IMG/VR virus record: IMGVR_UViG_3300023106_000005
Location: 1 to 51,743 of that record
Reading direction: 5' to 3' (one strand)
DNA length: 51,743 nt
Source of the DNA: a virus
Taxonomy: Duplodnaviria > Caudoviricetes
Made by a program: the position numbers and the translations under genes. The notes under the pieces were generated by a model. The model made no database searches. It saw nothing but the letters and a program-made list of their open reading frames with translations, and had not been told where the DNA came from. Below are positions 1-51,743 of the stretch, in pieces; the stretch's first letter is position 1; each line of letters begins with the position of its first letter.

Positions 1-127
1 TAAAGGAAAAAAATTCTCTTTTAGACAGATTAGGAACCGGTGATGAAACAAAAATTGCTATATCTATAGGCAGGGCGGCCATGATTCAAAGAAAAACACT
101 AAAAGAAGAATTAAAAAAAACAGAAAA
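1..127. repeat. Terminal direct repeat (copy 1), identical to 51617-51743; assembly overlap of a circular contig
   Basis: First 127 nt match the last 127 nt exactly; 127 is a common assembler k-mer; the repeat lies inside a reading frame. Confidence 0.95.
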
Positions 128-1883
128 TGAGTTAAAAGATTTTAATCCTTATGCTATTAATCTTTCGGGAAGAAGTGGTAAAGATATAAAATTAGAAAAA
201 GAAAGATTGATTAAAGCTATAGCGGAACAGGAGCAAATTTTAATTGAATCTCAAAAAAAAATAAGAGGTATTGGTAAAAAATCAGAAGTTTCTAAGAAAG
301 AAGAAGAACCGCCTATAGGTTTATCCGACAAAGAACTAAAAGATGCTTTAAAACGCCAAAAAGAATTAAACGATGCTTTGTTTGAATTGGAACGCCAAAG
401 ACTAGAAAGAATTGCACAATTAAACGGAGAAATTGTTTCTGATGATAAATTAAAAGATGATATCCGAATAGGCGCTGCTAAAAATGTAAACAAAGCTGAA
501 TTAGATTTGATCGACCTTGTTAAACAGCACAAATTAGATGCTGATAAATTTGTTTTGGATGAAGATAAAATGAACGCCAATCAAAAGTTATTCATTGAGC
601 GTGAAGCAGCTAACAAAATTGTTGATGTAAACAAAAAAATGCAAAAAGATATTGATCAAATTCATTTGTTCGATGAGGCATCATATACTAAATCAATGGA
701 AAAACGTATTTCTCGTATCAACGAGAATATGAATAAAGAGTTGGAACTTGAAAATATTCGTTTCAAGGAATTAGGCGATTTAGAATCATTAAAATTTAGT
801 GAACGTGAAAAGCTTACGCAAGATCATGAAAACAGAATTTTTGAGATTAAAAAGAAAGCTGCATTGGCTTCTTTGCGTGCTCAGGCTGATACTTTACAAA
901 ATGAATTAGATGCATCAGATGCTTTACCTGATAAAGAACGTTTGACTGCTGAAAAACGTCAGGAAATAGCCGAAAAACTAAGTAAAGCTAAATCAGATAT
1001 TGCAGAAAAAGAGTTAGAAAAAAATGATAAGAAGAATAAAAAAATATTAGATGCTGAATTAAAATTAGCTGAAGATATTAGAGAAATTTCAAATGATTTA
1101 GCTAATGCATTGGGAAGTTTAGCAGATGCAATTTCAGAACGTAAACTCCAAAATATTGAAGCTGAAATCGATAAAAACAATGAGTTTTACGATAAACAAA
1201 TTGAATTAGCAGGTGAAGATGAAAATCAAAAAGACCTTTTAGAGAAAGAACGCGAAAAAAAGAACGAAATTCTTGAAAAGAAAAAACGTAAAGAACAGGA
1301 GAAACAAGCCAAATTTAATAAAGCTTTAGCAATCGCTCAGGCTGCTATTAATTTAGGTGTTGCCGTTACTGCTGCGTTAACCGTTGCGCCACCTGCATCA
1401 TTTGCTTTTGCTGCCATTACTGCTGCTATTGCCGCGGTTCAATTGGCTGCCGTTATCGCTACACCTATTCCTAAATATAAAGTGGGGCGTAAAGGCGGTA
1501 AAAAAGAAAAAGCGATTATTAATGATGGTGTTACTGGATCAGGAAATTATGTTCCGGAAGTTGTAGAATCAAAAGATGGAACCGCTAAAATTTACGAAGG
1601 TAAAAATCGTTTAGTTCAATTAATGGAAGGCGATACGGTTCATAAATCTGTTGGAGATTATACGGATAAAGAGCGTAAAAAACTATTGAATGGAGTTCAG
1701 GAAGAAGGGAAAAAACTAAATGAATTTCAGCGATTAGTTATCGTAAAAGATAAAAGAGATCCTGAACTGATAAATAAAATTGATAAATTGATAGAAGTAA
1801 CCCGCAGAAACAAACCTTCAAAATCAGAGCAAAAAAACGTAGATTTGTCTCATGCTTTTTGGAAACTTAAAAACCAATTGTAA
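1..1883 (+). CDS. Tape measure protein, 3' part (gene starts at 49756 and crosses the junction; ~1247 aa in total)
   Basis: Long coiled-coil E/K-rich ORF with Ala-rich hydrophobic segment and C-terminal PIPKYKxG motif; ATG at 81 is in frame with ATG 49756 through the overlap. Confidence 0.9.
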   Translation, partial: KEKNSLLDRLGTGDETKIAISIGRAAMIQRKTLKEELKKTENELKDFNPYAINLSGRSGKDIKLEKERLIKAIAEQEQILIESQKKIRGIGKKSEVSKKEEEPPIGLSDKELKDALKRQKELNDALFELERQRLERIAQLNGEIVSDDKLKDDIRIGAAKNVNKAELDLIDLVKQHKLDADKFVLDEDKMNANQKLFIEREAANKIVDVNKKMQKDIDQIHLFDEASYTKSMEKRISRINENMNKELELENIRFKELGDLESLKFSEREKLTQDHENRIFEIKKKAALASLRAQADTLQNELDASDALPDKERLTAEKRQEIAEKLSKAKSDIAEKELEKNDKKNKKILDAELKLAEDIREISNDLANALGSLADAISERKLQNIEAEIDKNNEFYDKQIELAGEDENQKDLLEKEREKKNEILEKKKRKEQEKQAKFNKALAIAQAAINLGVAVTAALTVAPPASFAFAAITAAIAAVQLAAVIATPIPKYKVGRKGGKKEKAIINDGVTGSGNYVPEVVESKDGTAKIYEGKNRLVQLMEGDTVHKSVGDYTDKERKKLLNGVQEEGKKLNEFQRLVIVKDKRDPELINKIDKLIEVTRRNKPSKSEQKNVDLSHAFWKLKNQL

Positions 1884-1885
1884 AA

Positions 1886-4117
1886 ATGGGAAATGTAAAT
1901 CAAGGATATTTTGATCGAATAAGGTATATACTTAGAAATATTCATTTCGATGATGAAACTATTACGGAGCCTGAAGGATGGAAAAGCGATGAAGTCGAAT
2001 TGGAAAGAAGTAAAACGTACCACGGTATTTTTCAGCAATTTTCCAACTCTTTAAAATTTGTTGATGATGGGGCTTCATACATAAATACTGTTCGCCAATT
2101 ATACGGAATTAATGAACGGATAAAATTGATTCGTGAAGAAAGAAATCCTAAAACTGATGTGTGGGAACAAACATATTTCGGTTTTTTGGATTTATCTACA
2201 TGGGAAAGTCAAGAAGGCAAAATTTCGGTAAAATTCAATTCAGGAGGAATGGAACAAGCAATTAAAGCGCGTGATTCCGATAAAGTAGAAATAGATAGGA
2301 TAACCACATTTGATGGTTATCCTGTTGATTCTTTGCAACCTATTACCATTGAAGTTGATGGACGTGAAATATTTTTGAAATCTGAATATAAAGTAAAACC
2401 TGAAGAAAACCGAGTTGAATTAAATAATAGTACAACAGCAGGAAACACTAGAGGCTCAACAGTTGGAGTGCCTTTAAATTTATTCAGTAAATCGCATGAA
2501 AACGCACAATCGGTTTTGCCTGGCGGGAATGTTGGCGATAATAGTTGGGATAGAACCGCACCCGGGGAAGTTAGTAATATGTTCTTCGCGGTTTCTGATC
2601 GTAAAAGAACTTTACATATTAAATTCACTATTAAATTTACACCGGCTTTTTTAGATTTCAATGACGTTACTAATTTTAGATTTTGGTTAAGATTTGCGCA
2701 TTATAAAGACAGTAATGATTTTAATGTTAGAGAAAATAAAATGCTTTTTTCTAGTGATAGCTATTCTTATTTGGACAATAAAACATTTTCAATTTCATTT
2801 GATCAGGTTATTAATATCGAAGCAGGTGATTCTTTAGCATTGGTTTTTGATCAGAATTATGATGGCCGGGATGGTCACGGATCAAGATTAAATATGTTAG
2901 TGCGTGATATTGTGTGTAACGATTTTACAATTGAAGAAGATTCTTTTGTTGAAAAAAGCACAACCAAAGGTATTTTAATTTACGAATTATGCGATAGACT
3001 ACTTACTATCTGTACCAATCAAAAGAATTCACTTAGAAGTAATCTTTTAGGGCGTACCGATTTAGGTTATAATTTTGATGGAAAATGGTCATTGATGGGG
3101 TTTACTCACGGTTTTTGGATTCGTGGTTTTGATAAAAATTCGCCAACTGATGAAGCTGCCAAAGTTGAAAATCTTTTCAAACCATTATCAACTTCTTTCA
3201 AAGAAAATTACGAATCATTAAACGCTGTTTTGGCTGTTGGCATTGGAATTGAAAAAGAAGGTAATAAAGATGTTTTAAGAATCGAGGAACAATCATTCTT
3301 TTATAATAGAAATGTTACCGTAAGGCTTCCGAATCAAGTAAAAAAAGTAAAACGTAACGAAGCCCCGGACAGCTATTTTTCTTCATTAGAAACCGGATAT
3401 GATAAAGGCGGTGATTATGATGAAGCAATGGGATTGGATGAACCAAATGCAAAATCTAATTTTACAACTGTTATCAATGGATTGAAAAATACATTCAGTA
3501 AAGTATCAAAATTTCGTGCTGATAGTTATGGTTTTGAGTTCGCAAGAAGAAAGCCTGTAACTCTTAATAATACTGAAGATACAAGCTATGATAATGATAT
3601 TTGGTTTAATGATTTAAAAAGGGGGCCAAATAATGTATTTTTACAGCGTAAATGGCAGGATGATTTTGCTAAGTTGCCAACAGGAATTTTTAGCCCGACA
3701 ACCGCGTTTAATTTAAGGCTTTCGCCGTTCAATATAATGTTACGTCATGGATGGTTTTTTGGTGCGGGATTCGACAAATATCAAGATGAATTTGTTAGAT
3801 ATTCGAGTTCAACTGCCAACTCAAAATTAACTACTCAGTTAATCGGTAAACCTGAATATGCTGAAAATGGAGTTGTTCAAAACGCTGAATTAGACAAAGC
3901 AAGATTTGTTTGTGAAGAAATTGAGTTCGAACATGTTTGCGATTATGATGTAATGAAGCAAATTAACGGTACAACAATGATTAATGGCGTTCCTGTTAAA
4001 AATATTTATGGATTGATCGAGTTTGTAAATGAATTCAACCAAGTTGAAAAAGGTTTTCTTTTGAATTTAAAACCTACAGGAGAAGGAAAATTTAAAGTGA
4101 TAAAATTTAATAATTAA
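1886..4117 (+). CDS. Tail protein (distal tail/hub-like), 743 aa
   Basis: Directly follows TMP; beta-rich; N-terminal EPEGWKSDE motif typical of the post-TMP protein in Bacteroidota siphoviruses; function by synteny. Confidence 0.7.
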   Translation: MGNVNQGYFDRIRYILRNIHFDDETITEPEGWKSDEVELERSKTYHGIFQQFSNSLKFVDDGASYINTVRQLYGINERIKLIREERNPKTDVWEQTYFGFLDLSTWESQEGKISVKFNSGGMEQAIKARDSDKVEIDRITTFDGYPVDSLQPITIEVDGREIFLKSEYKVKPEENRVELNNSTTAGNTRGSTVGVPLNLFSKSHENAQSVLPGGNVGDNSWDRTAPGEVSNMFFAVSDRKRTLHIKFTIKFTPAFLDFNDVTNFRFWLRFAHYKDSNDFNVRENKMLFSSDSYSYLDNKTFSISFDQVINIEAGDSLALVFDQNYDGRDGHGSRLNMLVRDIVCNDFTIEEDSFVEKSTTKGILIYELCDRLLTICTNQKNSLRSNLLGRTDLGYNFDGKWSLMGFTHGFWIRGFDKNSPTDEAAKVENLFKPLSTSFKENYESLNAVLAVGIGIEKEGNKDVLRIEEQSFFYNRNVTVRLPNQVKKVKRNEAPDSYFSSLETGYDKGGDYDEAMGLDEPNAKSNFTTVINGLKNTFSKVSKFRADSYGFEFARRKPVTLNNTEDTSYDNDIWFNDLKRGPNNVFLQRKWQDDFAKLPTGIFSPTTAFNLRLSPFNIMLRHGWFFGAGFDKYQDEFVRYSSSTANSKLTTQLIGKPEYAENGVVQNAELDKARFVCEEIEFEHVCDYDVMKQINGTTMINGVPVKNIYGLIEFVNEFNQVEKGFLLNLKPTGEGKFKVIKFNN

Positions 4118-4120
4118 GAT

Positions 4121-6151
4121 ATGGCTTATTCAAAAATAACAATACAGTTCAATACGGTTCCGGTTTTTAATCATTCTGTCTATATAGATCAAGAATCGGG
4201 TGGTTATCCTAATTTTATTAGAGAAACATTCAGAACAAAAAGATTAGGACAATATCAGGCTGAAATGCCTTTAGATATTTCAGATGAAACATCTATTGAA
4301 CCTATTTATGCAGGATATGTTTCTGATTTTTTCAGAACAGCTTTTAATTTAGACTTTAATTCTGCTAATTTATTTACTGTCGAATCAATAAGAGGTCCTG
4401 TAAATTCAGGAATAGGAACAGTTATTATAACGGCTAATTTTCCTAATGCCGTTTTTTCCAATGCTTCTGCTGATGGCGATGTAACTTTTACAATTGAAAA
4501 TGAACCGGCCGTTCCTGTAATTTCTATTGAGGAAATCACATTATCAGAAGCAACTACAAATAAATGTCAAAATGTAAAAGTAAATGTCACAACGAGCACA
4601 TTAGCAACTAAAATATTAAGCCCAATTGTAGTAAACCCAAATTCATCAAACCCTTTTTCTTTTGATTGGTTGCGCGGCCAAACATTTAATTTGCTTGTAG
4701 AGGATTCAAATGGATTTCAGGCTTCACAATCAATTACAATGCCGAGTGTTTTAACACCTGATAATTTTGCTATAACTGCAAATAATAGTCCTAACGGAGG
4801 AACGGCAATTATAACACCTATCGGATTGACCGGATTAGAATTAGAATATAGTTTGGATGGTACTACATGGCAGGAAGAAAATGTTTTTCCTGGTTTATCA
4901 GTTGGAAGTTTCACCGCTTATATCCGTGATAAGTTTGGGTGCTCAGTTACGAAAGATTTTGTTGTAAGTGAATTCAATGTTACAGAACCGTATTTTTATA
5001 TTTCAAAGTCAAATTCAATTCGTTTTGCACTTCGTCAAACATGGAATGATGTCACTATTTTCAAAACAGATGAAAATACTTTGAGTTGTGAAAGTGATGT
5101 TATTTTACCATATCAGGAAATTCAGGATTTTAAAACAGAAGATATTATTACAACACAATTCAAATCTAATTATTCAACAAATACCGTAAAGACAATTGAT
5201 AGCAACGGAGTAGAATTAAATGTAACTATCTACAAAAAAAGCAACAACATTGGCATAAAAGACAAGCGACAAGCGATAAAACACGACTTAGGTAACTCCA
5301 AGACCGGAATTTATTTTAATGCCGGTAATACGTATGATTTTGATACAAATGTTGTAAATGGTAGCTATGTTTTGAATGGCGGTTTGCCTGAATGGGGCCG
5401 AATTGGAAATTATATTCAAATTGATGCAGCATGGTTTGAAATCGAACAAATCATTTATGATGAAGCCAAAACTGCTGATGTATTAGTTATCTCAAACATT
5501 TATACCGGAATCGATGCTTCTATAATTGTGGGATCCATTTATAATCGTGAAAACTATGAGGTTTACGAATTCATTAATAACATGGTTGATTTTGAAAACA
5601 ATTTATTTAGAGTTCAAATAAATGCAGAAAACGAACTATTCCCGGATATCGAATATCTGAGCGAAGAAATAAATGTTTCGGATAATGTTGAAGATCTTTT
5701 AGAGTTGAAATACAAAAACAATTCCAATACCGATATTGTTTATTCAACAGGAATTGAGCATTTAATTAGAGTTCCGTTCAATAAAATTAATGGTAAATAC
5801 GATGAAGAATCAGAAACTTATAAAACTGATACAACCTCAAAATTGTTGAGTGCTGATTTATATGAAGTAGATGAATTCGTTTTCGAGCCTAACACGAAAG
5901 AAATTTGGAGAAAGATAAATATAGCTCTTACACATGAAATTGTCGTTATTAATGGCGTTTCCTATGTAAAAAATGCAGGTTTCAATACAGATGGACCTTT
6001 GGCTGAAACAAATTTATATGTTTTAAGCGCTACAATGGTTAAAACAGGTAATGTTTACAATAGTAAATCGAATGCGCCTTTTGAATATAGTGAAACGCCA
6101 ATTGATATGCCGGCATTGATTAAGACAGATTCAGGATTTTTGGAAATATAA
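4121..6151 (+). CDS. Tail/baseplate structural protein, 676 aa
   Basis: Synteny in tail module; Ig/SprB-like segment (YSLDGTTWQ...FPGLSVGSFTAYIRD). Confidence 0.65.
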   Translation: MAYSKITIQFNTVPVFNHSVYIDQESGGYPNFIRETFRTKRLGQYQAEMPLDISDETSIEPIYAGYVSDFFRTAFNLDFNSANLFTVESIRGPVNSGIGTVIITANFPNAVFSNASADGDVTFTIENEPAVPVISIEEITLSEATTNKCQNVKVNVTTSTLATKILSPIVVNPNSSNPFSFDWLRGQTFNLLVEDSNGFQASQSITMPSVLTPDNFAITANNSPNGGTAIITPIGLTGLELEYSLDGTTWQEENVFPGLSVGSFTAYIRDKFGCSVTKDFVVSEFNVTEPYFYISKSNSIRFALRQTWNDVTIFKTDENTLSCESDVILPYQEIQDFKTEDIITTQFKSNYSTNTVKTIDSNGVELNVTIYKKSNNIGIKDKRQAIKHDLGNSKTGIYFNAGNTYDFDTNVVNGSYVLNGGLPEWGRIGNYIQIDAAWFEIEQIIYDEAKTADVLVISNIYTGIDASIIVGSIYNRENYEVYEFINNMVDFENNLFRVQINAENELFPDIEYLSEEINVSDNVEDLLELKYKNNSNTDIVYSTGIEHLIRVPFNKINGKYDEESETYKTDTTSKLLSADLYEVDEFVFEPNTKEIWRKINIALTHEIVVINGVSYVKNAGFNTDGPLAETNLYVLSATMVKTGNVYNSKSNAPFEYSETPIDMPALIKTDSGFLEI

Positions 6152-6181
6152 ATTGTCACATATTTATGTTATAAACGTGAC

Positions 6182-6218
6182 AAAAAAAAGCCGTATCGAT
6201 TATGATGCGGCTTTTTTA
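6182..6218. terminator. Bidirectional intrinsic terminator
   Basis: AAAAAAGCCGTATC-gattat-GATGCGGCTTTTTT between convergent genes. Confidence 0.85.
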
Positions 6219-6446
6219 TTAAAATAAATTAAATTTTCCATCAGGACCGTAGATAACGCCTTTTTCTATTGGTATATAAGGATTGTTTTTTGAATTATTT
6301 CTAACAAAAGACTTACCTTTTTTATGTATACAAGCTTTACATTCTTCAATTAGATATTTTTTACCTGAACGACATTCTGAAGGTGCTAAGAATCTACACG
6401 AACAACCTTGTTTTATTTTGTCGATTTCAATTTTAGATACTTTCAT
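6219..6446 (-). CDS. Hypothetical protein, Cys-rich (75 aa)
   Basis: Last ORF of a tightly packed minus-strand operon; CxC and CxxC motifs. Confidence 0.6.
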   Translation of the reverse strand: MKVSKIEIDKIKQGCSCRFLAPSECRSGKKYLIEECKACIHKKGKSFVRNNSKNNPYIPIEKGVIYGPDGKFNLF

Positions 6447-6449
6447 AAT

Positions 6450-6788
6450 TTACATTTCAAATGTTTTGTTTTTAAGTATTATTTCATTAAAAACTTTTGG
6501 ATCAATTTTGTTAGCTTCTTCATACCATTCAGGAACTATGATATTTACTTTTTCTGATTCGTAAAGGTTTTGTTTATGAGAATCATTTACAATCATTAAA
6601 TCAGCATTATTAGAGCCTAATTTATATTTTGGAATTGGCATTATTCCAAGCATTGCAGATTTCAAATTCATTAATGAATAAACAAGTTTTGTTGCGTGAT
6701 GCAGCAATTTAAGTGTATCAATTTGTGATCTTTGGATTGACTTTCTTTTCTTTTTATTCTTGTGGATTGAATAATAATTCTTTTTCAT
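6450..6788 (-). CDS. Hypothetical protein carrying a tape-measure C-terminal-like motif (112 aa)
   Basis: MPIPKYKLG...IVND resembles TPIPKYKVG...IIND of this phage's TMP. Confidence 0.65.
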   Translation of the reverse strand: MKKNYYSIHKNKKKRKSIQRSQIDTLKLLHHATKLVYSLMNLKSAMLGIMPIPKYKLGSNNADLMIVNDSHKQNLYESEKVNIIVPEWYEEANKIDPKVFNEIILKNKTFEM

Positions 6789-7003
6789 GAGTTTTTATAT
6801 TTGTTATAAAGATATTTTGATTTAAACTTTCTGTCATTTTTAAAGTCACCATCTAAAAATCGAACCATTTCTATACAATGCGTATAATAACCGCGAGGTG
6901 ACCAAAAACGACACACTATAAATTCATCTTCTAAATCTGTGAATTCAGATACTACAACATGTTTTATACCTCTGAAACACCAAAATATATCTCCTATTTT
7001 CAT
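6785..7003 (-). CDS. Hypothetical protein (72 aa)
   Basis: ATGA overlaps with both neighbours. Confidence 0.65.
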   Translation of the reverse strand: MKIGDIFWCFRGIKHVVVSEFTDLEDEFIVCRFWSPRGYYTHCIEMVRFLDGDFKNDRKFKSKYLYNKYKNS

Positions 7004-7215
7004 AATTTTTTAATTTCTTGTTTAACTTTTCTATAAAACAAAATATCCTTATTTAATAATTCTTCGCAATTCAATAAAGGCATTTTAGCTAACTTTAACG
7101 AGTCATGTTTTATTTTAATTAAAGTATTATAAATCACGTCTATATATAATAAAGCTATTTCTATAGAAAAATTATGTTTATTTAATAATTCGAATGCTTT
7201 TTCTTTTGGTGTCAT
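7000..7215 (-). CDS. Hypothetical phage protein, MTPKEKA family (71 aa)
   Basis: MTPKEKAxEL...YxKVKQEIxKL; similar to 24819..25067. Confidence 0.7.
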   Translation of the reverse strand: MTPKEKAFELLNKHNFSIEIALLYIDVIYNTLIKIKHDSLKLAKMPLLNCEELLNKDILFYRKVKQEIKKL

Positions 7216-7227
7216 AATTTTGTATTT

Positions 7228-7431
7228 TTAATTAAAACGCCCTTTATCACCTTTGAAATTTATCATTTTTATGAAACGTTTTCTTAGTGATTCATCAGAA
7301 ACAATATAGTTTTTTAATTCAGGCTTGTTTTTCTCTTTTTGTCTATACCTTAAAAGTACTTCTTGAAAAACAGCTTCTGTTGCTATTTCGGGATATTTAT
7401 TTTCTACACTCATAACTTTTATTTTTTCCAA
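7228..7431 (-). CDS. Hypothetical protein (67 aa)
   Basis: Packed in minus-strand operon. Confidence 0.55.
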   Translation of the reverse strand: MEKIKVMSVENKYPEIATEAVFQEVLLRYRQKEKNKPELKNYIVSDESLRKRFIKMINFKGDKGRFN

Positions 7432-7604
7432 AATCCCTTTCGGAATCTATCAATTTTTGTTTCAGTACTTCCTTGTGTTGTGTAATCAACTTCGATTAAT
7501 CCATCGGTCAAACCAATGCATTTTCCAACTGCAATTTTATTATCGTATTCGAAATAAACAGCATCACCTGGATTTATTTCTTTTGGGTCGCTGAATAAGG
7601 TCAT
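7419..7604 (-). CDS. Hypothetical protein, SH3/KOW-like (61 aa)
   Basis: INPGDAVYF...GKCIG pattern; packed in operon. Confidence 0.55.
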   Translation of the reverse strand: MTLFSDPKEINPGDAVYFEYDNKIAVGKCIGLTDGLIEVDYTTQGSTETKIDRFRKGFWKK

Positions 7605-7605
7605 A

Positions 7606-7884
7606 TTAAATAATTATTTCAGCGTTAAATTCAATATAATTCTGATATCTTAATCTTTCACGATATTCAGCTTCACTTTCTGACTCAAGTTGTTTATTAT
7701 CAAATGGATCAATCATGCTAAAAGATAAAAGTTCTTTTCGTTTTTCGATTGGTAGACTATTAAAAGAATCTGTTAGAAATTTTATTTCTGCAAATTCAAT
7801 ATAGCTTTTCTGAGAAGCAGCATAAATATGCCTTTGATTACGCCATCTTTTTCTATCGTTCGGGAATATTTCGTTTGTTTCCAT
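7606..7884 (-). CDS. Hypothetical protein (92 aa)
   Basis: Packed in operon with A-rich start context. Confidence 0.6.
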   Translation of the reverse strand: METNEIFPNDRKRWRNQRHIYAASQKSYIEFAEIKFLTDSFNSLPIEKRKELLSFSMIDPFDNKQLESESEAEYRERLRYQNYIEFNAEIII

Positions 7885-7886
7885 AA

Positions 7887-8138
7887 TTATAAATAATAAT
7901 ATTTAGGTTCTTCTAATATTTTTTCAAGTCGTGCTTTGGCTGATTCAAGGGAATCATAACCGCCTTTAATAAATGGATTTACAAGCCTATCTTGAAATTT
8001 TACATTATCATCGTAAGTAACCCATTTTTCACGTTCAGTTAATATGAAACAAAGAATTACTAATTTAGGTTCTCTTACTCGTTTTTCAATAACGAATCTA
8101 TCATCGTATTCTTTTATTCTGAAATCATCTTTATTCAT
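7887..8138 (-). CDS. Hypothetical protein (83 aa)
   Basis: ATGA overlap; FRIKE...F.IE...W...YDSLESAK motif common in small phage proteins. Confidence 0.65.
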   Translation of the reverse strand: MNKDDFRIKEYDDRFVIEKRVREPKLVILCFILTEREKWVTYDDNVKFQDRLVNPFIKGGYDSLESAKARLEKILEEPKYYYL

Positions 8139-8413
8139 GATGTTGCTTTTTCTATTAGTTCAGATATATTCACAGAAAACATATTTATTTCGTGTTCGCT
8201 TGGCATTTGTCTTTTAGTAAATAAATCTTTTACTTTATTTAACATTTCCAACATTTCAGGAGCGCAAGCAATTAGTTTTGCGTTGGCATTACCGTTTTTT
8301 GTATTGTAAATATACCCTATGTTTTCGCCACCATCGCTTCTAATATCAAAAACTGAATCGTTAAAAGCTTTATTATTCCACTCTCCTTTTGTTCCTTTAA
8401 ATTCCATAATCAT
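8135..8413 (-). CDS. Conserved phage hypothetical protein (92 aa)
   Basis: FKGTKGEW...ANAKLIACAPEMLEML motif, a widespread phage family. Confidence 0.75.
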   Translation of the reverse strand: MIMEFKGTKGEWNNKAFNDSVFDIRSDGGENIGYIYNTKNGNANAKLIACAPEMLEMLNKVKDLFTKRQMPSEHEINMFSVNISELIEKATS

Positions 8414-8628
8414 TAATTTAAATTGTTTAAAATATTTTCTTTTGTTTGTTCGTCGATGATATGAATATTTTTATGCTCGTGCTTATGGTGATGAACTGAG
8501 TTATCAATAAAAGTATAAGTTGATTTATTTTCGCTTGGAAAAAACATATCAAAAACGCCTATAGCTATTTTGTAGCCAACATAACCAAACAGCCAAAATC
8601 CTAAACCGATTATAAATAATACTATCAT
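8413..8628 (-). CDS. Small membrane protein with His-rich tail (71 aa)
   Basis: N-terminal TM helix; HHHKHEH; first gene after minus-strand promoter. Confidence 0.65.
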   Translation of the reverse strand: MIVLFIIGLGFWLFGYVGYKIAIGVFDMFFPSENKSTYTFIDNSVHHHKHEHKNIHIIDEQTKENILNNLN

Positions 8629-8632
8629 ACAG

Positions 8633-8640
8633 CAAATTTA
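8633..8640 (-). promoter_or_regulatory. Bacteroidota -7 promoter element (TAAATTTG) for the reverse operon
   Basis: Matches TAnnTTTG; ATG begins 4 nt downstream, suggesting a leaderless mRNA. Confidence 0.65.
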
Positions 8641-8674
8641 TGACAAAATAGCATTGAAAATTTGGTAATACGTA

Positions 8675-8709
8675 GTTTAGAATGTTTCTAAATAAATTAC
8701 TTACATTTG
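8675..8709 (+). promoter_or_regulatory. 19-bp palindrome (8675-8693) plus TACATTTG promoter (8702-8709)
   Basis: GTTTAGAAT-G-TTTCTAAAT followed by TAnnTTTG upstream of the fibre gene. Confidence 0.7.
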
Positions 8710-8729
8710 TAAAACTAAATATTATAAAA

Positions 8730-11054
8730 ATGGCTGATCAATTAACTATTTTAACTCAACAGGTAGCGAATCTAACCACGGCATACAATCAATTAATTAC
8801 ACAAGCTAGATCAATCCCTGAATTGCCACCGCAAACACCGCTTTACACGGGATCTTTATTGCAAGCATATAACGGAAGCATTTCTCAAAAAATTACTGTT
8901 CAGCAAATAATTGATGCTGCTTTATCAGTTCGCCAAAATCAATTATTATCGATTGGCACAATTACAGTTGCCGGAAATGATTTGACTATTCCCGCCGGCG
9001 CAACGTGGTTGATTAATAATGTGAATTATTCGAATCCTTCAAATATTGTTATTAATGTTCCGTATGCTGAAGATGGGAATACAAGAACTGATATTATTGT
9101 TGCTGATGAATTGAATAATATGTATCGCGTGAATGGTCCGGAAACGGGAGGTATATCACCGGCTCCTAATGTACCTTTAAATACTGTTTTGGTTACAACT
9201 GTAAATGTTACTGATGATTCAATTAATGAAACTCCGGCAGTTCCGGGTGTTGAATATAATACTGATGATATCGAAAATGTTTCAACTGTTTTAGGCGCAA
9301 CCGCTAGTGATGCTTTCGGAAATGTAATTACAAGTTACGCTAAATCATCTAAAGGCTTGTTAATAGGTGATTCAACGATAGCAGCTTACGCGGGGGGATC
9401 CGGAATTGAAACATTTTTACTAGAACCTGCTGACGTTTTTCAAGGAAGTACAATTTTAAATCAGGCAGTACCCGGAAACACAATAAATCAACAATTGACT
9501 ATCTATAATGCAGATGCAAACAAAGCTACTTACGATTGGATTATAGTACAGATTGGGCTTAATGATATTTTGCCTACAAGCGAAACTGCTGCAACTGTAA
9601 TTGCTAGATACCAAAATCTTGTAAATACAATTTATTCTACTAAGAAATCTACTGCAAAAATAATTGTTAGTGCAATGTTGCCATGCAAACAAAGATTTAT
9701 TGATTTAGTCGGGGCGGTTGATGGCGCATTAGCACAACAAAAATGGGTAGACATAAATAACGCTATTATGGGAGGTGGTGCAACTCCTGTTATTAATGTA
9801 GATTTCAGAAATAACGATCATGTTTTACCGTTATCTGATGGTAACGGAAATATAGCTAAAAACTATAATGTTGCTTCGGGTGATAATATTCACGAAAATA
9901 ATAACGGTCGAATGATTATTGCTTCGGCAATGCGTAAAACTTTAACTTTAGCCGGATTTTTTAGACCTAAAAGTCAAAATATTTTTTCTAAGTATTTCAC
10001 TAATACCGGTAACAATGTTTATTTGAAAGATGGTATTTTAAATATAGATTCTAAGATAGGCGCAGGAACCGCTGCTTTGTTTATTAGAAATAATGTAAAC
10101 GGTGTAGATCAGTACACGCAATCTACTTACGCAATCACAAAAACAGACTTAAGCGAAACTCAGTATTTTTCTTTAGGTGTTGGAAATTATGGAAATGGAA
10201 CTGCAAGAGAGGAAAACTTTTATTTATTCTATAATAATCCTACTACTGCGGTAAGTTATGACCTTTGGAGAACTGACAAAAACGGAAATTTAACGAATAA
10301 AGGAGCTTTTACCAATGGCGGTAATATTTTTGCGCCTGATGTTGAAATAACCTCGGCAACAAGTAATTTCTCTACTGCTTTAAACCTAAAAAACAACACT
10401 AACCACGCTAACGCTAGAACAGGTATGACCTTGACTAATCAGGCAGGAGAGGCAACCGTATTATACCGTGCAAATAGTGGAGGTTCGACGCTTTATTCTA
10501 CAGCAGGAGATTTTACTATTGCAATGACCACTAACCAAACCAAATTCTTTGCAGGAGGTAACGTAAGTTTTGGTTTTCCGACTGATAACGGAAATAAAGT
10601 GTCAGTTAACGGAAAGATTACAGCAACAGCAGGAACCGCTGCTAGCGATGTGGTTGTCAAAAGTCAATTAGATTTAAAAGCAGATGCAACGGCTTTACCA
10701 ACATCAGGAGGTTATACGCCAACGCTTACAGGAGTATCGAATACTACCTCCATTAGTCACTCGAGTAAAAGTGCCTATACAAAAGTAGGAAACATTGTTA
10801 CATTTAAAGTGGCTTTTTCGATAGTGCCAACGGTCATAAATACTGTGACATCTTTCGATATTACATTACCTATTGCTAGGGCAAACACGGGAACTGATAC
10901 TATTGGATCGGGCTCTATACCAAACACAGGGGCAAATTATTCTTCATGTCTAGCTCAAAGCACAACTACTACAACGGTAAGAGTGTATTTTTATGCTTTA
11001 GGAACAGCATCTTCTCAGGGAGTTATAAATTGTGAATACGACATAACACAATAA
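8730..11054 (+). CDS. Tail fibre/receptor-binding protein with SGNH/GDSL hydrolase domain
   Basis: Blocks LLIGDST, PGNT, QIGLND, DNIH; T/G/N-rich fibre-like C-terminus; start placed at MADQL because the promoter overlaps the longer ORF start. Confidence 0.75.
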   Translation: MADQLTILTQQVANLTTAYNQLITQARSIPELPPQTPLYTGSLLQAYNGSISQKITVQQIIDAALSVRQNQLLSIGTITVAGNDLTIPAGATWLINNVNYSNPSNIVINVPYAEDGNTRTDIIVADELNNMYRVNGPETGGISPAPNVPLNTVLVTTVNVTDDSINETPAVPGVEYNTDDIENVSTVLGATASDAFGNVITSYAKSSKGLLIGDSTIAAYAGGSGIETFLLEPADVFQGSTILNQAVPGNTINQQLTIYNADANKATYDWIIVQIGLNDILPTSETAATVIARYQNLVNTIYSTKKSTAKIIVSAMLPCKQRFIDLVGAVDGALAQQKWVDINNAIMGGGATPVINVDFRNNDHVLPLSDGNGNIAKNYNVASGDNIHENNNGRMIIASAMRKTLTLAGFFRPKSQNIFSKYFTNTGNNVYLKDGILNIDSKIGAGTAALFIRNNVNGVDQYTQSTYAITKTDLSETQYFSLGVGNYGNGTAREENFYLFYNNPTTAVSYDLWRTDKNGNLTNKGAFTNGGNIFAPDVEITSATSNFSTALNLKNNTNHANARTGMTLTNQAGEATVLYRANSGGSTLYSTAGDFTIAMTTNQTKFFAGGNVSFGFPTDNGNKVSVNGKITATAGTAASDVVVKSQLDLKADATALPTSGGYTPTLTGVSNTTSISHSSKSAYTKVGNIVTFKVAFSIVPTVINTVTSFDITLPIARANTGTDTIGSGSIPNTGANYSSCLAQSTTTTTVRVYFYALGTASSQGVINCEYDITQ

Positions 11055-11070
11055 TTTAAATAAATATAAA

Positions 11071-11322
11071 ATGAAAAATTGGACTATTAAAGGATTTTTA
11101 GCGGTTTACATTGTGGTATTCTGCACAATATCAATGGCTTTTCTAGATTTGGCTGAAATGATAACAGGCGCTTTTATTAGTATGCTTAGTGGGGTTTTTG
11201 GATATTACTTCGGATCAACTCAGGGAAAATCAGCACAAGACAAGGCACTTGTAGAATCAAAAACAATTTATTCTGATTCAATAGGAGGATCAACACCACC
11301 CGTAAAAACCGATGAAAAGTAA
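11071..11322 (+). CDS. Holin-like membrane protein (83 aa)
   Basis: Two TM helices, GYYFGS motif; start of lysis cassette. Confidence 0.7.
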   Translation: MKNWTIKGFLAVYIVVFCTISMAFLDLAEMITGAFISMLSGVFGYYFGSTQGKSAQDKALVESKTIYSDSIGGSTPPVKTDEK

Positions 11323-11728
11323 TTTAAAATACATAATATCTTTCTTTTTATTAACTCTTTATGAGATAAATAAAAACCGGAAAAGCTTAATCCTTTTATG
11401 CTTGATTCCTTTATCTGAGATAAAAGCAATCTTTTATGAATCGGATTTGCGTGTTTCCTGGTATTTATTTTCTGATAATAGAAAGTTGTTATGTAATGTA
11501 TTACAGGAATATTCCAATATAATTGTTATTGGCGTAATCCTGTTTTATGCTATTTTCGTCAAATTAGAAGTGATCACCAAACAAATAATTTTATTTTTAT
11601 TCATTATTAACACTTACGACTTTTTGTTTTTGGGATTAATGGATAACAATTATTATTTGTGTAAACTGCCGTTAACGGCTATAACTTACGCATATGCAAA
11701 CAGCAAAATTACTTTTCAACGCGATTAA
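11312..11728 (+). CDS. Multi-pass membrane protein in lysis cassette (138 aa)
   Basis: Several hydrophobic segments; overlaps neighbours. Confidence 0.65.
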   Translation: MKSNLKYIISFFLLTLYEINKNRKSLILLCLIPLSEIKAIFYESDLRVSWYLFSDNRKLLCNVLQEYSNIIVIGVILFYAIFVKLEVITKQIILFLFIINTYDFLFLGLMDNNYYLCKLPLTAITYAYANSKITFQRD

Positions 11729-12002
11729 CTATTGTTTTTACATTTTATATAGTTTTACGTTTATCGATGTTCTAAAAAAGAGCTTATTCCATGAATTCTA
11801 TTTAGATAACGCAACAAATATTGCTCAATTGATACTAACCATCATTGGGGTTTTTTTTGCTTATTATAGGCTTAGAACTTATATTCGTGATTCAAAAACT
11901 AGAAGTAAGATTTTAGAACAGGAGTTAATTGCAAAACAAAATGAAAATTTTGCCGGAAAATGGAATAAAGAATTTATACAACCTTTTAAAAAAAATGAAT
12001 AA
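11694..12002 (+). CDS. Membrane protein, holin/antiholin candidate (102 aa)
   Basis: Two TM segments and charged C-terminus just upstream of the endolysin locus. Confidence 0.6.
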   Translation: MQTAKLLFNAINYCFYILYSFTFIDVLKKSLFHEFYLDNATNIAQLILTIIGVFFAYYRLRTYIRDSKTRSKILEQELIAKQNENFAGKWNKEFIQPFKKNE

Positions 12003-12004
12003 TC

Positions 12005-12058
12005 ATGGATGCAATTACAATAGAAAGAATAAAAGAATTTTTATATATTTGTATATAA
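12005..12058 (+). pseudogene. Orphaned original 5' end of the endolysin gene (MDAITIERIKEF, then LYICI-stop)
   Basis: IERIKEF duplicates IARIKEF at the start of 12807..13337; ATG 2 nt after the upstream stop. Confidence 0.75.
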
Positions 12059-12860
12059 AAAAAATAAAAAATGTTTTATATATACGGAATTTATTCTTCT
12101 GAAAACAATATCATAAGATATATAGGTTTTACTTCAAATCTATATGAAAGATTAAAAGAACATCATAAAGACTTAAAACGTAAAAAGGTTAATACTCATA
12201 AGAAAAAATGGATGTTAAAATGTATAAATAATGGACATAAATTTGATTATATTATTTTAGATAGTTCTGAATCTAAAAGTATAATATACGAATTGGAAAA
12301 ATATTATATAAATAATTACAGTTTAATAACAAAATTGGTTAATGGCACTTTAGGAGGCGATGGTGTAACTATGACTGAAGAAATTAGGAAAAAAATATCT
12401 GTTGCCAATAAAGGAAGAAAAATGACTGAAGAAAATAAAGATAATTTAAGAATCTTAAGACTAGGGACTAAACTATCCGAAGAAACAAAAAAGAAAATGA
12501 GTGATACTCATAAAAAAATTGGCACTAAAATTATTATAACAGATGAAATAAGAAAAAAATATAGCGACAGAATGAAGGGAAGTGTTGTTTTAATGACAGG
12601 TAAAAAGCACACACAAACAACAATAGAAAAAATTAGAAAAGCAAAATTAGGATGTGTTTCTAAGAAAATGAGAGCTGTATTACAGATTGATTTTAAAACT
12701 AAAAATGTTGTTAATACTTTTGAAAGCATTACATTAGCAACAAAAATAACAGGAATAAACAATATACATAGGTGTATTGTAGGAAAAAGAAAAACAGCAG
12801 GAAATTATGAATGGAAATATAAATTATGACGAATTGTCGATAGCAAGAATAAAAGAATTT
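12020..12860 (+). mobile_element. 820-bp homing endonuclease insertion bounded by 21-bp direct repeats (20/21 identical)
   Basis: ATAGAAAGAATAAAAGAATTT (12020-12040) and ATAGCAAGAATAAAAGAATTT (12840-12860); internal TATATTTG promoter at 12044-12051. Confidence 0.75.
12071..12829 (+). CDS. GIY-YIG homing endonuclease with NUMOD3 repeats and NUMOD1-like C-terminus
   Basis: YIYGIY...RYIGFT..L.ERL.EH; repeats MTEEIRKKIS, LSEETKKKMS, GKKHTQTTIEKIR; C-terminal FESI..A...RKTAGNYEWKY. Confidence 0.9.
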   Translation: MFYIYGIYSSENNIIRYIGFTSNLYERLKEHHKDLKRKKVNTHKKKWMLKCINNGHKFDYIILDSSESKSIIYELEKYYINNYSLITKLVNGTLGGDGVTMTEEIRKKISVANKGRKMTEENKDNLRILRLGTKLSEETKKKMSDTHKKIGTKIIITDEIRKKYSDRMKGSVVLMTGKKHTQTTIEKIRKAKLGCVSKKMRAVLQIDFKTKNVVNTFESITLATKITGINNIHRCIVGKRKTAGNYEWKYKL

Positions 12861-13337
12861 CACCCAAAATTTAGGGATTTACTTTTGAAGCAATATATTG
12901 AAGCAAACAATTTACTTGGTAAAGGCGCTAGATTACGATTTGCGTATGTTTATCGTTCAAATGCTTTACAGGATAAATTATATAACCAAAAGCCAAAAGT
13001 AACCAATGCTAAAGGCGGCCAATCAATTCACAATTATGCGATGGCTTTCGATATCGTATTGCTTTATGATAATGATGGCGATGGAAAATTTGAAGAAGCT
13101 TCATGGTCAATGATCCGTGATTTTGATAAAGATGGTAAAGCGGATTGGAAAGAAATTGTTGATTACTTTAAATCTAAAGGTTGGGAGCATGGCGGCGATT
13201 GGAAAAGCTTTAAAGATCAACCTCATTTTCAATTAAAAAAGCCTGATGGATCATCTTATAAATGGCAAGAATTAAAAGCCTTGGTTGATTCCGGAAAATT
13301 TATTTTAGAGAATGGTATTAAATACCCTAAAATATAA
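12807..13337 (+). CDS. Endolysin, M15 family (L-Ala-D-Glu peptidase-like)
   Basis: YRS..LQDKLY, SIHNYAMAFDI, GGDW..FKDQPHFQ zinc-peptidase motifs; EF-hand-like DNDGDGKFE. Confidence 0.9.
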   Translation: MNGNINYDELSIARIKEFHPKFRDLLLKQYIEANNLLGKGARLRFAYVYRSNALQDKLYNQKPKVTNAKGGQSIHNYAMAFDIVLLYDNDGDGKFEEASWSMIRDFDKDGKADWKEIVDYFKSKGWEHGGDWKSFKDQPHFQLKKPDGSSYKWQELKALVDSGKFILENGIKYPKI

Positions 13338-13363
13338 TACAATAAATCGTAAAAATTATATAC

Positions 13364-13397
13364 AAAAAAGCTGTTAAATTATATAACGGCTTTTTTT
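13364..13397 (+). terminator. Intrinsic terminator after endolysin
   Basis: AAAAAAGCTGTTA...TAACGGCTTTTTTT; followed by TACCTTTG promoter (13399-13406). Confidence 0.75.
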
Positions 13398-13430
13398 ATA
13401 CCTTTGTTTTTCATCAAAAACATTTTACTT

Positions 13431-14102
13431 ATGATACAAATAAATCCAAGATCACCCGCGTTTATTCAATTATTAAAATATGCTGCAGTTGCAATTATAT
13501 CTATTTTAATATTCAGTTGGGTAAAAAGTTGTAGTTCCGGACCGACTACATCTAAAACGCAAACTGTAATTGTTCCTGAAAAATCGGGATCATTTGAGCC
13601 TAAAAAACCGGATTCAAAGCCTTTGGAATTTAAAGAAAATCTCAAAAACGAGATAAAAAAAGATGGGACTGTTTATGTTCCGAATCCATTAAATGAAAAG
13701 TTGCTGCAGGAAAACGAACAACTAAAATTAGATTACTCAAAAATGAGTGATTCTTTAAAATCTAAAACCTATGAAAAGGCAATTGAACTAAATACATTTT
13801 CATCCAGGTTTGAAGATAAATTCATGGTATTAAATATTAATGGAACTGTTCGGGGCGAAGTTCAGGAAATCACACCTTCATATACTCGAAAAGAATTTGA
13901 AATCGAAGTAAAACAAAAAGAAAGCATTTTTAGGCTTTTAGCGGGCGCAGAAATCGGAAGCAGTATAATTACACCTAAATTGAATTTTAAAGCAAATGTG
14001 ATGTTTCAGAATAGAAAAGGCGATATAATTAGCACTTCTTACGATACAAATAAAAATGTTTGGATAGGATATAACAAATCAATCTTCAATATTAAGAGAT
14101 AA
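13431..14102 (+). CDS. Spanin-like/lysis accessory membrane protein
   Basis: N-terminal TM followed by KSCS, coiled-coil, beta-rich C-terminus; position after endolysin. Confidence 0.55.
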   Translation: MIQINPRSPAFIQLLKYAAVAIISILIFSWVKSCSSGPTTSKTQTVIVPEKSGSFEPKKPDSKPLEFKENLKNEIKKDGTVYVPNPLNEKLLQENEQLKLDYSKMSDSLKSKTYEKAIELNTFSSRFEDKFMVLNINGTVRGEVQEITPSYTRKEFEIEVKQKESIFRLLAGAEIGSSIITPKLNFKANVMFQNRKGDIISTSYDTNKNVWIGYNKSIFNIKR

Positions 14103-14163
14103 GTTCATTGTTTTTTTGCGTTCATTTAAACTGAACAATTAAATTTAGTGAACAGAATTCTTT

Positions 14164-14198
14164 AAAAACCGCTTAGTTAATTCTAAGCGGTTTTTTTT
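14164..14198 (+). terminator. Intrinsic terminator ending the late/lysis region
   Basis: AAAAACCGCTTAG-ttaatt-CTAAGCGGTTTTTTTT. Confidence 0.9.
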
Positions 14199-14207
14199 GC
14201 GCCTACT

Positions 14208-14280
14208 ATTTATAATCAATATAAATTACGTTTATTTATTTTTTGTTTGTATTTTTTATACAAATGTTTTATTACATTTG
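14208..14280 (+). promoter_or_regulatory. Early promoter: 19-bp palindrome (14208-14226), TGTAT-n5-ATACA site (14248-14262), TACATTTG (14273-14280)
   Basis: All three motifs read directly; recur at other promoters. Confidence 0.75.
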
Positions 14281-14315
14281 TCATTCAATTAGTAATCACT
14301 TAAAAATAAAAAATT

Positions 14316-15029
14316 ATGCCTAATCACATTAAAAACAAATTAAAAGTAGTTGGAACTGTTCAACAAATTCAAGAAGTATTTGAAAAATATAATACTCATA
14401 TTCCTGCCGAATTAAATAAAGCACATGATGGAACTATTATTTGCAAAACTGCCGGAGAAGATTATAGTATTGGTTGGTTCGATCCAAAAAATGGAGAATT
14501 CACACAAAGAGGGAAGGAAAATATAATCGGACTACCCGAAGAATATTCGTTTGAAATTAATCAATCTAAAGATTTATTTCCTTCTTTTGAAAAAATTATT
14601 GCACCGCCTGATTGTGATGAATATAAAGATATTCCGAGCCAACAAGCCGTTTCTAATTCTCCTAATTGGTGGCATACATGGAATTGTAACAATTGGGGTA
14701 CTAAATGGGGTGGGTATTCATACGAAACGGAAACATTTGGAACTTATACTTTTGAAACTGCATGGAGTGGAGTTCCTGATTTAATGGCAGAATTAAGCAA
14801 ACAAAACCCTGAAGTTGAGTTTGAATATACTTATGCGGATGAAGACACGGGCTGTAATGTTGGTAAATTCACTTTTAAAGGAGGTGAAGTTTTAAATACT
14901 TATTTACCTTCAAACTGTTCAAAAGAAGCCTATGATTTGGCATTTGAATTAAGACCTGAAAGAAAAGAAGATTACGTGCTTATTGATGGCGAATATGAGT
15001 ATGTAGACGAAGACGAAACAGAAGATTAA
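14316..15029 (+). CDS. DUF1281/YubB ferredoxin-like domain protein
   Basis: MPNH..N.L, W..W...NWGTKW, FETAWS motifs. Confidence 0.8.
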   Translation: MPNHIKNKLKVVGTVQQIQEVFEKYNTHIPAELNKAHDGTIICKTAGEDYSIGWFDPKNGEFTQRGKENIIGLPEEYSFEINQSKDLFPSFEKIIAPPDCDEYKDIPSQQAVSNSPNWWHTWNCNNWGTKWGGYSYETETFGTYTFETAWSGVPDLMAELSKQNPEVEFEYTYADEDTGCNVGKFTFKGGEVLNTYLPSNCSKEAYDLAFELRPERKEDYVLIDGEYEYVDEDETED

Positions 15030-15047
15030 TTAAAAACAAATAAACTT

Positions 15048-15275
15048 ATGGCACAAATTAAAATTTTAAAAGACGAGATTTTCGAGGAAATCAAAAAGAA
15101 TTACGATCTAAAACAGGTCATTTCAGAAGTTCTTTTCATTCAAAACAACAGCGTTAGGACATTGGCAATTGCTAAATCTGATAAGCTAACCCAATATGCG
15201 GTTATGTGCGTTGTAAAAGATTTTCTGAAAAAGAAAACCATTGAAGAAATGTTTATCACAAGGGCTAAACGATGA
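15048..15275 (+). CDS. Small helical protein, Cro-like regulator candidate (75 aa)
   Basis: Size, early position and HTH-like spacing (ISEVLFIQNNSVRTLA); weak. Confidence 0.4.
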   Translation: MAQIKILKDEIFEEIKKNYDLKQVISEVLFIQNNSVRTLAIAKSDKLTQYAVMCVVKDFLKKKTIEEMFITRAKR

Positions 15276-15407
15276 TTACTCGCATTAATGGAAAATGGAC
15301 TGTTGATGGTAAAAAATACCGTTACATGACCAGGAACGACAAACAAAGGCTTTCTAATTTCATGTTATTCATGAAAGAAGCACATTCAAAAATTAATTCT
15401 AAAAGTC

Positions 15408-15611
15408 ATGGATAAGCAACAATATACCTTAGATCAGTTAAGGCATTTAGCTAAAATAAGATCTTCGCCAATGGATGATTACCTTGATGATTATTATACA
15501 TCGGATAAAGGGATTTTTAAAGAAGGAACAAAAACATTTTTTGATTGGATTGAAGAAATGGAATCAAAAGGAAAGATTAGCGAATTATTAAATCATAAAT
15601 TAAAATCATAA
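15408..15611 (+). CDS. Hypothetical protein (67 aa)
   Basis: TAATG coupling to next gene. Confidence 0.6.
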   Translation: MDKQQYTLDQLRHLAKIRSSPMDDYLDDYYTSDKGIFKEGTKTFFDWIEEMESKGKISELLNHKLKS

Positions 15612-16693
15612 TGAAAAACAACGAAATCGTATTAAAGCAATTGCCTATCATAGTTCACAAATTACAGGATGCCGGAAAAAGTGTTCAAAAAAGAATTGAT
15701 AGTTTAGAACTTGATAAACAAGTTGCTACTGAAGAAACTGTAAAATCAATGAAGGTTTTGCGAGCCGAACTTAACAAAGAAGTAAAAGATTTTGAAGAGC
15801 AAAGAGGTTACATCAAAAGCGAAGTAAATAAACCTTATTTAGAGTTCGAAAATATTTACAAAACAGAAATCACTGACCGATATAAAAAAGCAACTGATTT
15901 GCTAAAAAACAATATAGATACGGTAGAATTCAAAATCAAAAAAGAAAAAGAAAACAATATCAAAGAATATTTCGATGAACTTTGTGTTGCTGAAGGAATT
16001 GATTTTGTAAAATTCGAATCATTAAAAATAGAGGTAAATCTTTCTACTGCTGAAAAGAAATACAAAGAACAGGTTTATGCCTTCATTGAAAAAGTAAATG
16101 ATGATTTAGCACTAATTAAAGCTACTGATTTTGAAGCCGAAATCATGACCGAGTACAAACTTACTTTGAATGCTTCAAAAGCTATTACAACGGTTAAAAC
16201 GCGTAAAGAATCAGAAGCAGCAGAGGAAGCAAAAATTAAAGCTGAACTTATTCAAAACCGTAAAAATGCACTAATTAAGCTCGGTCTAAATTACGTCGAA
16301 ATCACTAATGCTTATGAATATAACGATGATATTTTCGTATCTTTAAGTGATGTAATCAACAGATCTAAAGAAGAGTTTATTAAGATTCATGCCGAGGTTT
16401 CAGCTAAAATTAAATCATCAAAAGAAGTGGAATCCGAAAAAATTGTTCAGCCGGAAACAATAGAGATAAAAGTAGAACTTTTTGAAGTTTCAAAAACCGA
16501 GGGAATAAATCCCGAAACAGGTCATTCAAGAATTGTAAAACCAGTTATTACCGCGCCTATTTCGGCCCCAAAAGTAGAAGTTGTAGAAGAAGAAATTAAA
16601 ACCGCCTCATTCGAGGTAAAAGCAACAATGACTGCATTACGTGGATTAGGGGCTTACATGAAAGAAAACGGAATCGAATATAAAAATATTTAA
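15611..16693 (+). CDS. DUF1351 family coiled-coil protein (recombination module)
   Basis: K..RAELNK....FEEQR..IK.....PY.EFE; directly upstream of RecT. Confidence 0.75.
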   Translation: MKNNEIVLKQLPIIVHKLQDAGKSVQKRIDSLELDKQVATEETVKSMKVLRAELNKEVKDFEEQRGYIKSEVNKPYLEFENIYKTEITDRYKKATDLLKNNIDTVEFKIKKEKENNIKEYFDELCVAEGIDFVKFESLKIEVNLSTAEKKYKEQVYAFIEKVNDDLALIKATDFEAEIMTEYKLTLNASKAITTVKTRKESEAAEEAKIKAELIQNRKNALIKLGLNYVEITNAYEYNDDIFVSLSDVINRSKEEFIKIHAEVSAKIKSSKEVESEKIVQPETIEIKVELFEVSKTEGINPETGHSRIVKPVITAPISAPKVEVVEEEIKTASFEVKATMTALRGLGAYMKENGIEYKNI

Positions 16694-16711
16694 TAATTAA
16701 AAACAAATAAA

Positions 16712-17509
16712 ATGAGTACACAAGTAGCAAACACAGAACCAAAAAAAGCCGTATCGATTGGAAACTTCTTAAACTTTCCAAATACGCAAAAATTTCTTTC
16801 AGATAATCTTCAAGACAATAAAAAAGAATTCGTTAGCAATCTGTTAGCCTTATGCGATGGTGATGCAAATTTAGCAGCGTGCGATCCGCAAAGATTAATG
16901 CTTTGTGCAATGAATGCAACTGCTTTAAACCTACCTTTAAATAAAAATCTTGGATATGCCTATATCATTCCTTATAAAGGTATTCCAAGTTTTCAAATTG
17001 GTTATAAAGGACTTATTCAGCTTGCTTTACGTTCAGGACAATATAAGTTTTTAAATGCTTGTGAAGTTCGTGAAGGTGAAATTTCAAGAAATAAATTTAC
17101 AGGAGAAATTAAGTTTTTAGGAGAAAATGAGGATTCTCCAATTATTGGTTATATGGCTTGTTTAGAACTCACAAACGGATTCAAAGCATCTTTATATATG
17201 ACTGAAAAGCAAATTGAAGATCACGCAATTAGATTTAGCAAAATGTATGCAGCCGACAAACAATATGGAAAAAGAGTAAGTAAATGGAGCGATGCCGATG
17301 CTAGGCCAAAAATGGCTGTAAAAACAGTATTAAAAGGATTACTTGGTACTTATGGTGTATTGTCTACTGAAATGGTAAAAGCTATTTCAGAGGATAATGA
17401 CAATGAGGAAGAAAAACCATCTTCAGGTTCCCGTGGAGGTGAATTTCAAGAAGCTGTAATCGTTCAGGATGAACCAGGGGAAAAAGAACCTGAAAAAGTT
17501 AAAATTTAA
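16712..17509 (+). CDS. recT: RecT family single-strand annealing recombinase
   Basis: AT.LNLPL..NLGYAYIIPY, FQIGYKGLIQLALRSGQY, MAVKTVLK. Confidence 0.92.
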   Translation: MSTQVANTEPKKAVSIGNFLNFPNTQKFLSDNLQDNKKEFVSNLLALCDGDANLAACDPQRLMLCAMNATALNLPLNKNLGYAYIIPYKGIPSFQIGYKGLIQLALRSGQYKFLNACEVREGEISRNKFTGEIKFLGENEDSPIIGYMACLELTNGFKASLYMTEKQIEDHAIRFSKMYAADKQYGKRVSKWSDADARPKMAVKTVLKGLLGTYGVLSTEMVKAISEDNDNEEEKPSSGSRGGEFQEAVIVQDEPGEKEPEKVKI

Positions 17510-17511
17510 TT

Positions 17512-18159
17512 ATGAATTATGAATTAAATAAAAGCATTGTAAACGTGGTATCTTCCGGGAGCCACGGCAATGCTGTTATATATCATGAAAACATATTAAT
17601 TGATATTGGTGTTTCATATAAAATGATAGAACCATTCAAAAAACAACTACAATTAGTTCTTTTAACACACGAACATACAAGTGATCACCTAAATATATCA
17701 TCATTAAAAAAACTGTGTTCAGAACGTCCTTTGTTACGTGTTGCTTGTGGTGAGTGGATGGTAAAGTATTTAGATGGAATAAAAAATATTGATGTTTTAG
17801 AACCCGGAATTATTTACGATTATGGATTATTTAAAATTTCACCTGTAATTTTATATCATGATGTTAAAAATTTTGGTTATAGAATATTTAAAGGAAACCA
17901 TAAAACAATTCATATAACTGATACTTCTCATGTGATAGGAATCGTGGCAAAAAACTACGATCTGTTTTCAATAGAATTTAATTACGATGAAGAAACAGTT
18001 TTTGACAGCATTCAAAGAATTGAATCAAAAGGCGGTTATGCATATCAAAAAGGAGCTATTAACAGTCATTTAAGCCAACAACAAGCAAAAGACTTTATAT
18101 TTAAAAATGCCGGTCCGGATTCAAAATTTATTCGGCTTCATGAAAGCAAAAACAATTAA
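17512..18159 (+). CDS. MBL-fold metallo-hydrolase (RecT partner exonuclease candidate)
   Basis: SSGSHGNA, LIDIG, THEHTSDH, HDV, TDT, SHLS, LHES. Confidence 0.88.
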   Translation: MNYELNKSIVNVVSSGSHGNAVIYHENILIDIGVSYKMIEPFKKQLQLVLLTHEHTSDHLNISSLKKLCSERPLLRVACGEWMVKYLDGIKNIDVLEPGIIYDYGLFKISPVILYHDVKNFGYRIFKGNHKTIHITDTSHVIGIVAKNYDLFSIEFNYDEETVFDSIQRIESKGGYAYQKGAINSHLSQQQAKDFIFKNAGPDSKFIRLHESKNN

Positions 18160-18178
18160 TCAATAAATACAAATACTT

Positions 18179-18544
18179 ATGAAAAACAGAATCACAATTT
18201 TAGGAATCATTTTAATTTCTTTATCATTAACTTCTTGCTATGATTTCAATAGAGACCAAGCCGAAAAAGATGCCCAAAGTGTAGGTAAACAAATTTTGCT
18301 GAAAGCAGAAAGTTCTAAAAAAGCGAAAATTGAAGAAGCTAAAGCCGATTATGAGAGTGCAAAGTTAAATGCTCAGACGCGTATTATAGAAGCTGAGTCA
18401 AAAGCACGCTCAATTAATACCATTAGTAAAGCTATTAAAGAAAATCCGGAGTATATGCAATTTCAATTAATAGAGAGCATGAAAGGCGCTAATAGGATTT
18501 ATATTCCTACTGAAGCAGGTATTCCAATAATCGAAAAAAAGTAA
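18179..18544 (+). CDS. Lipoprotein with coiled coil (band-7/SPFH C-terminal-like)
   Basis: Lipobox LSLTSC; AE-rich coil; IYIPTEAGIPI ending. Confidence 0.7.
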   Translation: MKNRITILGIILISLSLTSCYDFNRDQAEKDAQSVGKQILLKAESSKKAKIEEAKADYESAKLNAQTRIIEAESKARSINTISKAIKENPEYMQFQLIESMKGANRIYIPTEAGIPIIEKK

Positions 18545-18546
18545 TT

Positions 18547-18645
18547 ATGAGATTCACACTTTATATTTTAGTAGGAATACCAATTTTAATTATTTTTTAC
18601 TTGATTATTTGGAAAGTAATTAAAGAGCTTTTTAAGAAAGATTAA
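18547..18645 (+). CDS. Small membrane peptide (32 aa)
   Basis: MRFTLYILVGIPILIIFYLIIWKVIKELFKKD between lipoprotein and terminator. Confidence 0.5.
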   Translation: MRFTLYILVGIPILIIFYLIIWKVIKELFKKD

Positions 18646-18650
18646 TCATT

Positions 18651-18677
18651 AAGCCGTTTCGAAAGATTCGGCTTTTT
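18651..18677 (+). terminator. Intrinsic terminator
   Basis: AAGCCGTTTC-gaaa-GATTCGGCTTTTT. Confidence 0.75.
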
Positions 18678-18680
18678 CTT

Positions 18681-18741
18681 ATTTAGAATCTGTATAAACT
18701 ACAACGTAATGTATTTTATATACAAATATTTTATACATTTA
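18681..18741 (+). promoter_or_regulatory. Promoter: 19-bp palindrome (18681-18699), TGTAT-n5-ATACA (18710-18724), TACATTTA (18734-18741)
   Basis: Motifs read directly; palindrome-to-promoter gap 34 nt. Confidence 0.7.
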
Positions 18742-18774
18742 CATCATAGAAATAAACAATTAAAATTTATCATC

Positions 18775-19065
18775 ATGAAAGCAAATAGATCACAAATTTT
18801 TTCACAAGCTTGGACATTATTTAGAAAGTACAATATTACTTTTGCTCAGGCATTAAAAAAAGCATGGACTGATTTTAAAAGACAGTTTTATGTTTCTATT
18901 TATAATTCAATTCCTTCTAAACCATCAACGGCTAAAAAGAAACTTGAAGCAAAAAAAATGTATGAGCAATTTAATACTGTTGATTTCGCTTTAACTTTTA
19001 GAAGTGTTGAAAGCAATTCAAATGCTGCAGCTTATTACGATGGACATACTTTAAACCTAGATTAA
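18775..19065 (+). CDS. Conserved Bacteroidota phage early protein
   Basis: IF..AW...K...TF.QALK.AW motif; start at MKANRS downstream of promoter. Confidence 0.7.
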   Translation: MKANRSQIFSQAWTLFRKYNITFAQALKKAWTDFKRQFYVSIYNSIPSKPSTAKKKLEAKKMYEQFNTVDFALTFRSVESNSNAAAYYDGHTLNLD

Positions 19066-19156
19066 TTATGAAAGCATTAAAACTTTGTTCAATATGTTTG
19101 AGGTTTTTTAATAAATGTCAAACTTGTAAATGTAAAACAAATAAAAAATAGAAACC

Positions 19157-19345
19157 ATGCAAAATCAAAACCGTTACCGAATAGAAAATACACTTCATAG
19201 CAATATTTACAGTTATCACGCATGTTGTGTTATAGGTTATCATCCTTATACAGATACTTTAGCGCAAATAAATTATGTTTATGAGCAAAGTGCTAGAAGA
19301 AATAAAACTCCTAAATCAGTAGGTATTTGGCGAGTAAAACAATAG
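19157..19345 (+). CDS. Hypothetical protein (62 aa)
   Basis: A-rich start context in operon. Confidence 0.55.
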   Translation: MQNQNRYRIENTLHSNIYSYHACCVIGYHPYTDTLAQINYVYEQSARRNKTPKSVGIWRVKQ

Positions 19346-19370
19346 ATAAATAACAATTAAAACCAAAATT

Positions 19371-19859
19371 ATGAAAGAAGAATTATTGTATTTAGAACCA
19401 TTAGAAGTTTTTATAAAAAACATTCAAAAAATAAAAGTTTCAAAAGAATTAAGATATGATTTTATATTAAGATATATAAAATTCATAAGCGCACCATTCC
19501 AAACTAAGTTTATTTGGGAGGTTGATAATTTTGGAAACGAATTATATTTAGTAAACGGTAAGTATGGTTATTTTGAGTTTGATAATAGCCGATACGGAAT
19601 GTTTGTTCAAGTTCCTGATAGGATTTATAAAAAGGCTATAAATATGAAGTTAGTTACAGGTAATATAGAACTAAGAAATGAAGGTAAAATGTACACAGAT
19701 TCTAAAGATCATTGGACAAGAATAACTATTTCAAATGTAACACCCTGGACACCTAAAACTTTAATTGATGTTATTCGTTATGCAAATAAAAAAGACGAAA
19801 AGTTTAAATTAACCGAAAGATCATTAAAATATTTATTTAAAGAAATTTACACATCATGA
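19371..19859 (+). CDS. Hypothetical protein (162 aa)
   Basis: Long ORF with good start context; weak similarity to 41328..41813. Confidence 0.65.
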   Translation: MKEELLYLEPLEVFIKNIQKIKVSKELRYDFILRYIKFISAPFQTKFIWEVDNFGNELYLVNGKYGYFEFDNSRYGMFVQVPDRIYKKAINMKLVTGNIELRNEGKMYTDSKDHWTRITISNVTPWTPKTLIDVIRYANKKDEKFKLTERSLKYLFKEIYTS

Positions 19860-20002
19860 CAACTAACCAATTATTCCAACAAAACAACCGTTATTTAATG
19901 TTGCGGTTGATTCCTGAAAATCGTTTTAGATTTTGCAAAACCAACAAAGAACTGATTGATAAAATTATTAAAGAAATAGGAATCTGCTTAAATTAAATAA
20001 TT

Positions 20003-20338
20003 ATGATAAAATCGACTGATGTGAAAATTGGAAATTATATTCAAGGAGTAGCAAACATATTAATTGTAGACAAATACATTATTGAAAATATTGTAGATAA
20101 TCCCAAACACCCATACAAGCCAATCCCATTAACAATTGATTGGTTAAAAAAAGCAGGTTATAAGCAATTGAAATGCATAAATAAAACCTATTCATTGGGA
20201 TCATTCGAAGATAATTCTGCAATATTTGTTTCAGGTGAAAAGTTTACGCATATCAATACGGGAATACGTTTAGAGTTTGTTCACGAACTTCAAAATTTGC
20301 ATTCATGTTTATTTAAAAAAGAACTTAAATTTGATTAA
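20003..20338 (+). CDS. Hypothetical phage protein (PIPLT/VHELQN family)
   Basis: KIGNY...PIPLT..WL.K.G...EFVHELQN. Confidence 0.75.
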   Translation: MIKSTDVKIGNYIQGVANILIVDKYIIENIVDNPKHPYKPIPLTIDWLKKAGYKQLKCINKTYSLGSFEDNSAIFVSGEKFTHINTGIRLEFVHELQNLHSCLFKKELKFD

Positions 20339-20339
20339 T

Positions 20340-20666
20340 ATGGATTATAAAACTTTAATGCCTAACAATATTATTCTTTACGGGATAATAAACGAACCGA
20401 TTTCTATTAAAAAAATTGATCCGAAATCCGTAGTTATTGAAATGGCCACAGGATGCCCGCTGACAAATGAATGGTTTGATAAATTTAAGTTTCAAAAATT
20501 AGCAGAAAATTACGTTTCTGAAAGATTCAAATTCATGTTTAAAAAAGGATATAATTATTGGTATGTTGTAGATCGTTTATCACTTACTTATTTAACCAAA
20601 ATTGAATTTGTTCACGAACTTCAGCAGTTTATGTTAATTATGGATGGTAAAACTTTAAAACTTTAA
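20340..20666 (+). CDS. Tandem paralog of the preceding gene
   Basis: CPLTNEWF.KF.F...IEFVHELQQ. Confidence 0.75.
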   Translation: MDYKTLMPNNIILYGIINEPISIKKIDPKSVVIEMATGCPLTNEWFDKFKFQKLAENYVSERFKFMFKKGYNYWYVVDRLSLTYLTKIEFVHELQQFMLIMDGKTLKL

Positions 20667-20676
20667 AGCTTTAATT

Positions 20677-21117
20677 ATGTCAATATATAACGGCAGCAAG
20701 CCCATCGACCAACAGCGAGCAATTCAAAGATTGCAGTTCTTAATTGCCAATGGAAAAGTTTTTGAACTTACAGAAAAGAAGAGAACCAGGTCAATAAGTC
20801 AAAATTCATTCCTGCATCTTATTTTGCAATTTTTTGCACATGAAACGGGTTACACGACAGCTGAAGTAAAACAGGAAATATTTAAGAAAATTGTAAATCC
20901 TGATACTTTTTACGATGGTGAAGTTTATAAAGGTTTAATTGTGTTGCAACGTTGGCGATCAACTGCTAACCTCAACACAAAAGAAATGACACTTTGTATT
21001 GACCGGTTCCGGGATTACGCATCGAAAGAAGCCGGAATTTATCTTCCTGACCCGCACGATCTTTCTTTGATCGATGAAATCAAAATAACAGTTGAAAATA
21101 ATAAGCAATATTTATAA
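20677..21117 (+). CDS. NinB-like recombination protein
   Basis: RSISQN..LH...STANLNTKEM...ID.....A...GIYLP. Confidence 0.75.
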   Translation: MSIYNGSKPIDQQRAIQRLQFLIANGKVFELTEKKRTRSISQNSFLHLILQFFAHETGYTTAEVKQEIFKKIVNPDTFYDGEVYKGLIVLQRWRSTANLNTKEMTLCIDRFRDYASKEAGIYLPDPHDLSLIDEIKITVENNKQYL

Positions 21118-21133
21118 ATTAAAAACTAAAAAA

Positions 21134-21547
21134 ATGAGAACAATTAGATTTAGAGGAAAAAGATTAGATAATCAGGAATGGGTTTACGGTGGGATTTCAA
21201 TTTTTGAAGGTGAAGCAACCATTTACGATGAAAATGATTTAACAAATTCAGCTCATGAAGTTGATATTAATACAGTGGGTCAATTTTCAGGTGAAGCTGA
21301 TAAAGATGGTAATGAAGTTTACGAGGATGATATTTATTTACCTGAAAATTCAAAAGAATACTATTTAGTTTCTTTTTCAGATGGCGCTTTTAATGGTGGC
21401 GTAAATAAAGCAAATTGTTCTCCTTTGTTTTGGCAAGCTGAAGAAGATAATCACGGTGAATTAACCGGTGATTTAGAACCGGAAAACTTTTTTAGTAAAT
21501 GGGGAATTTGCGGAAACATTCACGATAACCCCGAATTATTAAAATAA
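21134..21547 (+). CDS. YopX family protein
   Basis: R.IRFRGK....EWVYG, TVGQFSG..DKDGNEVYEDDI, GNIHDNPELL. Confidence 0.9.
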   Translation: MRTIRFRGKRLDNQEWVYGGISIFEGEATIYDENDLTNSAHEVDINTVGQFSGEADKDGNEVYEDDIYLPENSKEYYLVSFSDGAFNGGVNKANCSPLFWQAEEDNHGELTGDLEPENFFSKWGICGNIHDNPELLK

Positions 21548-21553
21548 CATTCT

Positions 21554-21662
21554 TATATTTGTCTAGTGGTTTATTGTCGGATTAATCACAAAGTAAGACA
21601 TATTAGAATTCCCTAAAGATCAGCTATCCGACAATAGCCCTTTAGGGAATTTCTACTTTTTA
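21554..21662 (+). promoter_or_regulatory. Promoter (21554-21561) plus structured leader A (two hairpins with complementary loops, terminator-like 3' hairpin)
   Basis: TATTGTCGGAT (21572-21582) complementary to ATCCGACAATA (21626-21636); TTCCCTAAAG/CTTTAGGGAA stem followed by T-rich tract. Confidence 0.75.
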
Positions 21663-21695
21663 AAACTTAATCAATAATAATTAAATATTTAAATC

Positions 21696-22304
21696 ATGGG
21701 AAAAGCCATCAAAGAAAAAGAAGTGAACGAAGAAGTTCAAGACGTACAAAAAGATTTTGAAATCAAATCTGCATCAATTAAAGACCATCAATGTACTTAT
21801 GGCTATGAAATTTTAACCGGGCCAACTCGCGGAGATCTTATTCCGGGGCGAAAAGGAGTTCATTTAATTCATGATGATTTGAATGAATGTTTTTCAGAGT
21901 TAAGCATTTTCCTAATGCATATCGATGATTATTTCAAAAACGATGAAAACGTAAATAATCAAACGCCTTTATCGAAATTGGAGGAACATGAAGATTTAAA
22001 TCGTTATTGGGTAACAGGTTTCAAAGTTACCGGATTCGATGAAAATAAATCAATTATCCTAACGGGTGAAAAATCTGTAACAAATGGGTTAATTAAAATT
22101 GTTTCGCCTAAAATCAAACTCGATGGTACTTATTTGTACGTTGAAGAATTGAACGAAAGGCTGCGTATTGCTTTGAATGAGGTTGAAGCGTACATGAATG
22201 GTAAATCAGCGCCTAAATTGGAACAAACCGAATTAGATCTTCAAACTTTTGCACAAGAGGATAATTTACCAATTATTGGTGATATGGAATCTGCTGAAGT
22301 TTAA
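21696..22304 (+). CDS. Conserved Bacteroidota phage protein, acidic (202 aa)
   Basis: IKSA.IK...H.DL...EV.AY..GK motif; function unknown. Confidence 0.7.
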   Translation: MGKAIKEKEVNEEVQDVQKDFEIKSASIKDHQCTYGYEILTGPTRGDLIPGRKGVHLIHDDLNECFSELSIFLMHIDDYFKNDENVNNQTPLSKLEEHEDLNRYWVTGFKVTGFDENKSIILTGEKSVTNGLIKIVSPKIKLDGTYLYVEELNERLRIALNEVEAYMNGKSAPKLEQTELDLQTFAQEDNLPIIGDMESAEV

Positions 22305-22307
22305 TTT

Positions 22308-23468
22308 ATGGTTTTTCAAGAACGTCAGTACCAAAAAGATGCGATAGCACACGGAATAAATTACCTTCTTGGCGATTCTAAAGAAAATGCATTACAGATA
22401 CTACCGACCGGCTCAGGCAAGTCGGTAGTAATTGCAAAAATATTAGAGCCATTGCCAGGGAAAACGGTAATACTTCAACCATCAAAAGAAATCTTAGAAC
22501 AGAACTATGAAAAGTTTTCAAAATATGGTAGAGCTTCTATTTATTCAGCATCGGCCGGACAAAAAGTAATTGATCGAATTACCTTTGCAACTATCGGTTC
22601 TATTATTGAAAAGCTTCACATGTTCAAAGGAACTGACTATTTCCTTATAGATGAATGCCATTTGTGTGGTCCGGAAAAAGGAATGTATCAAAAACTTTTT
22701 AAAGCTTTTCCGAAAGCTAAATTTTTAGGATTAACCGCAACGCCTTACAGATTGACCCAAACGGAAGATGGGGCGCAATTAATTTTTCTTACGCGCAGCC
22801 AACCAAGATTATTTCATAATGTTCTTTATTACGTTCAAAATTCAGTTTTATTTGATGCCGGATATTTAGCTAAACTAAGATATTTCTCTTATGATGTAGT
22901 TGACAGGTCTAAATTAGAAATGAATAGTTCAGGAACCGACTTTACAACAGCGAGTTTAAGCCGATTATATAAATCTATAGACATGCCTTCAAAAATTGTA
23001 ATGTACGCTAAAATGATACTTTCTAAGCGAAAAAACGTTTTGATATTTTGTGCTACTATAGTCGAAGCGACAATTGTAATGCGCAGAATGCCGGGATCTG
23101 CAATTTTAACAGGAGAAACAAAAACCCTTGAGCGTGAAAGAATTTTAGCCAGGTTCAAAAAAGGAGAAATAAAATGTTTGATCAATGTAGGGGTTTTAGT
23201 AGTAGGCTTTGATTATCCTGCATTAGAAGCGGTTTTAATTGCCCGCTCAACAATGTCATTATCATTATATTATCAAATTGTTGGCCGTGTAATGCGTATT
23301 TTTACCTACCCTGATGGAACAAAAAAAGAAGGTTGGGTTGTAGATTTGGGAGGAAATATAAATTTCTTTGGAAAGATTGAAACAATGATCATCGAGGAAC
23401 CGAAAAAAGGTCAGTTTTCTATATGGAACAATGGAAAACAGTTAACAAATGTTCCGTTAATTAAATAA
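22308..23468 (+). CDS. Superfamily 2 DEAD/DEAH-box helicase (RadD/YejH-like)
   Basis: R.YQ, LPTGSGKS, DECH, LTATP, GFDYP, QIVGRVMR. Confidence 0.93.
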   Translation: MVFQERQYQKDAIAHGINYLLGDSKENALQILPTGSGKSVVIAKILEPLPGKTVILQPSKEILEQNYEKFSKYGRASIYSASAGQKVIDRITFATIGSIIEKLHMFKGTDYFLIDECHLCGPEKGMYQKLFKAFPKAKFLGLTATPYRLTQTEDGAQLIFLTRSQPRLFHNVLYYVQNSVLFDAGYLAKLRYFSYDVVDRSKLEMNSSGTDFTTASLSRLYKSIDMPSKIVMYAKMILSKRKNVLIFCATIVEATIVMRRMPGSAILTGETKTLERERILARFKKGEIKCLINVGVLVVGFDYPALEAVLIARSTMSLSLYYQIVGRVMRIFTYPDGTKKEGWVVDLGGNINFFGKIETMIIEEPKKGQFSIWNNGKQLTNVPLIK

Positions 23469-23485
23469 CTTTAATAATAAATATT

Positions 23486-24118
23486 ATGAAAAAAATAAAC
23501 ATGACTGAGCAATTGGAACATTTAATTTCTGAAGAATCCCGGATTAAAGAAACTCATTTACAGGAATTTTGGAGTAAAAACCAACTGCCTGAAAAATTAT
23601 TCACAGTAGATCGTTTAGGAACTATTAGAGAAATTGAAATCACAGGAAATCATATTGGTTATCTATTTGAAGATAGAAATATTTGGCGACCGAATTATGA
23701 TAAAGAAAAAAGACCAAGCAAAAATTTAGTCGTTGCGTATATTGAATACGTAGAATCAATAAAAACCGCTGAACAGGTTGTTTATATTGATTATCGTGAT
23801 AGGGGTACAGGCTGTTATAAATATTCTGATTTAATAAAAGAACCTCATTTTGCATTTAATGAATTGGAATTACAAACAGAATCAAAAAGGCTTTCTGAGA
23901 CTTATGCACCAAAAGAAAATCATACTGCATGCGGTTATTGCGGAAAACAAACGCCTAATGATAAATTAGTAAATAGTACTATTATCGGGCGTGGGAGAAA
24001 AGAAGTTTATAACGATTGGAAAAGACGTTATGAAAGTAGAGCATATGTAACGCATGAACCTATGAAATTTTGCTCAGCAACTTGCGCAGGAAATGAACAA
24101 ATGTTACGTGAAGGATAA
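23486..24118 (+). CDS. Hypothetical protein with C-terminal Zn-finger-like CxxC...CxxxC
   Basis: CGYCGK and FCSATC. Confidence 0.7.
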   Translation: MKKINMTEQLEHLISEESRIKETHLQEFWSKNQLPEKLFTVDRLGTIREIEITGNHIGYLFEDRNIWRPNYDKEKRPSKNLVVAYIEYVESIKTAEQVVYIDYRDRGTGCYKYSDLIKEPHFAFNELELQTESKRLSETYAPKENHTACGYCGKQTPNDKLVNSTIIGRGRKEVYNDWKRRYESRAYVTHEPMKFCSATCAGNEQMLREG

Positions 24119-24133
24119 TTTAAATTATAAATC

Positions 24134-24388
24134 ATGCCAACATGGAGAGAACACGCATCGCCAATTATAGCAAAAGTAATTGCTGATAATAAAGGAAAAA
24201 CACCAAATGAGATAAAAAAGGCTTTACATTCTGCCTATCCTTATAGAGAACGCGCCCGACACCCGTATAAAATATGGTGTGATGAAATAAAAGTTCAATT
24301 AAAAACTAAAGTTTCAAATTTAAAACCTCAACCGGAAAATCAGATCGATTTATTTGATATGATCCAAGAAGTTGAAAAAGAAAAGTAA
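24134..24388 (+). CDS. Conserved phage hypothetical protein (84 aa)
   Basis: W...A..II....AYP..ER..HPYKIWC.E motif. Confidence 0.75.
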   Translation: MPTWREHASPIIAKVIADNKGKTPNEIKKALHSAYPYRERARHPYKIWCDEIKVQLKTKVSNLKPQPENQIDLFDMIQEVEKEK

Positions 24389-24390
24389 TT

Positions 24391-24645
24391 ATGATAACAC
24401 CTGAAATTTTACACGAAAAAGCATTCTATTTTGAATCAGAAGAAAATGGAATATTCCAAAGATATGTTAAACAAATTGATGAAAATGTCGATTTAGTAAT
24501 TGAGGTAAGCCCGGAACAAAGAATTTTTGTTTATATTTTTGAAGATCAAGAAACGAAACACGAAGAAGGAGTAGTTATCCTTTTAAATACTGATGATGTT
24601 GATTTTGCTATTAAAGTTGCGGAATGTATTATTGGTGTAGAGTAA
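24391..24645 (+). CDS. Hypothetical acidic protein (84 aa)
   Basis: Packed in operon. Confidence 0.65.
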   Translation: MITPEILHEKAFYFESEENGIFQRYVKQIDENVDLVIEVSPEQRIFVYIFEDQETKHEEGVVILLNTDDVDFAIKVAECIIGVE

Positions 24646-24806
24646 TTTAAAATCATTATAAATTACCTTAAATTGTTTGTACATTGAAATAAATGTGTAT
24701 TTTTGTCAATGTAATCTACCACTTACGATAAAGACATTTTAGTGTAAAAACTAAACCGACAAATCCGTTAATAGTGTGGTAGCTGTTAACGGATTTTGTC
24801 ATTTTT
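24645..24806 (+). promoter_or_regulatory. 19-bp palindrome (24645-24663), promoter TATTTTTG (24698-24705) and structured leader B
   Basis: CTACCAC (24716-24722) in a hairpin loop complementary to GTGGTAG (24776-24782) in the loop of a long stem (24758-24800). Confidence 0.75.
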
Positions 24807-24818
24807 AATACTTTTATT

Positions 24819-25067
24819 ATGATAACACCAAAACAACAAGCAGTAAATCTTATTGAAGATTTTTTAGACAATCATACTCAATTCGGAGGTATAGGAATAA
24901 CCGAAAAACAAGCGATTAATTTTGCTTTAATTACTGCTAAAAAAATGCATTATGAATTATCAGATCTTCCACGCATTCCATACAATGAAAAAAGAACAGA
25001 TTATTGGAAAATGGTAATTTATGAACTTGAAAAACTTTTAGCTTTAATTAAGGTTATAAAAAAATAA
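24819..25067 (+). CDS. Hypothetical phage protein, MTPK family (82 aa)
   Basis: TPKQQA..LI...A...ALI...YWK.V..ELEKL. Confidence 0.7.
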   Translation: MITPKQQAVNLIEDFLDNHTQFGGIGITEKQAINFALITAKKMHYELSDLPRIPYNEKRTDYWKMVIYELEKLLALIKVIKK

Positions 25068-25071
25068 TATC

Positions 25072-25362
25072 ATGATTAGTAAAAAAGTATATCGGTATTA
25101 TGCCGATTGTGGTAAAGCGTATTGGACAAAAAGAGCGTGTTTAGATCACGAAAAGATTTGCATATGTTGGAAGAATGCAAAATTTAAAACATGCTTAACT
25201 TGCGTTCATAAAAATATTAAAGTTGATGATGATGGTGAACAGTCTTGGCAATATAATGACTGTAAAAACCCTGAAATGAACCTCAACACTATGTTTATTC
25301 CTGCGCACGAAAAAGCGGATTATATTTGTATTAATTGCCCTAAATGGGAGTTAAAAACTTGA
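25072..25362 (+). CDS. Cys-rich hypothetical protein (96 aa)
   Basis: DCGK...C..HE..C, CLTC, NCPKWE. Confidence 0.7.
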   Translation: MISKKVYRYYADCGKAYWTKRACLDHEKICICWKNAKFKTCLTCVHKNIKVDDDGEQSWQYNDCKNPEMNLNTMFIPAHEKADYICINCPKWELKT

Positions 25363-25364
25363 TT

Positions 25365-26237
25365 ATGGCTGAGAATAAGAAAGGGTTTCTTTTGTATGCA
25401 AATTACATAGGAACAATTAATCAACTTCCGGATGAAGTAGCAGGAAGATTGTTTAAGCATATTTTTGCTTATGTAAACGATCTTAATCCTGTTAGCGATG
25501 AATTATTGCTTAATGTTGTTTTCGAACCAATAAAAAACCATTTAAAAGATGATTTAGAAAAATACATATTAGGTAAACATGATAAAAGTTTAAGTGGTAG
25601 GATTGGTAATTTAAAGCGCTGGCACAAAGATTTGTACGATGATTTTGCAGCCGATAAGCTTAATTTACAAGAAGCTGAAACAATCGCACAAAATCGCAAA
25701 GTATCGCACCGCGATGTTTCGCCATCGCAACACATCGCAAACATCGCTGTTATAGATATAGTAAAAGATAAAGCTATAGTTAATGATAAAGTAAAAGCTA
25801 TAGTTAAAGTAAAAGATTCTTTTGAATTAGAAGAAACTAAGGAGTACGTAGCATTTGAGGAATTAAAAATTCCTCCCAACTCTCCAAAAATTGATTTTAT
25901 GAAACTTCAAAAGTATTTTAATGATAATCGTGGAATGCTTCCTGAAGTTAAAAAAATGTCAGATGCAAGAAAAAAAAGGATTTTGGTTTTAGAAAAGCAA
26001 TACGGAAAAGATTTGATTTTAACCTGTATTAACAAAACTAGGGATTCACCATTTTTACAGGGAGAAAATAAAGCCAATTGGATTGCATCATTTGATTGGA
26101 TTTTTACACCGGCTAATTTTTTAAAAATAATAGAAGATAACTATGAAAAACGAATTAACACCTCAGGAAAAACAAACGAACAAATATTTGTCGACGCAAT
26201 GCAGTCAGAAACAGCTAAAAACTTTAGATTTAAGTAA
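25365..26237 (+). CDS. Replication initiator (DUF6291-like N-terminus, lambda O-like organisation)
   Basis: KKGFLLY......L.DE.AGRLFK.IF.Y; central low-complexity repeats; C-terminal SPFL.G.N...W.A.FDW.....NF.KI.E.NY. Confidence 0.85.
   Translation: MAENKKGFLLYANYIGTINQLPDEVAGRLFKHIFAYVNDLNPVSDELLLNVVFEPIKNHLKDDLEKYILGKHDKSLSGRIGNLKRWHKDLYDDFAADKLNLQEAETIAQNRKVSHRDVSPSQHIANIAVIDIVKDKAIVNDKVKAIVKVKDSFELEETKEYVAFEELKIPPNSPKIDFMKLQKYFNDNRGMLPEVKKMSDARKKRILVLEKQYGKDLILTCINKTRDSPFLQGENKANWIASFDWIFTPANFLKIIEDNYEKRINTSGKTNEQIFVDAMQSETAKNFRFK
25683..25817 (+). repeat. Putative replication origin: ATCGC iterons plus AT-rich repeats within the initiator gene
   Basis: ATCGC at 25683, 25693, 25703, 25724, 25734, 25743 (~10-nt phasing), inverted copy at 25711; followed by AAAGCTATAGTTAA repeated twice. 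Confidence 0.65.
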
Positions 26238-26880
26238 AAATATTATTTCAGGAACTGCAAGTTTAGCGTTTATTGAAATGGGAGTATCAATAAAAAATAC
26301 TTTCGATAGTTCTTCTTTACGTTCTACTTTCAAAGGCGAAAATGGTCAGATTGGATTTAGTGTTGTTAAGATTCTTGTAGATCGTTTTATAAATTCTTTT
26401 GGATTCGCTACAAAAATGACTGATATTCAAATTGAAGTTTTAACCGTTGATACTTTAGAAAAGTTTTCATTTGAAACATTGGAAGATATTATTTTGTTTT
26501 TTAAAATGGCTAGAAATGGTGATTTTGGCAGCACAATGAGAGGTGTGGATTCAAATTTGATATTTGGCGAATGGTTTCCAAAGTATTTAGAAATCAAATC
26601 AATTGAGAGAGAAAAAATAGTTGCAAAAGAACAATTTGAATTGAACAATAATTTATTATCAATTGAAGATGTTAAAAATGCTTATAATAAAGCTGAAAAT
26701 ACGCCACAAAAAAAACACGATCGACTTAAAGAATTGATTGATGAAAATACAAAAGGCTTTACTAGGCAGCAACTCGAAGATTTAATTGCTGAATGGGAAA
26801 AAGACGAAAGTAAAGCTCCTTTTCTTTATGCTTTGAGAAGAAAGAGATTAGATATTAAAGGCGATTTCGAATTTAAATAA
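26143..26880 (+). CDS. Replication accessory protein (helicase-loader position)
   Basis: Overlaps initiator 3' end; LEDIILFFK.AR.G.FG motif seen in Bacteroidota phage proteins at this position. Confidence 0.6.
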   Translation: MKNELTPQEKQTNKYLSTQCSQKQLKTLDLSKNIISGTASLAFIEMGVSIKNTFDSSSLRSTFKGENGQIGFSVVKILVDRFINSFGFATKMTDIQIEVLTVDTLEKFSFETLEDIILFFKMARNGDFGSTMRGVDSNLIFGEWFPKYLEIKSIEREKIVAKEQFELNNNLLSIEDVKNAYNKAENTPQKKHDRLKELIDENTKGFTRQQLEDLIAEWEKDESKAPFLYALRRKRLDIKGDFEFK

Positions 26881-26905
26881 TTATTAACCATTTTAAAATA
26901 AAATT

Positions 26906-27163
26906 ATGAAAAAGAAATTCAAAACAAGAATTGTTCATTATTTAGATAAATGCTATGTAGTTGAATATGCTAGTTATTATTTAATTCCTTTCTATGAGGT
27001 TTTAAAAGACACAACACTCGGGAGAAACATACCTGAATTATTTTCTAAAGAACAAGCAGATTTTTTAATTTTGAGATTAAAATCTATAGAGGATATTAAA
27101 ATCTTTGATTTAGAATTGTTTTATTATGATTTTCTATCTCATGAAAAAATTCAATTGCCATGA
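26906..27163 (+). CDS. Hypothetical protein (85 aa)
   Basis: ATGA overlap with next gene. Confidence 0.6.
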   Translation: MKKKFKTRIVHYLDKCYVVEYASYYLIPFYEVLKDTTLGRNIPELFSKEQADFLILRLKSIEDIKIFDLELFYYDFLSHEKIQLP

Positions 27164-27798
27164 CCGAAAAATCAATTCAAAAAGCGCTATTTCGTGCATT
27201 CAGTTCGCACAAATACAAATTCACTAACGTTTACTACTTCGGGAATGAATCAGACTTTCTGAGCTTCTTAGATTCCGGATTCTGTTATGAATGTGAAATA
27301 AAGATCAGCCGTTCAGATTTTAAAGCTGATTTTAAAAAAGAGAAACACACCATTCATAAAGCTAACGAGATAAAAGGGAATTTGTTTCTAAGAAAAGAAG
27401 GTGTTTCATTGTCTTTTAATCCTAGTTGGCAGTTTTGTAAAGAATTTCCGGAATTAGTTGAATCTGAAGAATACATTCAAAGACGAAGATTAACTCACGA
27501 TCCTTTTTTCGAAGAAGTTACAGTTTTAGATTTACGGGCAACAATTTCATCTAAAATTAGATTTGTTTCCCATGACAACAAGTTGCTGCCAAATAAGTTT
27601 TTTTACGTTGTGCCTATGGGATTGATCAGCAAAGAAGAAGTTCCGGAATATGCAGGATTAATTTATGTTGATGAATTTGGAGAATGTACTAAAATTAAAG
27701 ATGGAAAATTTTTGCATAAAGATAAACTCGATGTAAAAAAGCTTTTTACAAAATGTTATTACGCTTACGAAGAAAAATTAATTCAAAAATTGAAGTAA
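27160..27798 (+). CDS. MmcB-like PD-(D/E)XK nuclease
   Basis: ESD.......YECEIKISRSDFKADF.K; PN.FFYVVP..L....EVP.YAGLI. Confidence 0.8.
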   Translation: MTEKSIQKALFRAFSSHKYKFTNVYYFGNESDFLSFLDSGFCYECEIKISRSDFKADFKKEKHTIHKANEIKGNLFLRKEGVSLSFNPSWQFCKEFPELVESEEYIQRRRLTHDPFFEEVTVLDLRATISSKIRFVSHDNKLLPNKFFYVVPMGLISKEEVPEYAGLIYVDEFGECTKIKDGKFLHKDKLDVKKLFTKCYYAYEEKLIQKLK

Positions 27799-27921
27799 AC
27801 ATGAAAAATATTTTTAAAATTTTAGCAAAGTCTTTGAATGAACCTGATAGTTTTATTGAATTCTTGTTTTGGCCGATATTTATATCAACTGTTTTATTTT
27901 TCATATTAGTTTTTATAAGCA

Positions 27922-27982
27922 ATTTAAAATCATTCTAAACTACGTTGCAATGTATTTTGTGTTTGTATAAAAAGTACATTTA
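27922..27982 (+). promoter_or_regulatory. Promoter: 19-bp palindrome (27922-27940), TGTAT-n5-GTACA (27964-27978), TACATTTA (27975-27982)
   Basis: Motifs read directly; gap 34 nt. Confidence 0.7.
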
Positions 27983-28004
27983 CGTATAATTAAAAAGTAA
28001 AATA

Positions 28005-28397
28005 ATGGAAAGAATTTACCATCGATACGAATATTGGGAATGCTTTAAAGAAGGTTTTTTTAGAAATGTTTCGGGTGAAGAAAGAAAGAAATTATCAAAA
28101 AAAGTCATTGAACTTTTTGAAGATTCAAATAAAACCGAAATTTTCATGCAAAAAGTAATTGATAATTGGATTTATTCATGTGAACATAATTTAACCAATA
28201 TTTCAATGAATCGTGTTGCATGGTTGGGACAATCGGCATGCTGCTTATATGCTAAAATACCTTATTCAGTCACGATGGAAAATTGGCGATTTGTTTCAAA
28301 ACAAAAAGCAGATAAAGCCTGTGAAATAGCTGAAAGATTAATTAAAAAATACGAAGAAACCGAAAAAATAAATCAATTATGCCTAAAGTTTATTTAG
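28005..28397 (+). CDS. Hypothetical protein, first gene of the IbrAB-like cassette (130 aa)
   Basis: RIYH.Y..WE....G, W..SCEHNLTN...NR.AWLGQ.ACC; overlaps next gene. Confidence 0.75.
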   Translation: MERIYHRYEYWECFKEGFFRNVSGEERKKLSKKVIELFEDSNKTEIFMQKVIDNWIYSCEHNLTNISMNRVAWLGQSACCLYAKIPYSVTMENWRFVSKQKADKACEIAERLIKKYEETEKINQLCLKFI

Positions 28398-29593
28398 ATC
28401 AAAACGTTTACGATGCAGCAGTCGAAAGAATAAAATTTACTTTCGATAATTTTGAAAAGATTTATCTTTCTTTTAGTGCAGGAAAAGATTCGACAGTTAT
28501 GCTTCACATGGTTATGGATGAAGCTATTAAAAGAAATGTAAAAATTGGTTTGATGATTGTTGATTTAGAGGGCCAATATAAACTTACAATTGATCACATG
28601 CATAAATGCATTGAAATGTACAAAAGCCACATTGATTTATATTGGGTTTGTTTACCAATTCATTTACGAAATGCAGTTAGTGTTTTTAAACCATTTTGGA
28701 AATGTTGGGATACTGAAGTTAAAAAAGATTGGATTCGTCAATTACCAAAAGAAGCAATTTGGGATATTAATTATTTTCCTTTCTTTCGTGATGGAATGGA
28801 ATTTGAAGAATTTGTTCCGGAATTTGGCGAATGGTATTCACAGGGCAAAACATGCGCCTGTTTAGTTGGTATTCGTGCAGATGAAAGTTTAAACCGTTTC
28901 AGAACTATTGCAAGCGAAAGTAAAATTACTTTTATGAATAAGCAGTACACTACCAAAGTAACTGATAATGTTTTTAATCTTTATCCTATTTACGATTGGA
29001 AAACTGAAGATATTTGGATTTACCATGCTAAAAATAAGCATAAAAGACATAATGAACTTTATGATATGATGCATAAAGCCGGGTTATCAATTCATTTACA
29101 GCGTATATGCCAACCTTATGGCGATGATCAAAGGCGAGGTTTATATTTATTTCATTTGATCGAGCCTGAAACCTGGGCAAAAGTTGTTGCACGTGTAGAA
29201 GGCGCTAATAGTGGCGCTTTATATGTTCAAGATACCGGAAACATAAACGGTTACGGAAAAATCACAAAGCCAATGCATCACACATGGAAAAGTTTTTCCG
29301 AATTAATATTAAATACTTTGCCTGAAGTGACAGCCGAGCATTACAGAAATAAAATATTTACTTTTCTAAAATGGTGGTCGGAACGTGGTTATTATGATGG
29401 TTTACCTGATGAAGCGCCCGCAATTTTAGAAAGTGAAAGATTAGCCCCATCATGGCGAAGAGTAGCAAAATCATTGCTTAGAAACGATTATTGGTGCAAA
29501 GGTTTAGGATTTACCCAACACAAAACCGAAGCTTATAATAAATACTTAAAATTAAAAAAAGAACAACGTTTAAACTCTAATATCAAAATATAA
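28379..29593 (+). CDS. ibrA: PAPS reductase-family / DUF3440 protein (IbrA/YbdN-like)
   Basis: PP-loop SFSAGKDS, GIRADESLNR, YPIYDW, RICQPYG, PSWRR....L.ND. Confidence 0.85.
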   Translation: MPKVYLDQNVYDAAVERIKFTFDNFEKIYLSFSAGKDSTVMLHMVMDEAIKRNVKIGLMIVDLEGQYKLTIDHMHKCIEMYKSHIDLYWVCLPIHLRNAVSVFKPFWKCWDTEVKKDWIRQLPKEAIWDINYFPFFRDGMEFEEFVPEFGEWYSQGKTCACLVGIRADESLNRFRTIASESKITFMNKQYTTKVTDNVFNLYPIYDWKTEDIWIYHAKNKHKRHNELYDMMHKAGLSIHLQRICQPYGDDQRRGLYLFHLIEPETWAKVVARVEGANSGALYVQDTGNINGYGKITKPMHHTWKSFSELILNTLPEVTAEHYRNKIFTFLKWWSERGYYDGLPDEAPAILESERLAPSWRRVAKSLLRNDYWCKGLGFTQHKTEAYNKYLKLKKEQRLNSNIKI

Positions 29594-30258
29594 TGAAAGA
29601 TTTAATTTTACAACAATTTGACTTAATTATAGAATCATTAAAACATTTAGAAACTGATTTGAAGGTTTCTATTATGAACGAAATTAAAATTAAAATGCAT
29701 GAAGTTTCGCCATTTAAAAGCGAACCTGTTGATTGTGTTTTATGGGTTAAAAATGATAGCGTACATGCAAATGATTACAACCCGAACAGCGTAGCCCCTC
29801 CCGAAATGGAGCTTTTACGCTTATCGATTGAATCAGATGGATATACTCAGCCGATTGTTTCGATGTTGGATGAAAATCTAACTACACGAGAAGTAATTGA
29901 TGGATTTCACCGTAATAGAGTAGGAAAAGAGTGTCCGGAAATTCAAAGCCGCGTTCACGGTTATTTACCGGTTGTTACAATAAATGAAGATCGAACAAAA
30001 ATAAACGATCGTGTTGCTTCAACAATTCGCCATAACCGCGCCCGTGGAAAACATAAAATAGATGCTATGAGCGATATTGTTATTGATCTTAAAAAACGTA
30101 ATTGGTCAGATGCTAAAATATCTAAAAACTTAGGTATGGATGCTGATGAAGTTTTAAGGCTTTGCCAAATTGGAGGTTTAGCAGAATTGTTTTCTGATAA
30201 AGAATTTTCCAAATCCTGGGAAGCTGATATTTATAATCCTGAAACTGAAAACATGTAA
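29593..30258 (+). CDS. ibrB: ParB/Srx-like nuclease domain protein (IbrB/YbdM-like)
   Basis: ANDYNPNSVAPPEM, DGYTQPIV, IDGFHR, STIRHNRARGKH, C-terminal HTH; translationally coupled to ibrA. Confidence 0.88.
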   Translation: MKDLILQQFDLIIESLKHLETDLKVSIMNEIKIKMHEVSPFKSEPVDCVLWVKNDSVHANDYNPNSVAPPEMELLRLSIESDGYTQPIVSMLDENLTTREVIDGFHRNRVGKECPEIQSRVHGYLPVVTINEDRTKINDRVASTIRHNRARGKHKIDAMSDIVIDLKKRNWSDAKISKNLGMDADEVLRLCQIGGLAELFSDKEFSKSWEADIYNPETENM

Positions 30259-30260
30259 TT

Positions 30261-30965
30261 ATGGGAATTCCAATAAAAGAAAAGCCCTGCAAAGGGCTTG
30301 GTATCACAAAAGATTTAGGTTGTGGAAAAATTACTTCTCATCGAAAGCTCGGCCTTGGTCTTATGTGCGGGTGTTATTCTGATTTTATTCTTAAAACGGA
30401 ACCGGGAAAATTGATTATGCAAAGGGCTATCGGTAAAGGAAAAAGCAACAATCAAAAAATAGTTGTTAAAAATAACCGTGAAGAAATTAAGCAGCAAAAG
30501 GAAAATCTAAAAACAATTTCCGCTTTTAGAAATGATCTTCAAAAAGAAATTAACTCTATAGTTCGTTTAATTGATAATGGTCATGCGTGTATAGCAACTA
30601 ATAAATTTTTTGGAAAAATGAACGCGGGGCATTATATTTCAGTTGGATCCAATGGAACTATCAGATATCATTTAGAAAACATTTGGTTGCAATCTGAACA
30701 TTCTAACAATTGGAAAGCCGGCGATACTATTCGATATCAAAAAGGAATCAGGAAATTGTTTGGTAGGGATTATTTGGAGTACTTGGATTCTTTACAATCA
30801 ATTGCGCCAATAAAATTAACTATCCCGGAAATCAAAGAAAAAATTTCAATTTGCCGCGGAATAATCAAATGGTTAAAATTACAGGATAGAATTTTTTCAA
30901 CTGAAGAAAGATTGAGTTTAAGACTTAGGTTTAACAAAGAAATTGGAATTTATGATCCAACTTAA
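30261..30965 (+). CDS. ninG: NinG/Rap-like junction endonuclease
   Basis: LQ..IN..VR..D, AGHY.SVG....IRY...NI..Q....N...G....Y. Confidence 0.8.
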   Translation: MGIPIKEKPCKGLGITKDLGCGKITSHRKLGLGLMCGCYSDFILKTEPGKLIMQRAIGKGKSNNQKIVVKNNREEIKQQKENLKTISAFRNDLQKEINSIVRLIDNGHACIATNKFFGKMNAGHYISVGSNGTIRYHLENIWLQSEHSNNWKAGDTIRYQKGIRKLFGRDYLEYLDSLQSIAPIKLTIPEIKEKISICRGIIKWLKLQDRIFSTEERLSLRLRFNKEIGIYDPT

Positions 30966-31057
30966 ATATTGGCGTTCGCTAACTAAACCCCAAAAACAGG
31001 ACCTAATGAAAGCTAATAACATAAAAGCCGTTACCTTTGATTTCATAAAGAAATGTT

Positions 31058-31118
31058 ATTTAGAATCGCTATAAATTAAGATGTAATGTATTTTATATGT
31101 ATATATTTTATACATTTG
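31058..31118 (+). promoter_or_regulatory. Promoter: 19-bp palindrome (31058-31076) and TACATTTG (31111-31118)
   Basis: Gap 34 nt; degenerate TATAT-n5-ATACA at 31100-31114. Confidence 0.7.
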
Positions 31119-31155
31119 TATATGCAATAATGCAAAACAATTTAAAAAGTTAATA

Positions 31156-31473
31156 ATGATTTCAAAAGAAGTTTATTTAAAAGCCTTATCAATTGTAGAA
31201 ACTTATCACGATCAGGTTAGATTAGAAGCTTTAGAGGTTAAAGCGGTTCAATCAAATCACAAATCAAAAGATGATTTACAAGTTGGAGATTTTGTTGAAT
31301 GTGTAGAAGTTCACGGAAATAGCATAAACAATCTAACCAAAGGCGAAAAATACGAAGTTTCACGAACTCGATTAAGTTACAATGAACGTGATAAATACAT
31401 TTTCATTAGAGTAAACTCAGGAAAGCTAAAAGAGTACAACGTTAAAAACACTCAGTTCAAAGCATTAAAATAA
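31156..31473 (+). CDS. Hypothetical protein (105 aa)
   Basis: First gene after promoter; VGD.V.C......LT.G.KYEV SH3-like tail. Confidence 0.7.
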   Translation: MISKEVYLKALSIVETYHDQVRLEALEVKAVQSNHKSKDDLQVGDFVECVEVHGNSINNLTKGEKYEVSRTRLSYNERDKYIFIRVNSGKLKEYNVKNTQFKALK

Positions 31474-31482
31474 AAATTAACC

Positions 31483-31506
31483 AAGGCGGCATAAAAACCC
31501 GCCTTT
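31483..31506 (+). terminator. Hairpin, weak terminator or processing site
   Basis: AAGGCGG-n9-CCGCCTTT. Confidence 0.5.
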
Positions 31507-31693
31507 AAAAACAAATATTATGTATCAAGACGCTTATAATACAATCAATGAATTAATGAAAACAAATGATAAAATAAATTTCATTGCTTTTATTAATGAT
31601 GGTCAAATAATGATTTCAATAACTACATGTCTCGCACCATCAACAGTAAGTAATATTGATGAATTGCTAGAATTTGTAGAAAGAATTTAAGCC

Positions 31694-31951
31694 ATGAGAA
31701 AACTAAGCGATATCTATTTAAAACTTCAGGAATGCTTTATTATATTCAGAAGCTCCAACTTATGCATCGAGATTCAATATTTAATAAATGCTAAAAAGAT
31801 CACTAAAGAAGAATTTGATTTGCTTTGTGCCGATTTTGCAACATTCAAGCCCGAAGGAAAGAAAAAAGGCGAATTTTGGTTTGAATCATGGGATGAAAGA
31901 AACGAGTTTTTAAAAGAAAGGATTATTAATTTACAAAATGAGGCATTATGA
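31694..31951 (+). CDS. Hypothetical protein (85 aa)
   Basis: ATGA overlap with next gene. Confidence 0.65.
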   Translation: MRKLSDIYLKLQECFIIFRSSNLCIEIQYLINAKKITKEEFDLLCADFATFKPEGKKKGEFWFESWDERNEFLKERIINLQNEAL

Positions 31952-32145
31952 AAGCAGCAACATTGACCGAAGCAGTAAGTAAAATATTAGGCAAAAAAGT
32001 AACTGAAGGCGAAGCAATGCATTTTGCTTTTAACAATTACATGGAGCTGAGAATGTTTACAAGACATGAGGATCAAATAATTTATTTGAAAAAACAAAAC
32101 AAATTAAAAAGAGAAGAATTAAGACGAAAATATTCAAAAAATTAA
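31948..32145 (+). CDS. Hypothetical protein (65 aa)
   Basis: Packed in operon. Confidence 0.6.
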   Translation: MKAATLTEAVSKILGKKVTEGEAMHFAFNNYMELRMFTRHEDQIIYLKKQNKLKREELRRKYSKN

Positions 32146-32148
32146 ATC

Positions 32149-32334
32149 ATGGCACGTTTTATAAGTTTATCGCCCACAATACCTGTACCCGATCAGATTT
32201 TAATAATTGAGCATTGGAAACACAAACCGAACAATACTATTGCAAATTTGTCAGAAACATTCCATTACAGCCAACACAAAATAAATCATTTGATTAACGA
32301 ATATTTAAAATCAAAACCATCCAATGGCAAATAA
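32149..32334 (+). CDS. Small HTH-like protein (61 aa)
   Basis: TIANLSETFHYSQHKINHLI resembles a helix-turn-helix. Confidence 0.5.
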   Translation: MARFISLSPTIPVPDQILIIEHWKHKPNNTIANLSETFHYSQHKINHLINEYLKSKPSNGK

Positions 32335-32526
32335 ATCAGAAATTCAGGAAAGAATCAATCATTACGAAGAAAAGTTGATCGAATACAATATCGGATTCAA
32401 ATTTAAACATCGTATTCCGGCAACTGAAAGCCTTTTAGCTTTTTGGAAAGGTCAATTGGCAAAGCAACAAAGAATCGATAACCGCGTTGCAAATGCTTAA
32501 ATAAAAATAATTTATAGTATAAAATT

Positions 32527-32919
32527 ATGACTAAACAAGAAAAAATACAAGAGGCTTACGGTGAAAACTGGGAACTTGTAAAATATAAAGTAAATAAAGA
32601 TGGTTGGATAAAAGACCGTGAATTTATATTCTCAGATTTCATAAATGGTATTGATTGGCAAACTACCGATCACGATGACGAATATTACGACACAAGTCGT
32701 CCTAAATCTTTAAAAGGAATAGAAGATAATAACGGATGGATTAAAATAAATAATGAAACAGATTTACCAAAAGAAGGTGCTGAATATTGGGTTGTTACTA
32801 AAAGAGGAACAATTACAAAAGCATCATATTTAAGTGATAGAAAAGTTTTCTTTGTGTTTGGAGATATTCAAGTAACACACTATCAAAAACTAATATATCC
32901 ACAAAAACCAATATATTAA
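32527..32919 (+). CDS. DUF551-like phage protein (130 aa)
   Basis: RPKSL.GIE.NNGWIKI....DLP...VTHYQ....P..P.Y. Confidence 0.7.
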   Translation: MTKQEKIQEAYGENWELVKYKVNKDGWIKDREFIFSDFINGIDWQTTDHDDEYYDTSRPKSLKGIEDNNGWIKINNETDLPKEGAEYWVVTKRGTITKASYLSDRKVFFVFGDIQVTHYQKLIYPQKPIY

Positions 32920-32922
32920 ATA

Positions 32923-34317
32923 ATGCTAAACCCAAATCAAATATATCATCGTAAAAACAAAATACTTTATGATTCATCAGGAAAAGAGATCGTAAAGTTC
33001 AAAGAAATTACGGTAGATGCGGAAAACCTAACAGGTGTTTTAGTCGAAAACATGAATAAATACATAGCCTGTTATCCGGAGAGAATAGAGATTATAGAAA
33101 AACAAACAATTAACCTTATTTTAAAAATTATGAAAAAAGCAATTGCAATGCGATGCACTAGAGAACAATTCGAAGTTATTAAACCTAAAATAAACAAATA
33201 TATTTGTTTTAATCACATAAGAATTGAAGAATTTAATCATCTTCCATACTTAACAAATTATTTCGAAGGGAAAGAAAATTTAATTGCTAATATAACTTAT
33301 ATAGGCATTCAAAATTATAACAGAGAACTTGTAGAAGAGTGGAATGAAAACACATTCCTTGATGCTTGTGGAATTAAAATCGAAAAACCAATAAGAACCA
33401 ACAAACTAACCGAATTAGAAAAACGTGTTGAGGTTTTGGAACATAAAGTTGATTTGAAAAATATTGCAGATATGCCTGTTAACCTTGAATTAAAACAACC
33501 ATTCACAGGAATAAAAGCGCCAATGTATGAATCTATATTAAAATCAATCAAAGAAGGTAAAATTGTAATTCCTAAAACCACAAACATTATCGAGGAATTA
33601 AAAAATTATAAACCTATGAGTTTGAATTTCGGTTTAGATATTGCACCTGGATTTATGCAACCGCATCTTTCTGATTCATTTGGTATTTTTCAGCAATACG
33701 AAACATTAAAACAGGAAAACAATAAACTAAAACTTCGTGTTGAAGAATTAGAAGCCGAAAACAAAGCTCTTTTATCTGCTCCAAATGCTGCTGCAATCAG
33801 TTTTACCGCATCATCTACTTTTGATTTTAAAGATATGCCAATCGCAGGAACCGATGTTAAAGAGTTGGAAGTCGGTAAGTGGTATAAGTGTATTGAAAAA
33901 GAATTTGAATCACTGGTAGTTATCACTGATTTAGAAGGTAACAAAGCATATGGGTTTTCTTATTATGGAGAAAATGATAGAAACATTTGGAACGATGAAT
34001 CAAACTGCGGATGGTCATTTAAATCAGATACTAAAAACTGGGAATTAGCCACCGAACAAGAAGTAACCGAAGCTTTGACTAAAGAGGCGGTTAAGAGAGG
34101 GTTTAAAGAAGGTGTTGCTGTTAAATATCCGTGGTTTTCAGAATTAAACAAACAGCATTATATTTATACTCCTGACTTTAAAGAAGAAAGTATATTAGAG
34201 AACGAACGATTTTTATATTTAGGATGTTGCGTTTTTTGTGGTGGTCAATGGGCTGAAATAATCGAAACTGTTTCTTTAAATGATGCTGAAAAAATATTAG
34301 GCAAAAAAATAATTTAA
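32923..34317 (+). CDS. Mosaic hypothetical protein (464 aa; an internal start at 33130 is plausible)
   Basis: Concatenated small phage domains (LEVGKWYK, ATEQEV..AL.KEA.KRGF, GQWAEII) and coiled coil. Confidence 0.7.
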   Translation: MLNPNQIYHRKNKILYDSSGKEIVKFKEITVDAENLTGVLVENMNKYIACYPERIEIIEKQTINLILKIMKKAIAMRCTREQFEVIKPKINKYICFNHIRIEEFNHLPYLTNYFEGKENLIANITYIGIQNYNRELVEEWNENTFLDACGIKIEKPIRTNKLTELEKRVEVLEHKVDLKNIADMPVNLELKQPFTGIKAPMYESILKSIKEGKIVIPKTTNIIEELKNYKPMSLNFGLDIAPGFMQPHLSDSFGIFQQYETLKQENNKLKLRVEELEAENKALLSAPNAAAISFTASSTFDFKDMPIAGTDVKELEVGKWYKCIEKEFESLVVITDLEGNKAYGFSYYGENDRNIWNDESNCGWSFKSDTKNWELATEQEVTEALTKEAVKRGFKEGVAVKYPWFSELNKQHYIYTPDFKEESILENERFLYLGCCVFCGGQWAEIIETVSLNDAEKILGKKII

Positions 34318-34480
34318 TCAGTCAAGCGACATAAAAACAAAATAGAAATCATGAAATAGCAAATCAAAACCAAGTAATTAAACCATTTTTAAAAATAATT
34401 AATCAATGCACTTTTTCTTAGGTTTTAAACTGATAGCTTAATTACAAAAACTCATGCGAATAATAGTAACATGATTCAAT

Positions 34481-34512
34481 AAAAAACCTCAGCAATAACG
34501 TTGAGGTTTTTT
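34481..34512 (+). terminator. Intrinsic terminator ending the early/middle region
   Basis: AAAAAACCTCAGC-aataac-GTTGAGGTTTTTT. Confidence 0.85.
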
Positions 34513-34556
34513 ATTTCCAAAAATGAACGTTTTGTCTCCAAAAACAACCAAAAATT

Positions 34557-34606
34557 ATATAAAACCGTTATAAATAATCCGTTTTTGAATACTTTTTGTA
34601 CATTTG
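34557..34606 (+). promoter_or_regulatory. Degenerate 19-bp palindrome (34557-34575) and TACATTTG promoter (34599-34606)
   Basis: Upstream of ParB-like/TerS operon. Confidence 0.6.
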
Positions 34607-34631
34607 CTTTAAATTTTAGTACATTTACAAC

Positions 34632-35216
34632 ATGGAAACGAAAAGCATACAAATAGAATTTCTAAATCATAACACCGGACAAATCGAAGGATTGCCCAAA
34701 AACCCGCGTGTTATAAAAGATGCCAGGTTTAAAAAATTGGTTCAGTCCATCAAAGAAGATCCGGAAATGCTAGAGCTTCGTGAATTAATTGTTATCCCTT
34801 ACAAACGCCAATTCGTAGTAATAGCAGGAAACCAACGTTTAAAAGCTTGCACGGAATTAGGTTACAAAGAAATGATCTGTAAAATATTGCCGACTCAAAC
34901 TTCAATTGATAAGCTAAAAGCAATTACAATCAAAGATAACATCAGTTTCGGCCAACACGATTGGGAATCACTTAATTTAGAATGGAATGATTTGCAGCTT
35001 TCGAATTGGGGTTTAGATATAGAAAAGAAAATTGATCCCATCGGAAATAGTTCAATTTCAAAGAACGAAACCAAAAAGACCAAATCGATAATGATTGCTT
35101 TTGATATAAATGAATATGATGAAGCATTTGCGTTAATCAAGTATTTTAAAGACCGTGGTTACAATATTGGTAGTTCATTAGTACAATTGCTCAAAAAAGA
35201 AAAAGAAACGCTTTAA
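34632..35216 (+). CDS. ParB N-terminal (ParBc) domain protein
   Basis: NPR.I....F.KL..SI...P, VIAGNQRLKAC..LG, IKDN..FG..DW..L. Confidence 0.85.
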   Translation: METKSIQIEFLNHNTGQIEGLPKNPRVIKDARFKKLVQSIKEDPEMLELRELIVIPYKRQFVVIAGNQRLKACTELGYKEMICKILPTQTSIDKLKAITIKDNISFGQHDWESLNLEWNDLQLSNWGLDIEKKIDPIGNSSISKNETKKTKSIMIAFDINEYDEAFALIKYFKDRGYNIGSSLVQLLKKEKETL

Positions 35217-35227
35217 AACATATTAAA

Positions 35228-35650
35228 ATGGCTTTCAATAAAAAAAAGATTTATAAACAGGCTTTGGAATTAATCAATAAAAAAGAAATTCTTGATATTA
35301 CTGAACTTACGGCTTTGCTTCCTTGTCATAGATCAACGTTTTACCTGTTTTTTCCTGCTGATTCGGACGAATTAGACAATATAAAGGATTTAATAGATAC
35401 AAACAAAAGAATCGTTTGTGGAAGCCTAAAACGTAAATGGATTGGATCCGAAAATTCAACGCTTCAAATCGCTGCTTATAAATTAATGGGAAGTGACGAA
35501 GAGGTTCACAGATTAAGTGGAACACGCCAAGAAACAACGCTAAAAGGCGATAAAGATCATCCGATTGAATTCAACGATGAGGTTTCAAGAAATAAACTGA
35601 TTGCTGAACTTACAAAAGAGTTGGCAGAATCAGGAATTAAAGTAGAATAA
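35228..35650 (+). CDS. terS: Terminase small subunit
   Basis: HTH (LPCHRSTFY), KW..S.N.TLQIA.YKL, ET.LKGDKDHPI; position upstream of TerL. Confidence 0.75.
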   Translation: MAFNKKKIYKQALELINKKEILDITELTALLPCHRSTFYLFFPADSDELDNIKDLIDTNKRIVCGSLKRKWIGSENSTLQIAAYKLMGSDEEVHRLSGTRQETTLKGDKDHPIEFNDEVSRNKLIAELTKELAESGIKVE

Positions 35651-35682
35651 TAAAAATATACAAACTAATTTCAGTCTTTGGA

Positions 35683-35830
35683 TGGTTATAATAACCACGG
35701 GTAACTCTCAGGGTTGTAAAGGCTCTTTAAATCATTACTCGCTATTGGGATTGTGAGATCGTTTACCGGTTTCTGACATAGGGTAAACAGTAGGGCAGTA
35801 GAAAATGTGATCGGTTCGCGTTACGGTAAT
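35683..35830 (+). other. GC-elevated multi-hairpin intergenic element downstream of terS (ncRNA or packaging-site candidate)
   Basis: Five consecutive short inverted repeats; about 43% GC over 35681-35820 by hand count, clearly above its flanks. Confidence 0.4.
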
Positions 35831-35929
35831 TGAATTTTTTATTAGAACTTTCTTAAAAAAATTATCGTTATAAAAAACACATGTGAAAAAGATTGAAATT
35901 AAGTGTATGTTTTATTAAAAAATATAATC

Positions 35930-36142
35930 ATGGAAAAAGGATTGATCACAAGGGATGATTTAATTTATTTAGGGAATTACAATCGTGACTTAAAAGCCAT
36001 TAAATATACCTTGAAAGGATTGATGTTTATAAATACAATCACTTTTGGACTTATAGAAGATAGATTATGTTTTCAATATGATAAGCTTCTTGAAACTTGG
36101 CAAAAAGCCATTGGGGAGCCTGGTTATTTTGACAAAAATTAA
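35930..36142 (+). CDS. Hypothetical protein (70 aa)
   Basis: ATG with A-rich context (MEKGL...). Confidence 0.55.
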   Translation: MEKGLITRDDLIYLGNYNRDLKAIKYTLKGLMFINTITFGLIEDRLCFQYDKLLETWQKAIGEPGYFDKN

Positions 36143-36262
36143 CATTTCAAAAAAGTCAATGTTTATAAGGCTTAAGGCAGAAAGCTACAGTACGCCAAGA
36201 CAATAAAATTTGTCGAAAAAATATACTATACTTGCGACAAAATAACCAATAAAAATATAGCC

Positions 36263-36451
36263 ATGTTAGAAGTAAAAGAAGGAAAAATATTTGTTGAAGG
36301 AGTTGAAACGATTGATCCGGAATTGATCGGTTTTGCTTTCATGGATTTTGCTGAAAACATTTCAAAGAATAATGTTGATTGCGAACTTCAATTAAAAGAC
36401 AATCATTTCGATAATGATTACGTAGAAATTATATTCATCCCTAAAAATTAA
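36263..36451 (+). CDS. Hypothetical protein (62 aa)
   Basis: GKI.V.G.ETIDPELIG.A..DFAE motif. Confidence 0.65.
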   Translation: MLEVKEGKIFVEGVETIDPELIGFAFMDFAENISKNNVDCELQLKDNHFDNDYVEIIFIPKN

Positions 36452-36456
36452 CCATT

Positions 36457-36687
36457 ATGAAAAACCCATTCAAACAATTTGCTACCTTCATTCAAAAAAA
36501 GTTCAGCAAAAAAGTAGATGAAAAACAAGTTACTGAAGATTTGAAACAAGAAATTGCTTATAACATTCAGCAATATCAATTAATTCAGGAAAAGAAATCT
36601 GATTTACCACGATCAAAACGCGATCAGGTTGAAAGAAATATTGCTGAGTATGTTCGATTAGGTCATATAACACTTATGAAAGCATGA
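36457..36687 (+). CDS. Hypothetical protein (76 aa)
   Basis: Y.LIQ.K.S.L.RS.RD.V motif. Confidence 0.65.
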   Translation: MKNPFKQFATFIQKKFSKKVDEKQVTEDLKQEIAYNIQQYQLIQEKKSDLPRSKRDQVERNIAEYVRLGHITLMKA

Positions 36688-36928
36688 CAGCATTAGAACG
36701 AATTTCAATTGTAATGGATTTTTACGCCAGTCGCGGAATAAATTCTGAGAGGATAAATAAAGTATATCTAAAAATTATAAATATATGATCATTACACAGT
36801 ATTATTCAAAAAAGCCTAATTGGATAATCTTATGGAAAGATATTTCAGGTTTAAAATTATCAGCCGTAAACCATTGCGGGCTGCCTAAACAGCAAGCTTT
36901 AGGAAAATGGCGAATAAAATATAAAACT

Positions 36929-36957
36929 AAACGTGACAATTAAGAGTCACGTTTTTT
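36929..36957 (+). terminator. Terminator-like hairpin directly upstream of terL
   Basis: AAACGTGAC-aattaaga-GTCACGTTTTTT. Confidence 0.7.
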
Positions 36958-36971
36958 GCATTTAAAATAAT

Positions 36972-38414
36972 ATGGAATTAAAAAGGCTGCTTTTACTTAA
37001 AAAACTACTGACCGACAAAAAACACTTTGATCTTCGGCAATCGCTTAATGATCCAAACTCACAACAAAACCCCAACTTTAAGATACTCCAAAAATCTATT
37101 AATGAACAGGCTTATAATGATAAAGGCGAATTGGTTTCGGGTTTCCGTGCTGCTGAATTACCTGGTTCATCACGTTCAGGGAAAACATGGTCCGGAGTTG
37201 ATATAATAATTTGGCTTTGTTTATTCAAAGAAACGCATTGTACTATCAATATTTACCGTGAAACTTACAATGAATTCAAAACAACGCTTTACGATGATTT
37301 CAAAAGGCGTTTGGATGATTTCGGTTTAGATAATCCTTTTCACAATGCCAAAGAAGTAAAAAGCTTTAAGATTGGTAAAAATGTCATTTCGTTTCTTGGT
37401 GATGGTAAACACGGGGGAGGTTGTGATTATGCTTTCTTCAATGAGGTTATGTTTATCGGAAATGCTTTATTTGATCAGGTTGAAATGCGTTGTAGAAAAT
37501 TTTGGTGGGCAGATTACAACCCATCATTTACAGAACATTGGTTTTTCAAAGTTGCAGATAGGCCTGATGTGGTTACATTAAAAACTACTTACAAAGATAA
37601 TCCGTTTATTTCTCCGGGTGAAAAGAATAAAATCTTAGGATATGAACCTTGGAAGCCCGGAAGTTATATTGTTAAAGGAGATGATGTTTTTTGTTACAAT
37701 AAAAAAACTGATAAAGTTGAGGTTATAAGCGAAAAGAATCAGCCGCTACCGCATCCAACAAATATTAAAAACGGAACCGCTGACGAGTACATGTGGAAGG
37801 TTTACGGTCTTGGTTTACGTGGAGCAATGAAAGGTCAAATATTTAAAAATGTTGAGTACATAGATGAATTCCCGGATATCGCTTTTTCTTATGGTTTGGA
37901 TTTTGGATTTACTGCGGATCCCTGCACGCTTACAAAATGCGCTGAAGATGATCATAATATTTGGATTGAATTACTTTCTTATCATCCAATGGAAACATCG
38001 GAAACGGTTAGCGAATACATGGAATCGATCGGAATTGATAAAGATCTTCCAATAAGCGCAGATAGCTCAGATAAATATACTTCTGAGAATAACGGAACTG
38101 TTGAAATGGTGCGCGATCTTAGAAAAAAAGGTTGGAAAATATCAAAAGTTAGCAAAACAAAATCTGTTATGTTTCATTTGCTTGCTATGCGTGAAAAGAA
38201 AATTCACATTGTAAACAATCATTTGATTAAATTTGCAAAGACAGAGCAACAAAATTATAAGTTGCGAGAGATCAACGGAATATTTATAAATCAACCTGTT
38301 GATAAATTTAATCACATGTGGGATTCATCACGATATAGACATATGAGCTTTAAAAGCGTTTTAGTTGAAGAACAAATGAATCAATCAGCGCGACAAGCCG
38401 GGGTAAATTATTAA
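36972..38414 (+). CDS. terL: Terminase large subunit (PBSX-like)
   Basis: Walker A GSSRSGKT, Walker B AFFNE, DYNP, TYKDNPF, YGLDFG, D..NH.WD..RY. Confidence 0.95.
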   Translation: MELKRLLLLKKLLTDKKHFDLRQSLNDPNSQQNPNFKILQKSINEQAYNDKGELVSGFRAAELPGSSRSGKTWSGVDIIIWLCLFKETHCTINIYRETYNEFKTTLYDDFKRRLDDFGLDNPFHNAKEVKSFKIGKNVISFLGDGKHGGGCDYAFFNEVMFIGNALFDQVEMRCRKFWWADYNPSFTEHWFFKVADRPDVVTLKTTYKDNPFISPGEKNKILGYEPWKPGSYIVKGDDVFCYNKKTDKVEVISEKNQPLPHPTNIKNGTADEYMWKVYGLGLRGAMKGQIFKNVEYIDEFPDIAFSYGLDFGFTADPCTLTKCAEDDHNIWIELLSYHPMETSETVSEYMESIGIDKDLPISADSSDKYTSENNGTVEMVRDLRKKGWKISKVSKTKSVMFHLLAMREKKIHIVNNHLIKFAKTEQQNYKLREINGIFINQPVDKFNHMWDSSRYRHMSFKSVLVEEQMNQSARQAGVNY

Positions 38415-38432
38415 TTAATATAATAAATAGTT

Positions 38433-39869
38433 ATGGAAGACGAATTAACGGTTAGCGAGATAATATCAGCTGATTTAACCAAAGCAATTACAACGCTTAC
38501 TTCTCAATCAAAAGATAAAAAGATCATTGAGAATTACGTTAAAGAATATACTAACTTAGATCGTACTATTCGTGATACTCAGGTTGGAAATGTTCAAAAA
38601 GATAAAACAATTGGCACCGGCAACAATCAAAGACTTGTTAAGTCAATCCGATCACCTGTTAACTATCAAAAAAAGATTGTTACTACATCATGCGCTTTTG
38701 AAGTAGGCGAACCGGTTACGCTTTCAACAGCGACAATAAACGATTTGTTTAATGAATTATTGCGTTTGTGGAAATCAAACCGTATTGATGATAAATTACA
38801 AAAAGCAAAAACTACACAGAAAAGCCAAACCGAATGCGCAATTCATTTCTTTATTGCTCCAAAAGCAACAGGAACAAAAGCAACTCAGCCAACAGGAACG
38901 AACGAAAAGATTGATATTAAATCAAATGTTTGGACATGGAAAAACGGATTAATGTCGCCTTATTTTGATGCTACTAATGACATGAAAGCTTTTACTTGGC
39001 AATTCGTCACAAAAAACGCTGAAGGAAAAGATATAAATAATACCTGGATATTCGACGAAACCAATGTTTATAAAATTAGTAACGCATCCGGAACATTGGC
39101 TTTGGATGATACCCAATTACATGGATTCGATCGTATTCCAATTGTTTACATGGAACAGGAATTCCCTGAATGGTATGATGTTGAAGGATTAATCGATCGT
39201 TACGAAGTTGCTTTATCTAAATTGGGAGTTTCAAATGATTATTCCGGCCATCCAATACTTTTGACTTATGGAGACTTAAAAGTGCTGCCTGAAATGAATG
39301 ATGATGGTAAAACAATTAATTTTCCTATTAAGTTTAAAGATGATGATGTAAACAAACCTTATAATGGTGATGCAAAATTCTTAACAAATGATAATGCACC
39401 TGAAGCCGTTAAACTTGAAATGGATACCATCAGAGAGCTTTTATTTTCAATCACTCAGACCCCGGACATATCATTTGAAAAAATGAAAAGTATCGGCGCT
39501 ATTTCAGGTACTGCTTTAAAGCTTATGTTTTTGGACCCAATGATTAAGGCAAAAATGAATGAAGGGCAAAACAGAACCATTGTAGAGCGTATTATTAATA
39601 TTTTAATATCAGGAATAACCGGCGCGGTAAATGTTACCTCTAAGGCGCAAACTAATGAATTGGTTGTGGATGTTAAGTTTAATTCTATTCTTCCATCTGA
39701 TACGCTAGAAAATAGCACAATTGCATCAAACGGATTTAGTTCTCAAAGTATTTCACGTTTAGAAAGAGTTAAGTTATTGGATTTAGTTACTGATGTTGAA
39801 GCTGAGGTTTTAAGATTAGCAGAAGAATTTCCGGAAGCCACAACGGAGGTTGTTCCTCCTGTAGTTTAG
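38433..39869 (+). CDS. Portal protein, SPP1 Gp6-like
   Basis: Follows TerL; HGF.RIPIV, LID.Y....S, TPD.SF......SG.ALK. Confidence 0.92.
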   Translation: MEDELTVSEIISADLTKAITTLTSQSKDKKIIENYVKEYTNLDRTIRDTQVGNVQKDKTIGTGNNQRLVKSIRSPVNYQKKIVTTSCAFEVGEPVTLSTATINDLFNELLRLWKSNRIDDKLQKAKTTQKSQTECAIHFFIAPKATGTKATQPTGTNEKIDIKSNVWTWKNGLMSPYFDATNDMKAFTWQFVTKNAEGKDINNTWIFDETNVYKISNASGTLALDDTQLHGFDRIPIVYMEQEFPEWYDVEGLIDRYEVALSKLGVSNDYSGHPILLTYGDLKVLPEMNDDGKTINFPIKFKDDDVNKPYNGDAKFLTNDNAPEAVKLEMDTIRELLFSITQTPDISFEKMKSIGAISGTALKLMFLDPMIKAKMNEGQNRTIVERIINILISGITGAVNVTSKAQTNELVVDVKFNSILPSDTLENSTIASNGFSSQSISRLERVKLLDLVTDVEAEVLRLAEEFPEATTEVVPPVV

Positions 39870-40016
39870 AATGATTCTTAACAAAATATTTTTTATATTT
39901 GGGTTCTAATCTAAAATAGATATTTAAATATTTTATAATCTAAAAAACATAGCCTATGTAATTATTTAACATTAACTAAAAACTAAACGCATCGCCTTTA
40001 TTGTCGGTGCGTTTTT
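39864..40016 (+). other. Palindrome (39864-39882), promoter (39894-39901) and terminator (39985-40016) enclosing a ~110-nt ORF-less unit
   Basis: GTTTAGAAT-G-ATTCTTAAC; TATATTTG; AAACGCATCG...CGGTGCGTTTTT. Confidence 0.5.
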
Positions 40017-40026
40017 CATTTACGTT

Positions 40027-40110
40027 ATTTATAATGATTATAAATTGATGCAAACGAATAAAATATTTGTATAAAATATACATTTGTATTATAAAATCGT
40101 TGTATATTTG
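40027..40110 (+). promoter_or_regulatory. Perfect 19-bp palindrome (40027-40045), TGTAT-n5-ATACA (40068-40082), promoters at 40079-40086 and 40103-40110
   Basis: ATTTATAAT-G-ATTATAAAT; two TAnnTTTG; followed by leader hairpin AAAATGGTTG/CAACCATTTT. Confidence 0.75.
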
Positions 40111-40224
40111 TTGAACCGAAAATTAGTAATTAATTTATTTGATTATTATTTTATTGGTGGTGAGAAAATGGTTGTGAAGTATAGTAGCAACCATTTTTTA
40201 ATATTAATTTTAAACTTAAAAAAT

Positions 40225-40446
40225 ATGATGGAAACAATTATTCAAATCTCAATTATCATAGCAATAAACGCTATTTGGTTTTACTTTTACAAAAAAGCTA
40301 TCCAAAGCAAAATTAACATTACTAAAGAATATGTTGAAAGTCTTAAATCTCATAGTGAGTATTTAAAAAAAGCCAAAAAAGATGGCGAAGAATTAACCAA
40401 AAGCTTAGAGGAAACCGTTAGATTAGTAATTCAACAATTAAAATAA
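40225..40446 (+). CDS. Small membrane-anchored coiled-coil protein
   Basis: Start at MMETII downstream of promoter; N-terminal TM. Confidence 0.6.
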   Translation: MMETIIQISIIIAINAIWFYFYKKAIQSKINITKEYVESLKSHSEYLKKAKKDGEELTKSLEETVRLVIQQLK

Positions 40447-40452
40447 AATACC

Positions 40453-40980
40453 ATGAAAACTAAAAAATCATTATTCGAAAGATTCTACGACTACATTTCA
40501 AACGTTTTATTTGGAGGTAAAAAAACAATATTCATTTTATTTGCGTCTTTATCAATTGCAAATTCATACGCTCAGGATAGAAAAGTTTCTGTTATGGCCG
40601 GATATAAAGCCTTTGAATTATCGGCTACTTATACAGATGAAGAAACTGAATTAATATTTGGTGGATCCGCTTCAATAGTTGATTCAGGAATATCAGAGAA
40701 ACGCGCCAATACAAATGACAAAGGAAAAATTCACAGATTCAAAGGTGATGTTGTTCCTGCTGCTTTTGCTTTAATAGGCGCTAAATTCGACGAATTAAAT
40801 ATCATTGGTAAATTTGGCGGTGCTTATGTTAATCAAACGATCAACGGCAAACATGAAAGCCAAAACATTTACATTGCTTTCGGGGTTGCAATTGATTATG
40901 AGGTTTCGGATCAAATAGGAATACGCGCTTCTTATGATTCTGTAAATGCAGTTATGGCGGGTTTAACTTTTAAATTTTAG
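40453..40980 (+). CDS. Outer-membrane beta-barrel protein (small, probably 8-stranded)
   Basis: Signal peptide ending SYA-Q; alternating amphipathic strands; C-terminal beta-signal AGLTFKF. Confidence 0.75.
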   Translation: MKTKKSLFERFYDYISNVLFGGKKTIFILFASLSIANSYAQDRKVSVMAGYKAFELSATYTDEETELIFGGSASIVDSGISEKRANTNDKGKIHRFKGDVVPAAFALIGAKFDELNIIGKFGGAYVNQTINGKHESQNIYIAFGVAIDYEVSDQIGIRASYDSVNAVMAGLTFKF

Positions 40981-41327
40981 CTTATGAAAGATAAATACAA
41001 AGTTATTAGAGCAGGAAATATAACACTAGCCCAAGGTATTAAATGTGGTAATTGTAATTTAATAAGAAGTTACGATACTCCAAAATGTATTTGTACTAAA
41101 GATTTAACCAAGTAAATTATTAGGGATGGAAGAAAAAGACATAGATAGAATGTGGGCTATTGACACCGATATTCAAATGGGAATTGATATAAGCGAAACA
41201 AGTGCAGAGTTTTATAACAAAAATAGAAAATTAATGATAACTAATTTACAGGAAGAATTAGATCATTGGAAATATCATACTGAAGATTATTAAACATAAA
41301 CCACCTATTTACTAAAAACCTAAAACC

Positions 41328-41813
41328 ATGAAAAAATTAATATCGTCAAAGGAATATATTATCCTTGTTTGGAAAATGGTAGGATTGACCTACATTCAAA
41401 AATTACATTTGTTGGTTGCATACGCTAATTTTTTAAGTAAAAAACTAGAATTATGGATGTTTATACCTTGCAAGTTAGTTGATGGTGTTTGGGTAGTTTT
41501 GGAAGAGCCGGACGGTGATAATTATAAATCAGATGAAGAAAAGGAAATACCAAAATTTGACTATTTTAAATACAAAAAAGATTCAGAAGAATACCAAGAA
41601 GCAAAAGACAGAGTTTTGTTTGAGGGGTTTGAAAAAATAATAACCAATAATTCAGGGAGTTTTGAAATTATGAAAGATGGGTTTCAGGTTTATTATTATA
41701 AGTCAATCCCTGATTATTGTTTATGGTTAGGATCTCAAAAAGAAAAATTAGTAGAAGATTTAGTAAAATACAATTTAGAACTAACCCAAACCGCACAAAA
41801 ACAATTATCATGA
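41328..41813 (+). CDS. Conserved Flavobacteria-phage hypothetical protein (161 aa)
   Basis: YANFL...LELWMF.PC......LEEP, YQEAKDRVLFEGF, EDLVKY.LELT..A. Confidence 0.75.
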   Translation: MKKLISSKEYIILVWKMVGLTYIQKLHLLVAYANFLSKKLELWMFIPCKLVDGVWVVLEEPDGDNYKSDEEKEIPKFDYFKYKKDSEEYQEAKDRVLFEGFEKIITNNSGSFEIMKDGFQVYYYKSIPDYCLWLGSQKEKLVEDLVKYNLELTQTAQKQLS

Positions 41814-42052
41814 ACCCGCCACCACCACCACCATTTAACTGCGTACAGTTTTCGCCTTGTTGGTGTTCATTAGCAGGGCGTGAGAACAACCCGCATTGTA
41901 AAACAGGATTATCTATTGAAAGTAATTTATTTGCTTTGTTATTAGTTGTTTTTATTGTAGTTTATACGCTATGGGTTTTCAAAATTATTAAATCATTTCC
42001 AATTATTTTTAAAAGAAATAGTAATTGGGAGTCTAAAAAAATACTACAATGA
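41810..42052 (+). CDS. Pro/Cys-rich small protein with C-terminal TM helix (80 aa)
   Basis: MNPPPPPP, four Cys, LSIES + TM + basic tail; ATGA overlap. Confidence 0.6.
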   Translation: MNPPPPPPFNCVQFSPCWCSLAGRENNPHCKTGLSIESNLFALLLVVFIVVYTLWVFKIIKSFPIIFKRNSNWESKKILQ

Positions 42053-42226
42053 AAACAAGAAACAAATACTTCGAAAGATTCATCATCACATTATTTTTTA
42101 TTGGTTTTATGGGATGGATAGCGTTTTGCATTCACGTAATAAAAAATGGATCATGAATATCGGTGATAAATGTTTGATCGCCGAATCAACAACAGCAATA
42201 TTATTAATTTTAATTTATTTTATATC

Positions 42227-42439
42227 ATGACAATAGCAATTATTACACCTTCAGAACGTGATTATAGAATGCATGTTCTACAGCAAACACAAACGGATAG
42301 CGAAACAAAATTCGTTCAGGTTAAAGATCTAAATTCCGCGTATGGAATAACTGTAAATGATTACGTTTCAATCACAAATTCAGTAAGAATGCATAATTAT
42401 AATTCGGTTGTTGAAGCCGTTCAAAGAAGAGTAAGATAA
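42227..42439 (+). CDS. Hypothetical protein (70 aa)
   Basis: Start MTIAII; TAATG coupling. Confidence 0.6.
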   Translation: MTIAIITPSERDYRMHVLQQTQTDSETKFVQVKDLNSAYGITVNDYVSITNSVRMHNYNSVVEAVQRRVR

Positions 42440-42654
42440 TGGATAAGCGAATTTTAAATGAAATAGCTAAAAGATGGTGCAAAGGCATTCTTATGATGAA
42501 TGATGTTACTGACGAAAAAACAAACAAATTATTATCCCAAGAAGAAGCTGATTATTTAGTTGCGCAATCTGAAAAGATAGCAAATAGAATTACAGATAAA
42601 CCCGCAGCGATATCTTTAAATGATCTAATTCAGGAATATTACGAGATTGAATAA
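42439..42654 (+). CDS. Hypothetical protein (71 aa)
   Basis: Coupled to previous gene. Confidence 0.6.
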   Translation: MDKRILNEIAKRWCKGILMMNDVTDEKTNKLLSQEEADYLVAQSEKIANRITDKPAAISLNDLIQEYYEIE

Positions 42655-42669
42655 TTTAAAAACTATAAT

Positions 42670-42927
42670 ATGGCAGAACTAAAAGACGTTTCAATTCAAA
42701 AAATAGTAGATCTTATTGGTAATTACATCGTAAAAGATAACATTCCAAATTCAAAGTCAGTAAGTAAATCATTTGGCGAAGTGGAGATAAAAGACACTCG
42801 ATATCAAATTCAAATATCGTTAGTTCCTGGCGAAGAAAATTTCAATCCTGAAAACGGTGTAGTAAGTACTAAAATTAAAAAGTCATGGAAACAAATAATC
42901 ATAAAATTATTCACACGTGAAAAGTAA
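42670..42927 (+). CDS. Hypothetical protein (85 aa)
   Basis: Packed in operon. Confidence 0.6.
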   Translation: MAELKDVSIQKIVDLIGNYIVKDNIPNSKSVSKSFGEVEIKDTRYQIQISLVPGEENFNPENGVVSTKIKKSWKQIIIKLFTREK

Positions 42928-43387
42928 ATTCAAACTCGAAATATTACGCGGAACTATAAACGTTGTGGTAAAAAAGGATTTTACTAAGTTAGCCAAAAAG
43001 CATAAATTAGAATTTCGTGACGAAATAAAATATTATGATGCTTTCGTTTTTCAAAACATTAAAAATAGATTGGATTATTATATTTGCTTTGAAGAAAAAT
43101 ATATTTCGTTTGATACAATATCGCATGAGATAGAACACTTGGTTAATTCAATTTACATTGATCACGGTATTTTTCATGATTCAAATAATGATGAATGGTC
43201 TGCCTACTTTACCGGATGGTTAACAAAAAAGATTACTAATATTTTAAAACCATATTTAATGAAAAAACTAATCCCAAAAGTATCAAAAGAAAAAAGGAAT
43301 AGCAATTCCAAAAACAAAGAATTTAAAACTAAAGTTGATAACTCTAAATCTGATCCGGTTATAGATAATAACCTTTCGGAAAGATAA
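42917..43387 (+). CDS. HExxH zincin-like phage protein
   Basis: TISHEIEHLV....GI......DE..AY. Confidence 0.7.
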   Translation: MKSKFKLEILRGTINVVVKKDFTKLAKKHKLEFRDEIKYYDAFVFQNIKNRLDYYICFEEKYISFDTISHEIEHLVNSIYIDHGIFHDSNNDEWSAYFTGWLTKKITNILKPYLMKKLIPKVSKEKRNSNSKNKEFKTKVDNSKSDPVIDNNLSER

Positions 43388-43411
43388 ATATTAATTATAA
43401 AATAAAAAGAA

Positions 43412-43675
43412 ATGGCAGATATTAAAATTACAGGAACAGTAAAAGAAATCGAAGGATTAAAGCAATCAACTAACGGTTTCAAAACTCAGGAAATAGCAGT
43501 TGATGAAGGCGGCCAATTCGGAACCGTGATTCCTATAAAGTTTTGCGGTGATAAAGGCGTTGCAATTGTGGCTTCTCTGAAAGTGGGTCAAAAAGTAAGT
43601 GTTCAATGCAATTTAAGAGGAACAATTTACAGCGAAAGAAGATTTTTGAATTTGGAAGGTTGGCGAATTGATTAA
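43412..43675 (+). CDS. DUF3127 OB-fold protein (SSB-like)
   Basis: ITG.V.......S.NGF..QE...I.F.GDK......L.VGQ.V.V..NLRG......F..L.GWRI. Confidence 0.85.
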   Translation: MADIKITGTVKEIEGLKQSTNGFKTQEIAVDEGGQFGTVIPIKFCGDKGVAIVASLKVGQKVSVQCNLRGTIYSERRFLNLEGWRID

Positions 43676-43681
43676 AATGTT

Positions 43682-43689
43682 TATATTTG
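43682..43689 (+). promoter_or_regulatory. TATATTTG promoter for the tRNA-like RNA
   Basis: TAnnTTTG ending 4 nt before the predicted acceptor stem. Confidence 0.7.
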
Positions 43690-43693
43690 TTAT

Positions 43694-43926
43694 TCGGGAT
43701 TGGCGGAATAGTGGTAGTAAGGTGTATTTATCCCACAACTAAAACACGTGGTAGACGCTAAAAAAATAGAAGTAAGTGAATAAGTTTTTTTGAATTACAG
43801 AAGCCTGAGTAATAGTCTTATCAATTAAACGAAATCTAACCGAGGATTACAGCCTTATTAATTTAAGTCTCAGGTATCCGTTGAAAAAATCGGTTTCACG
43901 TGAAGGTTCGAATCCTTCATCCCGAA
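43694..43926 (+). ncRNA. tRNA-like RNA (~233 nt): class II (Leu-like) acceptor, D and T arms with large internal insertions
   Basis: Acceptor TCGGGAT/ATCCCGA; TGGCGGAAT...GGTAGACGC D arm; GAAGG-TTCGAAT-CCTTC T arm; no canonical anticodon arm. Confidence 0.75.
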
Positions 43927-43984
43927 CAACTATAGCGAAAGGCGAATTTAGAGAGAAAACAGTAATTAAAAATTGTTTTCATGT

Positions 43985-44013
43985 AAAACCACTCATAATT
44001 GAGTGGTTTTTTT
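43985..44013 (+). terminator. Intrinsic terminator after the tRNA-like RNA
   Basis: AAAACCACTCA-taat-TGAGTGGTTTTTTT. Confidence 0.9.
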
Positions 44014-44031
44014 ATGCCTTTTAGTGAAATA

Positions 44032-44073
44032 ATCTAGAATGAGTATAAATAAGGAATAAATTTTCTACATTTG
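44032..44073 (+). promoter_or_regulatory. 19-bp palindrome (44032-44050) and TACATTTG promoter (44066-44073) of the head-tail operon
   Basis: ATCTAGAAT-G-AGTATAAAT; TAnnTTTG. Confidence 0.7.
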
Positions 44074-44109
44074 TCATTATAAATAACAACAATCTAAAAA
44101 ATTATTTTT

Positions 44110-44775
44110 ATGGCAGTTACAACAGAACAGATTAAGGCACGACTTAAGGTGAAATTTCCTAAGGCGAACTTATCACAAAAAAGGATAGATGCTTTGGCAG
44201 CTAAACTTGCACCAAAGCCAAAAGATGGGGCTACTGATGAAGAGATTGATTCAGTTTTAGAAAATGCAAATGACTTTATATCTTTTGAGGACATCGCTAA
44301 AGAAGATGATCGAATGAGAACATTAGAGGCAAACCAAAAACCTAAAACAGAACCTGCTCCAACTGACCCACCAACACCAAAACCAACTGAACCTGTAATT
44401 ACACCACCTGCCGGTGATGTGCCTGAATGGGCTAAAGCGCTTATTAAGCAAAACGAAACCGTTTTTGCTGAAATTACCGCTTTAAAAACAGGAAATGTTT
44501 TGGCAACAAAAAAGGCAACGGCTGCGGAATTGTTTGGAAAATCTGAAGTGTTGAAAGCTTTAAAAGAAGAGGTTCGCCCAAATTGGATAAACAGAATAAA
44601 TGTAGATTCTGAAACTTCTATTGAAGATCAGATCACCGCATTAGAATCTGAGTACACAATTATAGCGCAATCAAATGCTAATTCAACACCGTATTCCGGA
44701 CCAACTCCAACGGGATTTAATCCAGGAAACAAAGTTGATGATGCGTTAGTTGATTCGGTTGTTGCTTCAATGTAA
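44110..44775 (+). CDS. Capsid scaffolding protein
   Basis: Pro/Thr linker, VPEWAKAL motif, position before decoration and capsid genes. Confidence 0.75.
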   Translation: MAVTTEQIKARLKVKFPKANLSQKRIDALAAKLAPKPKDGATDEEIDSVLENANDFISFEDIAKEDDRMRTLEANQKPKTEPAPTDPPTPKPTEPVITPPAGDVPEWAKALIKQNETVFAEITALKTGNVLATKKATAAELFGKSEVLKALKEEVRPNWINRINVDSETSIEDQITALESEYTIIAQSNANSTPYSGPTPTGFNPGNKVDDALVDSVVASM

Positions 44776-44802
44776 ATATTAATTTAAAAAACAACTAAAA
44801 AG

Positions 44803-45201
44803 ATGCCAACAGCAAATTTAAACAACGAGGGCGTTCAGGTTGATACTACTTGGGATTCAATTATCATCAAAAAACTTTTGGTTGATATTCCCGGCGGTAA
44901 AACGTTAGACGTTACAGGAATCACAGAAGAGGTTTTAAAAGCCGGTCGAGTGATCATCGAACAAACATCTAACGGAGTGTTAAAACCTTTAGCTATTTCA
45001 GAGGGTGCATATGTAACACTTCCTGCAGGACATACCTACAAAGGTATTTTGTACGCTACAATTTTGACCAAAAGACCATTAGCACCGGTTCTTTTATCAG
45101 GTGATGTTAACAATGTAGCAATTGTTAATTATGGTTTACCGGCGGTTCCCGCTGCTGCCATTACAGCACTTGAAAATCACATTTTATTCACAAAGGATTA
45201 A
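44803..45201 (+). CDS. Head decoration/cement protein
   Basis: DIPGG.TLD......LKAG; between scaffold and capsid. Confidence 0.7.
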   Translation: MPTANLNNEGVQVDTTWDSIIIKKLLVDIPGGKTLDVTGITEEVLKAGRVIIEQTSNGVLKPLAISEGAYVTLPAGHTYKGILYATILTKRPLAPVLLSGDVNNVAIVNYGLPAVPAAAITALENHILFTKD

Positions 45202-45221
45202 TCCTAAAAATCATTTAAAAA

Positions 45222-46505
45222 ATGGAACAATCATTATTCCCGCAATGGGTAGACAAATTCTTTAAAGCGATTGCGCTTAAAGTAATTGAAAAGTTAAATG
45301 GTACGACTAATCCTTTAACATACATGCATAAAACAATGCTTAGAAAAACCTTTTCAACATCGTTGCAATGGGGTTCAATTTCTAGCAATGGTACAGTTGT
45401 AAGAGCAGATGTAGTTGCTTTGGATTCTAGCCTTCCTTTAAAAAGAAGAGATTCAATCAGTAAAGCTACAGGTGACATTCCTAAATTAGGTATGAAAATG
45501 TATCTTAATGAACATACCATGAATGATCTTAAGATTTTAGTCGCTACAGCCGGACAAGAATCTGAAATTTTACGTAAACTATTTGGTGATGTAAACAAAT
45601 GTGTTGCCGGTATTTATGAAACCTTAGAATTCATGTTCTTACAAGCTTTATCTTCAGGTGTAACTTTGATTACAGGCGATGATTCTACAGGAGTAGGAAT
45701 AAGAATTGATTTTGGTATTCCTGCAGAAAATAGATACGGTGTTACTTTGCCTTGGACAGATGCCAATGCTACGCCAATCGATGATATCAATTGGGTAAAA
45801 TCTCAGGCACGTGTAAAAGGCGCAACACTTTCTTATATTTTCATGGATTTAAGCACTTGGAACTTATTTAAAGCTAATTCACAAGTTAGACAAGAATATG
45901 CTTTCTCACTTAATTATGTAGGCGCTCAGGTTCCAAATGTTCCATCGGTTGAACGCGCAAATGAGTTCTTGAAAGCGAATTACGGCGTAACTATTACAAT
46001 TGTTGACAGACAAATGTTAGTAGAGAAAAACGGTGTACGTAGCGTTACAAATCCTTGGACTGCAAACATTGTTACTTTCTTGACTGATTTGAATGTTGGA
46101 ACATTAACTTATGGTTCGTTGGCCGAAGAAACATTCCCTGTTAAGCAAGTTACTTATACCAAAGTGGATGATTTAATTTTGATTTCTAAGTATGGTAAAA
46201 ACGATCCTGTAAGAGAATTTACTTCTTCTCAGGCTTTAGCTTTACCTGTTTTAGATAATGTTGATTCAATCTATTTAATGGACGTTTCTGATGCCGATGT
46301 TAGCGCACAAACAGAAGGTGATGCAAATTACAGCTATGAAGGTACTAATTATACTAAAGTTTCGGTTATTGCAGGTTTAAACGCTGCTGATCCAACTAAT
46401 AAGTTAACTACTTCTTCAACAGATGCATCAATTAAACAAGCAATCAATAAGCTTAATGAAGAGCAAATTTTGATCTTTGAAGCTCAATTAGTAGCATCAG
46501 CATAA
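45222..46505 (+). CDS. Major capsid protein (lambda gpE-like)
   Basis: ADVVA.DS.LP.K.R, G.IPK.G, E...LQALS.G, IDFG, W......PI.DI, ALPV. Confidence 0.88.
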   Translation: MEQSLFPQWVDKFFKAIALKVIEKLNGTTNPLTYMHKTMLRKTFSTSLQWGSISSNGTVVRADVVALDSSLPLKRRDSISKATGDIPKLGMKMYLNEHTMNDLKILVATAGQESEILRKLFGDVNKCVAGIYETLEFMFLQALSSGVTLITGDDSTGVGIRIDFGIPAENRYGVTLPWTDANATPIDDINWVKSQARVKGATLSYIFMDLSTWNLFKANSQVRQEYAFSLNYVGAQVPNVPSVERANEFLKANYGVTITIVDRQMLVEKNGVRSVTNPWTANIVTFLTDLNVGTLTYGSLAEETFPVKQVTYTKVDDLILISKYGKNDPVREFTSSQALALPVLDNVDSIYLMDVSDADVSAQTEGDANYSYEGTNYTKVSVIAGLNAADPTNKLTTSSTDASIKQAINKLNEEQILIFEAQLVASA

Positions 46506-46506
46506 T

Positions 46507-47088
46507 ATGTATAGTCCTGAAAGCATACAGTCGTTAGTAGATAGAATTGGATTCGCTGAACCAATGGATTCTAATTTTGCAATTGCACTTTCTCCGGAAG
46601 TGATTTTGTCGAATTCAGGCCGTTACGTGAATTCATTTCATCAACTTGCGATAGTTGAAAATATTTATTCGGCAATTCCACAAGTAAACATGTTGGAATT
46701 GCCGTTTAATACTTACTTACAAAGTATGAAAACTCAGGCTGTTTTAGAATCGCTAAATGAAATCATCAATAAAGATTCGCGTTCACTTATTGATACTGAT
46801 TATTCAAATATCATAATTACCAATCCGTTTATTTTTGATGATGTTATAGGTTATACAATTGCAATAAAATGCATTGAATTATTTATTTCCACATCAAGAA
46901 AAAACTTATTCGAGCGTAACGCGAAAGAAGCCTACGAGAAGTTAAAAATGGAATTGGAAGGCGTTATGAGTGATTCAGGCGCAATTGTGGCACAAGGAAT
47001 AAAAAGAGAACGTTATTATGCTATTAGAAAAGCTAAAGAAGTAATCTTTCCCTTTGAAATTCCTATCGATGGAACAAAATCATGGTAA
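46507..47088 (+). CDS. Head-tail adaptor candidate (193 aa)
   Basis: Synteny immediately after capsid. Confidence 0.55.
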   Translation: MYSPESIQSLVDRIGFAEPMDSNFAIALSPEVILSNSGRYVNSFHQLAIVENIYSAIPQVNMLELPFNTYLQSMKTQAVLESLNEIINKDSRSLIDTDYSNIIITNPFIFDDVIGYTIAIKCIELFISTSRKNLFERNAKEAYEKLKMELEGVMSDSGAIVAQGIKRERYYAIRKAKEVIFPFEIPIDGTKSW

Positions 47089-47089
47089 T

Positions 47090-47647
47090 ATGAATTATAC
47101 TATAACAAATCCAAAAGGATTAGACGAACAGGTTCAATACACGCAAAAGCTTTTGTTCGACAATCTAAAAACTAAATGGAAAACATCAGGAATTAATCCT
47201 GACACTACATTAGATGTTTTTGGAAGAATCAGAAGAAACCCTGTTAGTAATGATTTTTATCCGGAAGCGTATATTGCTAATGGTGAGTACGGAGATTTGT
47301 ATTTGAATGATTCTGTAAACGCTACGATTTGTTTTATTGAAGAAGATCGGGACCATACAACGGATGATTTTAATGAATTCTATTTTGCTGAGGGAAAATT
47401 TGTGGTGATGATGAATCTTAAGAATTGTTATCCAATTATTTTACATCGTGCGGATTCTGAAGCCCAATTAGATGTTATTGCTCAGATCAAGAAAAACAAA
47501 ATGTTTACTATTGATGGTATTCAAAAAGGATTAGAAAATATATTCAAAGGTTTTAAAACTGATAACATTAAAACTGATGATATGCAGCCATTTCATTGCT
47601 TCGCTATTACAGGCACAATGAAATATAAAATAAACATTAACTGTTAA
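47090..47647 (+). CDS. Tail completion/terminator candidate
   Basis: Synteny; DMQPFHCF.I.G...Y ending; start MNYTIT. Confidence 0.55.
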   Translation: MNYTITNPKGLDEQVQYTQKLLFDNLKTKWKTSGINPDTTLDVFGRIRRNPVSNDFYPEAYIANGEYGDLYLNDSVNATICFIEEDRDHTTDDFNEFYFAEGKFVVMMNLKNCYPIILHRADSEAQLDVIAQIKKNKMFTIDGIQKGLENIFKGFKTDNIKTDDMQPFHCFAITGTMKYKININC

Positions 47648-47663
47648 TTAAATAAAAATAGAT

Positions 47664-48542
47664 ATGGCAATATTTGTAAAATGCAAAGGCAAAGATCAAA
47701 ACAAACGCAATACAGGTGCTAAAGAGCAATGTATTGAAGGCGTTATGATTCGTACCGCGGTCGCTATTCCTGGATTCCAATTTGATAGCCGTGATGATGC
47801 GGAAGATTTGGACAAATGGAATGCAGCAGTTGCCGCAAAACAGATTTTCCCGCTTTACGAAGCTGAGGAAGTTACAACTGCAAACACGGAACCTACATAT
47901 TTTGAAGGCCGTAGACAGCAATATTTAACATCGAACGGTAAAAAGATCACAACATTCACCAGTATTTTAGGTTTGTGCTCACATTTTGCTTTAACGTCAT
48001 TCGGTGATACTCCTTTACAATTATTCGAATTCACAGAAGATGGAGCGATTAAAGGCGTGAATACTACTGATGGTGGCGTAAAAGGTCAATCAGTTAAACT
48101 AAATGTTGGACCACGTTTAGATGCAACAGCTGACAGACCGCCATCCACATTGGTAACAATCAATTATTTGGATTCAAGTGAATTCGAGCAAAACGGTTGG
48201 ATTGGTAGACCTGATTGGAGAGATTCAGAATTGTTTGGAATCTTTGATGTTACACTTATGCAGGTTTCAGCAAGCGCAACCGTTATTAAATTAACAGCAG
48301 GCGTTGGTTGTGCGGGTGGTGATGAATTAGTTGAAACTTTTGTATTAGCTAATTTTGCAGTTAGAAACCTTACGGGTGTTATTCAAACAGTAACTTTTAC
48401 TGCTCCGGATTCTGAAGGTGTTTATACATTGACAGGCACAGGTTTTGCAGATGGGTTTACGGTTGAATTGGTAAATGTTGTAACGGTTGGAGGGCTTTCT
48501 TATGAAACTCCTGAAACATTAATTCTAGAAGTTACACCATAA
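47664..48542 (+). CDS. Major tail protein
   Basis: NTG....C start, beta-rich body, Ig-like C-terminus; synteny. Confidence 0.7.
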   Translation: MAIFVKCKGKDQNKRNTGAKEQCIEGVMIRTAVAIPGFQFDSRDDAEDLDKWNAAVAAKQIFPLYEAEEVTTANTEPTYFEGRRQQYLTSNGKKITTFTSILGLCSHFALTSFGDTPLQLFEFTEDGAIKGVNTTDGGVKGQSVKLNVGPRLDATADRPPSTLVTINYLDSSEFEQNGWIGRPDWRDSELFGIFDVTLMQVSASATVIKLTAGVGCAGGDELVETFVLANFAVRNLTGVIQTVTFTAPDSEGVYTLTGTGFADGFTVELVNVVTVGGLSYETPETLILEVTP

Positions 48543-48760
48543 TGCCAAAGTATAAAGGTATAGAATTCCCGAATGGATATAAAACTTCATTCGGGCAATT
48601 CAAAAAAGACTTTTCTGATAGTCATGTTTTTAAAGATACCCCCGCCGAAAATCTAGATTCAGAACTAGAAAAAGCTTATGAATTTTTAACCAATCAAAAT
48701 GGCAAACTTCAATCAACAACTAAAGAAAGCAAGAAGTCTGACACCGACACGGTTAAGTAA
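48542..48760 (+). CDS. Small protein after major tail gene (72 aa)
   Basis: TAATG coupling. Confidence 0.55.
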   Translation: MPKYKGIEFPNGYKTSFGQFKKDFSDSHVFKDTPAENLDSELEKAYEFLTNQNGKLQSTTKESKKSDTDTVK

Positions 48761-49148
48761 TGACTTGTTTAAATTTATCAGGCAGATTGAAAAAGAAATT
48801 GTAAAGCTGAATGTTGACCAAATAAACATTGATAGCAAAGATATTTACAATAAGAATATCGGTTTTTATTCTTATATGACTGAAGTTATTACTAATGGAA
48901 GAAAAAAAAGAGGCGAACCTTTCGATGGTAAAGAATCCGGTAAATGGTTAGGCAGTTTTTACGTTGATATTCAGGGAAAAGCTTTCAGATTATTTGCTAC
49001 AGATCCGAAAACACATCTTATTTTAGATAGTGAACATTGGCTTTCAGATGATTTATTTGGACTTACTGACAAAAATCTTAAGGAGTTAATCGCTAGTCGC
49101 TTAGCTCCTTTTTTTATTGAAAACCTCAGAAACAACTTAGATATATGA
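48699..49148 (+). CDS. Neck/tail morphogenesis protein candidate (149 aa)
   Basis: Y...T...K.....G....S.......D.K...L......FGLT motif; synteny. Confidence 0.55.
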   Translation: MANFNQQLKKARSLTPTRLSNDLFKFIRQIEKEIVKLNVDQINIDSKDIYNKNIGFYSYMTEVITNGRKKRGEPFDGKESGKWLGSFYVDIQGKAFRLFATDPKTHLILDSEHWLSDDLFGLTDKNLKELIASRLAPFFIENLRNNLDI

Positions 49149-49750
49149 TTTACAACAGCCTTGATACGATCCCCCATAAAACGTTTTTAAAAATTGCCGC
49201 AACAGGTGATTTTTCTTTATTAAGTGATGCCGAAGAAAGTTTGACCATCTTACAAATAATTTGGGAAAAACTATTCCAGGAACATTTAGAACTTGATAGC
49301 ACACCGGAATCAAAAAGAGAATTCAGAATTACTTTAGATGTTGAATCTTTAGAAATGGAACATAAATTTATTGTCGGCGCATGTGATTGTTTAGAATTTG
49401 ATATTGATGATGAATTAATTGAAATTTTGAAATCAAAAAGATACGTTATTAGAACTGATAATACTGAAAACTACTATCACGACATAAACCAAGTAAAACG
49501 TTTCGCAAAAGGTCTAAATATCAAGATAAAAACGCTAAAGAACCAATTGCCAAAAGAAGATTCAGAAGAAAACCAACCTTTGCAACATGAAAAATTAACA
49601 ATTGATGATATAATGTGTGGTTATGCTGATATTATGGGATTTGATTTTGATTACAATACGGTTTCTTATATGAAGTTTAGAGCAATTAAACGCCAAGTAA
49701 ATAAAAAGATGAAACAAATATCAGAACAAAACGCGAAAGCTAAAAAATAA
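49145..49750 (+). CDS. Tail assembly chaperone candidate (201 aa)
   Basis: Directly upstream of TMP. Confidence 0.55.
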   Translation: MIYNSLDTIPHKTFLKIAATGDFSLLSDAEESLTILQIIWEKLFQEHLELDSTPESKREFRITLDVESLEMEHKFIVGACDCLEFDIDDELIEILKSKRYVIRTDNTENYYHDINQVKRFAKGLNIKIKTLKNQLPKEDSEENQPLQHEKLTIDDIMCGYADIMGFDFDYNTVSYMKFRAIKRQVNKKMKQISEQNAKAKK

Positions 49751-49755
49751 ATACT

Positions 49756-51743
49756 ATGGCAAACGATGGTGTTATTACGCAAAAAGATATTATAGAGGAA
49801 AAAGCCCTTACTATCGGTAAACAATACGCTGATAATATGGTTCAGGCGATTGAAGCAAACAAGCAATTTGTTGAATCATTGAAAGCTATTAATAAATTAG
49901 CTCAGGAATTCAAAGGAATCAAAGATCAATCAGGGTATATTACAGCGAAGCAACAGCAAGCTTTAGAAACTCAAAAAATGATTGATGCAATTAAGCGACA
50001 AGAAGCCGCTGAAATTTCCATGAATAAAATTGAGCAGGAAAGAATTAAAACATCTAAAGCGGATGCGGATGCTCAAAATAAATTATCTGTTCAAAAGCAA
50101 AGAGGTACTAAGTTAACACTTGAGGAAAGAATTCAATTAGAAATATCAAATAAAGCAGCCAAACAAGCTACTTTAGAAAGATTGGGATTAGTAGGCGCTT
50201 ATACCAAATTAAACGCAGCAAGAACAGCCGCTAAAAAAACACTTTTAGATTTATTGGCTGCTGAAAACCAAGATATAAAAGCAATTAAAGAAGCAACTAA
50301 AGCTTTTGATGCTTTAGACAAACGTGTTCGTGCTGCCGATCATGCAGTTGGTGATTTTCATAAAACAGTTGGTAATTATCCAAATTTAAAAGGCTTTGCA
50401 AAAGGTTTAAAAGATTTGGCAGGTGCTTTTGGTTTGGTTGGCGGGATTACTGCATTTGCAGCAATATTAGGTGATGCCTATAAAACTATAAAAGAGTTTG
50501 AACAATCGTTAGCCGATTTAAGTTCCATCACAGGCGCAACCGGTAAAGATTTATCATTCCTTAAAAACTCGGCTATTGATTTAGGTCAGACAGTTGAGGG
50601 AGGCGCACAGGCCGTTGTTGAAGCTTACAAATTAATTGCCGGTGCAAAACCTGAATTACTTGATAATGTTAAAGCATTGAACCAAGTAACGGAAGCAGCT
50701 ATTACTTTATCTCAGGCTGCGGGCATGGAATTGCCTGAGGCCGCTACTGCATTAACGGATGCACTAAATCAATTTGGAGCACCCGCAGAAGAAGCTCAGG
50801 CTTTTATCGATGCCTTAGCTAATGGTGCAAAATTTGGATCTGCCGAGATACCTCAATTAACAGAATCATTATTGAAATTTGGAGCAGTTGCGAGGTCTTC
50901 AAATATAAACATCAAAGAAAGTGCTGCGTTAGTTGAATTATTAGCAGAGAATGGTTTAAAAGGTGCTGAAGCAGGAACCGCTTTACGTAATATACTTTTA
51001 AAGATTTCCGCTCCTGATGCATTGCCTAAATTGGCCCGTGCTGAATTCCAAAGATTAGGTATTTCAATGGAAACTTTGAAAGATCAAACAATTCCGGTTG
51101 CTGAAAAATTAGCATTGTTAAAACCATTGTTAAAAGATAATGCTTCAATTGTAAAAGTTTTTGGAGTTGAAAACGCAACCGCTGCAATCAATGTGCTTTC
51201 CCATAACGATAGATTAAAAGAATTAATCGGTCAAATGTCTGAAGTTGGAACCGCTGCCGAACAGGCGGCTATTAGAATGGACACATTAAATGGCAAGACA
51301 GAATTATTAAAATCAACATATGATTCATTTATATTATCTGTAGGCAGTGGTTCGGGGGTTGTATCGGATTTTTTTAAGTTCTTTATTGATGGCGCTAATG
51401 GGTCTTTAAAATCATTAATTAGATTAAATACTTCTTGGGATGATTTGTTTGGAAAAGCAGCACAGGAAGGATCATCACAAGGGGTTAAAACTTTTCAACA
51501 GCAATTTAATGAGTTAATACGTCCTGAAATAAGTGAAAAAGAACGTAAAAACATTAGAAATCGTATAAAAGAAATTAATGATGCAATTCAATCGGGCTAC
51601 AATGATCCCGCTTTACTAAAGGAAAAAAATTCTCTTTTAGACAGATTAGGAACCGGTGATGAAACAAAAATTGCTATATCTATAGGCAGGGCGGCCATGA
51701 TTCAAAGAAAAACACTAAAAGAAGAATTAAAAAAAACAGAAAA
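49756..51743 (+). CDS. Tape measure protein, 5' part (TP901 family; continues across the junction to 1883)
   Basis: Read by hand from ATG 49756 (MANDGVITQK); VGNY motif and EFEQSLADLSSITGATG...G.KG.EAGTALRN TP901-type core; missing from the ORF track because no stop falls in the window. Confidence 0.9.
   Translation, partial: MANDGVITQKDIIEEKALTIGKQYADNMVQAIEANKQFVESLKAINKLAQEFKGIKDQSGYITAKQQQALETQKMIDAIKRQEAAEISMNKIEQERIKTSKADADAQNKLSVQKQRGTKLTLEERIQLEISNKAAKQATLERLGLVGAYTKLNAARTAAKKTLLDLLAAENQDIKAIKEATKAFDALDKRVRAADHAVGDFHKTVGNYPNLKGFAKGLKDLAGAFGLVGGITAFAAILGDAYKTIKEFEQSLADLSSITGATGKDLSFLKNSAIDLGQTVEGGAQAVVEAYKLIAGAKPELLDNVKALNQVTEAAITLSQAAGMELPEAATALTDALNQFGAPAEEAQAFIDALANGAKFGSAEIPQLTESLLKFGAVARSSNINIKESAALVELLAENGLKGAEAGTALRNILLKISAPDALPKLARAEFQRLGISMETLKDQTIPVAEKLALLKPLLKDNASIVKVFGVENATAAINVLSHNDRLKELIGQMSEVGTAAEQAAIRMDTLNGKTELLKSTYDSFILSVGSGSGVVSDFFKFFIDGANGSLKSLIRLNTSWDDLFGKAAQEGSSQGVKTFQQQFNELIRPEISEKERKNIRNRIKEINDAIQSGYNDPALLKEKNSLLDRLGTGDETKIAISIGRAAMIQRKTLKEELKKTE
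51617..51743. repeat. Terminal direct repeat (copy 2), identical to 1-127
   Basis: Exact match to window start. Confidence 0.95.

Follow-up and report, generated by a model that had tools for sequence, protein, structure and literature searches.

Two operons of a phage of the Caudoviricetes (IMG/VR record IMGVR_UViG_3300023106_000005) are each headed by a 5' leader with the same succession of elements and with different loop sequences, which raises the question of whether these leaders belong to a family of regulatory RNAs and how they might act on the genes behind them. The first-pass annotation of the window (the whole stretch of 51,743 nt analysed here) proposed for both leaders a promoter, a first hairpin, a terminator hairpin with a complementary loop and a U-tract; this layout is present in both and all the coordinates proposed for leaders A and B proved correct (Table 1). 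The loop segments L1, in the 5' hairpin (H1), and L2, in the terminator hairpin, are exact complements over 11 nt in leader A and over 7 nt in leader B. The computed energies of the terminator hairpins are -19.6 kcal/mol (leader A) and -22.0 kcal/mol (leader B), and those of the L1:L2 duplexes -14.1 and -9.1 kcal/mol, respectively. The operons behind the leaders are likewise as claimed, a helicase operon for leader A and for leader B an operon with a replication initiator composed of a DUF6291 N-terminal part and a DnaD-like C-terminal part, its two small ORFs (82 and 96 aa) being without a family match. The middle hairpin of leader B recurs in type-B relatives without serving as the kissing partner; the 55 nt 5' of its -7 box are also kept in relatives.

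Table 1. Features of the two leaders and the genes behind them (positions in the window)
Feature	Position	Strand	Remarks
Leader A, -7 box TATATTTG	21554-21561	+	Bacteroidota type, TAnnTTTG
Leader A, 5'-terminal hairpin H1	21566-21589	+	stem GTGGTT/AATCAC
Leader A, L1 = TATTGTCGGAT	21572-21582	+	within H1 loop
Leader A, AAGACAT linker	21595-21601	+	
Leader A, terminator hairpin	21607-21651	+	U-rich tail to 21661
Leader A, terminator 12-bp stem AATTCCCTAAAG/CTTTAGGGAATT	21607-21618 with 21640-21651	+	
Leader A, L2 = ATCCGACAATA	21626-21636	+	at terminator apex
Leader A, U-rich tail UCUACUUUUU	21652-21661	+	
First genes 3' of leader A	21696-23468	+	202-aa ORF (phrog_9513) and SF2 helicase (ResIII/Helicase_C, phrog_16)
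Leader B, -7 box TATTTTTG	24698-24705	+	Bacteroidota type, TAnnTTTG
Leader B, 5' hairpin H1	24711-24726	+	stem GTAA/TTAC, 8-nt loop UCUACCAC
Leader B, L1 = CTACCAC	24716-24722	+	within H1 loop
Leader B, AAGACAT linker	24731-24737	+	
Leader B, small middle hairpin	24738-24755	+	UUUAGU/ACUAAA
Leader B, terminator hairpin	24758-24800	+	8-nt loop UGUGGUAG; also picked up by terminator scan
Leader B, L2 = GTGGTAG	24776-24782	+	within terminator loop
Leader B, U-tract TTTTT	24802-24806	+	
Genes 3' of leader B	24819-26237	+	two small ORFs and replication initiator

The two-leader architecture of the window is not due to chance. A structural scan of the window returned five matches, two of them with a promoter 12-30 nt upstream, against a mean of 0.06 promoter-linked matches in 100 dinucleotide shuffles, of which one reaches two. 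Both leaders fold more stably than their shuffled versions (z = -3.9 for leader A and -4.9 for leader B), and their reverse strands fold well too (z = -3.5 for leader A and -3.4 for leader B). The AAGACAT linker, which had been counted among the common features, does not hold as one: it has five matches in the window against 10.6 expected, i.e. no enrichment, the remaining three copies lie within coding sequence, and relatives of leader B have AAGAAAT or AAGATAT in its place or lack it. Its presence in both leaders is incidental. Copies of the loop sequences elsewhere in the window were considered as well. The leader A loop 11-mer TTTATTGTCGG, for which a composition estimate gives about 0.035 expected copies, recurs in a terminator loop at 39997 and inside an ORF at 49367; both copies were rejected as conserved trans partners, being absent from the relatives G001 and G002, whose leader A is identical. 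GTGGTAG, the L2 of leader B, is found twice in an RNA-like region (43711 and 43748), which is not significant for a 7-mer expected about 1.3 times per strand.

Leaders A and B are members of a large, widespread and previously undescribed family of 5' leader RNAs, 95-130 nt in length, of Flavobacteriia phages. The carriers include IMG/VR phage contigs and three cultured phages, namely Flavobacterium phages elemoC_14-1A and tooticki9-1 and Cellulophaga phage phi13:2, which were located via the initiator protein; a blastn search with one type-C leader gave no match in the phage collection. A structural scan of six whole phage genomes returned 33 matches; TAnnTTTG precedes L1 by 18-21 nt in 12 of them, every one of which is a leader. 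The six genomes carry two to three copies each, every copy directly 3' of a promoter at an operon head, and leaders sharing one genome always differ in their loop pair. The exact type-C scaffold pattern, when searched in bacterial genome contigs, had 86 matches, none of them a leader. Of 55 loci with an initiator homologue, the scan placed a leader within 600 nt upstream of it in 32 and inspection by eye added seven, i.e. at least 39 of the 55; in 21 of the 32 found by scan, only 9-28 nt separate the terminator end from the point where the initiator match begins. Leaders are also found upstream of a helicase operon and, in other phages, of HNH endonuclease genes. The position ahead of replication genes, which the element had been proposed to gate, thus holds for the helicase and initiator operons and is too narrow for the family, as HNH endonuclease genes are preceded by it too.

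Across the family, at least 20 distinct loop pairs are carried on similar scaffolds that fall into four subtypes, A, B, B' and C. In type C, the terminator stem is 11 bp long, GC at its base, and runs into 6-9 U; the 7-nt loops of type B are classical ones, paired over their full length, with spacers of 1 nt; and type B' carries the two loop modules of type C in the opposite order, i.e. it is a circular permutation. The kissing partner is always the terminator apex, even in type B, where an extra hairpin is available, and in type B'. Some positions are invariant in type C, and unpaired nucleotides on either side of the kissing helix are conserved (AC|A-rich spacer and GU); however, the conserved unpaired positions differ among types A, B, B' and C, and no unpaired core is common to all members.

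The wholly different but complementary loops of leaders A and B had been taken as natural covariation. The two leaders belong to different subtypes and are not covarying copies of each other; the loop-loop helix does covary within the subtypes, and loop complementarity is conserved in homologues of types A, B, B' and C. For type C, an alignment of 22 rows was built with a covariance model containing no pseudoknot, replacing a MAFFT alignment (A1) that was structurally inconsistent. In it, 93.1% of the cells of the whole structure are paired, as compared with 69.7% in shuffles (none of 500 reaches the observed value) and 31-47% in slid controls, and six of the eight kissing pairs are changed on both sides. 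In five rows of this alignment (the L024 group), a single gap in L2 is wrongly placed, resulting in five 'other' and five gap cells; without the gap, the kissing helix of these rows is paired at 8/8 positions. RNAalifold, applied de novo, returned exactly the loop-loop helix as the type C consensus. Nine of the ten distinct type-C L1/L2 combinations pair 8/8 in register and the tenth forms 9 bp shifted by one, as against a mean of 5.0/8 for non-cognate combinations in a column-based test. This test took the place of a blunter comparison of 42 x 55-nt regions (means 8.1 for cognate and 5.2 for non-cognate, with 9% of the non-cognate at 7 or more). Two leaders, L013 and L019, differ at four of eight kissing pairs on a nearly identical scaffold. 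When the pseudoknot-blind model was used for searching (E<=1), 16 of the 19 places outside its training set carried an exact 6-11-nt L1:L2 complement.

The other subtypes behave alike. For type B', an unfitted seven-row MAFFT alignment shows pairing in 55 of 56 kissing cells and changes on both sides in four of eight pairs. In type A (five rows), all 11 kissing pairs hold, with one C-G to G-C swap in G003, where one pair of the leader A H1 stem also covaries (G-C to A-U). In type B, the pair CTACCAC/GTGGTAG is replaced by GCACTAC/GTAGTGC in relatives. The near-identical relative G001 has another leader-B cassette than the window, the replacement extending exactly from the conserved promoter to the conserved start region. 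The complementary loops and the compensatory changes across homologues thus define a kissing-loop pseudoknot. Its strand is also apparent: G.U or U.G is found in 46 of 596 cells and A.C or C.A in two, and the structure therefore belongs to the sense RNA; the promoter and the U-tract lie on the same strand, with their orientation fixed in every member. Differences per site in type C are 0.24 for the linker and 0.25 for the spacer versus 0.36-0.51 for the helices (kissing helix 0.45/0.42, H1 0.51, upper stem 0.41).

The claim that the family is uncharacterised held up against Rfam 15, which has no match in the window. Permissive scans of both leaders gave at best His_leader (27.3 bits against a threshold of 49), and 17 leader-bearing loci yielded only a tRNA. 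Among the c4 models, the leaders hit c4-2 alone, at 14 bits (threshold 41) and on the minus (wrong) strand, and they do not match that class. No description of such a leader was found in a full-text literature search, nor is it mentioned in the main text of Weinberg 2017 (PMC5737381); the supplements of PMC10690425, a catalogue of 10,006 candidate structured RNAs from IMG/VR, may list it.

Beyond the observed anatomy, covariation, strand, distribution and gene context, the reading that we favour, and consider probable by a modest degree, is that of a cis-acting, promoter-proximal attenuator with a terminator locked by the kissing pseudoknot. Leaders A and B and type C carry a GC-containing stem-loop followed by a U-rich tract, as in intrinsic (Rho-independent) terminators, and in both window leaders this predicted terminator lies between the apparently only promoter and the first gene. 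Since no other promoter (TAnnTTTG) is seen between the terminator and the downstream ATG of either leader, the downstream genes would be expressed only by read-through, and the element would therefore be a promoter-proximal attenuator. From this layout we infer both termination as such and its partial or regulated nature, with the kiss acting in its favour. Transcription would start at the host-type promoter and the first nucleotides would fold as the 5'-terminal hairpin; about 40-60 nt later, the intrinsic terminator hairpin would form, and its apical loop would pair with the loop of the first hairpin over 6-11 bp, giving the kissing-loop pseudoknot co-transcriptionally once the terminator apex emerges. 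The kiss may lock or pre-organise the terminator fold so that most transcripts would stop, and read-through could be a fixed leak or could be raised by a hypothetical factor that recognises or disrupts the kissing complex; a short leader RNA would also be released. The kiss engages the apex and not the hairpin portion that is active in the exit channel of RNA polymerase, so that the way in which it would alter termination is not obvious; the leader B terminator, predicted to be stable alone at -22 kcal/mol, should also fold without the kiss. For type C, RNAalifold gave only H1 or the L1:L2 helix with both the full and the truncated alignments, i.e. no conserved alternative (antiterminator) pairing, and no leader peptide is seen adjoining either window leader. 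The minus strand has no TAnnTTTG within or adjoining the window leaders (nearest at 22029 and 24464/25915), and hence no sign of an antisense RNA gene overlapping them, as countertranscript-driven attenuation would require. No NusG-like (PF02357) or Q-like (PF03589) antiterminator gene is present in this complete genome, no RNA-binding domain was found among the early genes scanned and no integrase or repressor among the scanned proteins.

A promoter, about 100 nt of RNA and a strong terminator are also the layout of a bacterial sRNA gene, and the leaders could be stand-alone genes for a compact, nuclease-resistant RNA of about 100 nt that acts in trans on a protein or target through its conserved unpaired stretches, read-through being incidental. 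The higher conservation of the unpaired stretches (0.24-0.25 versus 0.36-0.51) fits such a role, and terminator loops are known in kissing complexes, e.g. OxyS-fhlA (PMC11979758). We nevertheless regard it as unlikely: these stretches vary among types A, B, B' and C and offer no common seed, loops locked in cis would not be free for trans pairing, and a promoter for the first gene would not fit into the 9-28 nt behind the terminator in 21 of 32 scanned loci. Action in trans may also be imagined as an RNA-RNA address code, in which an abundant terminated leader RNA kisses the leaders emerging from other copies or from co-infecting relatives and sets the read-through into the replication genes loop-specifically. 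It would constitute an RNA-only copy-number sensor, or a heteroimmunity, incompatibility or immunity system, of virulent Flavobacteriia phages, with new specificities arising by compensatory changes and by whole-cassette swaps, and would resemble the antisense control of plasmid rep leaders and to the P4 CI and P1/P7 C4 RNAs. As in antisense systems, only complementarity and loop presentation seem to be needed, given at least 20 loop pairs; the loop pairs never shared within a genome, the exact replacement of the leader-B cassette between the window and G001 and the four of eight differing pairs of L013 and L019 point the same way. This reading is quite improbable in our estimation, as the kissing helix evolves no faster than the other helices (0.45/0.42 versus 0.51 in H1 and 0.41 in the upper stem), a kiss within one molecule should prevail over one between two molecules, no antisense promoter adjoins the window leaders, the extra leader-A loop copies (39997 and 49367) are missing from the close relatives G001 and G002, and the scanned proteins include no integrase or repressor.

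The presence of two to three copies per genome, each directly after an operon-head promoter, and the conserved nucleotides flanking the kissing helix (AC|A-rich spacer, GU) could instead indicate a cis RNA that modifies RNA polymerase for processive antitermination, as HK022 put does, or a docking platform for an antiterminator protein (N-boxB, LoaP leaders), with the kissing complex as the recognised shape and the U-tract as a pause site. The putL and putR RNAs are indeed two-hairpin RNAs located just after early promoters. However, the second hairpin of type C is a canonical terminator (GC-rich base and 6-9 U), unlike put RNAs, the conserved unpaired positions are few and not common across types, and neither a NusG paralogue nor a Q-like protein is encoded in the complete genome, which makes this reading more doubtful again. 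A 5' leader with an integrated terminator, a pseudoknot and some invariant positions in type C also recalls a riboswitch, with the pseudoknot as ligand pocket and the terminator as expression platform; it is very improbable, as no conserved core spans the types, the fully paired 7-nt loops and 1-nt spacers of type B leave no pocket, Rfam has no match, and initiator, helicase and HNH endonuclease genes share no metabolite logic. Finally, the proximity to replication genes and the well-folding reverse strand (z = -3.5 and -3.4) would suit nested inverted repeats acting in DNA as an origin, a single-strand initiation signal or a protein-binding site. The excess of G.U over A.C (46 versus 2), the fixed orientation of promoter and U-tract in every member and the leaders preceding HNH endonuclease genes leave this explanation with a negligible probability.

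To our knowledge, almost nothing is known about the timing of gene expression in Bacteroidota phages, and the leader family marks the heads of replication operons in many of them. In the annotation of uncultured phages of Flavobacteriia, a covariance model of the family would point out promoters, operon starts and replication modules. The simple and mutable two-loop architecture allows clean tests with loop and compensatory mutants, and three cultured phage-host pairs carrying the leader make the experiments feasible now. If the kiss sets terminator efficiency, the leaders would represent a new attenuator design, with a tertiary contact on the terminator apex itself, and would supply natural orthogonal loop pairs comparable to those engineered from pT181 in synthetic biology. 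Should the RNA act in trans, these phages would have a specificity system based on RNA, of which their group has no known example.

Among known systems, the rep leaders of pT181, pIP501 and pAMbeta1, which are controlled by antisense RNA-driven transcription attenuation, similarly lie between a promoter and a replication-initiator gene and end in an intrinsic terminator, and a fast loop-loop kiss decides there while the sequence is free as long as the loops stay complementary. In these plasmids the partner loop is on an opposite-strand countertranscript and alternative folds are used, whereas both loops of the phage leaders are in one sense RNA, for which no antisense promoter and no alternative fold were found. 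The P4 CI and P1/P7 C4 RNAs resemble the leaders in having complementary segments in one early leader transcript, premature termination before replication or antirepressor genes and specificities that shift by compensatory substitutions; they are RNase P-processed, pair with linear target sites and belong to phages of Proteobacteria, and the only c4 match of the leaders is that to c4-2 (14 bits versus 41, wrong strand). Lambda pR'-tR' (6S RNA) with Q and HK022 put share with the leaders the occurrence of two such sites per phage at operon heads, and in pR'-tR' a terminator likewise comes immediately after the promoter, which makes the operon dependent on read-through. Lambda Q, however, acts through DNA and a sigma-dependent pause, put RNAs have no terminator, neither has complementary loops, and this genome lacks Q-like (PF03589) and NusG-like (PF02357) genes. 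The UpxY/ops system of Bacteroides acts through non-template DNA (PMC11685472). The L2-L3 kissing of purine and lysine riboswitches, as described in PMC2018637 and PMC3082890, is an intramolecular two-loop kiss in a 5' leader that controls an intrinsic terminator. The two riboswitch loops are parts of an aptamer that binds a ligand and has a conserved core, and the terminator is an alternative structure apart from it; in the coreless phage leaders, the terminator apex itself is the kissing partner. In OxyS-fhlA, the loop of an intrinsic terminator hairpin is likewise the base-pairing surface of a kissing complex (PMC11979758); that kiss is one in trans, between an sRNA and an mRNA, and acts on translation, whereas in the phage leaders it is made within one RNA.

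The kissing-loop leaders constitute a real, widespread and apparently undescribed family of structured RNAs, the kind of element that they represent, a cis-regulatory leader-terminator, being already known. Leaders A and B each consist of a promoter, a 5'-terminal hairpin (H1) and a terminator. The first-pass annotation had proposed that the H1 loop and the apex of the second hairpin are exact complements and that the two leaders precede the helicase and the replication-initiator operons; both proposals, and all the coordinates given for the leaders, were borne out on re-examination. The complementary segments (L1 in the H1 loop, L2 in the terminator apex) would form a loop-loop helix, or kiss, of 11 nt in leader A (TATTGTCGGAT with ATCCGACAATA) and of 7 nt in leader B (CTACCAC with GTGGTAG). 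Comparison of the nested folding with shuffles gave z = -3.9 for leader A and -4.9 for leader B, and the leader B hairpin was called independently by a terminator scan. A structural scan requiring a complementary segment of at least 7 nt with at least three G/C, stems flanking both segments and a T-rich tail identified five places in the window, two of which have a promoter 12-30 nt upstream; the mean number of promoter-linked places in 100 dinucleotide shuffles of the window was 0.06, with two being reached in one shuffle of the 100. The AAGACAT linker, previously regarded as part of the shared layout, does not belong to the signal, as it has 5 matches in the window against 10.6 expected and the three copies outside the leaders fall within coding regions.

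With 51,743 bp and direct terminal repeats, the window represents a complete phage genome (completeness 100% by the record's own estimate); its G+C content is 31.5% and nearly all of its genes are on the + strand. Tail and structural genes, followed by a homing endonuclease and an endolysin, form the first block. An early block starting from the promoter at 14273 encodes RecT, a metal-dependent hydrolase, NinB and YopX; leader A is followed by a 202-aa ORF and an SF2 helicase, leader B by two small ORFs and the replication initiator (DUF6291 N-terminal part, DnaD-like C-terminal part), and PAPS reductase, ParB, NinG, terminase, portal and major head protein are encoded further on. No integrase or repressor was found among about 40 window proteins scanned. 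The leaders at the promoters 14273, 31111, 34599 and 44066 are short and plain, as is that of the homing endonuclease, which has its own promoter (TATATTTG) at 12044. An sRNA-like unit, with about 100 nt between promoter and terminator, lacks a kissing partner; the loop of this terminator, CCUUUAUUGU-CGG, has the 11-mer TTTATTGTCGG in common with the H1 loop of leader A, a third copy of which is present at 49367 inside the ORF 49145-49750, and both extra copies are absent from the close relatives G001 and G002. Another promoter (TATATTTG) is followed by about 250 nt of non-coding sequence, the ends of which resemble a tRNA acceptor stem (5' UUCGGGAU with 3' AUCCCGAA), with a T-arm-like GAAGGUUCGAAUCCUUC adjoining the acceptor-like end and about 170 nt in between. 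ARAGORN detected no tRNA or tmRNA in this stretch, Rfam searches with the gathering threshold and with a cutoff of E<=1 were both negative, and it folds no better than shuffles (z = -0.8); a separate terminator lies 3' of it. Phage elemoC carries a tRNA-Ala at a comparable promoter-proximal position.

Features of the window, cultured carriers, leader subtypes and selected loop pairs (G, whole records of relatives; L, fetched phage loci)
Feature	Source	Coordinates (strand)	Sequence, members or remark
-7 box, leader A	window	21554	TATATTTG; Bacteroidota type
-7 box, leader B	window	24698	TATTTTTG; Bacteroidota type
Small first hairpin, leader A	window	21566-21589	few nt past -7 box
Small first hairpin, leader B	window	24711-24726	few nt past -7 box
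Long hairpin and U-rich tract, leader A	window	21607-21661	closes the leader
Long hairpin and U-rich tract, leader B	window	24758-24806	closes the leader
Homing endonuclease (phrog_314)	window	12071-12829 (+)	between tail genes and endolysin
sRNA-like unit	window	39894-40016 (+)	
Promoter and non-coding stretch	window	43682-43935 (+)	
Separate terminator	window	~43975-44005	
Cultured carrier	Flavobacterium phage vB_FspP_elemoC_14-1A	L126:2128-2249	
Cultured carrier, two leaders	Flavobacterium phage vB_FspS_tooticki9-1	L127:1109-1207 and 2144-2261	
Cultured carrier	Cellulophaga phage phi13:2	L128:2389-2494	
Odd member	G004	L085 5909-6030 (-)	loops GGGCUGAA/UUCAGCCC
Type A			window leader A, G001, G002, G003, L062
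Type B			window leader B, L140, L150, L158, G005
Type B'			G001, G002, G003, G004, L062, tooticki, elemoC
Type C			most populous; directly upstream of initiator
Further types			L009/L014, L028-L031, L039-L052, L018, L020, L025, L032, L036, L038, L044, L058
Loop pair	L058		GTGCAT/ATGCAC
Loop pair	L036		AGTGGAAC/GTTCCACT
Loop pair	L032		TGTGCG/CGCACA
Loop pair	L025		CCTGAGAA/TTCTCAGG

Relatives were retrieved by way of the downstream proteins and of the conserved promoter of leader B, G001-G005 being taken as whole records. Six genomes (303,726 bp) were scanned for the structure on both strands, with 33 matches, 12 of which have a -7 box of the type TAnnTTTG beginning 18-21 nt before L1; all 12 are leaders of the present architecture, with two or three leaders in each genome. 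The remaining 21 are without such a promoter (the box being 68 nt away in one) and look like reverse-strand images of true leaders, or noise. The same architecture was observed in far more distant phages on scanning 57 initiator-homologue loci, and a one-scaffold pattern scan added further leaders. In the odd member of G004, the first-hairpin loop additionally holds a small hairpin that resembles a terminator and has a U-tract of its own, and the pseudoknot-blind type C model matches this member at 29 bits. No family in Rfam 15 matches any leader tested; the literature searched contains no description of such a leader, and the supplements of the IMG/VR structured-RNA catalogue (PMC10690425) may list it unnamed.

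Selection on the loop-loop pairing is evident from paired changes in the homologues of types A, B, B' and C, in agreement with the complementarity originally noted, and the covariation is unusually clean for a tertiary contact. For type C, a covariance model was built from 22 sequences with nested helices only, without the pseudoknot, and then used for realignment. When the kiss is included as a pseudoknot, 93.1% of the 596 cells of the full structure are paired, against 69.7% in column shuffles and 31-47% with slid partners, and 0 of 500 shuffles reach this value; since the leader sequences are related, such shuffle counts are not probabilities, and the case for covariation rests on how many independent pair types occur and on the slid controls. 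Within the kissing helix (columns 23-30 with 85-92), both sides change in six of the eight pairs and 94.7% of the cells are paired; the unpaired cells in two pairs are due to one misplaced gap in five near-identical rows, which pair 8/8 when ungapped. RNAalifold, run on this alignment with no structure supplied, returned exactly the kissing helix as consensus. Nine of the ten distinct L1/L2 combinations pair 8/8 in register (two with one G.U) and the tenth forms 9 bp shifted by one column, while non-cognate combinations pair on average at 5.0 of 8 positions. The 28 type C pairs include 46 G.U/U.G and 2 A.C/C.A cells among the 596; as the other strand or duplex DNA would make the two kinds equivalent, the structure is, judging from this asymmetry, that of a sense-strand RNA. 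The orientation of the promoter and U-tract is identical in every member.

The smaller alignments behave similarly. In type B' (seven rows, plain MAFFT), 55 of 56 kissing cells are paired, four pairs change on both sides, and the whole structure is 96.8% paired against 83.9% when shuffled, a value reached by none of 500 shuffles. All 11 pairs of type A hold in five rows, with G003 having G-C in place of C-G at a central pair of the helix, and covariation extends to one pair of H1 and one of the inner stem. The type B loops CTACCAC/GTGGTAG are common to the window, L140, L150 and L158; G005 has GCACTAC/GTAGTGC in the same columns, so that three pairs change on both sides. A ASCERTAINMENT-free check was also performed, by running the kiss-blind type C covariance model over 91 sources (865,433 bases). 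It gave 51 matches at E<=1, of which 31 are training sequences or identical copies and the remaining 20 rows represent 19 distinct places. An exact complement of 6-11 nt between the first-hairpin loop and the terminator apex is present at 16 of the 19, L058, L036, L032 and L025 among them; the three lacking an exact loop complement (L076:4992, L085:13145 and L083:97) look like plain terminators or noise.

The geometry of the kiss differs between the types. In type C, the first loop opens with L1 (8 nt, directly adjoining the 5' strand of the stem) and continues with a 6-nt A/U-rich spacer, e.g. AUUAUA; in the upper loop of the terminator a 2-nt spacer comes first, and L2 (8 nt) then runs directly into the 3' strand. 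Both loop modules are present in type B' in the reverse order, the 5' hairpin carrying the 2-nt-spacer module (AA-GUGAGACG) and the terminator apex the 3'-spacer module (CGUCUCAC-ACCUU), and identical 8-mers recur across this swap (G005 and L041 versus G001 and tooticki). The two subtypes are thus related by circular permutation, an indication that the unit being conserved is the kissing complex. In pseudoknots, a helix of some 8 bp requires one short connector to cross its deep groove and one of about 6 nt to cross the shallow one. Both loops of type B are 8 nt long with 7 nt paired, like classical kissing hairpins. In every type the 5' hairpin pairs with the apex of the terminator itself, even in type B, where a conserved middle hairpin could have been the partner.

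The association with replication genes was examined in 55 initiator loci, each with at least 200 nt of upstream sequence, two more loci being too short. The scan placed a leader within 600 nt upstream of the initiator in 32 of these and missed seven more (L010, L018, L020, L038, L044, L014 and L033) in which G.U pairs, a bulge or a variant -7 box prevented detection, so that the initiator is preceded by a leader in at least 39 of the 55. In L003 and L004 the distance is larger (about 750-850 nt) and, as in the window, small ORFs intervene; the leader of L059 is short and plain, and in several loci the initiator is inside an operon. The leader is not tied to one gene, heading the helicase operon in the window and being also found ahead of a NUMOD4-HNH endonuclease gene in G005 (L089 301-935) and of an annotated endonuclease of the NUMOD4/HNH homing type in tooticki9-1 (L127 1109-1687). 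These two phages are unrelated, and the pattern suggests that the leader travels with nucleases that may be harmful, or restricts their expression. In G001 the promoter matches that of the window at 62 of 64 positions and the start of the downstream gene is nearly identical, and the leader in between differs in type. At window 24706-24806 versus L001 7116-7235, unalignable leaders of types B and B' occupy the space between a common leader-B promoter and a common downstream gene start; the relative has 99% identity in the protein through which it was fetched. The leader, replaced between conserved flanks, thus behaves as an exchangeable cassette.

The gap between the terminator end and the start of the initiator match is 9-28 nt in 21 of the 32 scanned cases, which leaves no room for another promoter. 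With no second promoter before the first gene, the downstream genes would be expressed only by read-through and the element would gate them; the constant choice of the terminator apex as partner argues that the kiss is functionally linked to termination or 3'-end formation, and the terminator shape is canonical. We therefore lean, with moderate confidence and from sequence comparison, towards the leader being an attenuator. The pre-formed loops might kiss once the apex leaves the polymerase, locking the terminator fold, so that most transcripts would end as a short leader RNA; read-through could be a set leak, or could be raised by a factor binding or opening the kissing complex. That the kiss promotes termination is, taken on its own, a tentative proposal. 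Counting against attenuation are the lack of any conserved alternative fold found for the leaders, the position of the apex outside the hairpin part acting on the polymerase, the stability of the leader B terminator alone (-22 kcal/mol) and the lack of an antiterminator-like gene in the window genome.

The unpaired stretches vary less (0.24 differences per site in the linker, 0.25 in the spacer) than the helices (0.51 in H1, 0.45 in L1, 0.42 in L2, 0.41 in the upper and 0.36 in the lower stem). Such conserved unpaired stretches, like the promoter-terminator layout, would suit a stand-alone sRNA, which is nevertheless unlikely, as the tight abutment to the next gene does not fit. A trans-acting address code serving immunity, incompatibility or copy sensing would account for the cassette swap, for the mutual difference of leaders within every genome and for the apparent importance of complementarity only; it is rather improbable, since the kissing helix evolves no faster than the other helices, no antisense promoter is present and the extra copies of the leader A loop sequence in the window are not conserved. 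Each of the other readings is weakened by specific results: a put-like or protein-docking antitermination element appears less probable again, a riboswitch very improbable, and an element acting at the DNA level the least probable of all.

In function, two groups of systems come closest: the attenuators of plasmid rep leaders that are driven by antisense RNA, and the leader RNAs P4 CI and P1 C4. In both, premature termination before replication genes is controlled by loop-loop or segment complementarity. Membership in the plasmid group was rejected as there is no countertranscript, and in the phage RNA group as the c4 model gives no match. The closest structural counterpart is the intramolecular loop-loop kiss of the purine and lysine riboswitch leaders, which differ from the phage leaders in possessing a conserved ligand core and in that their terminator is no kissing partner.

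Follow-up and report, generated by a model that had tools for sequence, protein, structure and literature searches.

Phage RNAs that look like tRNAs have a decades-old precedent. The species 1 and 2 RNAs of phage T4, encoded by rnaC and rnaD, are the closest known RNAs to the gene described here, and no decoding function is known for them. Both are annotated as "small, stable RNA" and lie where the T4 tRNA cluster ends (AF158101). Like the RNA reported here, they are encoded by a phage and exceed a tRNA in length (139 and 119 nt). They sit among tRNA genes, and some members of our family lie inside phage tRNA arrays. Near its 3' end, rnaC has a canonical T arm (CCGGG UUCGAAU CCCGG), as does our RNA. 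There is, however, no sequence relationship, as a covariance model of our family matched only part of rnaC (17.6 bits, E 0.013) and did not match rnaD. rnaC also lacks a Leu-type D arm, and its inserted domain is very stable (z -4.57), unlike that of our RNA. Unlike both T4 RNAs, the family has a constant shell, a hypervariable centre and well over 100 contigs.

In tmRNA, a long helix leaves the body where the variable arm of a class II tRNA would be, and the tRNA-like domain, as in our RNA, mimics the acceptor and T arms without an anticodon. Our RNA differs from tmRNA in having no G3-U70 pair, tag reading frame, pseudoknots, or ARAGORN or Rfam match. The topology of YrlA is the reverse of the one seen here, with the Ro-binding stem formed by the RNA ends and the tRNA-like part placed between them. 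YrlA and other bacterial Y RNAs (PMC4201824) are non-coding RNAs, some of them in phages, with a tRNA-like module that lacks an anticodon. No Rfam Y RNA matched our sequence, and no Ro-like gene was seen among 40 proteins of the phage that were scanned.

An engineered "minimalist" tRNA-Leu without the anticodon and variable arms is still charged by LeuRS (Larkin et al. 2002, as summarized in PMC9976931). Our RNA shares with tRNA-Leu an identical D arm, A73, U8, A14, A15, G18G19, U48 and the T-loop residues U54, U55, C56 and A58; according to that summary, these elements suffice for leucylation (PMC9976931). It differs from tRNA-Leu in having no anticodon arm, and so it cannot decode. It also has a 39-nt hairpin beside G18G19, and its first pair is U1-A72.

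The window analyzed here, a stretch of 51,743 nt, is a complete phage genome (51.7 kb) whose host probably belongs to the Flavobacteriaceae. It contains a 233-nt RNA gene (43694-43926, plus strand) with its parts in the order of a tRNA: acceptor stem, D arm, T arm and discriminator. Judging from its sequence, we think it likely that this gene encodes a functional, non-decoding look-alike of tRNA-Leu and that the shell is the selected part. The features of the locus are as follows.

43682-43689, plus strand: promoter-like TATATTTG, matching TAnnTTTG, a few bases 5' of the RNA start
43694-43700, plus strand: 5' strand of the acceptor stem, TCGGGAT, 7/7 Watson-Crick with 43919-43925 (pair probability 0.78)
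43701-43709, plus strand: U8 G9, 5' strand of the D stem (GCG, 43703-43705) and 5' part of the D-loop, TGGCGGAAT, identical to Flavobacteriaceae tRNA-Leu
43710-43748, plus strand: D-loop insert, a 39-nt hairpin with arms shared with family members L060 and L067
43749-43758, plus strand: 3' part of the D-loop with G18 G19 and 3' strand of the D stem, TGGTAGACGC, identical to Flavobacteriaceae tRNA-Leu
43759-43775, plus strand: A-rich linker of 17 nt where the anticodon arm should begin, unpaired in the MFE structure and the ensemble
43776-43899, plus strand: long irregular arm where a class II tRNA has its variable arm, with GUGAA/UUCAC as closing helix and CCUGAG (43804-43809) paired with CUCAGG (43869-43874) inside
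43902-43918, plus strand: T arm, GAAGG TTCGAAT CCTTC (pair probability 0.99)
43919-43926, plus strand: 3' strand of the acceptor stem, ATCCCGA, and discriminator A (43926), CCA not encoded
43927-44013, plus strand: 3' trailer and intrinsic terminator with a predicted hairpin (43985-43995/44000-44010)

All shell stems of the element are perfect. The D stem (GCG 43703-43705 with CGC 43756-43758) has a pair probability of 0.87, and the two halves of the D arm, TGGCGGAAT and TGGTAGACGC, match the D arm of three Flavobacteriaceae tRNA-Leu genes (TGGCGGAATTGGTAGACGC) at every letter. This identity places exactly 39 nt (43710-43748) as the insertion in the D-loop. The initial annotation had described the perfect 7-bp acceptor stem, the discriminator A without an encoded CCA, the canonical T arm and the Leu-type D arm as they were found here, and its estimate of about 40 extra D-loop nucleotides comes to 39 by comparison with tRNA-Leu. 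No 5-bp anticodon stem with a 7-nt loop (U33, R37) was present at any offset in the 143-nt centre.

The D-insert sits between AAU and UGGUAGA of the D-loop, as in other members with a D-loop hairpin, and is flanked by a 7-nt direct repeat, GTGGTAG. Its arms, GTGGTAGTAAGGT and ACAACTAAAACAC, are identical to those of the L060 and L067 D-inserts at 13/13 and 12/13 positions, with the apical stem replaced. Relatives favor a GUG/CAC closing stem and an apical GUGG/CCAC stem, and a T at 43725 in the window breaks one predicted pair, which weakens the apical stem. The hairpin proposed earlier for the D-loop, GTGTATTTA with TAAAACAC, is not the pairing favored by pair probabilities or suggested by the relatives. 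The pairing within the long arm (43776-43899) is predicted from pair probabilities, not from covariation. Here the CCTGAG/CTCAGG helix of the initial annotation stands (0.98), and a helix that it did not name, GUGAA (43776-43780) with UUCAC (43895-43899), is predicted at 0.96. Three other stems that it listed are not supported: A7/T7 (0.00), the inner AATTAA/TTAATT stem (0.03) and a CCG/CGG hairpin (0.005). The whole element folds no better than its shuffles (z -0.77), and the same is true of the 143-nt centre (z -1.0) and of the window's own D-insert (z -0.24). The A-run in the linker (43759-43775) is 6, 7 or 8 nt long in different haplotypes. A/T runs and AAGU-like repeats are seen in the centre.

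A promoter and terminator of its own had also been claimed for the gene. A promoter scan found a sigma-70-like site at 43660-43687, and the TAnnTTTG motif at 43682-43689, probably the Bacteroidota -7 element, recurs at 10 further intergenic plus-strand sites of the phage; the 11 share a T-rich upstream context. The terminator hairpin is an 11-bp perfect one, and its 3' arm enters a T7 run (44007-44013). The hairpin at 43985-44010 is absent from the scan tool's own terminator list, which follows the criteria of that tool. Part of the trailer (43927-43955) is also conserved in a sister phage that carries a different cassette.

Standard tools do not call this gene. ARAGORN at default settings reported no tRNA or tmRNA gene in the window, and Rfam gave no match at the gathering threshold; in E-value mode, only the T arm was matched, at 14 bits for tRNA (RF00005). 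This is the outcome the initial annotation had predicted. Its statement that there is no recognizable group I core also agrees with our data, since neither a tmRNA nor a group I intron (RF00028) was found in an Rfam search of 43500-44150 up to E=10. The group I search works, because the same library found a group I intron in contig L081 (86 bits). Neither ARAGORN (default) nor Rfam RF00005 (gathering threshold) finds any tRNA gene in the phage.

Relatives were identified through an exact pattern search for the split Leu-type D arm in viral contigs. This pattern matched 63 viral contigs and none of 401 cellular genomes from the phylum of a Flavobacterium MAG, and a stricter version matched no viral contig. 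A loose closure by acceptor stem and T-loop was seen in 54 of the 63 contigs. Strict criteria were passed by 43 loci, which gave 39 distinct sequences besides that of the window, all of them full shells whose acceptor and T stems show compensatory changes. Most of these have a D-loop hairpin. In the alignment of 40 sequences, 11 of 15 shell pairs changed on both sides; its rows had been pre-filtered for acceptor and T-stem pairing, and the search pattern itself fixes the D arm. Cells with two-sided changes numbered 95, compared to 17.7 in shuffles, and none of 500 shuffles scored as high. Compensatory changes occurred at 7/7 acceptor pairs, and 4/5 T-stem pairs covary. The discriminator is A in 28/40 and 55/65 family members (83/105 together), and at least 90% of the aligned sequences keep the U at 43901 ("U48"). 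A 5-bp/7-nt anticodon arm with U33 and R37 was found in none of the 40 sequences, window included, at positions 26-28, and in 2 of them when allowed anywhere. Among 33 distinct D-inserts, the median z is -2.24, with z < -2 in 21, and 25 are closed at their ends.

A covariance model with 155 positions was built from 37 relatives, leaving out the window. It matched the window exactly at 43694-43926 over positions 1-155, with 49.2 bits (E 1.5e-10). Three Flavobacteriaceae tRNA-Leu genes scored 37.7-41.7 bits, below the window. Since ordinary tRNA-Leu also scores well, the model does not separate the mimic from a tRNA.

The shell is not limited to members with a D-loop hairpin. A form without it, recognized by AGTCAGG, is present in at least 120 further viral contigs. 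At 80 of these loci that were read, there were 83 matches, 72 of them complete and 67 distinct, and just 2 of the 67 contain even a loose anticodon arm. The gene belongs to a large phage RNA family that has retained the leucine-tRNA shell, namely the acceptor stem and T arm, U48, a Leu-type D arm that includes G18G19 and, in most members, discriminator A. In place of the anticodon and variable arms stands a fast-evolving centre, and a subgroup that includes the window adds the D-loop hairpin. Across the family, the centre is 20-143 nt long and weakly structured (median z -1.0 and -0.5), and it differs completely between members with the same shell and the same class of D-insert. In the shortest members, the D and T arms are only 20-24 nt apart, and no structure is predicted for this stretch.

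Several copies may occur on one contig. A tRNA or tmRNA lies within 2 kb at 15 of 43 loci, and some copies are inside phage tRNA arrays or adjoin a phage tmRNA; in L060 and L067, no more than about 45 nt separate the tag stop of a phage permuted tmRNA from the start of the shell. No conserved protein partner was found beside family members at 44 loci. The largest cluster of neighboring proteins spans 4 of these loci, which makes the RNA the conserved unit. Within the sets searched, the family is restricted to viral contigs. No description of an anticodon-less, Leu-type phage RNA family was found in the literature searched. The gene is not a unique object, as it belongs to a widespread phage family.

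The element is well conserved between close relatives. Compared to the closest relative, L004, it has 4 substitutions in 233 nt (1.7%), whereas 57 of 499 four-fold sites (11.4%) differ in six flanking genes (binomial p 2e-8). No substitution is present at 43795-43955 in L004/X2 and X3, an identical run of 161 nt, and the 3' 132 nt of the element are invariant. We considered this run as proof of selection and rejected it, since neighboring genes have identical runs of 292, 155 and 120 nt. Within 6.7 kb one identical run is longer than this one, and a sister phage has the cassette exchanged as a unit; part of the low divergence could therefore stem from recent recombination. The element is also present in contigs of three further runs, from leaf litter, rhizosphere and wastewater, with changes at only 5 listed sites. 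In run X8, which is labelled RNA-Seq cDNA and rated as probably DNA, short contigs tile the unspliced element at a depth of about 3 with no joint; we draw no conclusion from this run.

In the sister phage L003, the same slot holds a tRNA-Trp and a different cassette (L003-A), swapped as a unit. Apart from the T arm, that cassette shows no sequence similarity to our element (z 0.98; -0.26 for the inner part), and it was likewise unique in the search. Other odd tRNA-like genes are present in sister phages. More distant relatives, at 45-59% protein identity, have no tRNA-like element in the slot by a protein-anchored search of viral, metagenome and genome contigs, and in phages at 47-59% identity the slot is empty; this comparison leaves aside L023 (73% identity), whose contig has merely 32 nt of upstream sequence. 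The T-arm/acceptor string and the downstream flank had exact matches in two sister contigs only among viral contigs. A gapped pattern from the centre had none, and the copy in a sister contig was possibly hidden by a storage boundary. GenBank phages gave no match to the element with its flanks, to the neighboring 221-aa protein or to family member L054, and thus no cultured carrier was found among them. We also rejected an attP copy of a host tRNA 3' end, as the 24-nt T-arm and acceptor string had no exact match in one genome each of 185,579 species and no integrase was found among the 40 window proteins scanned.

These data were weighed against other explanations of the gene. It could be a decaying tRNA-Leu pseudogene that gained its insertions through slippage and illegitimate recombination and is unused. 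The direct repeat around the D-insert, the A/T runs, AAGU-like repeats and polymorphic A-run, and a fold signal not above shuffles would all agree with decay, as would the odd tRNA-like genes of sister phages and a slot that holds a different cassette in one relative and is empty in more distant ones. We find decay improbable, since the shell stems are all perfect, divergence is 1.7% against 11.4% at four-fold sites, and the arms of the D-insert are conserved in the unrelated shells of L060 and L067. Independent decay is further disfavored because 39 distinct shells keep their pairing by compensatory changes and at least 120 further contigs carry an anticodon-less shell. The initial annotation had called the gene a tRNA mimic rather than simple decay, and the family covariation, the 0/40 anticodon arms and the low divergence favor that view, but several stems of its multi-helix domain are unsupported. 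Splicing could also restore a working tRNA from an intron-containing gene. With introns allowed, ARAGORN at its default threshold calls a tRNA-Lys(ttt) of 89 nt with a 144-nt intron in L004, that is, tRNA-Lys(UUU), and this proposed intron is preceded by U and ends in G. The call is unstable, though, as the window allele is not called at the default threshold and becomes a tRNA-Glu with a different intron at a lowered one. It also assigns the second half of the perfect Leu D arm to the "intron" and has to rely on a poor D stem. No group I signal was found up to E=10, and inserts of 39-144 nt are smaller than known self-splicing introns. Because only 20-24 nt separate the D and T arms of the shortest family members, these cannot hold an anticodon arm, and we regard splicing as very unlikely.

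Another possible explanation is that the shell is a carrier and the variable centre is the effector, as in a tRNA-scaffolded sRNA (e.g. an antisense RNA), or that the shell is an RNase P or RNase Z processing signal for adjacent transcripts, like the t-elements of plant mitochondria. This would account for wholly different centres within the same shell and D-insert class, for several copies per contig and for the invariant 3' 132 nt, and the shell in L060 and L067 could define the 3' end of the adjoining permuted tmRNA. Moreover, 43818-43833 of the centre is a 16-nt perfect antisense match, in a predicted single-stranded loop, to a NinG-like mRNA (30562-30577). That match is a single post-hoc find, reached by 22 of 1000 dinucleotide shuffles (p about 0.02), and the NinG target is equally conserved, bar one base, in a relative without the element. 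The weakly structured centres and the unstructured 20-24 nt of the shortest members also speak against an effector in the centre, and a conserved Leu-specific D arm, A73 and U48 would be superfluous in a processing signal. We consider a carrier role rather doubtful. A miniature tmRNA-like ribosome-rescue RNA, with a long arm at the variable-arm position and a UAGUC box before a Leu codon, is extremely unlikely. The window does contain GAGUAAUAGUC at 43807-43817, tmRNA also lacks an anticodon, and two family members adjoin a phage tmRNA. However, pair 3:70 is G43696-C43923 and not G-U, in line with the earlier claim that the Ala identity of tmRNA is absent. ARAGORN (default) and Rfam (up to E=10) detect no tmRNA, the frame after UAGUC crosses the T arm with no stop before 44024, and TAGTC is not enriched in the family (5/107, compared to 14.9 in shuffles).

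We therefore return to the functional, non-decoding look-alike of tRNA-Leu. The usual explanation for phage tRNA genes is codon usage, or the replacement of tRNAs destroyed by host defenses. Neither explanation fits here because the RNA cannot read a codon. The conserved shell, the free-running centre, the presence in well over 100 viral contigs, the lack of a conserved protein neighbor and the 0/401 cellular genomes suggest a function exerted by tRNA shape alone. The RNA would be transcribed from its own promoter, end at its terminator and, with its D/T elbow intact, adopt an L shape like that of a tRNA. Host tRNA enzymes would mature and stabilize it by RNase P cleavage, 3' trimming and CCA addition. 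The initial annotation had likewise suggested maturation by RNase P, with a putative role as scaffold, antisense carrier or decoy. It would then act through its shell, most likely on LeuRS or another reader of the acceptor end and elbow of tRNA-Leu; its role would be that of a mimic, decoy or charged carrier, not of a decoder.

A more specific version of this look-alike reading, which we put forward tentatively from the sequence features, is a natural "minimalist" tRNA-Leu that may be charged with leucine or bound by LeuRS without decoding, and that could sponge or redirect a host activity that handles tRNA-Leu. The features kept would be those that LeuRS reads (A73, A15-U48 and the G18G19/T-loop elbow). 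The leucine-identity features retained in the engineered minimalist tRNA-Leu (PMC9976931) are those conserved in our family (A73, U48). That source also indicates that D-loop geometry matters, and thus the 39-nt insert beside G18G19 might abolish recognition by LeuRS. Possible targets would be the synthetase, a defense toxin that modifies acceptor ends, or an aminoacyl-transferase, and the D-loop hairpin and variable centre would tune or diversify the interaction.

Genes of this family are invisible to ARAGORN and Rfam at default settings, and phage annotations therefore miss them. With a much larger and more regular family to work on, the question that the T4 species 1 and 2 RNAs have posed for 50 years can be put to the test. 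The conserved features make binding or charging by LeuRS the first candidate activity.

The element at 43694-43926 keeps the outer shell of a leucine tRNA, meaning its acceptor stem, D arm, T arm and discriminator. The initial annotation had read from the sequence a perfect 7-bp acceptor stem (43694-700 paired with 43919-25), a discriminator A with no encoded CCA, the T arm GAAGG-TTCGAAT-CCTTC (43902-18) and a GCG/CGC D stem (43703-05 with 43756-58), and each of these was found in place. The D arm TGGCGGAATTGGTAGACGC is present in three tRNA-Leu genes of two Flavobacteriaceae MAGs; the element has the identical 19 letters, split by 39 nt after AAT. The expectation that standard detectors would not return a full match also held, with 0 ARAGORN genes in the window and 0 Rfam hits at the gathering threshold. 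When Rfam was run in E-value mode, the T arm was its sole match on the element.

Folding was assessed by pair probabilities in the thermodynamic ensemble, which were 0.78 for the acceptor, 0.99 for the T arm and 0.87 for the D stem. A multi-helix domain had been proposed for the centre, the part that separates the D arm from the T arm. Its CCUGAG/CUCAGG helix is well predicted (0.98), whereas the proposed A7/T7 (0.00), AATTAA/TTAATT (0.03) and CCG/CGG (0.005) stems are not. A previously unnamed helix, GUGAA 43776-80 with UUCAC 43895-99, reached 0.96. The favoured architecture in this prediction is a D arm carrying a hairpin in its loop, an unpaired A-rich 17-nt linker at the expected start of the anticodon arm, and a single long irregular arm that ends 2 bases 5' of the T stem and occupies the class II variable-arm site. 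No anticodon stem-loop was found at any point of the centre. Statistically, the window element was not more stable than its shuffles (z -0.77 for the whole element, -1.0 for the centre and +1.59 for the D region).

Viral contigs were searched for both D-arm halves, 25-55 nt apart. This pattern matched 63 viral stretches; by loose criteria, 54 of them were followed by a T-loop and by a 7-mer able to pair with the 7 nt that precede the pattern. Under strict criteria (T stem with at least 4/5 pairs and acceptor with at least 6/7, within 300 nt), 43 loci remained, giving 39 distinct sequences of 100-200 nt. Of 401 cellular genomes drawn from the phylum to which the Flavobacterium MAG belongs, none had the pattern. 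The essentials of the initial observation are real and the tRNA-mimic interpretation is supported, but the element is not a singleton: the 39 other distinct shells place it in a widespread family of phage tRNA-like RNAs.

Forty sequences, the window included, were aligned. Since pairing had served as a filter for the rows and the search pattern fixed the D arm, the evidence for the family is the compensatory changes and the closure number, not the percentage paired. Two-sided changes were seen at 7/7 acceptor pairs and 4/5 T-stem pairs, filling 95 cells compared to 17.7 in shuffles (0/500 shuffles as high). When the partner column was slid by one, the paired share fell from 99.7% to 35-40%. 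With the window left out, a covariance model of 37 members recovered the window element over its full length (49.2 bits, E 1.5e-10), the top match in 86 kb; real tRNA-Leu genes scored lower with the same model, at 38-42 bits.

The extra D-loop nucleotides, or D-insert, form a hairpin in most members. The 33 distinct inserts had a median z of -2.24, with z below -2 in 21 and closure at the very ends in 25. They sort into recurrent classes, and the insert of the window falls into the class of two other viral contigs, L060 and L067. Its arms, GTGGTAGTAAGGT and ACAAYTAAAACAC, match theirs at 13/13 and 12/13 positions, while the apical stem differs with pairing kept (GUAGU/AUUAC vs GUGG/CCAC in the majority allele). 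The D-to-T-arm stretch runs from 20 to 143 nt in the 40 members, and the family centres share no common motif and have only modest structure (median z -1.0, n=38). An anticodon arm of the 5-bp/7-nt U33/R37 type was present at the canonical place in 0/40 and anywhere in 2/40. Separately, the loop motif GAGUAAUAGU / GUAAUAGU recurs at differing scaffold positions in 8/107 elements vs 0.5 in shuffles, a count in which many copies are related and which is not independent. Its copies are:

Window 43807-43816: loop motif copy
L054, L057, L075, L081, L082, L093, L094: copies in D-inserts
L049: second copy

The acceptor AGTCAGG is common to 21/40 family members. Shells with this acceptor and an ordinary-length D-loop occur in at least 120 viral stretches; the 80 loci examined gave 83 matches, of which 72 were complete shells, with 67 distinct sequences. 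Among the matches listed, centres measured 23-229 nt, and a loosely canonical anticodon arm was seen in only 2/67 distinct shells. ARAGORN names some copies tRNA-Leu, for example in the contigs L049 and L068; the 'anticodon stems' of these copies are unpaired. The discriminator is A in 28/40 of the split-D-arm family and 55/65 of the AGTCAGG set (among the matches listed), and U48, immediately 5' of the T stem, shows at least 90% conservation.

Among proteins encoded next to the shells, the largest cluster reached only 4/44 family loci. A tRNA or tmRNA lay within 2 kb at 15/43 loci, and several elements are located within arrays of 18-26 tRNAs. No shell was found in GenBank phages. In L060 and L067, from two uncultured phages, the shell starts within ~45 nt 3' of the tag stop of a phage permuted tmRNA (ARAGORN tag in L067, GKVIRLNNEPLRMSA*):

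L060:4940-5084, minus strand: permuted (two-piece) tmRNA, Rfam RF04321, 55 bits
L067:4189-4551, minus strand: permuted (two-piece) tmRNA, Rfam RF04321, 54 bits

The window has direct terminal repeats at its ends, and its 51,743 bp are a complete viral record. It encodes the tailed-phage proteins large terminase, SPP1-type portal and major head protein, as well as RecT, helicase, NinG and ParB-like proteins; neither an integrase nor an RNA-repair enzyme was found among the 40 window proteins scanned. The host is taken to belong to the Flavobacteriaceae. The 221-aa protein next to the element has relatives on Flavobacterium and Flavobacteriaceae MAG contigs, at 45-48% identity, and Shine-Dalgarno sequences are absent before the window genes. 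Intergenic promoters of the phage read TAnnTTTG, which is probably the Bacteroidota -7 element. The relevant features are:

12071-12829: free-standing GIY-YIG + NUMOD3 homing endonuclease gene
43412-43675: SSB-like gene, upstream neighbour of the element
43682-89: TATATTTG promoter-like box, upstream of the element
43985-44013: 11-bp hairpin, 3' arm running into a T7 run, downstream of the element
44110-44775: first head-module gene, downstream neighbour of the element

A second promoter and terminator unit without an ORF lies at 39894-40020 (TATATTTG box, ~100 nt, hairpin and T run). The corresponding region of the sister phage record G001 holds two odd tRNA-like genes, one scoring 30.9 bits for tRNA, and the unit looks like another small-RNA slot. 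The inverted repeat TTTAGAATGATTCTAAATA occurs at 39866-39880 and ~44024-44045, degenerate in the window, and upstream of the 221-aa gene in L005, L006, L016 and L017. In this phage group it lies just 5' of TAnnTTTG promoters, and it looks like an operator. The window phage has no tRNAs, and the sister record G002 has a six-tRNA array (L031:1345-1819; Pro, Glu, Gln, His, Leu(TAG), Arg) at about the place of the homing endonuclease, as estimated by offset from the element's slot. A homing endonuclease and a tRNA array at roughly corresponding places resemble the T4 tRNA cluster with SegB.

Two sister phages have 95-97% identity in the neighbouring protein. The copy of the element in L004 differs by 4 substitutions and an indel in the A-run, all of which fall within the first 101 nt. 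L003 has flanks identical to those of the window and another cassette in the slot (matching window 43690-43926):

L003:2614-2741: odd tRNA-like gene, 127 nt; 8-bp acceptor, T arm GAAGG TTCAAGT CCTTC, 19-nt D-loop, no anticodon arm
L003:2747-2818: tRNA-Trp(CCA), 59 bits, 3' of the odd gene

The family model gave the odd gene 22.3 bits, and among viral contigs this gene is unique. No tRNA-like element was found in the slot in phages at 47-59% identity. The window element also occurs in contigs from three further public runs (leaf-litter, rhizosphere from another study, and wastewater); the leaf-litter copy is L004-like, and the listed differences fall at five places only (43725, 43747, 43752, the A-run and 43794). 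Window and L004 differ at 57/499 four-fold degenerate sites in six flanking genes (11.4%) compared to 4/233 positions in the element (binomial p 2e-8), with 6/87 in the 3' trailer and 15/96 in the spacer. The low divergence argues for constraint on the element's sequence, and recent exchange could contribute, given the mosaic make-up of the region and a cassette that is swapped as a whole. The 161-nt identical run was rejected as a stand-alone sign of selection, being not exceptional.

Judged from sequence comparison, the shell is the part retained across distances at which neither neighbour proteins nor the centre of the RNA itself can be recognised. Passages of PMC9976931 report that a leucine acceptor in E. 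coli needs A73, the A15-U48 pair, G18G19, A20a and D/T-loop contacts, that neither the anticodon nor the variable arm is required, and that truncated tRNA-Leu without both arms is still charged. The conserved shell positions coincide with these determinants. Because the shell is kept and its conserved positions match leucine-acceptor features, the window element is most likely a non-decoding tRNA-Leu mimic. We infer a mechanism in which it would be transcribed from its own promoter, undergo tRNA-like maturation, and work by having its shell recognised by a tRNA-Leu-handling protein, with LeuRS as the first candidate. Such recognition could be hampered by the 39-nt hairpin that lies next to G18G19.

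A rival explanation makes the centre the effector. It rests on a 16-nt perfect antisense match of 43818-43833, in a predicted single-stranded loop, to the NinG-like mRNA at 30562-30577, a length reached by 22/1000 dinucleotide shuffles. The sister phage that carries the element has an unchanged target, and the sister that lacks it shows a single-base difference there. Another rival would have the shell serve as a processing signal. Pseudogene decay is disfavoured, as is splicing to a normal tRNA, a reading that comes from unstable ARAGORN intron calls. A mini-tmRNA is likewise disfavoured; Rfam was null up to E=10 for tmRNA and group I intron in the element, in agreement with the initial annotation.

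The nearest precedent is phage T4 rnaC/rnaD, which closes the T4 tRNA cluster and carries the annotation 'small, stable RNA'. T4 rnaC also has a T arm, and its inserted domain is very stable (z -4.57); however, it is unrelated by profile (17.6 bits with the family covariance model). In the mostly open-access literature searched, a family of anticodon-less Leu-type shells was not found described, so a prior description is possible. Phage tRNA-like stable RNAs are already known as a kind, and the Leu-type anticodon-less shells are a variant of that kind.
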